A stretch of 64,000 bases of DNA, taken from Stegostoma tigrinum. Lineage: Eukaryota. Below the pieces are notes generated by a model. It saw only the letters and a program-made list of their open reading frames with translations, had not been told where the DNA came from and did no database searches. Below are positions 1 to 64,000 of this stretch, piece by piece (position 1 is the stretch's first letter; every line of letters starts with the position of its first letter). The DNA is taken from assembly GCF_030684315.1 (NCBI RefSeq), contig NC_081385.1, positions 11,725,080-11,789,079 of the forward strand, read 5' to 3'. A program made the translations under genes and the position numbers.

Positions 1-704
1 GGAGGGGATTTTTCAGTTCTCTTTTGAACACAGGGAAGTGAAAGTGAACAAGGCAGATTTCACCTGTGCTAGATGTTTGGCTACTAGCATCAGACTAATC
101 ATCTCTGGGATGGCCGTAGAATCTCAGTTCCTGGTTGCTCTCTGGGGATAAGTGCAACAAACCTCACTTGTGCTCATGGCAGGTTTCGACTCTCCCACAC
201 TGCAGAACAATCTCGGACGTGAGGTTTGGAGGCCAGATGGTTGGTGGTCCACATATAACTCCACAGAGCAGAGACCGGCTCTTTGTGACCACCCTGCCCC
301 AGTGTTCCCCAAACGTCTCTGAATTCTGACGCCATTTTATTATCCTAAATTTGCCTTAACCCAAACAGGGAGTTGGGTGGGTGACGTGGGATAGTTGGAA
401 GATTTAAGAGATCCGTGAAAATGGAGGATGTGATCGGAAATGGAACTGTTTAATTCACAGAGGTTTTAAGTGAAAAAGGGCCCACTTTTCCACAGGAGAT
501 AGTAAGAACTGCCGATGCTGGAGTCAGAGATAACACAGTATGGAGCTGGAGAAATAAAGCAGGCCAGGCAGTATCAGAGGAGCAGTGTTTCGGGTCGGGA
601 TCCTTCTTCAGAAAATCTTTTCCACAGGGTTTTGCAAAACATATCAACAGGTCTCAAAAAATTCAGCCAGTTGTGGCCACGTCCATTATTAAAAAATGGC
701 TGAG

Positions 705-1030
705 AGGATGGCACAGTGGTTAGCACTGCTGCCTCAACTCGCCAGGGACCTAGGTTCGATTCCAGCCTCCGACGCCTGTCTGTGTGGAGTTTGCACATTC
801 TCTCCGTGTCTGCGTGGGTTTCTTACAGGTGCTCTGCCTTCCTCCCACAGTCCTAAGATATGCAGGATTGGCCATGTTAAATTACCCCTAGGGTCTAGGA
901 ATGTGCAGGCTAGGTCAATTAGCTTGTGACAAATGCAAGGTTACAGGGATAGGGTGGGACGCTCTTCGGAGGGTCAGTGAAAAGTCAATAGACCAAATGG
1001 CCTGCTTCCACACTGCAGTGATTCTATGAT
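705..1030 (+). mobile_element. HE1/V-SINE-type tRNA-derived SINE
   Basis: A/B boxes (tggcacagtggttagc, ggttcgattcc), V-domain (gtgtggagtttgcacattctc...ctcccacagtcc), CR1-like tail. Confidence 0.85.
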
Positions 1031-4000
1031 TTAAAGGAGCCGCTCAGCTGTTGGGACTTGGTCAGAGCTCAGGATGCCAACTTTGGGAAGCCTTGCTCTA
1101 CACGGAGGTTGCTTTGACTGAATCTTCCTAACACATGACCTCACCAGCTAGAAGGTCAACAACTGAACTTGCGAGCAAACATTAGCATCTCAGAGTTCCC
1201 CGTCAAGGCACACGCTGGTCTTAGTTGAACATTTAGGTGGGTGACACTCTTGCTTCCAAGCTACACGGTTCTGAGTTAAAGACCCACTCCAGGGACTGAG
1301 GGAAGGAGCTTAAACAAGGTGGGGTGGAAAAGGTGTTTCCTCTTGTGCATCAGTACAGAGCAAGGCGGGCACTGTTTTAAAATTGATGGTTGCATCAGAG
1401 AGTCTGAAGTCCAATACGACCCTTCTTTAGAACCAAAGACTCAAAACATTAACCGTAACTATCTCTATCAATGTCACCAGACCTGCCAAGCTTCTTCAGC
1501 ATTCTCCATGTCTGTTTCCAATTTCCAGTATCCCACAGTACTGGATGGGCTTTCATTTGAGGAGAACTTTTGTCTGACTTTACAGCTCTGTGCCTCAGAA
1601 GAGGAGGAATGTGGAGTCACTGAATATTTTTAAGGCAGAGGTAAATAAATGGGGGGGAGGGGGTCAAATGTAATGGGGGAGATGGGAATTGAAATTCGAA
1701 GCACAGGTTAGCCATGATCTTATTGAATGGCAGAGCAAGCTGTAGGGCTAAATCGCTTATTTTGCTCCTATTGATGTATGCAATGGTAGAATCCCTACAG
1801 CATGGAAGCAGATCGTTTGGCCCATCGAGTCCATACCGATCCTCCGAAGAGCATCCCACTCGTCAACGTTTAGCCAACTTTCAACATAAAAAAACAAACT
1901 GCCTATCTAGCCATTATCGCTGCTGTGGAGTTTGCTGTACACAATTTGGTTACCATGCTCCTCACATTACATTAAGGATTACATTTCAAGCCAGATGCTA
2001 TATAAATGCCAGATTTCACTTCCCTCCTACTTTCACACACAAGCATACTACAACATACTGTACGCCAGCTCATTGAGTCATGGATCACCAGGTGAAATTT
2101 CTAACTCCAGCAATGCAGCGCGTCACTGAGTAAAATCCATTCTCAAGGGCAACAAAGGAATGGACAGTAGCCATTGGTCTGGCCAGTGACAACCTGAGAA
2201 TGAATAAACGAAAGGAGACAGACAACTGGCATTGTGGGAGATGACAAATTGGGTCTGGGTTTCCATCTCCTACAGTTTGTAACTTTTGTCCACCCATTGG
2301 AGAACAGTATGGAACAACTGAAAGAATTTTTCCAGGCTAATTAATAAGCTGCTCAATGCTCCTGCTATGACCAAAAGGTCCATAATCCTACTTGAACGCA
2401 AGGCCATCCAGCTCAGAGCTGCCGGTGCCTCGTCTCCTTTAGTAAGCAATCTCCAAGTGAGCTCACCAACTGGTATAACAGGGTACAAATTCCAAATTCC
2501 TCGGTACAATAAAACTGTTTGCTGTGAGGTTGCAACAGAGCCAAATTCCCAATTATCATGTTTTCCTTCAAATTCAGTCACGAACACAACATTCCAGCCA
2601 AATTGCCAGGTGTTTTGTTTTTAGGGGTGTTGTGGTTGGCTTGGTGGCAAGGGAAAGAATGTGGGGTCGAAGGATCAGACAAATGCCCATGTTTGGGCAA
2701 ACCTATCTGGGATTCAGGGCCTAGTTTAGGCTGCCGGAGGTTTTGAGCTGTTACAGATCCACTGCTTCCTGCGAGGTAAGATTGACAACAAGTGAACTAA
2801 GGAAGGAGAAAAGTGCAAAGCACAAGCACATTCTGAGAATGGGCTGTGATGCATGGGCCGATCACCCTTGAAAGAATAATGACATCAGAAAATAAGAAAT
2901 TGGTGCACGAGGAGGCCATATGGCTCCTTGAGCCTGGCCCTCTGGTCAATAATCTCATGGCTGATCTGACCTGACCTTAAGCAATGCAATGGCTGTGTCC
3001 CTATCTCTGGGTCAGAAGGTCCAGGTTCAAATCCCAGCTCCCACAGACAATAAGTCATAACACATTTGAGCAGGCTGATTAAAAATATCTAAACTAAGGC
3101 ATAATTTTATTTTCAGGTCCTTATAGTGCAGTGGTAGTGTTACTATCTCTGAGGCAAGAGACTAGAGTTCAGGTCCCACATTTTCCAAAGGTGTCTAATA
3201 AGACCTGGGAATAGTCCAATTAGGAAATATCCAGATTAAAATAAAAAATCTAGCTAACTCAGCCTTGAACATATTTAATGATCCAGTCTCCTTTGGGGAG
3301 AGAACTCCAAACACTAATGTCCATCGGAGAGTAAATTCCTCATCATCTGTTTTTGAATGGGAGCTGCCTTATTCTAGAACTGTGTATCCCCTCGGCTAGG
3401 TTTCCTTGGGGGATGAAACTCAGCATCCGTCCTGCGAAGCCTCCCTCTGAATCTCACATGCTGGCTTTTTCACAATTTGCTCTGAGGACCAGGGCATCCA
3501 CCTACACCTCCAGCAACAACCCTCCACAACTATTCTGGAGACTCCGCAAATTATAGATTAATTTCGTTAAGCGCTGGAGTGAAAGAACGTGCAGATGTTT
3601 TGTTCAATTTGTTTACTGGTTGTAAAAATAGTGGTGGATAGGAATAAAGGCTATTTGACTGAGTAGGATGGTTGGGTTTGGGGATGGGGTGGGGGGGGGG
3701 GGGGTGGGGTTATGTTCATGTGCCGAATGATCCAGGAATATATCCACCCAGAGTAAGCAACCTTGTGTATTAACAAGACAAAGAGTTGAAAGGTACGAAT
3801 TTTATTTTTATTGCACAGTCATTAAGCTGGGTGTTTAATTTTAACATAAAGCAATGGGTGTGAATACTGCCGCTGGAACTCCTACACAATCTCCACGACG
3901 CTCAGGGCACAGCTCCAGCTCCTTTTGTCAACAGATTCTGAGACAACCGAGATACAGCTCCTGTCCAAGAAGGGCTGTGACAGGTTTCACAACGGCAAGG

Positions 4001-6254
4001 TTAGGTGAGATTTTGAAATGGGCTGGGCCTTGAACGAGCTTTCAGGATAGGACAGTGATGAGATGAATTATCTAAGGCATTGTTTAAGGGCTCACCCAAT
4101 AGCTCAGTGGGCATTAAGGATGACTCCATGACAAGAGAGATAACGAGGCTTTGACTGATGCATATATTTTGTTAATCAACCTGTTCAGTGAGCAGGTGGG
4201 ACTTGAGTCCAGGTCTCCTAGGCCAGAGGTAGGGACATTCTCATCGTGGAACAACAGCCTCACTTTGAGTGACGTGTGGATAACAAGGAAAGCATATCAC
4301 TGCCCGGAGGGTTGACTGAATTGGATTGAAGTCACAGATAGGAACCCTGTTTTTATTTTCTTCACCTTCCCTCCTCCCTCAATTCTGATTTAAAGCCATC
4401 ATCGCCCTGTTGTACAATCCCTACAGCTATCTCTTAATATTAACTTCAAGCATTTCAAGAGAAGGTTAAGGGTGAATACCATTGGGCGTATAAAATAGTA
4501 AATAGCATGGAGAAGACAAATGTGGACTGGCATTGTAAGGATTATCCTGTGCTGACATCATGTTAGCCAAGGACAGGTACATTCCATGTGGACCATCACT
4601 GCGTAAGCACTTCCCAGTCTAGATCTGAATGCCACCAATATCTGCTTTAAATGTCCCGTCCTGCCTCCTACCCTCCACGTTCATTCCCTCTACTAGTGAC
4701 TCACGGTGGCAGCAGCTTGTACTACCTACAAGATCTGCTGTATAACTCATCAAGGTTCCTTCCAAACCTGTGACTTTTACCTAGAAATCCAACGGCAGCA
4801 GATGCATGGGAATACCACCACCACCTTCAGGTTCCCCTCTAAGCCACAGAACATCTTGATTTGGAGCGGTATCACTGTTCATTCACTGTCACTGGCTGAA
4901 AATCCTGGAACTCCCACCCTAACCATAATGTGGGTGTCCCTACACCACGTGGAATGCAGAGAGTTAGGAAGATGGCTCACCAACCCCTTCTTCAGGGGCA
5001 ATTAGGAATGAGTTACATCTGGCCTAGTCAGCAATGCCCACATCCTGTGAGAGGAAAAAGAGAAATTCCAAACATTCATTATCTTTCAGTAAAAGTCATT
5101 CTTGCTAATGTGTCCGTTCTAAATGCAACTTTCACTAATTGAAATTCATACCCTCTGGTCTTACTTTCTGAAATAACTGGGAAGTCACATTCAGACTACA
5201 GGATGACCCAATGCATCACAAAGTCATGAAACCTAATTCTGGTCTTGAGAAACTTCAAGGCTTTCATCCCATTTCCACCAAAGATCATGACAATCCCCAG
5301 TGCAAGAGGAGCCCAATGCAGCTGTTTTGTATTCCAACTGGCATCACTTACACAGCACTTTACTGTCTTCCTTAGCTCTAACGCTTATAAAAGAGAAACA
5401 ATTAAACATTTAAATAGGAAAAGGAATGTATATGTATAATGAAGCTGATTCATTATGGTTTCAGACCATAATAAAAAGAGCCGCAGAATGCAATACTAAA
5501 CAAAAAACTTGAGAAATCCCACAAAAGCATTTCCTAAAAATGGGCTTTGACTTATTGAGTCACTGTTATTCAGTGGCCCTGACGTTGTCTCATGTGTGGC
5601 ATTTAACATCACTATTGCTACAAAACACAATCTTCTCTGACTCAATGTGACCGATGCAATGGAAAATGCACTAATCTTTCTTAACATTTTTACAGCACAA
5701 AGAGACCATTCAAGCTGTCACAATTGTATTATCCTGCTGAATCAGTCCTGTCCTCTTAACCCCATTCCCAGATGTTTTACTAGACACGGAAGTTATTATA
5801 ACAGAGAATAAAGCCTATTCATATCAGAATTTAAATGAACGGTTTTTTAAAAAAATCTGGTTTCCTTACAGCACCTTTTCCTGAAAGTACGTCGTCTTTC
5901 TTCATATTTATTAGAATGTACTAAAGGTAAAAGCTGATAACAGATTCCTCCATCATCCATGAAACATTGAAAAGTCACACACTAAACAGGAATCCTTAAC
6001 ACTGCATTACTAATGAGCACAGTGAGGACGAAGAATATAATTTCAAAGACTCCAGTGACTTACATTCACTGCCGTGGAAATTAGACATCAAGTGAAATTG
6101 ACGCCAATTACACATGGTTATGTGTATGCAACAAATCTATAACACTGATGTCCATGAGGTCATTTCCACATCATCACCAACGTCATTCTAGTGGTTTAAA
6201 GTGAATCTCAGGGTTTGAGTGCAAGCTCTTACTTATTCAATGATTTTCTGTTTT

Positions 6255-6610
6255 TTTTTATTCATTCACAGGATGAGGGCATCACAGGCCAGGTCAGGCC
6301 AGCACTTATTGCCTATCCCTAATTGTCCAGAAGGCAGTTAAGAGTCGACCACAGTGCTGAGAGTCTGGAGTCACATCCAGGCCAGGCCAAGTATGTTTTC
6401 TTCCCGAAAAGACATTAGTGAACCAGATGGGTATCTTCCCAACAATTTGCAATGGATTCACAGTCATCATTAGATTCATAATTCCAGACATTTATTGAAT
6501 TCAAATTTCACCAGCTGCTGTGGCGGGATTCAAACTCTGGTCCCCCGAATGTTACGTGGGTCTCTGGATTAACACCCCAACGATAATACCAGTAGGTCAT
6601 TGCCTCCCCC
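6255..6610 (-). mobile_element. tRNA-derived SINE, second family (other copies ~14165-14500, ~20040-20640, ~32545-32890)
   Basis: Shared core gaatttgaattcaataaa...cccatctggttcactaatgtc...gactccagacccacagcaatgtggttgactcttaactgccc. Confidence 0.7.
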
Positions 6611-7732
6611 GAGACTGTAAGCTGAAACAACCTCAAGAGTGCAATCCTCTGGAGTAGTGTTGAATCATTGACAGCAACTCCTGGATTTCCACAATACTCT
6701 ACATCCCAAAGATGCTGTCAGTTACAGAGAAGAAATGATGGAGAACATTAATAATGTCAATCTGGGTCATGGCTCTCTTTAATGTGCTGTGTATTTTTAT
6801 ATTGAAAAATAACTTACACTTTTTTACTGAGCAGCAGTCCTTCCTGGGCCCACTTGAGGTATCTTGTTGGCTCATGGTGCTGACTGAAGAGAAGCTCATT
6901 AAATACATTTATAAAAGTGAGGTGACAGTGTTGCAAATAACGCTCTGATGTCATCTTGCACCAGTCAGAAGCCATCTCTTCTAAAGGGACGAGAAAACAT
7001 GGGAAAAGTTGAAACACCAACAGGGTGTGAAAAGAATGACTTTTATGTTCACCATTTGACTCTTAAATGACATATTAATATTTACCATATGTTAATCTTT
7101 AACATCACCATATTATCAGAGATTTATGTTTTAAGCATCAAAATTGGCAACTTAGATGCTCACACTTGCTCTCAATCATTGCAATTACAATATGTTCATT
7201 TTGGAACCACATTGAGTTAGAAAGAATTGTACAACAATAGTCTCAGCTACTTTGTATGCTTCTACCACACAACAGTCTGTGTCTGCAGTAGGCAGTCAAA
7301 CACAGCATCTCCTCCTCCAGAATTAAATTTGCAGTGGCCTGCATTCTGAGGCAAAAATTCAGGGCACAATATAATCCTTCAGGTTCAATTTTATCTGACA
7401 CACTGTAGACTTTGGCTTATTGATAAAATAAAGCACTGGAGGCTCAATTATTTAGTTGTTTGCAGTCTGCCTGGAAACTGCAGTATGCACACCAGAGAAC
7501 TGTTGCAAACTGTTGCACAGAACAGTCAACTGAGAATACGGTGCAAGCAAACACACGAATACAAATCAGAAAAATTGTTGTTGAATTTACTATGCGATTT
7601 GAATCGCCCACAATAGCTTGGTTCTTCCTCCTACATCATTAACTCTGGCATTTTGGAACAATTGATCGTTGGCCCCTCCTCTTTCTCATGCATGCACTGC
7701 CCTTCACCCTAAAGTTAGTTGTTGAGTGTGTA

Positions 7733-8342
7733 GAGATAATGGGAACCTCAAATGCTGGAGAATCCAAGATAACAAAGTGTGGAGCTGGATGAACACAGCA
7801 GGCCAAGCAGCATCTCAGGAGCACAAAAGCTGACATTTCAGGCCTAGACCCTTCATCAGAGAGGGGGATGGGGAGAGGGTTCTGGAATAAATAGGGAGTG
7901 AGGGGGAGGCGGACCGAAGATGGAGAGTAAAGAAGATAGGTGGAGAGAGTATAGGTGGGGAGGTAGGGAGGGGATAGGTCAGTCCAGGGAAGACGGACAG
8001 GTCAAGGAGGTGGGATGAGGTTAGTAGGTAGGAAATGGAGGTGCGGCTTTAGGTGGGAGGAGGGGATAGGCGAGAGGAAGAACAGGTTACGGAGGCGGGG
8101 ACGAGCTAGGCTGGATTTGGGATGCTGTGGGGGGAGGGGGAGATTTTGAAGCTCGTGAAGTCCACATTGATACCATTGGGCTGCAGGGTTCCCAAGCGGA
8201 ATATGAGTTGCTGTTCCTGCAACCTTCGGGTGGCATCATTGTGGCACTGCAGGAGGCCCATGATGGACATGCCATCTAAAGAATGGGAGGGGGTGTTAAA
8301 CTGGTTCGGGACTGGGAGGTGCAGTTGTTTATTGCGAACCAA
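7733..8342 (-). mobile_element. Penelope-like element, 3' fragment (GIY-YIG C-terminus plus pseudo-LTR)
   Basis: ORF FNTPSHSLDGMSIMGLLQCHNDATRRLQEQQLIFRLGTLQPNGINVDF; the pLTR carries a CTGATGA..GAAA hammerhead-like core. Confidence 0.8.
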
Positions 8343-8737
8343 GGGATTGACACCCCCAGCGGTTGCTAAGTGATCAGTCCGTACAGCATGGAACTAGAGG
8401 AACACGGCAGGTCAGGCAGCATCAGAGGAGCAGGAAAGTCGACATCTTGGGCCTAGGCCTTCATCAGAGTCATGACTCTCCTATCCCTCTGATGATGCCT
8501 GACCTGCTGTGTTCCTCCAGCTCCATGCTATGTCGACTTGGACTCCAGCATCTGCAGTTTTTGCTATTTCCTTGCTTAGTGATCAGACTGCTTCACTGAC
8601 ACCCAGAAATGGGTGAGCAGAAATTTCTTCTAATTAATGTTGGGAAGACTGATTACATTGTTTTTACACATTGCTAAGCTCTATTCTTTAGCTACTGACT
8701 TCAGCTTTCTGCTTGGCAACTGTCCGACGTTAAACCA

Positions 8738-9720
8738 GAGATAATAGGAGCTGCAGATGCTGGAGAATCTGAGATAACGAGGGGTCGAGCTGGATGAACA
8801 CAGCAGGCCAAGCAGCATCTGAGGAGCAGGAAGGCTGACGTTTTGGGCCTGGACTCTTCTTCAGAAATAGCGGAGGGGAAGGGGTTTCTGAAATAAATAG
8901 GGAGAGAGGGGGAGGCAGATAGAAGATGGATAGAGGAGAAGATTGGTGGAGAGGAGAAAGACCGGTCAAACAGGTGGGGATGGAGCCAGTAAAGGTGAGT
9001 GTAGGTGGGGAGGTAGGAAGGAGATAGGTCAGTCCAGGGAGAATGGACAGGTGAAGGGGGAGGGATGATGTTAGTAGGTAAGAGATGGAAGTGGGGCTTG
9101 AGGTGGGAGGAGGGGATAGGTGGGAGGAAGAACAGGTTAGAGAAGCAGGGATGAGCTGGGCTGGTTTTGGGATGCAGTGGGGGGAGGGGGGAGATTTTGA
9201 AGCTTGTGAAGTCCACATTGATACCATTGGGCTGCAGGGTTCCCAAGCAGAATGAGTTACTATTCCTGCAACCTTCAGGTAGCATCATTGTGGCACTGTG
9301 GGAGGCCCAGGATGGACACGTCATCTGAGGAGTGAGAAGGGGAGTTGAAATGGTTTGTGACTGGGAGGTGCAGTTGTTTAGTGCAAACCAAGCGTAGGTG
9401 TTCTGCAAAGCGGTCCCCAAGCCTCCGTTTGGTTTCCCCAATTTAGAGGAGGCCTTGACCTGTCAGTCCTCCCTGGACTGACCTATCTCCTCCCCACCTA
9501 CACTCACCTTTACTGGCTCCGTCCCCGCCTCTTTGGCCTGTCTGTCTCCTCTCCACCTATCTTCTCCTCTATCCATCTTCTATCCGCCTCCCCCTCTCTC
9601 CCTATTTATTTCAGAACCCCTTTCCCCTCCCCCATTTCTGAAGATGGGTCTAGGCCTGAAACGTCAGCCTTCCTGGTCCTCTGATGCTGCTTGGCCTGTT
9701 GTGTTCATCCAGTTCTACAT
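8738..9720 (-). mobile_element. Penelope-like element fragment with inverted terminal duplication
   Basis: Near-identical to 7733-8342; 9457-9720 is an inverted copy of ~8780-9050. Confidence 0.8.
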
Positions 9721-9819
9721 GGTGTTAAACTAGTCTATGTTTGCAGCCTTGTTGTCATATTTAACCTCAAGATAGTATGGTCACCATACAGCTATACCAC
9801 CATAAAGCCCAGTTAAGGA

Positions 9820-11445
9820 CAAAGAACAGTACAGCACAGGAACAGTCCCTTCCACCCTCCGAGCTTGCACCAACACATTTTTCGCTTCCATGCTAAAACT
9901 ATCTACACATAGAGCTCTATTCCCTTCCTTTTTTATATTTGTCTAGGTGTTTCTTGAAATGCTACTATTGTGTCTGCTTCCACCATGGCCTCTGGCAGCG
10001 CATTCCAGGCAGTCACCACCCTTTGTGTGAAAAACTTGCCTCGTATATCTCCTTTAAACCTTGCCCCTGGCACCTTGAACCTGTGTCCCCTAGTAATTGA
10101 CCCTTCCACCCTGGGAAAAAGCCTCATACTTTCCACTCTACCCATGCCATTCACAATCTTATAAACTTCTATCAGGTTGTCCCTCGACCTCCTGTGTTTC
10201 AGTGAAAACAAATCTAGTCTAGCCAACTTTTCTTCAGTTAAAATCCCCCCCACTAGCTGACATCCTGGTAAACATTTTCTAGAAGCTCTCCAAAGCGTCC
10301 ACATCCTTCTGGTTGTGCAGTGACCAGAACCATATGCAACATTCCAAGTGGGGCCTAACAAAAGTTCTATAAAGCTGCAGTGACTTGCTTATCCTTATAC
10401 TCAATTCCCCTTCCAATGAAGGCAAGCACGTCTTGGGCCTTTTTAACTCCCTTAACCACCTGTGCTGCCAACTTCAGTGATCTGTGGACCTGCACATCCA
10501 GATCTCTCTGCATATCAATACTGCTAAAGATTCTGCCATTCACTGTATAATTTTTACCTATAATAGATCTTGTAAATGCATCACCTCACATTTGTCTGGA
10601 TTAAACTCCATCTGCTATTTTTCTGCCTATGCCTCCAACTGATCTATATCCTGCTGTATCCTTTGACAATCCTCCTCACCATCCGCAACTCCACAATATT
10701 TGTATCATCTGCAAACTTACTAATTAGACCAGTCACGTTTTCTTCCGAATCATTCATGAAGGCCACAAACAGAGGTCCCAGCACTGATCCCTGTGGAACA
10801 CAACTAGGCACAGGCCTCCATTCTGAAAATCATCCTTCCACCGCTACCCTCTGTCTCCCATGATTAAGCCAGTTCTGTATCCATCTTGCCAACTCACCCC
10901 TGATACTACATGACTTCATTTTTTGTACCAGTGTGCCATGAGGGACCTTAACAAAGACTTTGCTGAAGTCCATGTAGACACGATAGAACATAGAACAATA
11001 CAGCACAGAACAGGCCGTTCGGCCCTCGATGTTGCGCTGACCTGTGAACTAATCTAAGCCCATCCTCCTACACTGTCCCATCATCATCCATATGCTTATC
11101 CAAGGACTGATTAAATGCCCCTAAAGTGGCTGAGTTAACTAACTGTCCCTCAATTATCTTCATCAAACCCTCAAAAAACTCAAAATCGAGTTAGTGAGGC
11201 ATAACTTCCCCTGCACAAAAACATGCTGTCGATCACTAATACATCCATTTGCTTCTAAATATGTATAGATCTTGTCCCTGAGAATCTTTTCTGATAATTT
11301 CCCTACCACTGATGTGAGACTCACAGGCCTGCAATTTCCAGGATTATCCCTGCTACCCTTCTCAAACAATGGGACAGCGTTAGCTCTTCTCCAATCCTCT
11401 GGGAGCTCACCTGTGGCCAAACAGGATACAAAGATGTCTGTCAAT
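9820..11445 (-). mobile_element. CR1-type LINE 3' fragment (HER1-like) with nested younger CR1 tail at ~10984-11140
   Basis: ORF2 remnants PEDWRRANAVPLFEKGSRDNPGNCRPVSLTSVVGK and LIEVYKIVNG...RGKFFTQRVVTAWNALP. Confidence 0.88.
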
Positions 11446-12235
11446 GTTGTTATTTCCACCTTGGTAACATCACATGATTTCACCACCCCCACTTTAGCTC
11501 ATCTGCTGCCAAAACTCTTTTTCCTCATTTCATTCCCTCTATACTTTGCTGTTTTATCATACTCCTGACTCATCACCAATATTCTACTCTTCATAACATT
11601 CAGGCAAGCCAAAGCACAATGGCGCATCTTTACTTCCACAGGTTGCATTCACTTAGTGCCCCTGCACTCACTGTCAACACCTTGGATTTTAAAAATGAAT
11701 TGAATTGAAGTGAATCATTTATTGTCAACTGTGTTCAATGTAAAACTACAGTGAAAAGTGTGTACCTTCGCCGTACATACACGGTGCCATTCACAGTAAC
11801 TTAGAATAAGAAAAGAAAAAAAATAGCTTGAGAGAGCCCAGCTTTCCTTTCTACTGCTGCAGTTCCCCCTCCAGGCTTTCTAGCCCTCATGCTGGTTTTG
11901 AAATTTCTTCATGGCCTCATCTCTTCCCACCTTTGTAATCTCTTCCAGGTCCAGAAGCCTCCAAGATATCTGCTCCACTAACTCTGGTCTCTGGAGAATT
12001 CCTGATGTTAATCACTCCACCAATACCTGCAGTTGCTTCAACCCACTAAGCTCTGGAAGTCTCTCCACTCCACCTTGCCTTCCCCCTTCAAAGATATTTC
12101 TTAAAAAAAACTTGCCTTTGTAACACTCCAGCAAAGTACCTTGAGATAATGTATTGACACCGAGTAGAAATTGTTGTTGTTGATATAAAACTGAACCTCA
12201 CCGGCCAGAGCTCTTTCAGGCATCATCCTTACCTA

Positions 12236-12590
12236 CATGAGGTGGCACTGTGGTTAGCAATGCTGCCTCACAGCACCAGAGACCTTGGTTTGGTTCCAGC
12301 CTTGCGTGACCGTCTGTGTGAAGTTGGCACATTCTCCCAATGTCTGCATGGGTTTTGGTTTCCTCCCACAGTCCAAAGATGTGCAAATTATTTGGATTGG
12401 TCATGGTAAATTGTCCCAAAGTGTCCAGGAATATGCAGGCTAGGTGAATTAACCATGGGAAATGCAGGATTACAGAGGTATGGTGAGGGGAGGGGTGGTA
12501 GGTCTGTTTGGGATGCTCTTTGAAGGGGCAGTGCAAACTCGATGGGCCAAATGGCCTCTTTCCAAACTGTAGGGATTCAATGATTCTAAA
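12236..12590 (+). mobile_element. HE1/V-SINE-type SINE
   Basis: Same layout as 705-1030. Confidence 0.85.
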
Positions 12591-13199
12591 TGAAGAATGG
12601 ACTTTACAAGCAGTGACTGGGTGGTCTTGGACCTTGTGAAGCAGTGTGTAGTTCCACACCTCTGGACTACAGCCTATGGCTTCAAGCCCCATCTCAAATT
12701 TGAAAGGCAACCAAACACACCAATCCATAAATCCATCCAAGGTGCCTCCAGCAGGAGCAGGAGAAACTCCTGGAAATTCTACCACCACATGTTAGTTGCA
12801 GCTCAACAGCCTCTCAATAATGAAATATTTTCACACAAAAACACACACAGACAGACGCACACACACATGTTAAAGACAACACCTTGAGCAGCATTTAAAG
12901 GGCTACAGTCACAGAAGAATGGGCTTCAATATGGCAGCTGCGAGCAATCAGAAAAGGAGTAATACACTTTATAATAATTAAAACAGATATCCAAAAATAT
13001 TTTTTTAAATACTTACCAATTGATATTGAAGACCTCATGGTCACAGATTTCTGTAATTAAAAGGTTCTAAGTCAGAATGTTGCATTCAAAATTGATAATG
13101 TCTTTACTCGCACTATTTGTAACAAACAACTTTTAACTTTACAAAATGTTTCCTGAAATAACCGTAAAACTACGCAAACACACTTTGGTATGTGTTAGG

Positions 13200-13800
13200 C
13201 AACAGGGCAGGGTGATGGAGTGGTTAAGGAGGACATAGGGCACTTGCCATTATTAGTCGAGGCTAGAATACAAGAGTTGTGAGATTATGATGGAGCTGTA
13301 TAGCACATTAATGAGGCCACAGCGGGAGTACTGTGTGCAGCTCTGGTAACCACACAACAGGAAGGACATTAGTGCACTGGAGAAGATGCAGAGGAAATTC
13401 ACAGAATGTTGCCCAGCGATGATGTGAGGTTACAATGGTTAGGGCTGTTTTCCTTGGAGCAAATTGAAAAGTATTAAGGGCATGGCTAAGGTCAATATGA
13501 ATAAATTTTTACTGTTAGAGGCCGGTCAATCACCAAAGATCATAGATCTAAGATAAAGGGCAAGGGGCCTAGAAGGGATTTAGGAATCTTTTTTTCCATC
13601 CAGAGAGTAATGAGTATCTGGAACTCATAGTTTGAAAGTTTGGTCAAGGCAGGAATCCTTATAAACACTCAAAATGACATAGCATAAAAGGCAATGGACC
13701 AAATATAAGGAAATGGGCTTACGAATAGATAGGTGCTTGACAACTGGTGCAGACTCAATAAACTGAATGTCCTCATTCTGTGCTGTAATACTGTATGACT
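13200..13800 (+). mobile_element. Old CR1-type LINE 3' fragment
   Basis: Degenerate ORF2 C-terminus (aggccacagcgggagtactgtgtgcag) and 3' tail. Confidence 0.7.
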
Positions 13801-14675
13801 CCATACCCATTATAACACACACACATAAGATCCTGAAAGTGGCACAAGATGTTGCTTATTGGTTTTCACCCCAAATGGTTCCGTGAGCTAGCAATATCAT
13901 GCGAGAGGAAGTAGAACATTGTATGCTGCTGGTGGTAGTCGTAATAATGACACAAGGGTAAGTCACTATAGTCCTATTAGGACTGCACTGTCATTAGAGA
14001 GGATTGACTGGTGGTGGTTTAACCAGAGGATCACGACACCTTGGGCAAGGGGAGAGGTTCACGCTAACCTCAGCCATTGCAGGAATTGAACCATGCCATT
14101 GGCATCACACTGCATTGCAAACCAGCTGTCCAGCCAACTGACCAAACTAACTTGAGATCCTGGCTTTTTTTATTCATTCATGCTATGCAGCATTTATTGC
14201 CCAATTGTTCAGAGGGCAGTTAAGAGTCAACCACATTGCTAGGGGTCTGGGATCACATGTAGGCCAGAACAGGTAAGGATGGCAGTCTCCTTCCTTAAAA
14301 GAACATTAGTGAACCAGATGGGTCTTTTAAAAGAATCGACAAAGGTTTCATGATCATCATTAAACTCTTAAATTCTAGATATTTATCCAATTCAAATTCT
14401 ACCACCTGCCATGGCGGGATTCAAACCCAGGTCTCCAGAACAATATCTGGGTCTCTAGATTAAGTGTCCAGTGATTATACCACTGGACCATCGCCTCCCC
14501 TGAATGGTACAAAAAATTAAAACTAACTCTACAGTGCATGTTTGAGGGAGTGCTGCACTGTTGGAAATGTTACCCTTCAGATGAGATGTTAAACCTCAAT
14601 GTCTACCTTTTTAGGTAGACATTAAGATAATCTTAAGGGACTATTTTGAAGAAAAGCAGGCAAGTTCTCCCTAGT

Positions 14676-15470
14676 GAGCAGTTTTGGGCCCATTATCGAA
14701 GGAAGGATATGCTGGCTTTTGGAGGGGACCAAGAAGAACACAGAACGTAGAACAGTACGGCACAGTACAGGCCCTTTGGCCCACGATGTTGTGCTGACCT
14801 ATTCTCCTACTCTAAGATCAAACTACCCAGCATTCCCTACATTTTACTATTATCTTAGATCTATTACCTTTGGTAATTGACTTGTCCCTAACAGTAATAC
14901 TATCCAAGAGTCGCTTAAACGTCTCTAATGTATCTGACTCTACTACCATCACATCTCACACACCCACCACTCTCCGGAGGAGACGTCCAGAAGAGGTTTG
15001 CAAGAATGATCCTGGGGATGAAGGGCTTGTCATATAAGGAGCAGCTGAATCTCTGGGTCTGCATTCAATGGAATTTAGAAGGACGAGGGGAGTTCTCATT
15101 GAAACTTACAGAATGCTCAGAGGCCTAGATAGAGTGGACATGAAGATGTTTCCACTAGTAAGAGAGACGAGGGCCAGATGGCACAGCGTCAAGTTGAAAG
15201 GACGACCCTTTAGAACTGAAACAAGGAGGAACTTCTTCAGCCAGAGGGTGGTAAATCGTTGGATCTCATTGCTGCTGAGGGCTGTGTAGGCGAAGGCACT
15301 GAGCATCTTCAAGATAGAGACTGACAGATTCTTGGTAAGAAAGGGGGTCAAGGGTTGTGGGGAGAAGGCGGGAGAATGGGGTTGACAAACCTATCAGGCA
15401 TGATTGAATGGCAGAGAAGAGTCTATAGGCCAAATGGCCGAATTCTGCTTCTATATCTTATGGTCTCTTA
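14676..15470 (+). mobile_element. CR1-type LINE fragment splitting a Deu-domain SINE, with a nested inverted CR1 tail
   Basis: ORF 15068-15289 LIETYRMLRGLDRVD...RRNFFSQRVVNRW. Confidence 0.8.
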
Positions 15471-18400
15471 CAGTGCCTTAGCTGACATTAACATCTGACA
15501 TCAAACAACATTACAATAACAAACTATGATCATTAACACATTGCTACTTGTGGGATCTTGCCGTGAGAAAATTGGCTGTCATGTTTTTACAGTGATTACA
15601 CTTCAAGAGCAGTTAATTGTCTATAAAATGCTTTGAAGCAACCTCAGGGTGTGAAAGGAGCTATATAAATGCATCTTTCTTTTAATAAAAGAGAGTGTAT
15701 CTTGACAGCTCCAACACAAAAATCACATGATGTTAACTGCCCAGTCAGGCCTAAACTAGGTGAGTTTCACCAAGGCAGATATCAAGCTGGTCTTCATGAG
15801 TAATTACAATTCCTGAATCACTCAGCAGAAATCCCTGCAAAGAGTGTGCTTGGAAAGTGAATGAGTAAAGGATCAGATTCAACTGTGATACCCACTGTCA
15901 AGGCTGACATAATGAATCATGTTCATCTTAGCAAGGTTCTGAGATTGGTGCTGCTTGTAAAACCATATTCCCTGTAGAAGGGTTAACCCCAGTAGGAAAG
16001 AAAATTGGCAAGATAAAAAAAAGCAAACCATTCCTCCTAAATCTCTATTACGGGCATTCATCCAATTAGATTTTTAAAAAGCCTTTATTTTTAAAAGCCA
16101 AGTAACCAAGGTCTGCTAAAGATAAAACCTTCAGTTGAGAGCTTTCAACTAAGCAAATCTAAATGAATACATGTTATGCATTAATTTCCATTTTATACAT
16201 CCACAATCAATTACAAACAGCATTATAACTGCAATCAAAACATGGAGAACATAGAAGGTTGAGACTGGATGTTAAGTACTTTCCAAAATAACATTTTTCA
16301 ACATTTCTTCAGTTGATTTGTAAACAAGGGTTAGATCTCCAGATGCTTCTTATTCAGGTTTCGGACATAAAATCAAAAGGACAGTGATTCAATTGATTTA
16401 TCTGTGATTCATCAATTATCATATTGATGGGCAAATTACTACTTCTTGATCTGGGGGACATGGTTTTCTATGTTTTGCTGAACATAGAACATAGAACAAT
16501 GCAATGCAGAACAAGCCCTTCAGCCCTCGATGTTGCGCCGACCTGTGAACCAATCTAAACCCATCCTCCTACACTGCCCCATCATCATCCATATGCTTAT
16601 CCAAAGACTGTTTAAATGCCCCTAATGTGGCTGAGTTAACTACATTGTCAGGCAGGGCATTCATCACACCCGATTGGGCTGAATGAACTGTTTCTGTGCT
16701 GTATGTTCATAATAAAGCTGCTCACCAGGCAAGCATCTCTGTTAAAAGTGTATGCAGAGATATCAGATTAATTTTGGATGGCATGTCAAAAAATACTCCT
16801 GACTGAAGGAGTAATGTAAGGAATGATAATCCCACATGGACCACAGGCATCTCTCTCCATTAAAGAGAAACAATTGGTTATTAATACTTTTAGAGTATCC
16901 ATTCCTTTAATGTGAGGTAAGGTAAGGAGGCAGGGCCTGAATGAGCTACCACAGCCATTACAGGGAATTAAACCACGTTGACTTTATCATGAACTACAAC
17001 TCTGGCTATTCGGCCAATTCAGCTAACTGCCCCTCAGCGAAATAATTAGGGGGTCACCAGTGCTTCTGCACCCAAGCCCGGGTTGGTATCCTCTGCTCTC
17101 AGGTCATGAAAATATACCAAGGAAAACTTTCATCATCCAGTGATGCACAAGACAGGAAAGAAAACAAGAGTTGGCTCTGCTTCTGTAACTTGCATCTCTT
17201 TTGCACAGGTTACAAGCCTGTCCCCAAAGAGAGGATAAACACAATGCCACTTCAAGCATGAATCAGCTGGAGGACATTCCCACTCGCACAGCCTGCTGTC
17301 AAGACTTGCAGGTTACCAATCAACCTTCCTGGTCATCTGGTTATGAACTCACCTTCCCTGACTATCAAGTCCTGGAGTGGGACTCAAATGTGGTACTTCT
17401 AGCTCAGAAGCAGAGACATTACTGACTCTGTCCCCATGGCCACCCAAGACTCAGACCTTGCAAAAATCTAGCTTTTCTTTTATCCCTCACAAAATGCACA
17501 TAGCCAAAGAAATGTTTTTGAAGTACAATCACTATTGTAAATGAGGCAAAACCAATAGGCAGCTGGGGTTACAACCCCCAACAAACTGCAATGAGATCAA
17601 TGACCACATCGTCTGGTTTATTGGTACCGGTTGTGAAAATTGAGCAAAACTACTCTGCGTTATTTTTGCAAAAAGTCGATATCTTTTACATTAAAAATGA
17701 CTCTGGGTCAGGGAACATCTGTGAAGAGAAGCAGAGTTACCATTTCAGTTGAGTAGCCCACCATCTGTCTAAACTGCTGAGCTTTCCCAGCCGTTTTTTT
17801 TTGGTCTTTACTTCAGGTTTCCAGCAGCTGTAGTATTTTGCTCATGGAAATCATTTACTTTCTGGGTGTAACACCTCATCCAAAAACGACAGCGTAGCAT
17901 GTACTCAGTACTGCATTGGAGTGAAAGCCCAGATAAGGTACTCAAGATCTGCAGGGAGGCTTAAACCTACAACCTTCTGTCTCAGAAATAACCGTGTTCC
18001 AGTGTGGAAGGCTTAGAACAAGATAGTGAATGACTCTGATTGTGAATTACTACTTAGCTTTATTCTGATGGAACTGTCACTAGGATGAGGTAATAGTTTA
18101 TTTGCATTTATGTCCACTCGCAAGCAGGAATGATCATACGAGTAGGAAATCACGTGCAGCAATGAAATTTAGGAAAAGTTACAAGTGTTAAGCCACTTGC
18201 CCCAGCCTGGGATGGTTCACTTCATTCAAAAAGGAATGAAATTCTCAAGGATTGGGAGTATATGCATCAAAACAGTGCGAGGAAAATATCTGACATTTTA
18301 TTTTGTGTCCAATCTGACCAGTTTGGCACAACAGCACCCCATGTTCCTGGTGAGTGGCCTGGCTCAGAAGTTCCAAATGGAAAAAGACTAGGCCTCCATA

Positions 18401-19029
18401 CAAATAACAATGCAACGTGCTGAGCTGGAAAAAAAAACATGATATGGCAAGAATATAAATGAAGGAGTTTTTTGAGCCTCCTGGCTGACAGTTTCTAGGG
18501 GCAGGAATAGGATGTAACTATCCAACAAACAATATTCACCCTTGTTCAATTCCAAGCAGCGAACAAAGCCCTTCAACTTTACCAACCCAGTACATGAGTG
18601 CAGACCAAAGCTTCTTCCCCAGTGCGGGGCAAAGATGGTGCTGCATTGTCAGAGGTGCCATTTTTCAAGAGAGGCATTACACCGAGGCCCTCTCAGGTAA
18701 AAAAAAATCCAATGACATCATTTCAAAGAAGAGCAGCGAAGTGTTCCCATCTGTGTTCATCCAGCTCTACACCTTGTTATTCCAGTCAATGCTGCTCACT
18801 TAATCAACATCACAAAAACAGATGATTTGGTCATTCTCCAATTGCTGTTTAGCGGGGAACTTGCTGAGCTCAACTCGTCCACACCATTTGGCACAATACT
18901 CAAGCAACTAGGCTTCAAAAGTACTTCACACGCTGCAAAGCTCTTAAATGTGACTGGTGTTTCATGAAAGGCACCACGCAAATGCAACTGTTTCTTTTGG
19001 CCGCATTTTCACAGCTCATGACAGGCGGT

Positions 19030-19900
19030 GCTGGAGGCAGAGTTCCAGCGATGGAAGGTCATGCCCCCAAACCAATCCCCACACATGCAAACTGAAACCG
19101 AGGTGCTTTAAAGACAAAACACTCACAGAGAAGATATCCCTGGAAATTCAAACTGCATCCAGGCAGAACTCTTTCCGTTCCGCCTCTCTCCCAAACTCCA
19201 CCTGAATCCGGCCAGATCAGTCCATCTACGCCCCCCGCCCCTCCAAAATAAATAGAAAGCCCCGAATGGCTTTCGAATGGGAAGAGGGCTGAACAAAATT
19301 GCTACACTTAATACTGGGCTTAAGTTTTTTTTGAAAGGAGGGGGTGAGTGGAATTAAGACAGAAATATCTGCCAAAATTGCAACTGCTAGGTCAGTTAGA
19401 AAATGAAAAGGAAGAGACAAGTGAGGGGAAAGGTGTGAGTCGATATGGGCTATCTTTCACACGCTGAGAGAAACGAGGTCATTTTTTCCCCCAGCTCGCT
19501 ACAATGTAACCCGCGCGCAGTTTGATACATCACGGCGCTTTGAAACTGAAGCATGCTGCCGGTTCTCCTCACCATATGTCGCTGCGATTTCACCCACGGA
19601 TATCTGTGTCTCTCCTCTCCTTCCAACTAGAAAAACCCACACATGTACACACACATACACAACAGAACTAAAGCTATCGCGAGCGTTCAGACGGGGAAAA
19701 TAATTAAAAGGGGCATTGCACCTTCTGTTGATTCAGAAGTCCAAACGTGCAAGCTTTGGCATGTTTTCTCAAGAAACGATCTATATTCTTTTGCGCGACG
19801 CTTTTATTTCAAATTTAGCCCTCGGATTTAATTACTGTCTACGGACTGAAATTACACAGCCATTTGTCAATCCTGGTTTGCTTCTCTTGTGAAAGCCCAC
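19030..19900 (-). promoter_or_regulatory. CpG-rich promoter / first-exon region of an unidentified, probably minus-strand gene
   Basis: Non-repetitive, with local CpG excess, GC boxes at ~19229-19243, and minus-strand donors GTGAGT (19121-19126) and ATG|GTGAGG (19568-19572). Confidence 0.4.
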
Positions 19901-20394
19901 GTCCTCTCAAAGTATGATGAAAGGGGAAAGGTTGGGTTTTGCTTCCAGGTCAGCTAACAGGCAAAGAGTAAATATGGTATTCCTTTGGAAGATGAGATTT
20001 AGCATCATTGAATTCCCATCAGGTGACTTCTACTTTTCTTGGTCGTTGGATGTGGTCGCCATTGGCAAGGCTAGCATCGTAGCCCATCCCTGATTGCCCT
20101 TCGTATTTCAGAGGAGTTAAGAGCTGACGACATTGCTGAGGGTCTACAGTCACCTGTAGGCCAGACTAGGTAAAGATGATACAATTTAAAATTTACAGAA
20201 CAGTAAAAGGCCATTCGACCCGTCTGATTTCCCTCCCTGAAAGGACGTTAGCAAATCAGAATGGATTAATTCAACAATTCAGGATTGTTGTCATAGCCAC
20301 CATCGCTGAGACTAGGTTTCAATTCTAGGTTTATTAACAATTCAGATTCCACCATCTGCAGTGGGATTTGAATCCATGTCTCTCATAGCAATAG

Positions 20395-20613
20395 AGATAA
20401 TTGGAACTGCAGATGCTGGAGAATCCAAGATGACAAAGTGTGGAGCTGAATGAACACAGCAGGCAAAGCAGCACCTCAGGAGCACAAAAGCTGACATTTT
20501 GGGCCTAGACCCTTCATCAGAGAGCTAATGAAGGGTCTAGGCCCAAAACGTCAGCTTTTGTGCTCCTAGGATGCTGCTTGGCCTGCTGTGTTCATCCAGC
20601 TTCACACTTTGCC
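20395..20613. repeat. Hairpin (inverted pLTR pair) Penelope remnant with 15-bp TSD
   Basis: Arms ~20433-20520 and ~20526-20611 are complementary; TSD ctctcatag(c/t)aatag at 20380-20394 and 20614-20628. Confidence 0.8.
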
Positions 20614-21294
20614 CTCTCATAGTAATAGCCTGGGTGTATGGAGGATGTTTGATGGCAGTGATGCCCTCTCTGGCCCACCCTGAAGAAGTTCTGATCTTCA
20701 CTCTGACGAGCATTGTGTGTGTCTGGATTACTAGACTCTCTGAACGTGGATGAACTTTCTGTTTGACAAGTTAGAAGATGTGAAAATAACAAGGTGTAGA
20801 GCTGAATGAACACAGCAGGCCAAGCAGCGTCTTAGGAGCAGGAAAGCTGACATTTTGGGCCTAGACCCGATTCTGCAGCCTGTGCAGTTCCTATTATCCC
20901 TGATACAAGTTAGAAGATGTGTCACTTTCTTCTCCATGCTGCTTACATTGAGTAGACTAAGCGATTCCAGGGGGTGCCCTTACTTAACTGGGACTGATTG
21001 GATAGCTCTTCCAAAGGACTAGCATAAACCCAATGGGTTGAATTGTCTTCTTCAATGCTTTAAGGTAAAAAGATTCTATGTCAGTGTGCTCTCTTACCAA
21101 ACCTGCACCAATACATGATTCCTTTTGTCTCTGTGGTCTGTATCCCTCTATTCTCTACTTATTCACGTATCTGTTGAGATGCCTCTTTAACCTCGACATT
21201 GTTTCTTTCTATTTCTAGCCATGCATCCCAGGTACTTAACCATTTTCTGTGTAAAATTGGCTGTTAATTTTCATGTTGTAGCACAGAAAAATCA

Positions 21295-22210
21295 AGGCTG
21301 ATGCAATACTGAGGGAGTCTTACATTTTGGAAGTGCCATCAAGGTGAGAAGTTATTCTGAGGCCTGGTCTTCCCTCTCCAGTGGATGCAAAATATCCTAT
21401 GTCACTACCTGGAAGAAGAGCAGGGGAGTGAGTACCCTCAATGTTCTGGCCCATATTTATCCCTAAATTAACTTGTGAAAACAGGTAATGCAATGATCAC
21501 ATTGCAGTTTGTGGGAGCTGGCTGTGGTCAAATTGGCTGCTGTGCTTCCCAGCTTACAGCGGGCATCACACTTCAAACGGTAAAAACCGAAGGAACTCGA
21601 GATGCTGGAAATCAGAAACAAAAACAGAAATTGCTGGGTCTGGCAGCATCTGTGGGGAGAAATCAGAATTCACATTTCAGTTTGAGCGATCTTTCCTCAG
21701 AACTGATGGTAGCTAGGAAAATGTCGGTTTACATGCAGAAGATGGGATGGGGCTGGAAGATGGTAAAGAGTATACGATAGTTGGGGATGGAGCCCAAAGT
21801 CAGAAAAGAATTGTTGGACAAGTGAGTGGATAACAATCTGGCATAACAAGTGGCAAGGAGGGTGAACAACTATTAATGGGGACTGCTAATGGCTAACAAT
21901 GGGTTGTGTGCAATAGCAGAATATATCATAACAAGAGATAACAAAGTGTGGGGCTGGATGAACACAGCAGGCCAAGCAGCATCTTAGGAGCACCCGAAGG
22001 GTCTAGGCCCCAAACGTCATCTTTTATGCTCCTAAGATGCTGCTTGGCCTGCTGTGTTCATCCAGCCCCACACTTTGTTATCTCGGATTCTCCAGCATCT
22101 GCAGCTCCAATTATCTCTATATGATGACAAGGCCTGGTGTGTGGGAATTCACTTCAGGAAGTGCTTCCCTATGTGTAAAGCCCTCCAGGAGGTGCTATAG
22201 AAATGTAACC
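21295..22210 (+). mobile_element. Deu-domain SINE interrupted by nested Penelope pLTR fragments; its tail abuts the CENATAC promoter
   Basis: 5' part tactgagggagt...attgcagtttgtgggagctggctgt...cacacttca (to ~21576); tail cacttcaggaagtgcttc...ggtgctatagaaatgtaa (22150-22209). Confidence 0.6.
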
Positions 22211-22354
22211 GTTGATCTGGTCCTCTTGGGTAGGTGGCGCTCTGCGCGGGAGTAAGGGGTGGAGTCCATCACTTGGGGCATCTGTACCCCTTTCCCCCCC
22301 GCCGAAGGAGGTGGCTGACAGGAGGATGATGAGTGAGTGACTGGGACCTCCTGA

Positions 22355-22504
22355 ATGGGGAAGAAGCAGAGGAAAGCGGCGCGGTCGGAGGCCGCCTTTT
22401 ATTGCGAGGTTTGCCGGCAGACCTCGTTCAGGGGCTGGGGGCATGTGTACGGCCTGAAGCACCAGGAGAGGCTCGGGGTCTTGCTGGGCCGCTTCCTGCG
22501 CAAG
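22355..22504 (+). CDS. CENATAC: CENATAC exon 1 (first zinc finger)
   Basis: [50 protein letters not shown], donor AAG|gtaaga, CpG-rich context. Confidence 0.93.
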
Positions 22505-25500
22505 GTAAGAGGAGCTAGAGCCCTCCTGGAGGACGAGGCTGAGCCTGAAAGGCCAGGCCCTTTGGGGGATGCTGGAGGCCGGGCCTCACCTCCCGGTTTG
22601 GGAGGGAGAATGGTTTTATTTAAAAGGTGCTACGTCTACACGAATAAATATGTGGCAGAAAGATGGGTAGGGGGTGGGACGTGGGAAAGATTGTGTTCAG
22701 CACCTGGGCTTTGACCCGCTCTGTCTTTACAACCGACTAAATGCTGCAGGTAATCAGCTCAAAAACAAAATTAAAACAAGGAACTGCAGATGCTGGAAAC
22801 TCGAAACAGAAATTGTTGGGGAATCTCAGTAGGTGTGGTAGCATGTATAGTGAGAAAACAGGGTTTTTAAAAAAAAAATTAACCATTCTAATTAACCTGT
22901 TAGATTCATAGAGATGTACAGCACGGAAATGGATTCTTTGGTCCAACTCGTCCGTACTGACTAGATATACTAAATTAATCCAATCCCATTTTCAGAGATG
23001 TTACGTACCTCGGGACTAAGTGGGACTTCAACCCGAGACGCTCAGTCCAGGGGTAGAGACATTAGCACTGTGCCACAAGAGGGTCCAGAAAGCAGGCTTA
23101 ACGTTTTGAGGCGGGTGACCTTTCAAAAGAATGCCTCTTTTAAAAAAAAAGTATCAACTACCTCTCACCTACCCTCATATAAAAAAGTGCTATCCCATAC
23201 TCTCCATTCCTCCACTTTTGCAGCAGCTGCTCCCAGGATAAGGTGTTTTACTCCAAGATGTCTCAGCTATCCTCCTACTTTAGGGCTTGGAAGTGCCCTC
23301 CTCTAGTTAAGTATGTGCTCAACTGTATCTCTTCCATTTTTCTCACTTCTGCCCCCCTGCCCCCAAATAACTGTAAAGATAGAGTCCCCCTTAGTCCTCA
23401 CCTACCACTCCAACTTCTGAATCCCACACATCATCCTCCAAGATTTCCACCACCTGCAGACAGACATCACCACCAAAAAGATATTTCCTCCCCCACCCCT
23501 GTCCACTTTCCACAGGGACCGTTCATTCAGTGACTCCCTTGTCAGCTCAACACTCCCCTCCAACTTCACCACCATACCTGGTACGTTTCCTTGCAGTTGC
23601 CAGAGGTGCAACACCTGCCCCTCACCTCTGTCCAAGGCCCAAAACACTCCTTCCGAATCCAGCAGAGGTTCACCTGCATATTGCCCAACCTGATCTATTG
23701 TATCTGTTGCTCCCCATGTGGCCCCCTCTATATTGGGAAGACCAAACGCAAACTTGGGACTGGTTTGCAGTGCATCTACACACACCAACCAACCTGAGCT
23801 TCCGGTTGTCATCAATTTTAATTGCCCCTCCTATTCCGCTGGTGACATGTTCAAGTGAGGCCAAACATAAATTGGAGGAACTCCTCTTCCTCCCTCACCT
23901 AACCAGTCCATCTTTCTGCTCACCTAGCTGCTCCTGCTACTGACCAATCGCAATAACCCACTACCTGCATCCACCGATCATTGTCCCACCTCTTTTCGCA
24001 ACCCCACCCCTTCCCTCCTATTTACTTCTGGGCTCCCCACTCCTGACGATTGGTTTCAGCCCGAAACATTAACTTCCTACTCGTTAGATACTGTCTGACT
24101 TGCTGTGTTTTTCAGCTTCACATTTATTGACTCCGGCTTCCAGCATCTGCAGTCCTTACTGTCTCCACGATATCATATTATGTAATTTATTTATTAATGT
24201 GTTTTTATTTATTATCTACCACTTCTAATTTACAATTCACCGAGGAAGATGTTGCTGATTCTGCATATCATTCTGTGGTACATTGAAATTACAGGTGGGG
24301 TGGTGACTTCTCAGAGGATTGGAAACTCACCAGGTTGTTATCCAAAAACAAAACTGTTAGGAAGTTAATACCATGCATGAGTTTCTCAAAATGTTGCCTC
24401 ACAGCTCATGTTTTGAATTTGTCAAAGACAAATTTGATTTTCTTTTGATTTCTACTGTGACTCCTACCAAGCCCCACTCTCTCTGCTTGGTGAAATGGTT
24501 GCCATAAGCCTAGATTGTCTGCCACTATTTGTGACTGTCTGCTATTCTACATAGATTCGCATTAATGGATATGCAGCTCAGCTTGCAACGTATGGAGTGA
24601 TATAGTATTTATCATCCCACTAGATTTTAGTTTTCTTGCTGATAAGGGTGAGAATCACTCAAGTCATTTTTATCTTCCACTTGAAACTGATCCGTTCTAT
24701 TTATTTTAACCTCTAGTTATGTTACCTGATTTCCATCATCTTATCCCCTATCTTAACTGAAGTTGTTGACCTCTTCCTGGTGTCATTTGTTGAAGGTGTT
24801 TGTCCTCTTGTATCTCACTACAGTGGCCATAATTGATTCATTTAAGCTTCTATTAACTTTGGGACTACAACGGGCATTACATTTGAACTCAGCCTTTTCC
24901 TTACAAAGCACACGTGTAATTGAAGCAAACAGAGCTAAATGATTATTGGGAGCGTGTATCCTGATTACTTTTCTTCCTGTCATCCAGAGGCACCGAGGTT
25001 AGTTACCATTTCCCTGTTGTCACCTCAGCACAGACTAAAGAATGATGTTTGGGTCGCCCTCCTCTCTAGTTCAGCAATTGATGGTATAAGCCTAGCAAGC
25101 CATGGCAATAAATTTTTGACTTGTACAGTGACTGATGCTTAGGGTCTCCATCTCATACGCCTTTACCAGAGTCTCTGAAGCAGCCTTCTGACGTAAGGTA
25201 ATTCTGCAACTTGACTAATGTTTCAGCATGCATGCCCATGTCATGTTTTTAAAAGGAATTGGAAAAGGAGGGTCACTAACGTTGAATCCTATTGCGACTA
25301 TCCTTACTGCTGCTAAAAGAACAATTGTAGCTTGTTCAACAGTATCTTTAAGAATTTGAATACTGTTGTGCAAGCAATTGAAGTCAGACACAAGTGCTCT
25401 GCTGTTTATTTTAAATGCACTGTGTTCTGTTTACAATGTTCTTTTGAAAAAAAGTAGCTCCCAGTTGTTTTTTCAGTTCTTGTTGTAACAGGACTCTGGA

Positions 25501-28500
25501 TGCACCTAACAACACACAAGTTGCAGTGTTTCAAGAAAATAACCCACCACCACTTTCTCAAGGGTAGTTAGCAATGAGTGATAAATGTAGGCATTGCCAG
25601 CTTCGACCTATAAATGTATGGTGTGTAATTTCTTTCTATTCCTTAATATCAATCTACATTTTTTATTAAAATAAGTCTCTACCTATTTATGACCTTTCAA
25701 ATTACAGTATAGTCAAGTTCAATTATTCTCACTTTTCACCTTCATGATGTATTCAAATCCTGTACTTTGAGTTCAGATTGTAATTGATGAATATAATCCT
25801 GTAGCTTTCAGGAGGAAGTCATCTTGGTGCCTTTCCAGCAGTGGGATTTGTGAGATGTAATTGCACATTCCACTTATGTCTAGGTCAATAGTCTACCAGT
25901 TTGCAGAGTGCCTTTTTGTCACACTTCTTTTTTTCACTTTTTAATCTTCTTAGTCTGAAGTTTCTTAATTGGATTTTCAGCTATTAAGTTTTAAAAAAAA
26001 TGTTTACAGCAACCTTGTGTATTCTGTTTGAATTGCAAGTGAGTAATTTGTTTTTTTTTGATTTAGCAACAAATTAGTGTCGTTTCCTGCAGGCAGTTTT
26101 GTCAGTGTGCTTCAAGCAATGTGCACTCAATTCCAAGGTCACTACCTAGCGAATGTGAATGCAGCTGAACAAAATCTGTTCTTGTTAACTAATAAAGAAT
26201 TACACAATGTGATTGTTTGAGCTCACTCCAGACATTCTCTTTTGCATCTGCTTTTAAAAGGGCAAATGTCATCTTGTGACCTTGTGCATTAAGTCATATG
26301 GGACAGTAGATCTTGGGATGAGCAATAAAATTAGTAACAATTCACCTGTTATTGTTGTGATCCCAGATACTGTCATGAGTTCCTTTTGAGTGCGCTGTCT
26401 GACTAGTCAAGTGTGGTATTTGCAATGAAAGGGCGGCATGGTGGCTCAGTGGTGAGCACTGCTGCCTCACAGTGCCAGGGACCCAAGTTTGAGTCCACCC
26501 TCATGCGACTGTCTGTGTGGAGTTTGCACATTCTCCCCGTGTCTGCGTGGGTTTCCTCCGGATGCTCTGGATTCATCCCACAGTCCAAAGATGTGCAGGT
26601 TAGGTGGATCAGCCAAGCTAAATTGCCCATAGTGTTCAGGGATGTGTAGATTAGCTGGATTATAGGGGGATGGGTCTGGGTGGGATGCTCCAAGGGGCGG
26701 TGTGGACTTGTTGGGCCGAAGGGCCTGTTTCCACACTGTAGGGAATCTATGAAATCTACAAAACATGTTTATGAAGTAAACTGTATAGACAGTAATGGGT
26801 GTGAAATTCAATCATGTGTTTCCCAAGATTGTTAGTACTTCCCTTGTTTAGGATGAACAATAAACAACAGTATTTCATATTCGGTTAGAACATAGCTGTG
26901 AGAACTCAATTTTACTACCTTAGTTCTGCATAACTTAATAATGTAGAACATAGAACATTACAGCACAGCACAGGCCCTTTGGCCCTTGATGTTGTGCCGA
27001 CCTGTCATACCGATCTGAAGCCCATCTAACCTACACTATTCCATGTACATCTATATGCTTATCCAATGACGACTTAAATGTACCTAAAGTTGGTGAATCT
27101 ACTACTGTTGCAGGCAAAGCGTTCCATTCCCTTACTACTCTAGAGTAAAGAAATTATCTCTGACATCTGTCCTATATCTTTCACCCCTCAGTTTAAAGCT
27201 ATGCCCCCTCGTGCTCGCCATCACCATCCTAGGAAAAAGGCTCTCCCTATCCACCCTATCTAACCCTCTGATTATTTTATATGTTTCAATTAAGTTACCT
27301 CTCAACTTTCTTGTCTCTAACGAAAACAGCCCCAAGTCCCTCCACATTGTCTAACAATCTATCCATTTCTTATTTACATTTTAATTGACATCTCCCCCTT
27401 CCCCGCGCCCCCACTTCCCCCAATATCAACAGGTTCTGTGAGAGAATTCCAGGTTTCCAGAATCTTTGCTGTGAAGCAGTGCTATCTCCTGACACTCCTG
27501 AACTGCCTGCCAAGAATTGTAAGGTTGTGCCACTGCTTTGACTCTGTAAGGAAGGGAAGTAGTTTTTATGCATCAAGCTGAGCAAATCCTATTAATCATC
27601 TTAAGCCCTTTGACTGGATTGCCCCTATTCTTCTGTATTTGTTTGCAGTCTCTCGGCGAAAACAATTTTAATGTACTTATGGATCATTATTGGGAATGCT
27701 TGATGAGATGAAGGGAAAGTTTTCAACAAAAACAATTGTAATTGAGTTAAGAAGCTGGCAGTAGGATATTTTCCAGACTTTTAGAAGATTCTGCCTTTAT
27801 TGCTTTTGAAAATGAATCCAATGAGTATAACCTAGAGCAGCTCAGAGATTTGAGCATTCTTCTAAAAGTGGCTGCTATTAACTCCCAGGTTGAAGATGCA
27901 CAGCAGTCTCTTAAAGCAGTACAAGTGGAGAAATATGACATCGTTGAGCATGAGCAGAACTTCTGGTGCTACTGCTGCAAGAGGGAGGTGAAGAAACACA
28001 TCACAGATGGGAGCCTTGCTGTGCTGTATGGTGGGCTTCTTGAGCACTTTGTAAGGTACCGTATCAGAGGAAAACACCTATTCTCCACACTATTCCAGTA
28101 TAGAATAAAGAATTTCCTGCCATAGTGAAATATTCCAGTGGTCATAAGTGGGCAAACATGGAATGAAAATGCTGCATATGTTCTGATTTGCAACAAAGTA
28201 GGAAGCACTAGTTTCTCAACTGATATGATAGTCATTCAAACACTAACTTTTTGACTTTTCATTTATAGCTCAGAACACATGAAGCAAACCAACAAATTTT
28301 GGTGGGAAAACAAAGCAGACATCAAGTTAAAAGACAAGTTTATTCTGTCTAACGATGCTTATGAGAAGTAAGTGGTGGATTTCAGCACTCTGGTTACACA
28401 TTCAACACACTGCCTCACAATGATAATAAACAGATATGAATATACAGAAATGATAGGCAGGGAGTGACCATCTGATCCAACAAACATATACAGCCAAGTA

Positions 28501-31500
28501 TCATGGTCTTCAATGTTCACAGCACATCTCCATGTAATCTCCTGGAAGAAGGGTAGAAAGGGATTTTTAATTGGGAAGAAAGTTAATTTGAAGATTTATG
28601 AGGAAATCTGACTCCCTGATTCTGATCAGATGCATTCTACAAGCTTGTCAACTGACATAAACCAACACCATAGGCAGTGGTTTCAGCCATAAAGTCTGTC
28701 AACTGCTTTTGAACTCCTGCAGCAAATTCACGCTTGCTGCTTGAGTTGGCAACTGTTTCCTATGTTTTTTACCCCCATCTGGTGTTATTGGTCATGTATC
28801 AGAGATGCACAAATTGCACCAAATAGCAGTTAGAGAGCATGTTGCCTACCTGGGTATCTGACTGGGGACTTTCTCATTGAAGACCAGTTTTGAAAGAAAC
28901 ATGCACTAAGGCCAAATTTGTTTTTGCCTAGTTTTTCAGAATTCTCCCTTCACTCTGTCTTGTTAAGGTTCAAAACAGCTGTTGCAAAGGCAGTGGAAAA
29001 CTATGAAGAGAAGGAGGATGAATATGTTAAACAGGTATGTTAGGTTAAATTGATTTAACTTGATGAGGTTCTCTGCAGCGTTATCATTAAGATTTAGCTG
29101 TGATTTAGCATTCCCGCCTTTTGAGTCAATAGGTTGAGTGCTCAAATCTGATTGCAGAGACATGAGCATCTGAATAGAATGCTTTCTAATGCAGAAGTGA
29201 AAGTCTGCAATAACACAGCATGGAGCTGGAGGAACACAGCGGCCCAGCCAGCATTTGAGGAGCAGGAAAATTGACATTTCAGGTCATTTAGCATTTCTGA
29301 ATTAGAATTTAGCACTTCTGAAGAAGGATCCCAATCCAAAAAGTCAACTTTCCGGCTCCTCTGACCCTGCCTGGCCTCCTGTGTTCCTCCAACTCCACAC
29401 AGCGTTATCTCTGACTCCAGCATGTGCAGTTCTTATTATCTATGAATGAAAGTCTGTTGTTCTGTCAAATGTAGAGGAGCAGGAAAGTTTGATTCCTGAA
29501 TTCCTGCTCCTCTGATGCTACTTGGCCTGCTGTGTTCATCCAGCTTCACACCGTGTTATCTCAGATTCTCCAGCATTGGCAGTTCCTACTATCTCTGCTC
29601 TGTCAAATGTGTTGCTTTTAAGATAAGGTGTTAAACAAAGATCCCCTCCTCTGCCCCAGCTTGCCTCCGGGTACTCTTCAAAGAAGAGGACAAGTTTTCC
29701 CTGATTATTTTGTTCTGTGGAAGCTTTCAGATTCATTGCCCCATTTCCTACTGTGATGACACTTCAAAATTGTTTAATTAGCTGAAAAGCACTTTGGGCG
29801 ATCCTGAGGTTGTGAAGGGTGCTACAGACTTTTGTCTCTTTTTAATATTTCTCATCTTTGTAGAACAGTGTAGCCAGGATGTAGCATCCTCAAGCGGAAT
29901 CCAAAGGTTTCCCCAAAATGAGGAATCACAAGATTGGCAGTAACTTTATTGGGCATGTCAATGCAACACTACAAGGCTGAAAAGATTGGTGGCTGCCCAC
30001 AGTCTGCTACAGGAGATGCATGGCTGGGGAGAGACAAAATAGAGAATTTGGATGGAGTAAAATTTCAGTTTGTTAGTAAAATGAAATTGCTTGTTGTAGT
30101 AGCTCTAACTTAGCCTCTCTCAACCATTTAAGGTCAGAAGTCACATGATACCAGGTTATAGCCCAACAGGGTTATTTGAAATCACAAGCTTTCATAGTGT
30201 AGCCACTTTGTCAGGTGAAGTGAAGTGCACAGGCACAGAATTTATGGACAGAGATTGAAAGGCCATACAAATGGTGTGAGTGAAGTGTCGACAGGCTAAA
30301 TTATAAGTCCATGCCAGTGATCAAAAGTGTCAGACAGTGGAATAAAGTGTCAAGAGCTGAACAGCAAGTGGAAGGATGACCCATAATCTGAATAATTGAG
30401 GCAAAGAGATAATTACAAAAAATTAAAAATAAGGCGGTGCTGGATACATACCAAATGACTAGAATGACGTTATGGGAATAAGAGTGACATGCCAAGAGTC
30501 TAACCAAAGTCACAAGTAATCCAAAACTGTACAAACTAATTAAGGTAGAGAGATCAGAACATATTATCAAGGTGATGGTGTCAAAACAGGACGGTGAGGG
30601 AGATTTTCCAGATACAGAAGTGTGGTGGGGTTACATGTAGCGCAGCATGAACGCAAGGTTTGGAACGTGGCTATCAATTTCTGCCTGGTGATTCTGCATT
30701 GTGTTGTACCTTGAAGGCCGCCTTGGAGGACACTTACCTGATGATTGGAGGGTGAATGTCCTTGGCCACTGAAGTGTTCCCCGACTGGGAGGGAACATGC
30801 ATGTCTGGTGATTGTTGTGTGGTGTTCGTTCATCTGTTGCCATTGAGTTTGCATGGTGTCGCCACTATGTCATACCTCTGGGTATCCTTGCCTGCAGCGT
30901 ATGAGGTAGACAACATTGGCTGAGTCACATGCACATCTGCCATGTACGTGGTTGGTGATGTTCCCCATCTGATGGTAGTATCCATGTTGATGATGTGACA
31001 TGTCTTGCAGAGGTTGCCATGGCAGGGTTGTGTAGTGTTGTAGTCGATGTTGTCCTGAAGGCTGTGTAGTTTGTTGTGAACGATGGTCTGTTTAAGGTTT
31101 GAAGATGAGAGGCGGGGGCATAGGGATGATCTTTGTGAGATGTTTGTTGTCATTGATGACATGTTGAAGGCTGCAAAGAACATCGCGTAGTTTCTACGTT
31201 CCAGAGAAGTACCAGGTATGGAAAGGTGGAAGGGATTGGTTATGTCCCATGTCTGTCTTCTGAGCAGGTTGTTGTGGTTTTTTGCTGTGGTTCACCGGAA
31301 CTGGCAATCAATCATATCCGTTTTTACAAAGGTATCTTTCAACATCTTTGGGTGTTCGTCATGTTCCTCCTTGTCATAGGACATTACAGGTCATCCCTTC
31401 ACTTGCTATTCAGCTGTTGACACTTTACTCACACACCATCTGACACTTTTGATCACCTGCTGATACTTATTGTTCAACCTGTTGACAGTCCGGTTGCACC

Positions 31501-34500
31501 ATTCGTACGATCTTTTGATCTCTCTGCTTATAAATTTTGTGCCTGTGTCTCTTCATTCCACCTGACGAAGAAGCAGTGCTTTGAAAGCTTGTGATTTCAA
31601 ATAACCCTGTTGGACGATAACCCCAGTGTCATGTGACTTCTGACCTTGACCCCCCCCCCGCCAACACTGGCGTGTCCACATCATGCCAACCATTGAAACA
31701 CGTGGGATCATCCATAGTGTAATCATATTGAATTTATGTTTTTTTATTGTCAAATAATTATTATATATAATTATTGTGTAGGAATTAAAAGGATGTATGT
31801 TTTTCTGAAGAAATTTAAAGTATTACTCAAATAAAACCAGTGATCATTCTGAATAAATAAATAAATTCTCGAAAGTTGTAAAAATGTTCTTTCCATTTAT
31901 TTACATGGGTGTTCATCTGTTTAATCAAATGGGAAACCCATGTCCTCCTAGTCCTGGGGCTTTACAAAGGACCTTCTTTGATTGTAGATTCATAAAACCT
32001 GATGTCTGTAAATGATTAAGATGCATCAAAGTCATATTTAAATTGTTTACAAAGATGTTAATGTATCAATCAGAATTCTTTAATTCCTTTGTTAAAACAG
32101 CATATTAATGTTCCCATTTTCTTCAGTGCTTTTAGTGGCATTCAAGTACTGTAGTGGAGTTTAATACAATCCACTGGTATACTTGTTATGAACAATACAT
32201 TGAGCAGGCTTGTTTTTCTATCCTGATTCCATTGTATCTCTCAATTACTTAACTCCATTAATAAGTGATTATTTTAAATTTATTTGGATTCTCTATAGGA
32301 AGCAGAATATATTCGAGAAGTGGAACGGAAAAGACGGGAAGTAGTGCAGGCAGCCTTTGAGGTTGGTTTTACCTGGATGAGCCTGAACAGTATCCATGGC
32401 AACTGTTGTATTTTACACTGACTGATGTATATATTACATAACAATCCTGAAAGATTTATGTGATGCTACCTTAATAGTTTGGTTAAGGCCACACAGCTAA
32501 GCCTTACGAGAGCCGCAAATTTTGAGTTCTCAGAGGAAGGTGAAGGTGAAGGTGATGGCCTGGTAGTATTATCGCTAGATGGTTAATCCAGAGACTTGAG
32601 TAATGTTCTGAGGACCCAGGTGCAAATCCTGCCATGGCAGATAGTGGAATTTGAGTTCAGTAAAAATCTGGAATTGAGTGTAATGATGACCATGCAAATA
32701 TTGTCTATTGTTAGGAAAAGCCCATCTGGTTTACGATTGCCTTTATCGGGGGCAATTGCTATCCTTACTTGGCCTGGACTGCACTTGACTCCAGACCCAC
32801 AACAATAAGGTTACTACCTACTGGACATTTAAGGATCGACTGTAAATACTGGCATAATGATGCTCACATTCTGTGAATGAATAAAACTAATTTCAGTGAG
32901 GGTAATAAAAGGGTGGCTACAATTGGTTTCGGGTGAACTTGTGTTGAAGGGGACAGTCAGAAAACTAGGATTCTTTACATCACACACAATCCAGAGATCT
33001 TTCCACTGCTCTTCTGTGTGCATCCCATGCCCCCTAAATGTCAGAGTGAATAATACGTCAGGCTAGGATTGGGCTTGATTCGGCTCCAATCAGCTCCAGC
33101 AATAGCCTCCTAATATCTCTTGTCAAGGCTTGCGGAATTTGACCATTTCATTGAGGTAGCAAGAGTTGAGTGACAACAGGGAAATGTCCCTCAGTTAGAA
33201 ATGGTGGAAGGAAAGAAAAGGATTTTTAAAAGTTTTAAGATTTTTTTCAAGTAAACAATTCAGATCCAAACCAAGAAGTCTCCTATGCAAATCAGTTATT
33301 GAATTCACACAATAGATTAAGAACAGAGGTGTTTTATTGACAGTAGAGCAGTTTTATGCAGTAATGTCCCTGGACATAGTTCCATTAATATATGAACACT
33401 TCACTTTACATCTTTCTGTTTTGTCGTTCGTCTGATTCCTATCACAATTTTTTTCCCTATCTGCAGTGGATGGTATCGACTCAATTTTCATTTATCCATT
33501 CTATATTTTGAAAAATAGAAATGAATGGAAAATTAGATTCTAGTGGAAGATTCCATCCAATGGGCTGAATCATAGAATTCCTACAGTGTGAAAGAAAGCA
33601 GTTCGGCCCATTGAGTCCACACCAAGACCCCCCCCCCCCTCCCAAAATCGAAGAACATCTAACCCAGAACCCCCACATCCCTGTAACCCTGCATTTCCCA
33701 TGGCTAACTCATCTAACCTACACAGCCCTGGATATTGGGCAATTTACCGTGGCCATTCCACCTATCTGCACATCTTTGGACTGTGGGAGGAAACTGAAGC
33801 ACCTGGAGGAAACCCACACAGACACAGGGAGAATGTGCTAACTCCACACAGCCAGTCGCCTGAGGGTGGAATCAAACCTGGGTCCCTGGCACTGCAAGGC
33901 AGCAGTGCTAAGTGCTGTGTCAACCTGCAGCCTTCCTTTGCTCTCAATTTTGTGGTTCTAATTCCACCACACACCCATTTGTTCATGCTAGGGATGCTTG
34001 CATCCTTTGAATGCGGTTTTTTTTAAAGCTCTGAATCTGCATATAGAATTGCTTTCCTCCAACCTGATCAGTTCTAGACCAGTAGACAGATAATGGGTAT
34101 ACCCGTTGAGATTCAGTGTAGTAGGGATGGTAAAGTTGTCCTGAGTGAAAACTGGGAGAATCAATGGAATGAAAACATACTCATTATTAATACAATATAA
34201 CTCATTACAAGGGGCAGTATCCTCCATTACAATGAAAATATTTATCTTAAATACATTTGTTAGGTTGTCTGTATTTTGTGTTTTTGACCTCTGTATTTTA
34301 AGAAAATTGAATATTTTTGACTAACCCTAGAATTTAATCTATACATTAAAGAGATGGAGAAATGAAGATTTTCTTAAATTCCAGATCAAAATTCTATACA
34401 TGCAGTTTTCAGGCAATAACATTTTTTTTGTATTTCACTGGGATTAATGGAAAACTGATCCTCTGCTTTAGGGGTCAAAAAAGAAAACTGGGATAATGTA

Positions 34501-37500
34501 TTTTTAAAAAAAAGTCCACTGCAGTATAATTTCAGAAAACAAACTTTATTTACTTTAGTTACAATGGTTTGTCACCAGTATTCTATATATTATTTATTCA
34601 TGGAGATATTCTCTGGACTAATACAGTCAATATAATCTCCCCTTTTATACAAAGAACAATGAAGCCAAATCACAATATCTGGACATTGACTTGCTCTTGA
34701 AGTGCTTCTGCTTACTCTACCCCTTTTTTGCTATTTCTCTTTTTTTCACAGCATGCTCCATCTGGGATAGTTTAGTCGAGGAGGGGGCGGGATTGCAGAT
34801 TTCTATTTCAGGCATTCACTGTTACCATCTGGTTCAAGCCAGGTGAGGGACCCTCTGTCTACAGGTCCATTCTAAATTGGACAGCATTTGTTATATCTGT
34901 TACCTAATCGAGGAGAGTGTTAGCAATGCTTCAAACCACTGTGGAGTGCGAGAAAGATGTGCTGTCTGTAGCCAGCCCTGAGATCTTGCCTGTGTAGGTG
35001 AAGATAATGTGGGTTTATAGCTGGGAGCCTGTTGCCAGAATAATGCAGAGACAGCATTTGCAAAGCCAAGAAGAATGTGTTGTGGATTAAATTTTTTTTT
35101 ACCAAGCTCTTTCTTGGGATGAAAATGTTAATTATGTTAACCACTGGAGTTTAGCACCTGGAAGCTGCATAATTTTGCAACATGCTTTACAGATGAATGT
35201 TTGGTTGTTTACTCATTTCTAGTGCAATAATTGTCATTGAAATATTTAAACTTTAAGAGAAAAAGTGTTGATTTTTCCTGAATCAAAACCAGCCACAGGC
35301 AGAGCAGAATTCTATTGATGGACTCCCAGTATTTGCAATCGACCACTATGAAAGGTAAGAAAAATTCATGATTTTGTTTTCAATCTCATCTAATTTGCTA
35401 CAGAAATGTTTAAATATTATTGCTAAAGCCAATGCTTCTTGGAACATCTTTTGCTTATTGTGGAAAGGGCATGTTTGAATATTAAGCAAGTTTTGGATCA
35501 GGTACTTCTGATCCACACTGGAACATTTAAATTTCAAGATGGACCAACTGTTGGTTGACATGATACTGGAAGGCTGTTGGCTTTGATGCAACCATACTAA
35601 GAGTTGCACAAATCAAAAGACACTGCTATAATTTTAACAGCACACCCCACGTCCCAGTACATCTTTCCATCCCTAGTCCTTGGAGAAAATGCTTGTTTAT
35701 ATTTGTAAATTCTGCCTGTGATCCGATTTATAACATTCAAGCTTGGGGCCAATGTTATCACTGTTAGCTGAATGTCAGCTTGTAGGGTGAACCTTAATAA
35801 CTTGCAATACCCACTGTGGTGCTCTATGTTGGAAAGCCAGCATGTAAACACCACGCATAAAGGTTTGTGGGTATTTTTACTTTCTCCCCAATGATGTATG
35901 CAGCTGCAGATCTCAAATTCACGTGTCTTCAATAGGGAAGATCCTAATTCAAAAGTTATGTTCATGTGCTTCCCAGCAGCAGGTTGTTGAGTAACATAAC
36001 ATCTCAGCTCAGATTGTTCACCTCTTTCACTAGTAGAAAGTAATCATGAGAACCACTGCATGCTCTTGTTTATCTTCTGACACCTTCTGGTTTTGCAGGG
36101 GCATTATGTGAATCTACTCAATTTCATGTTTACAGAGACATAGTGATGTACTGCACAGAAATGGACCCTTCAGTCCAACTCATCCATGCTGACCAGATAT
36201 GCTAACTTAATCTGGTCCCATTTCCCTCTAAACCCTTGCTATTCCTATACCCATCCACATGCCTTTTAACTGTTGTAATTATACCAGCCTCCACCACTAC
36301 TTCTGGCAGCCCTTTCCATACATGCACCACCCTCTACATGAAAAAGTTGCCCCTTTAGGTTTGTAGGTGGAACCACTAGTCCTAAATCTCCATCGCTGCC
36401 TGACCTTTTCTTTCTCATGCCACACCCCACTGTCACCATTTTCTTTTCTCCCATTTGTCCTTCCAAACCTTGGAATTCACTTCAAAGTTTCTTCCTCCTC
36501 CTTCCAGATGACATCCAATATGTATGATTTGGGAGAAAAATAATTTGTAATGTGCAGAGAAAGTTGAAGAAACTCAGCAGGTTAGGCAGCATCTGTGGAG
36601 ACAGAAACAGTTAACATTGAGTGCAATATGATGCTGCTTCAGAACAGATCAGAAAGCTGTTCAGATTTCTAGCAATTGCAATATTAGGCTTATATTTCAA
36701 ATGTAGTGCCATTTTAATCAAATGCCCCAGCTCCAACATCCGATTCATTTTGTTTGCTTGAGTTTTATTTAATAAGTCATTGATTTCAGATATGAAAAAG
36801 TTGGTCACAATAACATTGCAGATCCATGTTTTCACAAGTCCTGGAAGTTTTTCCATTTTAATGGATGAAATTCTGATTCCTTTTCTAAGAATGGCAGTGA
36901 TGTTAAACAGGGAGGGTGGCACAAAACTAAAACAATCTGACCACCAGCTAATCAGCAGAGTCAGTAATCTACTTCTGTGCTGGTGTCTTATGGACACACA
37001 TAAACGTGTGAATTAGGAGTCAGGAGAAGGCCATTCACCAAGAGCCTGGCTGATTTGATGACTCCACATTCCCACCTGCCTTGATAACATTTCGCTTTCT
37101 TGCTTAAGAATATCTACCTCTATCTTCTGAATATTCAAGGATTCTGCTCCTGTCTCTGTTATTTACTTTTTTTAATGTTAAGCCACAATATGCAAAGGCA
37201 AAATTGGGGAAATTAATTTAAGATAAACTTTACCAAATTATTTCCCGTGTCCCACATTTCAGAAACCAAGAGGACTTTTTTTTAATCTGTTTCTTAGCTC
37301 CATCAGGGCCACCTATAAATTAACCAACTCCCTGTTCTGTGGTTACATCTCAGTTAAACTGTTCATTTCTTTCTGACCAAATCAAACTTCCTAACTTAGG
37401 GACATTGGCACAAAAAAAATTCTCAACTGTCAGTGCGAATAAAAGATCTACAGCAAAGAGAGATGGAAAGGTGTCTAAGAAAGGATTTGAGTGCAGTGAT

Positions 37501-40500
37501 CGCATGGATGATGCTGCTGACACAAAGATTTGAGAACATATGACACTGCCATGTATTCCAGAGAGCTAAGGAGAAACGGTGGAAGCAAAAATGTTTTGTT
37601 CAGTCTTCATTTTGCAGCAGAACTTTTAATGAGCATAGATTCACAGTTCCTTACTTCGTTGCTTTTGTCAGTTGTATTCATGAGTGCTGATTTCTGCAAA
37701 TGAAAATTTCATCCAAATATTTATTTTGGGGATGTGGTTGGGTTGTTAGATTGGGAAAACATGCAATTTACAGAAATTATTCTGCTAATTCTGTTGTTTC
37801 TGTGCAAGTCATGGTACCTATATTGCTGAAGAGAATGAACCTGGGCCAAGTGGAGTAAATTTTCCTTATCGTTCTTGTGAAGTGACAAATGGACAAAACT
37901 TGACTTTCATTGGTGACCAGGTGATGTTTGAATATTGATGGAGGTACTTCTGTGAAGTGTCGGTGTGTTTTTGTGACATGCGTGACAGTATTCTATTGTG
38001 TGTAAAGACTTCTGCACCTTGTTTCATTTGCATTGCAGTGAAATGCAATTGAATCAGTCTGTAGTAGGTCTGGGGAAAGCATTTGCACTGGCTCATTCAG
38101 ATCCTTTCTGTACTCTGCAAATCTGGTGCATTCAAACAGCGCCTGCTGCAGGAATCAGATTAGAGATGATCTGCTGGAGCTGACTACATTTGTGTTCCCA
38201 GTGTGAGCAGGAGCCACTGGCTTATGTAAAGTTTGCATTCTCCCTCCCAACCTTAGCAACATGGCAAGCTGATTTGTCATTGTGCAAGTCAAATCTTTGT
38301 AGTTTGTGCAAATAATGTCCAGGTACATAAGGACAAATCCAACCCAACCAGTTACTCGCACATCAGTCTACTCTTGATCATCAGTAAAGTGACGGAAGGA
38401 ACTTCCATCAAGCAGTACCTGCTCAGTGATGCCCGGTTTAGGTTGCGCCAGGACCACTCAGCTCCTGACCTCAGTGCAGCCTTGGTTCAAACATGGACAA
38501 AAGAGCTGACCTGCAGAGGTGAGATAAAGTTGACAGTCCTTAAAGTCAAGTCTGCATCGACAGAGTATGGCATCAAGGAGCCTTAGCAAAACTAGAATCA
38601 ATGGGTATCGGGGCAAACTCTCTGCTGGTTGAAGTCATACCTAGCACACAAGATGATGGTCATGGTTATTGGATATCAGTCATCTCAGCTCCAGGACATC
38701 TCTGCAGGAATTCCTTTGGCTAGTGTCTAAGCCCCAGCCATCTTCAGCTGCTGCATAAATGATCACCTTCCCTCTATCATAAGGTCAGAAGCGGGACTGT
38801 TTACTAATGATTGCACAATGATTAGCACTATTGACGACGACGACTCGGGTACTGAACCTATCAATGTTCAAATGCAACAAGATCTGGATAATGTCCAGGG
38901 TTTGGCTGACAAGTGGCAAGTTACATTTGCACCACACAAATACCTGGCTATGACCATCACCATTAAGAGACAATCTAACCACCAATCCTTGACATTCCAT
39001 AGTTTTACCAGCTATTAACATCCTGAGGGTTGCCATTGACTAGAAGGTAAACTGCACTTGCCACATTAAACACAATAGCTATAAGAACAGGACAGAGGTG
39101 AGGAATACTGTTCTAAGTAACTCACCTTCCCCCAAAGCCTGTCCATCAACTACGAGGCACAAGTCAGTGTGATGGAATACTTCCCACTTGATTGACATCA
39201 CTTTCACAAGCATCCACTTCTTCTACCACCAATGCTCAGTGACAACAGTGTGTACTATTTACAAAATGCATAGCAGAAATTCACCAGAGATCCATAGATA
39301 TACCATCCAAATCCATGAGCACTTCCATCTAGAAGGATAAGGGCAGCAGACACCCGCAGGTTTCCCTCCAAGCAACTCACCGTTCTGACTTGGAAAAAGA
39401 GTCTTGTTCCTTTACTGTTGCTGGATCAAATTCCTAGAATTCCCTACCAAAAGACATGTGGGTCAACCCACAGCAGGTGGTGTGCAGCGGTGCAGAAATG
39501 CAGCTCACAACTACCTTCTCAAGGGCAACATATGCTGACTGGCCAGCCAGCACTACCCACGCCCCATGAATGAATTTTAAAAGACAGTACAACTGATGGA
39601 GATGCTTGTTCCTGTGAGTGTATGAAAATGTCAATATGGATTATTCAATTTTAATTTGAAAACTAATTGTGCATTTTTTTATTTGGATATAACAAATTCA
39701 AAGTAAACTGTTAAAGTTGCAACTCAACCAATTTGGTTTGTCAGGATCTGCAATTAATGTCTGACTGGCTTTTTCCTACAATTCCAGATATCCAAACCAG
39801 AAATTCAGAACATTCACACAGGTGAAGATGTCATTTTGTGCAGGTTTACATTGTGTAATATAATGACTGTATTTAGAAGTGGGATTTAGGCAAAAGATGA
39901 TTATGTAAGTGTTATATATTAAAAGCTGCTGTGATTGGTTAACAAACATCATTTAACCATAGTAGTAATTAACAGTTTTTCGGCAAGTGTAAACTAGTCT
40001 AGCATACTGAATTTAACAGCAGCCTTCACTCAATTGATATTCCACATGCACTCTACTGTCAAATGCATTTATTATCCACTTTGGTTTATAGTACTGTAAA
40101 ATATGGTGAGTAAATTTCACCTTTAGGCTCATTGAGGATAACAGAAAATTGTACAGCAATCATAGGTGCATCTGTTAAGTATTTTTAAAGTATTGTTCTG
40201 GAATGTATGCAGAAACATGAATCCTGTTCTGCAGTGACTCAACGTATGTATAATTAGACATTTTATATGTTTTTTCAGTTTCGGCTTTTTAGATTTTTCT
40301 TCCTTAATATTCTGGGATGTGGGAGTAAATAGCAAGACTGGCATTTATTGCCTAGCACTAATAATCATGGAGAATTATCATTGGATGATTTTTTGACTAT
40401 TTGAACCTCTGCAGTTCACATGCTGAAGGTCCTCCTACAGTTTTTGTCCAGAATAATCGCAAGTTCCCAGTCTTGGGAATCCCTGTACTGTACCTTACCA

Positions 40501-43500
40501 TGTGATCAGTTACCATGCCTTAACTTAAATCACTTCTCATTTAATTTCATCCATTCAAACAATTAATTTTACTTGAGTTTTCAGGATCGTGGGAGTACGT
40601 AGGAGATAATATTGGAGGATATCTGCTCTTCTCTTTATTTGTGATTTGAGATTTTATAAATCAAACATACTTGAGTGTTATGCAAGAAATTATACCAGGT
40701 TCTTTTGTACTATAAAATTTGTCTTTTGGGATAAGTGTTTTTATTTTGGTCAGCAATTAAATTCCATTGCATATATAGTTAAAACTGAAACAAAATCATT
40801 TCAATTTGTATCATTCTATAATGCCTGTGTACCTTGTCTCCCACTAATCTATACATCTGATCTCAGGTGCTACTCCACCCTGGCTTATTGATGATGATGA
40901 TGATCTGGACACAACGCCAAAATCGATAGGGCCATCTTACGAGGAGTTTATCCAACACAGTATGTTTAATATTATAGTGGGTAACTTATTTACAGAAGGT
41001 CAAGAATGGTCATATTTTCTATGCAGTAACAATATTTACACTTGTATAGCGCCTGTAGCATGAGATGGAAAAACAGTCCCAGGTGGTCCATGGGGCATGT
41101 CATTAAACAAAACTGAACACTAAACCAACTTGAGATTGTTAGGCGGGTAACCAAACCCTTGGTTAAATTGATGAGGCAGATGGTCTAATCCCTCTGAGGA
41201 CCAACAACTCAAATTTACCAAATGACCCCAACCAAAAAACCTAATGGACAAGGTAATTTGTTGATTTTGATATGATAGTTCATGTTTTATTAATCAGGAA
41301 AACTAGCATCACTATCAACTATAAAGTGCATACTTAATAGCAGATATAAAGATTTAATTCATCTATTGGACAGTCCACTCGATACCTATGGCAGCAGTTC
41401 AATCACAATCTCCATCAAACCTCTGAACTTTCTCAGGCAGAATTGCAGGTCTCTTTTGAAGATTTGGCCTCTGACTTTTACCCAGCAGAGGCACCCAACT
41501 AACCCAGTCTCCATGGGCACAAACATCACCATATTTATGTGGCCCTACAGAAGCACCATAATCTAAACCCTTGGACAACTCTTCTTTTTAGCCATTGCCT
41601 CTCACACTTGTGAACCTAGCCATATAGGCTTATTTAGGGTCATATGATTGCAGCTGTTCCCCCCAATCTCTTCCATATTGGAAGTAACACTGCCTCCGAT
41701 CACCAGAGGTGAGAGCTCAAGGGCTCAGCAGCTAAAAGTCTGCTCTCCCATGGTTGAAGCATCATAAAGCTCTGGATCCTCAAGTGCGTAGAAATGGAGC
41801 AGCACCAATTATCTTTCGAGTTGAGAGTGGAGTTTACGTAGTGAATGTGGAGATACTTGCAAACCAAGATGAGAACTTTAATGGTTATTGTTGCTTGACT
41901 TAGAATGAAAGATGAATGGGCAATTAGGGTGTTGAGTAGGATGAGCTTATATTTTAAATGACCATTTCTGAAATCTGTAATTGGATTTTTAACTATTCAA
42001 TCAAATCCCATTCCCACTTCTGTCCTAAATGATGAAACGTCTTTGAAATAGATTTTTTTAACAATAGTTTGACAAATTGTGACCATTTCAAATAGTGCTG
42101 GAGGCTCTCTTTGCCTTAAATTTATGCTGAGATTACAGCCTTGCTGATCAACAACAATCTGGTGCGAACTAGCATAATTATAAACAAATCACCTCTTGGA
42201 GAAGTTGGTATTTCTTTTGCCAAGGCTAATTGTCACCCTAAACTTGAATCTTCCTCCATGTTTTGTTAATTTTACAGCTTTATAATGAAATATTCAAACT
42301 CTACTTTGCCAGCTTCAAGGCCAACATTTATTGTCCATCTCAAGTTGTCCTAAAGGTGGTGGTAAACTTCCTAAAATTACTGTGGTTTGTATGATATAGG
42401 GAATACTATTACTGTAAAGCATGTTCTTCTGTAATGCTTCTGTTAATAGTGTTGCTGTCCACCTAACAGGTAATATATAAATAGGCCAAATAAATTTAAT
42501 TTAGTGCACAAGTATACAAACTGAAAGTCGTTCCATTCTGAGTGTTCTTGGGTAATGTGTAAGAGTATGAGCACTTACTGTTCGTTTCAGTAAATCAGTG
42601 ACATGGTTACAAAAAAAGCTAATGAAATGCTAAACTGAGGTGGAGTAGTGTATCTATTAAAGAATTGTGAACTATAGTTGGAAGCATTCCATGGTGTAGA
42701 CAAGATGTTAAAACATGGTACAGCATGCATGCATCAGAATGCTGCCTGGTATGATTAAAACAAATATGAAGAGACTTCTATTTGAAGAGGAAGTGTTAGG
42801 AAAGAGATGAAGTGAATCAAGAACTTCCAGTAGTTCTGATCTAAAAAAGGGAATTAGTGACACTTAGGGAAAAGCAGGCCAATAAGGGTCTTCAGGCTGT
42901 GAACTACAGTTCCATTGTAATTTAAGAGGTATGGTAATGTACAACCAGGTGTGAGGGCTGGTCGAAGTGGTATGAAGGAATAGACTGGACACATGAGAAA
43001 AATACTAAAGTTAAAACACCAGTTTGAACTGGGTGAGCCAAACAACCTCTTGTTTCTCTCAAGCTCTACTGAAGGCAAAGTAGTGCTCAACTTCTGACTA
43101 TTTGAAGTTGGGTGTTGAAACATTTAACTTTACTTTTAGGTTAGATACTTGTTCAGCTAATGGCTCAGCATTCATGATTTTTCAATTTTAGAGGAGAAAG
43201 AAAAACTGAAGAAACTTCCTCCAAATAGAGTTGGTGCAAATTTCAACCACACATCAGAAACAGATGACTCCTGGTTACCTTCATTTGGCCGGGTGTGGAA
43301 TGATGGCAGGAGGTGGCAATCCAGGTGAGTTCTTATTTCTTGTCTTGGGTGGTTCTGCAGGATACAGGGATATGGCATTCCTGATCGCAGTGTAGTGTAG
43401 TGAATAAAAATGCATTCCTACACTGATTTGGTTCTGGTTTCCTGTTCCAAACTGCACTTGCCATTTAACACAACTCTCTAGAAACTTGACAGTTTCTAAT

Positions 43501-43752
43501 TGGAATACACCAGGAAGATCTTTACATTATAAGTGCACATATAGCCACTGAGAAATCAAAGTAATTTGGATTTGTAATGGTTTACTTAGCATTTCCATAA
43601 AGGCTTAATTGTTCTAATGTTAAATTGTTTCCTTGTACTTGATTGACAATACTGAACACTCAAATAGCACCAATCTCATTGACTGCTTTCATTTTTATAG
43701 GCATCAATTCAGATTAGAAGAAGGCAAAAAAAGAAAACGAGACAAGAGATGA
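22355..43752 (+). CDS. CENATAC: CENATAC/CCDC84, centrosomal AT-AC splicing factor (minor spliceosome component), 11 coding exons, 343 aa
   Basis: Exons 22355-22504, 27889-28055, 28269-28367, 28968-29034, 32299-32361, 35293-35354, 37809-37920, 39788-39821, 40867-40959, 43192-43324 and 43701-43752 join via GT-AG introns into a 1032-nt ORF. The protein has CCDC84 hallmarks: CxxCRQT..GHVY..KH, WCYCC...[11 protein letters not shown]...[29 protein letters not shown] and [14 protein letters not shown]...[21 protein letters not shown]. Confidence 0.95.
22770..24170 (+). mobile_element. Degenerate Penelope-like element with GIY-YIG endonuclease remnant
   Basis: [32 protein letters not shown] (ORF 23591-23797); pLTR at ~24040-24170; nested CR1 tail at ~22900-22995. 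Confidence 0.8.
26431..26757 (+). mobile_element. HE1/V-SINE-type SINE
   Basis: Well-preserved copy ggcggcatggtggctcagtgg...gggcctgtttccacactgtagggaatcta. Confidence 0.88.
26945..27345 (-). mobile_element. CR1-type LINE 3' end
   Basis: [35 protein letters not shown]; (agaacat)n tail. Confidence 0.85.
27889..28055 (+). CDS. CENATAC: CENATAC exon 2
   Basis: ctcccag|[55 protein letters not shown]; the in-frame donor is AG|gtaccg. Confidence 0.92.
28269..28367 (+). CDS. CENATAC: CENATAC exon 3
   Basis: tttatag|(S)[32 protein letters not shown](K)|gtaagt. Confidence 0.94.
28968..29034 (+). CDS. CENATAC: CENATAC exon 4
   Basis: tgttaag|[22 protein letters not shown]|gtatgt. Confidence 0.92.
30130..31690 (-). 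mobile_element. Second Penelope-like family, degenerate, with inverted ends
   Basis: GIY-YIG-region remnants ([13 protein letters not shown]; [14 protein letters not shown]); 30131-30245 and 31530-31650 are inverted repeats. Confidence 0.75.
32299..32361 (+). CDS. CENATAC: CENATAC exon 5
   Basis: ctctatag|[21 protein letters not shown]|gttggt; a U12-like GTATCCAT lies 28 nt downstream. Confidence 0.9.
32390..32397 (+). promoter_or_regulatory. U12-type-like alternative 5' splice site competing with the U2 donor of CENATAC exon 5
   Basis: GTATCCAT versus consensus GTATCCTT, 28 nt downstream of the weak major donor GTTGGT. Confidence 0.7.
33568..33925 (-). mobile_element. HE1/V-SINE-type SINE
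   Basis: Reverse complement of the same family. Confidence 0.82.
34752..34842 (+). other. Candidate poison cassette exon in CENATAC intron 5
   Basis: Long pyrimidine tract ending ttttttcacag, donor CAG|gtgagg, 91 nt long, in-frame TAG at 34773-34775 when joined to exon 5. Confidence 0.5.
35275..35292 (+). promoter_or_regulatory. U12-type-like branch point and PPT-less 3' splice site of CENATAC intron 5
   Basis: TTCCTGAAT (consensus TTCCTTRAY) with branch A ~11-12 nt from the AG; the intervening sequence CAAAACCAG has no pyrimidine tract. Confidence 0.6.
35293..35354 (+). CDS. CENATAC: CENATAC exon 6
   Basis: ttcctgaatcaaaaccag|[20 protein letters not shown](S)|gtaaga; starts with PQA as in the human protein as I recall it, and phases fit exons 5 and 7. 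Confidence 0.8.
37809..37920 (+). CDS. CENATAC: CENATAC exon 7
   Basis: tgtgcaag|[37 protein letters not shown]|gtgatg. Confidence 0.85.
38330..39580 (+). mobile_element. Degenerate non-LTR retrotransposon (L2/CR1 group) RT fragment
   Basis: [12 protein letters not shown]..., [23 protein letters not shown]; its 3' tail is shared with copies at ~4690-5060 and ~44620-45020. Confidence 0.72.
39788..39821 (+). CDS. CENATAC: CENATAC exon 8
   Basis: attccag|[11 protein letters not shown](G)|gtgaag. Confidence 0.87.
40867..40959 (+). CDS. CENATAC: CENATAC exon 9
   Basis: tctcag|[31 protein letters not shown](K)|gtatgt. Confidence 0.93.
43192..43324 (+). CDS. CENATAC: CENATAC exon 10
   Basis: attttag|[44 protein letters not shown](R)|gtgagt. 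Confidence 0.95.
43701..43752 (+). CDS. CENATAC: CENATAC exon 11 (last coding)
   Basis: ttttatag|[16 protein letters not shown] then TGA at 43750-43752. Confidence 0.92.
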
Positions 43753-43992
43753 CCTACGGAAAATTTTAAAGCAAATGAATTGGGCAAAGAGGAAAATGGG
43801 GGAGATTATGCTTCAAAGACATGTTAATGTTACATGCAATGAGTATAGCAAAAAGTATAAAGTTTTTAAAAAATATTGTATACCCTATTGCATTGGGTAA
43901 ATAGGTTCTGAAAACTAATTTCTGATGCACTAGCCAGGTGCTGTAAGCTACTTGTACATATCACTGAAGTTTAGGTTGTAAAATTTTGCCAC

Positions 43993-44215
43993 AATAAATC
44001 GATTATGTTTACATTTCTATCTAATACAGTTTCAAATGCAATGATATTATTTCTTCATCTTTCTCTATTGATGTTCACCAGTGGCTCAGTTTTCCTTAGT
44101 TTCCATTTAACAACTTTCTAGTAGCTTGAGCCATTTTTGTATTTCAGTTATAGAGTACACTAAACATCTTTTATACTTGCACTAAACAGTACATATCCAA
44201 TTGCAAAGAAATAAA
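43993..44215 (+). terminator. CENATAC candidate polyadenylation signals (AATAAA at 43993-43998 and 44210-44215)
   Basis: Canonical hexamers ~240 and ~460 nt after the stop codon. Confidence 0.55.
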
Positions 44216-45029
44216 ACCTAACGCTTGTTTGAGGGCAGCATGAAAACCTGAATCAGGGCAAATGTTTTCCTGGTTATCAAGCTCAATAGCAGGTGACTCA
44301 ATTCTACACATCTCCCCTTAAAAAGGCAGACTTTAACTGGATACTGTACATAGTTATCAATTACAGGGGAATGAAAACTTTGCCCCTGCAAATTATTGTA
44401 ATAAGTCTAGAATCCATACTACAGCTAACAGCCACTATCCACAAGTCATGTAAAACTTCTGGTTGTGTTCTTTATCAAAAACTACTGGGTAAGTGTAGAC
44501 ACTACTAGATAGTTGGTAATTTCTAAGCAGGGCAATTTCACTAAGTTTTGTCAAGATGAAATTTAACCTCCATAATTTGAGTTTATATGTGAGACATTAA
44601 TCTTTAACCTGCTTCAGACACTTACTCCCTCAAGCACCAACCCAGCAGCATTTGCATTACAGTAAATGTAGCAGGGCAGCTTCAACCATACTCTTCAGAT
44701 CCATGACCTCTATCACTCATGAAGGGTAAGGCCACCAACCTCACTATTCATTCCCTTCACTGATTACAATGCACTGCAGTAACTAACTTAACCTGAGCTC
44801 CTCCAAGCCCTCCCTAGACCATGACCTCTAACACCCAGTAGCACAAGGGCAGCAGACAAGGGTACACCAACCTTTAAGGAAAGAACCCCCCTTTTAACAA
44901 CTCCAGAGGTGTGTCTACACCACATGGACTCCAGTGGCTCACCACTGCCTTGGAAGACATTTAGGGATGGTGAATAAATGCAGTCCTTGCCAGTGCCACC
45001 CACTTCTCATAACTGTTACAAAAAGAAAC

Positions 45030-45103
45030 AACAAATGTTTTAAAGACAACTTTATTTATAATTTTGACTTATCTAAACAGCATCACGAAATCCATTCCAG
45101 AAC
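45030..45103 (-). other. RPS25: RPS25 non-coding last exon (3'UTR) with polyA signal
   Basis: Acceptor cttcctctctttcag| at 45104-45105 and AATAAA (plus strand tttatt 45051-45056); 3' end approximate. Confidence 0.8.
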
Positions 45104-45454
45104 CTGAAAGAGAGGAAGTATTTACGTCAATGTCTAGCAGAAAGAGTGATCAATTCCACTAAATTGGCTGAAAACATTTAATCTACTTTCAATTTAGTGA
45201 ATATCTTGATACTATAATTATTGAACATGATTGCTACCATGAATTTCTGAATTCCGAAAGATAAATTCACTTGCTAAGACCAACTAGTTCTAGGCAGTTC
45301 TATTCTAACTCTAATCAACAGCAGATAACCTTAACTGATCCTAAATCCAAGATCATCAGGCCAAATTAGTGCCCTTAAGAGCATTGATTAGAGAGTGAGC
45401 CACAGCATTTTAATTGGCAAGACCTTTTTTCTGAGACATTAGGCTGAAATTAGG

Positions 45455-45945
45455 GCCTGTACTGTGCTGTACTCTTCTTCAGCCCACTCTGTTGTGCCAA
45501 ACTTTTGCCCTAATTCTAAACTATCTAACCTCCACCCCTACCTTATACTAGCATCCATATGCCTATCTAATATAGCTGCTTAAATGCCCCTAATAAGGCC
45601 AACTCCACTACCCTCTCCAGCAATGCATTCCACGCCCCAACCACTGAGTAAAGAACCTACCTCTGACATCTCCCCGTTATCTACCTCCACTCACTTTAAA
45701 ACTATGCTCCCTCGTAATAGCTACCTCCAACCAAGGAAAAAGCCTCTGGTTGTCCATTCTATCTATACCTCTGATCATTTTGTACACCTCTATCAAGTCA
45801 GCTCTCATCCATTGTCCTTCTAAAGAGAAAAGCCTAGCTCTCTCAACCTTTCCTCATAAGGCCTTCCCTCCATTCCAGGCAATATTCTGGTAAATCTCCT
45901 CTGGACTTTTGCCAACGCTTCCACATCTTTCCTGTAATGAAGCGA
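45455..45945 (-). mobile_element. CR1-type LINE 3' fragment in RPS25 intron 4
   Basis: Similar to 26945-27345. Confidence 0.75.
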
Positions 45946-46340
45946 TGCTCAAAACGGTGAAGTAAATTAATTCGTCAAAACTAACCTTGCATGTCACTAT
46001 TCCAGTTGTGAAACTGACCTCTTCTGAAGGTTCAACTGGTTGAGTGTTTTACCAGAAGGTTGACTACCAGAGGCCAGAGTTGAGTTACACACTTAATCAT
46101 GCAGACTACCAGCTGCTGGAAGCTCTCAGCCCCAGGATGCTGTACACTGAATTCACTCACATGGAGAACATGAAAACTTTTCATTGGGAATGAGGAAACA
46201 TACCATTCATTCCGCAGAAAGGAGCAAAAAGATCAGTAACCGCTAGCTCCAAAGCAAACTTGATTTGCTCACAAGCTCCCAACATGTCCACAAGAGATAA
46301 AAAGCAGTAACAAGTATGCATTCAGAAACACCATACCTTA

Positions 46341-51558
<5,218 letters not shown>

Positions 51559-51561
<3 letters not shown>

Positions 51562-51598
51562 GTTGATGCTTCAAGATGTCGGAGTCGAAAAGGAAGAG
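51559..51598 (-). promoter_or_regulatory. RPS25: RPS25 exon 1: 5'TOP tract and ATG-only coding part
   Basis: Minus strand CTCTTCCTTTTCgactccgacatcttgaagcatcaacATG|gtgagg, typical of ribosomal protein genes. Confidence 0.88.
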
Positions 51599-51599
51599 C

Positions 51600-51730
51600 C
51601 CGTGCTCCGGCAGCTCAGGAAACCCCCAACGTGGCGGCAACTTCCGTTTCCCAGGGCGGAAATGATGTCGTACAATATCCGCCTTCTATCGACCCAAACC
51701 TACAGCCAATGAGATCCTGATATTGGTAGC
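51600..51730 (-). promoter_or_regulatory. RPS25 proximal promoter (ETS/GABP-like CTTCCG and CGGAAATG, CCAAT box)
   Basis: CpG-rich segment immediately upstream of the TOP tract; cttccg at 51641, ggcggaaatg at ~51655, ccaat at ~51706. Confidence 0.55.
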
Positions 51731-51794
51731 CTCAAATTGGAAGGATGAACAAAAAAAATTAGGCTGTTACTTCTGGTACCCAAGGGTGACACAT

Positions 51795-52335
51795 TGACCC
51801 AAGTGTCATATTTCAGATGAAACATTAAACACAAGCCTTGTTTGCCCCTCAAGTTGAACATAAATACTTTTCAAAGAGAAGCAAGGAGCTCCTCACCTTC
51901 GTAGTGAAAACAGAAAGTGCTGGAGAAACTCAGCAGATCTGGTAGTGTGTATGAAGAGAGAAAGAGAAGTAATGTTTCAGAACTACGAAAAAGTGACAAA
52001 CTAGATTTGAAACATTAACTCTTTTTCCTCTTCTCAGATGCTGCTAGATATGCTGATTTTCTTCGTTTCCTGTTTTATTTCAGACTTCCAGAATCGTATT
52101 TTGCTCATGGTTATGGACTATATCCTGGTCAATATTTATCCCACAACAAACACTGGAAACACATATACCTAATTATCATATTGCTGCTTTTGAGAGATCG
52201 CTATGCGCAACTTAACTTGCTGTATTAAAGATGTTAAAACAGTGACTGTACTAGAAAAGTACACCATTGACTATAAATGTAAATTTGGGATTTTTGGTAG
52301 ACGTGAAAGTTGCTACATAGATGCAAGGCTTTCGT
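51795..52335 (+). mobile_element. Deu-domain SINE (SacSINE1/AmnSINE-like) between the RPS25 and TRAPPC4 promoters, split by a pLTR hairpin at ~51900-52100
   Basis: tttcagatgaaacattaaac...tcctggtcaatatttatccc...attgctg...cagtgactg...gtgaaagttgctacatagatgcaag; matches copies at ~14540-15685, 18630-18995, 21295-21580 and 29600-29840. Confidence 0.65.
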
Positions 52336-52576
52336 GTTCAATCGGGAACACTGGTCACGAGTCCAGAAACTCTGATTTTCTCTTCACAGATGTTCGCAGA
52401 CCTGCCGAGCTTTTCCAGCAACCTTTGTTTTTCCGGATTTATAGCATCTGCAGTTCTGGCAAAGAACTGAAGGTACACGCATGTGACCCCTGCGATATCT
52501 CCCGGCATTACCTCCCCTGGGCTTGGTGCTTCCGGGGAGCGGTAGACGTTCCCTTGCAACACGTGTGAGTGTGTAA

Positions 52577-52768
52577 AATACATTTCCCATCATTCAAAGC
52601 TGCCGCTCCCCCTCTGCCCCCTGGGATTTGTAGGCTCCCTTCACACCGTGGAGACAGAATATGGCGTAGAGGATTACCTTACCCGACATCCCAATTAAGT
52701 AAACCCCGCCTCCTGGGAGTAGTAGGCAGTCCATTGTACAGCAGCGGGGCAGGACTACAATTCCCAGC
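52577..52768. promoter_or_regulatory. TRAPPC4 proximal promoter with clustered ZNF143/THAP11 (SBS, ACTACAnnTCCCA) motifs
   Basis: ACTACAATTCCCAGC at 52754-52768, AATACATTTCCCATCATTC at 52577-52595, reverse copies at 52621-52634 and 52713-52726, and a GC box ccccgcc. Confidence 0.7.
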
Positions 52769-52788
52769 GGCCCTTGACTGGTGCAGAC

Positions 52789-52963
52789 ATGGTTGTTTTT
52801 AGTGTTTATGTGGTGAATAAGGCTGGCGGCCTTGTTTATCAATACGACAACTACTCGCCCCGCAACGATGTAGAGAAAACCTTTAGCTACCCGCTCGATT
52901 TAGTGCTCAAGGTGCACGACGAGCGCGTGGTGGTGTCGTTTGGTCAGAGAGATGGCATCAAAG
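52789..52963 (+). CDS. TRAPPC4: TRAPPC4 exon 1
   Basis: ATG at 52789, donor AAG|gtgagg. Confidence 0.95.
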
Positions 52964-55900
52964 GTGAGGACCGGCCGGCGGCTTCTGTTGCTGGTAAAGG
53001 CCGTGAGAAGCCTGGGGCCTAGCGGATAGGCGGGTTTAAAAGGGCGTTGTGGTATTCAGGACTAGCTTAACATCTTAACAAATGTCCCCGTTATAGTTAA
53101 TTACTGGTTTTCAATCATGACATGCTTCCAATAAGTGACAACATTTCGCTTTCACATGCCGCAGCGAAACATTAGGGGAACGTCTGTGAAAAGTATTAGC
53201 TTCACCCTTCTGAATCAGTTTGTGTGAATTTGGAGGTGGGTATTTAGGATTGTTTAATGTATGACAGTATTACTGAGTTCTGCACCTGGACTTCAGCAGG
53301 TTTGGAATTTTTTTAGTTGATTGTGGGAAGTTGCTCTCTTAAATACCTACAATATTTTCATGAATTGTTCCCTCCCGTCTAGAAGATGCTGGTTGGTTTG
53401 CTAAGTGGGTTCCTGCTACTGTTTGTATTTTAACATAATAAGGCTGTGGAGAGAGGGCGATTCGGCTGGGGCTTGCCCTGGAGCATCAGAAGCAGAGGAG
53501 TGACCTTAACGAGGTTTATAAAATCATGAGGGACATGGGTAGTGTAAATAGTCTAGATCTTTTCCCCGTGACAGGGGACATCAAAACTAGAGGGCACAGG
53601 CTTATGGTGAAAAGGGGCAGATTTAAAAGGGACCTGAGAGACACTTTTATTCATGCAGAGGGTGGTGTGTGTATGAAATGAGCTGACAGAGGAAGTGGTG
53701 GAGGCTGGTACAGTTACAACATTTAAAATGCGTCTGGATGGATACGTGAAAAGAAATGGTTTAGAGCGATATGGGCCAAATGCTGGCAAATGGGACTAGG
53801 TTAATTTAGGATATCTGGTCGGCATAGACTTGTTGGACTGAAGGGTCTGTTTCTGTGCTGTATGACTCTGTATCTATGTGTAATACAATGGTCACATAAC
53901 TCAAAACATTTACTGTTTTCTCTCCACAGATGCTACCAGACCTACTCCAGCAATTTCTGTTTTTGATTGATTGTTTATAATTTTGTGGTTTGTGGGTGTC
54001 ACTAGTTAGGCCAGCATTTCTTGCCCATTGTTAATTGCTCTGGAGAAGGCGGTAATGAGCTGCTGCCTTGAAACATTGCAGTTCTCGGGCTGTAGGTCAC
54101 ACAAAGTGCTGTTAAGCGGTTCCAGGATTTTCGCCTAGCTGAAGAATTATTGAGTTCTGAGGAAGGGTCACCAGGCCCAAAACATTAACTCTGTTTTCTC
54201 CTTCACAGCTGCTACCAGACCTGCTGAGCTTTTCCAGCAACTTTGTTTTTGTTGTTGTTGAAGAATTATTGAACTTGACCAACAGGAAAAGAATGGGGAT
54301 ATAATTCCAAGTCAGGATAGTTTGTGGGTTGGAGGGAATTTGCAGGAAATGCCATGTATCTCCTCCTCGTGTCATTTTAAATTTCATGGATTTGGACGAT
54401 ACTGTCAAAAAGGGCTTTAAGTTGCTGCGGTGCATCTTCTGATGGTACACACTACTGCCACTGTACATTGGTGATGGGGGAGGAGAGTGAGTGTTTAAGG
54501 TGACGGGGCTAATTGAGTGAACGACATTGTATTCAATAGTTCTGAGACTTTCAAGTATTCCTGGAGTGCAACTGTATTCAGTTATAGCTCCTTACATGTG
54601 ATAGTGGACAGGTTTTGCGATAGTCGGATGAGTTATTTCCCACAGAATTTTCAGCCTATGGCCTACTCTTTTAGCTGCTTTTTCTTGTCCATTCCAGTTG
54701 TTGATTAGGGATGAATCCAGACTATCAGTGTGTCATCACGATCATGTTAGATCCTGCCCTTACCCAAGATACACCACAAACATTTCCAACATGCATCTGA
54801 ACAGTGATTTATTCTCCATCAGAGGTGTTGAGAAACAAAAACAAGTTGCTACAAAATTTCACTAGGTTGGGCAGCATTTGTGGAGAGAAATCAGAGTTAA
54901 TGTTTTGGATCCAATGACCCTTCTTCAGAACTGATGGTAGCTCTGTATGAATAAAAGCGTCCCTTAGGTCCCTTTTAAATCTGTCCCCTTTCACCTGAAG
55001 CCTGTGCTGTCTAGTTTTGGACTCCCCTGTGCCAGGGAAACTGTTGGTCTTTATGCAGGAGATGCGGTGGGTTACCTTGGGTGAAGGAGTAAACAAATAG
55101 GTGGAGATTCAGCCCAAAGAGAGGAAAACGTAATAATCAGCCTAGACGAATGAATAACTGCTAATATGGACTGTTAGTGGCTAACAATGGTTGGTGTGTA
55201 ATAGTAAACCATGTGATAATAAGAGGTTGGAGTAAGAGCGTGGGAGAAGGTGCCTAAACCCCTAAGATTGTTGAACTTGGTATTGAGTCCAGAAGAATGT
55301 AGAGTTCCCGAGCAGAAAATGAGGTGTTGTTCTTTCAGCCTGCGGTGAACTTCGCTGGTGCACTGCAGCAAGCTCAAGATAGAAGTTGGCCAGAGAACTG
55401 GGTGGTGTGTAAGAGTGGCAGGCAACAGGAAGGCAGAGTCTTTTATTTTGTTGCAGACAGAATGTTAGTGTTCTGCAAAGTGGTCACCCAATCAATGCTT
55501 TGTTTCCCCAAGGGAGATGAGACCACATTGTGAGCAGCCAATACAGTAGACTAGATTATGTGAAGTGCAGGTGAAGGCTACTTGACCTGGAAGTTGTATT
55601 TGGTCCCTTGGATACTGAGGAGGGAGGAAGTAAATGGGCAGATGTAACACCTTCTGCAGTTGCAGGGGAAGGTGCCTTGGGGCTGTAAGAGATATGTTTC
55701 TGGCAGAAAGGGTCCTTGCAGGAGGCTGACAAGGGAGGGAATGTGTTTCTGATGGTGGCATCCAGGTGGAGGTTGCAGAAATAGTGGCTAATGATTCTCT
55801 GGGTGTGGATGCTGGTTGGATGGTAGGTGAGAACAAGTGGGACCATATTGCTGTTGTGGGAGGGAACAGAGGGGATGAGGGCTGAAGTGCAGGAGATGGG

Positions 55901-58900
55901 TTAGACCTGGCTGAGGGCCCTATCAACTACAGTGCTGAGGAATCCTCAGTTGAAGAAGAAGGTGGTCATTTTGTAGGCCCCTTTGTTGAAGTTGGCATCA
56001 GTAGAACAGATCGACGTAGGAACAGGGAGCATGGAACAGGAAGCAGGGTTTGAGGATATAGTCAAGATACCTGTGGAGTCACTTTGCTTCCATTTTTGGG
56101 GCTAGTTTGGCCACAATATTCACTACAAACCAATGTCGAGGAAGGGAACAGAGGTGACAGAGATGGACCAGGTGAAGGCAAGGGCAGGGTAAAAGTTTGA
56201 AGCGAAATTGATAAATGTTTCCAATTCTGGATGAGAGGGGAAGCAGCAAAAATGATGTCATCGATATACCGGAGAAAGAGTTGTGGGTGGGGGCTGGAAT
56301 TGGACTGGGGGACGAAAAGGAATGCTCCACATACCCCACAAAGAGAGAGGTGTAACTGGGGCTCATGCAGATACCCATGGCTACCCCTTTGACCTAAAGA
56401 AAGTGAGAGACGTTACAAGAAGTTGTTTGGAGTGAGGATGAGCTTGGCCAGGTGGAGGAGAGTGGTGGTGGATGGGGATGGTTCAGGCCACTTTTTCAGG
56501 GAGACATGGAGAGCCCTGAGACCGTCCTGAGGGAGGATGAACAGGTGAAGGCATTGCATGTCCATGGTAAAGAGGAGGCACAGGAGCCCGCAACCTGGAA
56601 ATTATGAAGCTGACATAAAACGCCAGAGGAATCGTGGATGTAAGTAATAAGTGACTGGAGAAGGGGAGAAAAAAATCAAGTTGAGGTAGGAGGAGATGAG
56701 TTCTGTGGGACAGGTGCAGGCTGAAACAACAGGTCAGCCTGGGCAGTCCTGTTTGTGTCTTTTGGGAAGGAGGTAGAAGTGAGCCATGTAGGGTTGGGAG
56801 ATTGATCTTGGAGGCGATGGAGGGGAGATCACCAGATGAAATGAGGTTAATGCCCATTTTGAACATGGTAGCCTGATGGTCCAGGGGGTGATAGAAGGAG
56901 GTATCTGAGAGTTTGCCCTTTGCAATGTGGAGTTCAGTTTGCCAGACAACAGCACCACCCTCGTCAGCAGGCTTAAAAGAGTGACAGGGTTGGATCTGAG
57001 CATGGAGTGCAATCAGTTCAGAGGGAGATAGGTTGGAATGGGTGAGGATGCAAAGAAATTGAGGTGACCAATGTCACATTGACAGTTCTGTAACATGTGG
57101 AGAGCAAGTAAATGGCCACAGGGAGGGGTCCTGGTGGAGGCAGAGTGTTGGAAGTGGGTGAAGGGATTTGTGGGACAGGGAGAGCAGTCTTACCCAAATA
57201 AATGGGCTTGGGAGGTGAAGGTGACAGGAAAAGTTCAATGTCATATCGTGCCTGAAATTCATTCAGGTGGGGACGCAGAAGGGATAAAACTGAGACTTTT
57301 GCTGGGGACAGCACGTTCAGCATCAGAGCAGAACATCAGACAGGATGGTAAATACTGAAAGTGAAGTTGCAGGTAGGTGTGATCGTGAAGAAGATGTTTG
57401 TTATCCTTGCCTTTATTTGGCAGTGTGTTGAGCATAGGAGTTGGGAGGTCATATGTTGTGGCTGAACAGGACACTGGTGAGGCCACTTTTGGAGTATTGC
57501 ATGCAATTCTGGTCTCCCTGCCGTAGGAAGAATGTTGTGAAACTTGAAAATGTTCAGAAAAGATTAACAAGGATGTTACAAAAACAAAGTTGCTGGAAAA
57601 GCTCAGCAGGTCTGGCAGCATTTGTGAAGGATAAAACAGTTAACGTTTTGGGTCCGGTGACCCTTGTTTTTTCCTTCACAGATGATGCCAGACCTGCTGA
57701 GCTTTCCCAGCAGCTTCGCTTTTGTTCCTGATTTACAGCATCCGCGGTTCTTTTTAGTTTTTATTTGACAAGGATGTTGCCAGGATTGGAGGTTTTGAGC
57801 TATAGGGAGAGAGTAAAGAGGCTGGGGCTGTTTTCCCTGGAGCATCAGAGGCTGAGGGTTGAGCTTATAGAGGTTTATAAAATCATGAGGGGATGATAAG
57901 GTAAGTAGGCAAGATCTTTTCCCCGGGTAGAGGAATCCAAAACTAGAGAGCATAGGTTTGAGGTGAGAGGGCAGAAAAATAAAAAAGGGACATAAGGGGC
58001 AACTTTTTCACATAGAGGGTGGCGTGTGTATGAAATGAGCTGCCAGAGGAGGCTGGTACAATTAGAACATTTAAAAGGCATCTGGATGGGTATATGAATA
58101 AAAAGGGTTTAGAGGGCTATCAGCCAAATGGGACTGGAATTATATAGGATATTTGGTTGGCATGGACAAATTGGACCGCAGGATCTGTTTCCATACTGTA
58201 TATTTCTATGACTGAATGACAGGAGTTGGGTTTGGAGCCAGAAGGGGAGCGGAGGAAGGTTCTGGAGGGGCATGAGTATCTCTGAATTATTGCATTTTCT
58301 GTTTCTTGATGCCTGAAGGAAAAGAAAAAGTTTCTTGTCAGCATGTCAAATGAGACAGAGGATGAAGTGGAACTGGGGAGCAATGCAGCTCTGAGCTAGT
58401 GTGATGCTGTGCTGTTGGAGAGAGAGGTCGACAGTGTGCATATGACGATGCATAACACCGAGTGTGGATCTCAGCATGTGGTGAGAAAAGCTGGCTGTGG
58501 AATGTTGAGCATCACAGATACCTGTGATCCTGGGTGGATTTAAAGCACAAGGGATGAAACTTGAGTTGGAATCCACGTGGGGTGAGTCTGAGCCAGAGGC
58601 AGTCACTGAGGAACATGATATGGCTGTGGAAACAAGTTTTAGCAAATATCTGGTCAAACACTAGGAGCGACAGCGAAATTAATGCTGCTGAACAAGAGAA
58701 AAGATTGGAATGGCAATCCTGTTGGAGAGGAGCAGAATTTCTCTAAGGTGGGCATGCCAGGAAGTGATGTGGCAGTGAGTTAAACACTAAATAAAAGACT
58801 GAGATAACTGCAGATGTTGGAAATCAAACAGAAATTCCTGGAAAATCCCAGTAGGTCTGGCAGCATCTATGGAGAGAAATCAGAGTTAACAAAGTGTTGA

Positions 58901-61900
58901 GCTCAGTTGTAGTTATTGTCACTTCACTGACCTCAACAAACGGGTTTGGAGAACTAATTTTACCGTTTTATCTTAACTTCTCAATTAATTTCTTAATTTC
59001 TGATCTAATTGTAACCTCAACTCCACATCCCCACCTACCCTGGTAACCTTTTGCTTAACAAAAATCTATCTAGCGAGTTTTGAGAAGATTTGTAGCTCAG
59101 GTTGAGGTTCTGGATGTGAGTTTGCTCGCTGAGCTGGAAGGTTAGTTTTCAGACGTTTCGTCACCATTCTAGGTAACATCATCAGTGAGCCTCCGACGAA
59201 GCGCTGGTGTTATGTCCCGCTTTCTATTTATCTGGTTAGGTTTGCTTGCATTGGTGATGTCATTTCCTGAGTTGGTGATGTCATTTCCTGTTCTTTTTCT
59301 CAGAGGATGGTAGATTGATTTGGAGCCAATGTGTTTGTTGATGGAGTTCCGGTTGGAATGCCATGCTTCTAGGAATTCTCGTGCATGTCTCTGTTTGGTT
59401 TGTCCTAGGATGGATGTGTTGTCCCAATCAAAGTGGTGTCCTTCCTCATCTGTATGTAGGGATACGAGTGATAATCAGTAATTTATCTAACCAGATAAAT
59501 AGAAAGCGGGACATAACACCAGTGCTTCGTCGGAGGCTCACTCATGATGTTACCTAGAATGGTGACAAAACGTCCAAAAAAAAACTAACCTTCCAGCTCA
59601 GCGAGCAAGCTCACATCCAAAAATCTATCTATTTGTACGTTTAAAAAATATTCAAAGACTCTGCTTCCACCATTTTTTTGAGGAGACTCAGTGCTCTGAG
59701 AAAAAATATTCTCATTCTGCACTAAATGGACAGTTAACTCTTATTTTTAAAAACAGTGTTTATTTTGCTGTTTATGGGACCTTATGGTATGCATAATTAC
59801 TACAAAATCTCTGCATTTGCATGGCACCTTTTTAACATACTACAATGTCTCCAGGCTTCTGTAACAATAGTGAGTGCCCTTCAAACCTGAAGAAGGGTCT
59901 TGCTCGAAACGTCAACTTTCCTGCTCCTCTGCTGCTTGGCCTGCTGTGTTCATCCAGCTCTACACTGTGTTATCTCAAGGTCTAATACAAAGTTGTTTTT
60001 CCTCTTTTGTTTTCCCATACATCAAAACAATTGTAAGACCTAGCACTTATTTGTCTAAAAGAAAAATATTGCAGGTGTAAGTGCTGGAAAATCTGAGTGG
60101 GTCAGCAGCATCTGTGGTTAGAAAAACTGAATGAAATTACTGTTCTTCAGAATTCTATTTGACTTCGGTTTCTCCTTGTGTCAAGCACTTCTGCTCGAGT
60201 GGAATCTTGAATTTAACCATTATCTAAATTTTGTTGTTTGTAAGGAGCATTTTTCATGTTCATGTCAATAAGTTGCCTATAAATACACTCAAGTATTTTG
60301 ATTTATCAAATTTTAAACGTTTTAACTGATAGGGTAGTCTCACCATCGGGTGTATGCTATTGTGATCACTAAACGTTCTTTTGATTTTCAATTCTACATT
60401 TGTCTTTGCTTTTTTTCCTTTAGTCGGATATGCTGTGCTTTCAATTAATGGATTTGATGTAAATGGAAGATACATGGCTGATAACAGGGATGTGCTGGAA
60501 TATCTGAACACCTCTTTCAATTACCCTTTGGCCATTCGCTTCGGACGTCCTCGTCTGACATCAAATGAGAAATTAATGTTGGCCTCCATGTTTCATTCGT
60601 AAGTTTAGAAAGAAATGCAGTATGATTTACATGGGCGCTATGAACTGTGATGAGTAGGATAGATATCTAGCATCCGGACCTAATGAATGATAATAGCTCA
60701 AATTTAATTCCCATATTGGCAGAGGTAGACTTGGGATATGTTTCGTCACCCTGACCCTGAGAGAGGAAAACAATTGCAAACCCCCACTGACTGAAACTGT
60801 CAATGGAACTTTTCAAAGTGAAACATTGGCAGACAATGAGATCAGGTTCTTTGGACCAGCATCTGTAAATTAATGAACCTTCGGGTCTATTTTCTTGTCA
60901 CTCCACTGGTTAATGTAACACGTTTTTTGTTGACCTTTTCCCCCCAGTTAAACCTAGCCTCTTGGTTCAAAGTATTGTGGATTTTCCAAACTGTGAATTC
61001 ACCTCATGGAATCCTGAGTATCTGTGTTATAAGTTGGATGGCAATGTGCCATTGTCCGTCTGAAATTGCTCTCGGAGAAAGAAATAAATGGTGGCTCAGC
61101 CTGAGATGTCCATGTGTCGTAAACAGGATTTTGAAAAATAGACTTGAATGACCTTTTGATATTTGCCTTCTAGAATATATACATTGCTGGTTTTTCTGTT
61201 AAAACCTTTATGTCCATATCAATATTTTAAGTCCTCTGCTCGGTCTCTTCTGAAATCCAAACCTTCTAAAAGTGCAGCATGTCGTCGGTCCGGCACTACA
61301 TATAGGTTCTGTTACAGAATCTCAAATCTTCAACCATCTGAGCAGACAAAGGGTGAAACGTTGTTCAGCTTTGTGAGTGATAGGACTTACAGTTTACCAG
61401 TGGCTCTTGTTTTCACTGTCAACTGTGTCATTTGAGAAGCTGAGGCACTTCCCTAGACAGCCAATTACCATGTTGTTCGTGTGTACCGTGTGGCAGCTTT
61501 GATGGAGAGAACAATTTTCTAGCATTTCCTTAGCCCCAAGGAAGATGTAATGAGATGTCTTTATTGAGCTACAAAAATTGAGTGATGTTAGCTGGAAATG
61601 ATGCTGACTGATGTCAACTTCTCTCTTTTATGAATCAGAGTGCACCACTAACGGTGGGGGGCTGAGAATTAATTGAATGCTTTGTGAACAATGTGCTAGT
61701 AATTAAATTTTGCTATGATTTTAGACCTATTGTGACCCATGAGAAAGACCAGTGCCTGTACAGTCAGGGAAGTAACATAATCTGACCTTCCCTTTGATCT
61801 CAGTGAAGCTTTTATCTGTAAAAGGCCTATCACTGACCTGTTATACTATTCCTCAGTTTTTGGAACGCAGACACTTGTTATGCTGGAAACACGTGCGCAG

Positions 61901-64000
61901 TTTCTCTGTGTTCAGAATAGGAATGGGGGTGACAGCATCAATTTGAAATCCACTGTGCTCAGTTTTTGACCTGAGCCAATTTGAGTGAAAGCTACACTGT
62001 GACCCAGTGAAAGGAAAGACAACTCTGCTTGTTCCCTGGCACATTCTGGTCACTGCTTGTAGGAGGCTTTGTTAAAACTTAGCAATTTCTGTGGATTTGC
62101 TTAACCCCAGAAAATCCTGACTGCTGTTACATTACAATTCTATGACTTTGTGACGTGTTACAGCATGGCAACAGACCCTTCAGCCCAACTTGTCCGTGCC
62201 AATTGAATATCCTAAATTAATCTAGTCCCATTTGCCAGCATTTGGCCCATATCCTTGGAACTCTTCCTATTCATGTACCCATCCAGATGCCTTTTAAATG
62301 TTGTAATTGTACCAGACTCCACCACTTCCTCTGGCAGCTCATTCCATACATGTACCACCCTCTGCATGAAAAAGTTTCCCCTTAGGTCCTTTTTAAATTT
62401 TTCCCAATGCCCTCTAATTTTGGAGTACCCCACCTTGGGAAAAAGGTCTTTGCTATTCAACCAGTCCATGCCCCTCATGATTTTATAAACCGCTATAAGA
62501 TCACCCATCAGCTTCTGACATTCCAGGGAGAACAGCCCCAGCCTATTCCACCTCTCCCTATATCTTAAACCCTCCAATCCTGGCAACATCCTTGTAAATC
62601 TTTTCTGAACCCTTCCAAGTTTCACAACATCTTTCCTATAGCAGGGAGACCTTAAATGAATGCAGTATTCCAAAATGTTAAAATATTCTTAGTTTGTTTG
62701 CTGTTAAGGAATATTTAGAAGCAGCTGGGGTAAGGAGAATGTTGGCTTCATCTAGTCACAAGACTGAGGGAGAGAGGGAGACTGTAAGATAATGTGGCAT
62801 TGCATCACTTCTTAGGGTGTGTATCGTGACTCCTTAGGTTATGTCTGACTATTACATCCTGTCATACTAAAAATGGGCCCAATTTGAATGTAAAGTGTGG
62901 AGCAGATTATATGACACAATCTATTAGTGCTTCATCATAATTTAAACTCAAGGAAAAGTCACGTTCTGTACAAATGTGTTTGGAATTGAGATCCCAACAT
63001 GGTTGTACGAGTACATAGAGTTAATGATCTCTGTCTATACATTTGAGGCTTTTTTTAAAGGGATATTGTACTGTTCGCATTTCCGAGCCTACGTACTTCT
63101 GTTTCTATCTTTCAGGCTGTTTGCAATTGGGTCCCAGTTATCACCAGAGCCTGGAAGTTCTGGGATTGAAGTGCTGGAAACAGACACCTTCAAACTTCAT
63201 TGTTTCCAAACGCTGACAGGTGAGCAGTACAGCCTAACATTCCCTGTTTCTGAAGCTTCAAACTATTTCAGCTCCAACCCATTTCTCTCTGTTGCAGAAA
63301 GAATAATGTGGTTTTGTTTTTTAGGGAAGGATTTTACTCTCTTGATGTGATAGAGGTGTTCACGAATCAGAAAATGGCCACTCTGCCCCTCAAGCCTATT
63401 CTGTCACTTGATAAATCATAACTTATCTGATTACTCTACATCTCTACTTACCTCAGTCTTTAATCCCCTTGATTAGAATCTATCCACCTCTACCTTAAAA
63501 ATATTCAAAGACCCTACTTCTACAGACTTTTGAGGGAGAGGGTTCCTTCTGTCAGATGAAAAAATGCCTTTTCTCTTTCTTAAATGAGTGAACCCTCACT
63601 TTTAAACAGTGATTGCCAATTCTAGGTTATAGTACAGGTAAATATGGGGCCAAATAGCCACCTGTGTGGCATTATTCTATGCAGTGGAAGGTGAGGCAGT
63701 TTGATATAGTTGAGAATCAATACCTGTCAGTTTCCCATTTCCATTCTGAGTGGATTTTTAATCAAATACTAAGTAGCTCTTACCACATGTCCTGGAGGTT
63801 TATTGCTAACGGGCTGAATTTACACATGAGTTATTCTGACTGTAAATATTCTGTTCAAGTATTCTTTTCTTCTTTACTCTTAAAGGAATTAAGTTCATTG
63901 TGCTGGCAGACCCTCGACAAGCTGGAATCGATTCCCTCCTACGGAAGATTTATGAAATTTATTCAGACTTTGCTCTCAAAAATCCATTCTACTCTCTTGA
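52789..64000 (+). CDS. TRAPPC4: Trafficking protein particle complex subunit 4 (synbindin/Trs23), exons 1-4, truncated by window end
   Basis: Exons 52789-52963, 60424-60598, 63116-63219 and 63886->64000 encode [73 protein letters not shown]...[93 protein letters not shown]. Confidence 0.97.
53445..53872 (+). mobile_element. CR1-type LINE 3' end
   Basis: gaggtttataaaatcatgagg...ggtctgtttctgtgctgtatgactct. Confidence 0.82.
54820..57360 (-). mobile_element. Long degenerate Penelope-like retroelement (RT plus GIY-YIG remnants)
   Basis: [23 protein letters not shown] (~56252-56272, minus strand), [26 protein letters not shown]; nested CR1 fragment at ~54950-55045. Confidence 0.82.
57400..58212 (+). 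mobile_element. CR1-type LINE 3' fragment
   Basis: [35 protein letters not shown]. Confidence 0.85.
57578..57767. repeat. Hairpin Penelope remnant inserted in a CR1 element, 11-bp TSD
   Basis: TSD acaaggatgtt at 57567-57577 and 57768-57778; internal inverted arms. Confidence 0.8.
59073..59617 (-). mobile_element. Young Penelope-like insertion with inverted ends and 14-bp TSD
   Basis: TSD caaaaatctatcta at 59059-59072 and 59618-59631; ~59110-59240 is inverted against ~59485-59617. Confidence 0.85.
59149..59188 (-). ncRNA. Minimal hammerhead ribozyme in a Penelope-like element end
   Basis: UCA-CUGAUGA-U-GUUACC-uagaau-GGUGAC-GAAA-CG-UC^-UGA. Confidence 0.6.
60424..60598 (+). CDS. TRAPPC4: TRAPPC4 exon 2
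   Basis: cctttag|[10 protein letters not shown]...LASMFHS|gtaagt. Confidence 0.96.
62155..62675 (-). mobile_element. CR1-type LINE 3' end
   Basis: ORF 62212-62673 [33 protein letters not shown]...[19 protein letters not shown]. Confidence 0.88.
63116..63219 (+). CDS. TRAPPC4: TRAPPC4 exon 3
   Basis: ctttcag|[34 protein letters not shown]|gtgagc. Confidence 0.96.
63886..64000 (+). CDS. TRAPPC4: TRAPPC4 exon 4 (partial)
   Basis: cttaaag|[38 protein letters not shown]. Confidence 0.95.

Follow-up and report, generated by a model that had tools for sequence, protein, structure and literature searches.

Competing major and minor donors in intron 5 of shark CENATAC: a probable orthologue of the published human splicing switch

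The end of exon 5 of CENATAC (CCDC84) in the zebra shark Stegostoma tigrinum is followed by two potential 5' splice sites, one of the major (U2) and one of the minor (U12) type. This raised the question whether the activity of the minor spliceosome feeds back on CENATAC through the choice between them. For human CENATAC, a switch between a U12 and a U2 donor of intron 5 has been published (Cologne 2019; de Wolf 2021; PMC6800510; PMC8280824 Appendix Fig S9A; PMC8329584; PMC10853781), which bears out the mention of reported competing U2/U12 donors in an earlier, sequence-only reading of the shark DNA. The human minor donor was mapped to chr11:118882021 and the major donor to chr11:118881993, 28 nt apart (PMC6800510 supplement). 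The minor donor has the sequence GTATCCAA and the branch the sequence TTCCTGAAT, and the human orthologue scores 0.82 for the donor and 0.87 for the branch (PMC8280824 supplement). Minor and major donors are used at about 65/35 in controls and at 15/85 in U4atac patients, and the minor-donor isoform is the main steady-state form in human control cells (PMC6800510). A literature search, which did not cover Appendix Fig S9A of PMC8280824, returned no paper on shark or elasmobranch CENATAC/CCDC84.

Shark intron 5 is very probably the orthologue of this switch, with two donors 28 nt apart sharing one acceptor, a major donor that keeps the frame, a minor donor that leads to an early stop, and a donor ratio that likely provides negative feedback from minor-spliceosome activity. 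The observations made here concern the anatomy of the sequence, the reading frames, the orthology and the contigs from related organisms that leave the gene at each donor. The element itself is already known; added to it are these contig exits, the offsets read from protein tails in chimaera and teleosts, and a locus, L009, from outside the jawed vertebrates.

The gene and the anatomy of intron 5

The window, the whole stretch of 64,000 nucleotides that was analysed, contains CENATAC on the forward strand (Table 1). One GT-AG exon solution translates, letter for letter, into the S. tigrinum protein XP_048418036.1 (P0001), and Pfam PF14968 matches the gene with 379 bits. The gene was identified as the CENATAC orthologue and the switch intron as the one after exon 5. 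Genes for U11 and U12 are present in this shark genome. The positions that the sequence-only reading had given for exon 5, both donors, the branch motif, the AG and exon 6 all hold.

Table 1. Features of CENATAC and of its intron 5 (positions in the window)
Feature	Position	Strand	Basis
CENATAC (CCDC84) coding span, 11 exons	22355..43752	+	Stegostoma tigrinum protein reproduced; Pfam match
Exons 1-6	22355-22504, 27889-28055, 28269-28367, 28968-29034, 32299-32361, 35293-35354	+	
Exons 7-11	37809-37920, 39788-39821, 40867-40959, 43192-43324, 43701-43752	+	
Exon 5, 63 nt, phase 0	32299..32361	+	exon 4-5 joint in 4/4 contig runs
Productive major (U2) donor GAG/GTTGGT, GT at 32362	32359..32367	+	sequence; X4 contig piece ends 32361 (bin depth)
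28-nt spacer, joins exon 5 if the minor donor is used, frame shifted	32362..32389	+	sequence; human offset = 28
Minor (U12) donor GTATCCAT, +7 = A instead of consensus T	32390..32397	+	sequence; X1 and X5 contig ends; U11 pairing
Stop reached on intron 5 retention, 201 aa	32419..32421	+	frame translation
8-nt pyrimidine run overlapping the branch motif	35272..35279	+	sequence
U12-type branch motif TTCCTGAAT	35275..35283	+	same 9-mer as annotated human branch sequence
3' splice site AG, probably shared by both donors	35291..35292	+	sequence
Exon 6, 62 nt	35293..35354	+	exon solution matching zebra-shark protein
Premature TGA of the +28 isoform, 199 aa	35316..35318	+	frame translation

As at the human coordinates, the major donor is in frame and the minor donor lies 28 nt downstream. 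The major donor agrees with the U2 consensus at 6 of 9 positions and ties with introns 2 and 9 for the lowest value, by a hand count. The minor donor matches RTATCCTT at 7 of 8 positions and pairs with the U11 of this genome over 4 bp. In a human intron table, GTATCCAT is listed as a donor of U12 introns, for example in PTEN and EDC4; donors with +7A are rare, since text counts over the whole table (about 515 G-type introns) gave 20 occurrences of GTATCCA and 361 of GTATCCTT.

At the other end of the intron, the branch motif lies close to the AG and forms with the U12 of this genome the strongest duplex among the 10 intron ends (-10.1 versus -9.1 kcal/mol for the next), the lead over intron 3 being only 1 kcal/mol. 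The branch A is likely 35282. The last 21 bases of the intron are identical to human at 19 positions. It had been stated that a polypyrimidine tract is missing; intron 5 does have the lowest pyrimidine content of all 10 introns at positions -5 to -20 (9/16, compared with 10-13 elsewhere), but a short pyrimidine run overlaps the branch motif. This run likely also serves as the U2AF tract, a dual role which has been proposed for the human run (PMC8329584), and a U2AF1 CLIP signal was reported at the human site (PMC10853781).

Judged from the human data, splicing from the donor at 32390 to 35293 would be carried out by U11 and U12, and minor-donor use would drop when the minor spliceosome is impaired. 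Because they are close together, the two donors are presumably mutually exclusive. With its +7A donor and imperfect branch site, the minor route may be slow enough for real competition.

Contigs from related organisms

Spliced contigs were compared for four of twelve runs (X1, X2, X4 and X5; X3 and X6-X12 were left out), which come from the related organisms A and B and not from S. tigrinum. Isoform ratios are not readable from them, because the contigs are assembled, and the stretch compared ended short of exon 6. Within it, the gene was left at the U12 donor in two runs, at the U2 donor in one and into the intron in one. The spliced contig of X1 ends at 32389 with zero differences in the spacer, and a separate intronic contig begins at 32360, the overlap of 30 letters being like that at a graph fork. 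By bin depth, the X5 piece also ends at 32389, with a remainder of about 89 letters, and the X4 piece ends at 32361. In X2, exon 4 is joined to exon 5, which continues into intron 5. For organism A, no differences are listed over 32362-32426 versus at least 14 in the following 149 nt (Fisher p 0.006).

The run X2 bears on a different reading, in which the minor donor acts as a brake: U11 bound at 32390 would block the major donor and hold intron 5 in the transcript, so that retention and not minor splicing cuts output. In line with this, the unique parts of intron 5 are covered by contigs in all four runs, whereas introns 2-4 are bridged by joints, and bamboo shark, chimaera and cavefish are represented by read-through records. 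However, splicing requires a branch motif conserved in a fixed position, whereas a block does not, and the gene is left exactly at 32389 in two runs. In human, moreover, minor-donor junction reads are the majority, and retention goes up, not down, on loss of U4atac or CENATAC. A brake of this kind is considered highly unlikely.

Motif placement and conservation

Taken singly, either motif is weak and near background. In the window, GTATCCAT occurs 5 times (1.7 expected) and the branch-plus-AG pattern once (0.08 expected; seen in 8 of 100 shuffles). It is the placement of the motifs, not their mere occurrence, that carries the weight: from window frequencies, a given intron would have GTATCC somewhere in its first 60 nt with a probability of about 0.008, and the branch motif would occur at 15 specified positions with one of 0.002. 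Only one of the 10 CENATAC introns has either motif, and this intron has both.

Evidence on conservation was drawn from the table of the human paper, protein read-throughs, the contigs and L009. The motif at the end of exon 5 is present in 223 of 312 proteins, 11 of which extend past the major donor. GTATCC fits five of these read-throughs, at an offset of 28 in bamboo shark (46 and 67 also being possible) and two chimaera proteins, and of 26 in salmon and cavefish. An extension of 26 nt followed by frameshifted exon 6 fits three more, from cichlid (0/8 mismatches), catfish (1/20) and loach (5/17). At the level of protein letters rather than DNA, a gap of 28 nt is implied for chimaera and one of 26 nt for five teleosts. 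For the conger cluster, three of the 11 extended proteins, neither 26 nor 28 fits, the best value being 20 nt on only 4 codons. FLNQxQ closes the intron in ten teleost ORFs, in register with shark.

A homologue search from the bamboo-shark read-through region returned one of three candidates, itself alone, and a first metagenome scan identified no relatives in 119 stretches. A second scan gave 13 loci: L004-L007 are long colinear matches used for the tree only, L008 sets in only after exon 5, and the matches of L010-L016 are confined to the C-terminal part. In a motif scan of L008-L010, L009 alone was informative. The tree including L004-L007 placed it outside the jawed-vertebrate clade with a support of 99/99, and an Atlas search with its exon gave unrelated bacterial clusters only. 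L009 combines a 28-nt spacer and an early stop with GTATCCAT and TTCCTGAAT, its spacer being identical at just 7/28 bases. The proposal that the switch predates the split of sharks and bony fish is supported and was, if anything, understated. Cartilaginous fish have kept the published feedback element intact, and a single locus extends it far beyond the jawed vertebrates. The sequence comparison suggests that selection acts on the out-of-frame length of the offset, on the +7A form of the minor donor and on the branch motif rather than on the spacer sequence.

These comparisons also bear on whether the motifs arose by chance, or are the eroded remains of a former U12 intron that has become U2-type, in either case without a regulatory function in sharks. 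The near-background frequency of single motifs and the rare +7A form of the donor are compatible with this. It is nevertheless already largely refuted and extremely improbable, since offset and motifs are alike in human, chimaera and L009 although the spacer sequence is unrelated, and since in organism A the region around the minor donor is free of listed differences and contigs end at that donor.

Fate of the minor product and comparison with known systems

Frame translation confirmed the earlier claim that the 28-nt shift leads to the TGA in exon 6. The exon 6/7 junction follows this stop by 36 nt and the last junction by 408 nt, which satisfies the 50-nt rule, and NMD of the +28 isoform is predicted by this rule. 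That the mRNA is destroyed, as the sequence-only reading had it, was overstated, because with cycloheximide the human minor isoform rose only from 44% to 54% (1.2-fold, n=1; PMC7347940 supplement, the panel being assigned by reading order, which was checked against Table 1 of that source for three other panels). Given this small rise and the minor form being the major one at steady state, removal by NMD is weak in human. Output would be lost because transcripts are diverted away from the coding form, and NMD as well as intron retention may contribute a part.

With the same arrangement, the main output might not be decay: a stable 199-aa product, with both zinc fingers and without the C-terminal motifs, would inhibit the minor tri-snRNP. 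The shark +28 product has this length, and the feeble cycloheximide response and high steady-state share of the human isoform agree with it. C-terminally truncated CENATAC was also shown to aggravate splicing and mitotic defects, which its authors read as dominant repression (PMC8280824). Against this, the tails after the shift in shark, cichlid, catfish and loach vary in length and sequence, and lineages are divided between a +1 and a +2 shift; therefore, no tail is conserved. The stop also clears the 50-nt rule, and no report of a truncated protein of that kind was found in the accessible parts of the literature on the human switch. A stable inhibitory product is thus regarded as unlikely. 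Equally speculative is the broader idea of a set-point sensor that has stayed unchanged between a non-gnathostome lineage and human and consists of a deliberately weak +7A donor, a G-substituted branch and an always frame-shifting gap of 26-28 nt; since the minor product decays only weakly, the real output of the switch may be a truncated zinc-finger CENATAC inhibiting the minor spliceosome, and the loop would then act on the protein and not through destruction of the mRNA.

In RNA-seq data from sharks or fish, the ratio of major to minor junctions could be used as a built-in readout of how active the minor spliceosome is. Under the preferred reading, a switch orthologous to the human one, the system is not of a new kind. 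Shark and human share the gene, the intron, the 28-nt offset, one acceptor, TTCCTGAAT at equal distance and a +7A minor donor, and in both the major product is productive and the minor product has an early stop. They differ in the donor, GTATCCAA in human and GTATCCAT in shark, and in intron length, about 0.65 kb versus 2,931 nt when counted from the major GT. In Arabidopsis TITAN LIKE, of the same gene family, minor splicing also gives an unproductive transcript (bioRxiv 10.1101/2025.02.25.639993). However, an exon-internal coding AT-AC intron is kept or removed there, without a competing major donor.

The parallel to SNRNP48 and RNPC3 drawn by the sequence-only reading is valid for the principle, feedback of minor-spliceosome activity on the gene of its own protein via an unproductive isoform, but not for the device: the USSE is a tandem repeat of U12 donors, which binds U11 and activates a major acceptor lying upstream, without being spliced itself (PMC8329584), whereas CENATAC intron 5 has one minor donor, which is probably used and has its own branch site. 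Membership of the USSE class was rejected, since the opening 60 nt of the intron hold a single GTATCC, at which contigs end. Competition of major and minor splicing for one intron is also known for the dual-type acceptors of DRAM2, PFDN5 and KANSL2 and for the nested introns of SRSF10 and prospero (PMC8329584; PMC10853781); these are other genes, and in SRSF10 the productive route is the minor one.

Anatomy of CENATAC intron 5

The CCDC84/CENATAC protein of Stegostoma tigrinum (XP_048418036.1) was reproduced exactly by one set of eleven GT-AG exons at 22355-43752, and the CENATAC protein of the window matched Pfam PF14968. Every coordinate of the sequence-only reading proved correct when rechecked on the sequence.

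Features of zebra-shark CENATAC intron 5 and its preceding exon (window positions)
Feature	Position	Remark
Exon 5	32299-32361	terminates GAG/GTTGGT (major donor)
Minor donor GTATCCAT	starts 32390	28 nt past exon 5 end
8-nt pyrimidine run	35272-35279	overlaps branch motif
U12-type branch motif TTCCTGAAT	35275-35283	nine bases ahead of intron end
Acceptor AG of intron 5	35291-35292	

Among the ten CENATAC introns, intron 5 alone contains GTATCC within its first 60 nt, and no other shows a U12-type branch motif close to the 3' end. Each motif taken alone is near background in the window, but their joint placement is above it (about 0.008 and 0.002, from window frequency). The region before the acceptor, with 9/16 pyrimidines, is the poorest of the ten introns, but it contains the 8-nt run; the claim that a polypyrimidine tract is missing goes too far.

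Genes for U11 (112 bits) and U12 (143 bits) were identified in this genome. With this U11 the minor donor makes four base pairs, interrupted at +7A, a position which may tune the donor. Among the ten intron ends, the branch region of intron 5 gives the strongest duplex with this U12, only just ahead of the next (-10.1 versus -9.1 kcal/mol). A second, weak U11 match (G000:C13:10669238-10669369; 47.5 bits versus 112) is possibly a pseudogene.

The intron-5 element of the zebra shark is real, functional-looking and ancient. Its identification as a USSE, the tandem U11-binding element of the SNRNP48 and RNPC3 circuits that is bound but not spliced, was rejected.

Donor use and fate of the transcripts

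Contigs from 4 of 12 RNA sequencing runs (X1, X2, X4, X5) were compared over 27800-33700. Their source organisms, coded A and B, are relatives of the organism of the window but differ from it. Contig ends mark donors only, the joined partner lying outside this range, and assembled contigs carry no ratios. The joints of exons 2-3, 3-4 and 4-5 were present in all four runs, which therefore represent spliced RNA. The last position of the spliced X1 contig is 32389; a second, intronic contig of that run starts at 32360, giving the 30-letter overlap expected at an assembly-graph fork. By bin depths, the exon-5 piece ends at 32389 in X5, where about 89 further letters match nothing in 27800-33700, and at 32361 in X4; in X2, one contig leads from exon 4 across exon 5 and on into intron 5. 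Unique parts of intron 5 were covered in all four runs. In organism A, none of the differences listed falls within 32362-32426, versus at least 14 in the 149 nt that follow (Fisher p 0.006). Use of the donors in the related organisms is strongly suggested.

In the same region, at 28930-29034, the zebra-shark isoform P0122 carries 12 additional residues ahead of exon 4, suggesting an upstream acceptor. In X2 and X4, no more than 28 letters of the exon 4-5 contig precede the joint, which points to a fork where exon 4 ends. Interspersed repeats of very high contig depth, probably SINE-type, lie at 29380-29600 (intron 4) and 32530-32720 (intron 5).

The major donor preserves the reading frame. Translation of the window exons bore out the claim that the minor donor adds 28 nt, shifts the frame and reaches TGA at 35316-35318; the resulting frame has 199 codons. 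Retention of intron 5 gives a stop at 32419 after 201 codons. The premature TGA stands 36 nt upstream of the following junction and 408 nt upstream of the final one; hence, by the 50-nt rule, NMD is predicted. That the mRNA is destroyed is the weakest step of the mechanism, because the human minor isoform is abundant and its cycloheximide response small (44% to 54%, n=1, in an excerpt of PMC7347940). This weakness leaves room for a truncated zinc-finger CENATAC product with a dominant effect, in line with the dominant action of C-terminal CENATAC truncations in human cells (passages of PMC8280824), but the tails after the frameshift are not conserved, and such a product is quite improbable.

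Donor competition between U1 and U11/U12, lowering CENATAC when the minor spliceosome is active, is very likely the explanation. U1 at 32362 would compete with U11/U12 at 32390 for the acceptor at 35293, and the donors would presumably exclude each other. With an active minor spliceosome, transcripts would be diverted to the frameshifted form and less CENATAC made; with a weak one, the major donor would win.

Conservation in vertebrates and beyond

The motif at the end of exon 5 was identified in 223 of 312 proteins, with 11 extending beyond the major donor. Judged from protein letters, GTATCC fits the chimaera read-throughs at no offset but 28 and those of salmon and cavefish at none but 26; in the bamboo shark it is allowed at 28, but also at 46 and 67. 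A 26-nt extension followed by frameshifted exon 6 was likewise read from protein letters in cichlid, catfish and loach, with 0/8, 1/20 and 5/17 mismatches; the cichlid and catfish fit was equalled by 0 of 2000 shuffles. For three conger-cluster records neither 26 nor 28 nt fits, the best guess being 20 nt over four codons. The teleost and chimaera offsets are putative. At the intron end, FLNQxQ occurs in ten teleost ORFs (277 proteins compared), in register with the shark branch region.

Other isoforms were also seen. In two annotated isoforms of Pristis pectinata (P0144, P0146), a different in-frame segment replaces exon 6 after exon 5. An isoform of Oncorhynchus tshawytscha (P0183) reads past both donors and returns to the frame near exon 7, which implies another donor in intron 5 and skipping of exon 6. 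Five ORFs from teleost run assemblies (P0223-P0225, P0234, P0235) start two residues ahead of exon 6, as a start codon within the 26-nt extension would predict; it is conceivable that the "unproductive" teleost mRNA yields a C-terminal product.

The exons of a metagenome locus (L009) match PF14968, and it was placed outside the jawed-vertebrate clade (99/99, tree of 17 rows). It has GAG/GT, a 28-nt spacer, GTATCCAT, and TTCCTGAAT 13 nt ahead of the intron end; its +28 frame reaches an early stop, and only 7/28 spacer positions are identical with the shark. At L009:9159-9292 the 67-nt donor cassette is repeated in tandem (66/67 identical), so that another major-like donor stands at offset 67 and another minor donor at offset 95. 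None of the offsets is in frame. The repeat may be genuine or may have arisen during assembly.

Relation to the published switch

Competing donors in animal CENATAC have indeed been reported: passages of PMC8280824 and its preprint call them conserved in animals and propose autoregulation through them. Human details are given in part of PMC6800510, with donors at 118882021 and 118881993, 28 nt apart, and a minor/major ratio of about 65/35 in controls and 15/85 in U4atac patients. Excerpts of PMC8329584 assign the switch to intron 5, with one acceptor common to both donors, and suggest that the branch site serves also as pyrimidine tract; U2AF1 and ZRSR2 bind the human dual acceptor (part of PMC10853781). 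A parallel feedback was described for Arabidopsis (excerpt of the preprint bioRxiv 10.1101/2025.02.25.639993). The portions consulted of PMC11874965 and PMC11347168 contain nothing further on CENATAC intron 5. The literature search returned no paper on CENATAC in sharks or on CCDC84 in elasmobranchs, though an Appendix figure of PMC8280824 may include a shark. Of comparative interest are the 26-nt teleost offset, a distant locus that shares both octamer and offset, and the weak NMD.

All sequence-level features of the CENATAC intron-5 switch were found in shark intron 5, and the anatomy, frames and orthology of the switch are established. The human minor donor is GTATCCAA (table of PMC8280824); by analogy with it, the shark minor donor would depend on U12. 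Compared by hand with the human row in PMC8280824, the final 21 bases of the shark intron agree at 19 positions. With the same 28-nt offset and the same branch TTCCTGAAT as in human, the shark element is a direct orthologue of the published CENATAC intron-5 switch.
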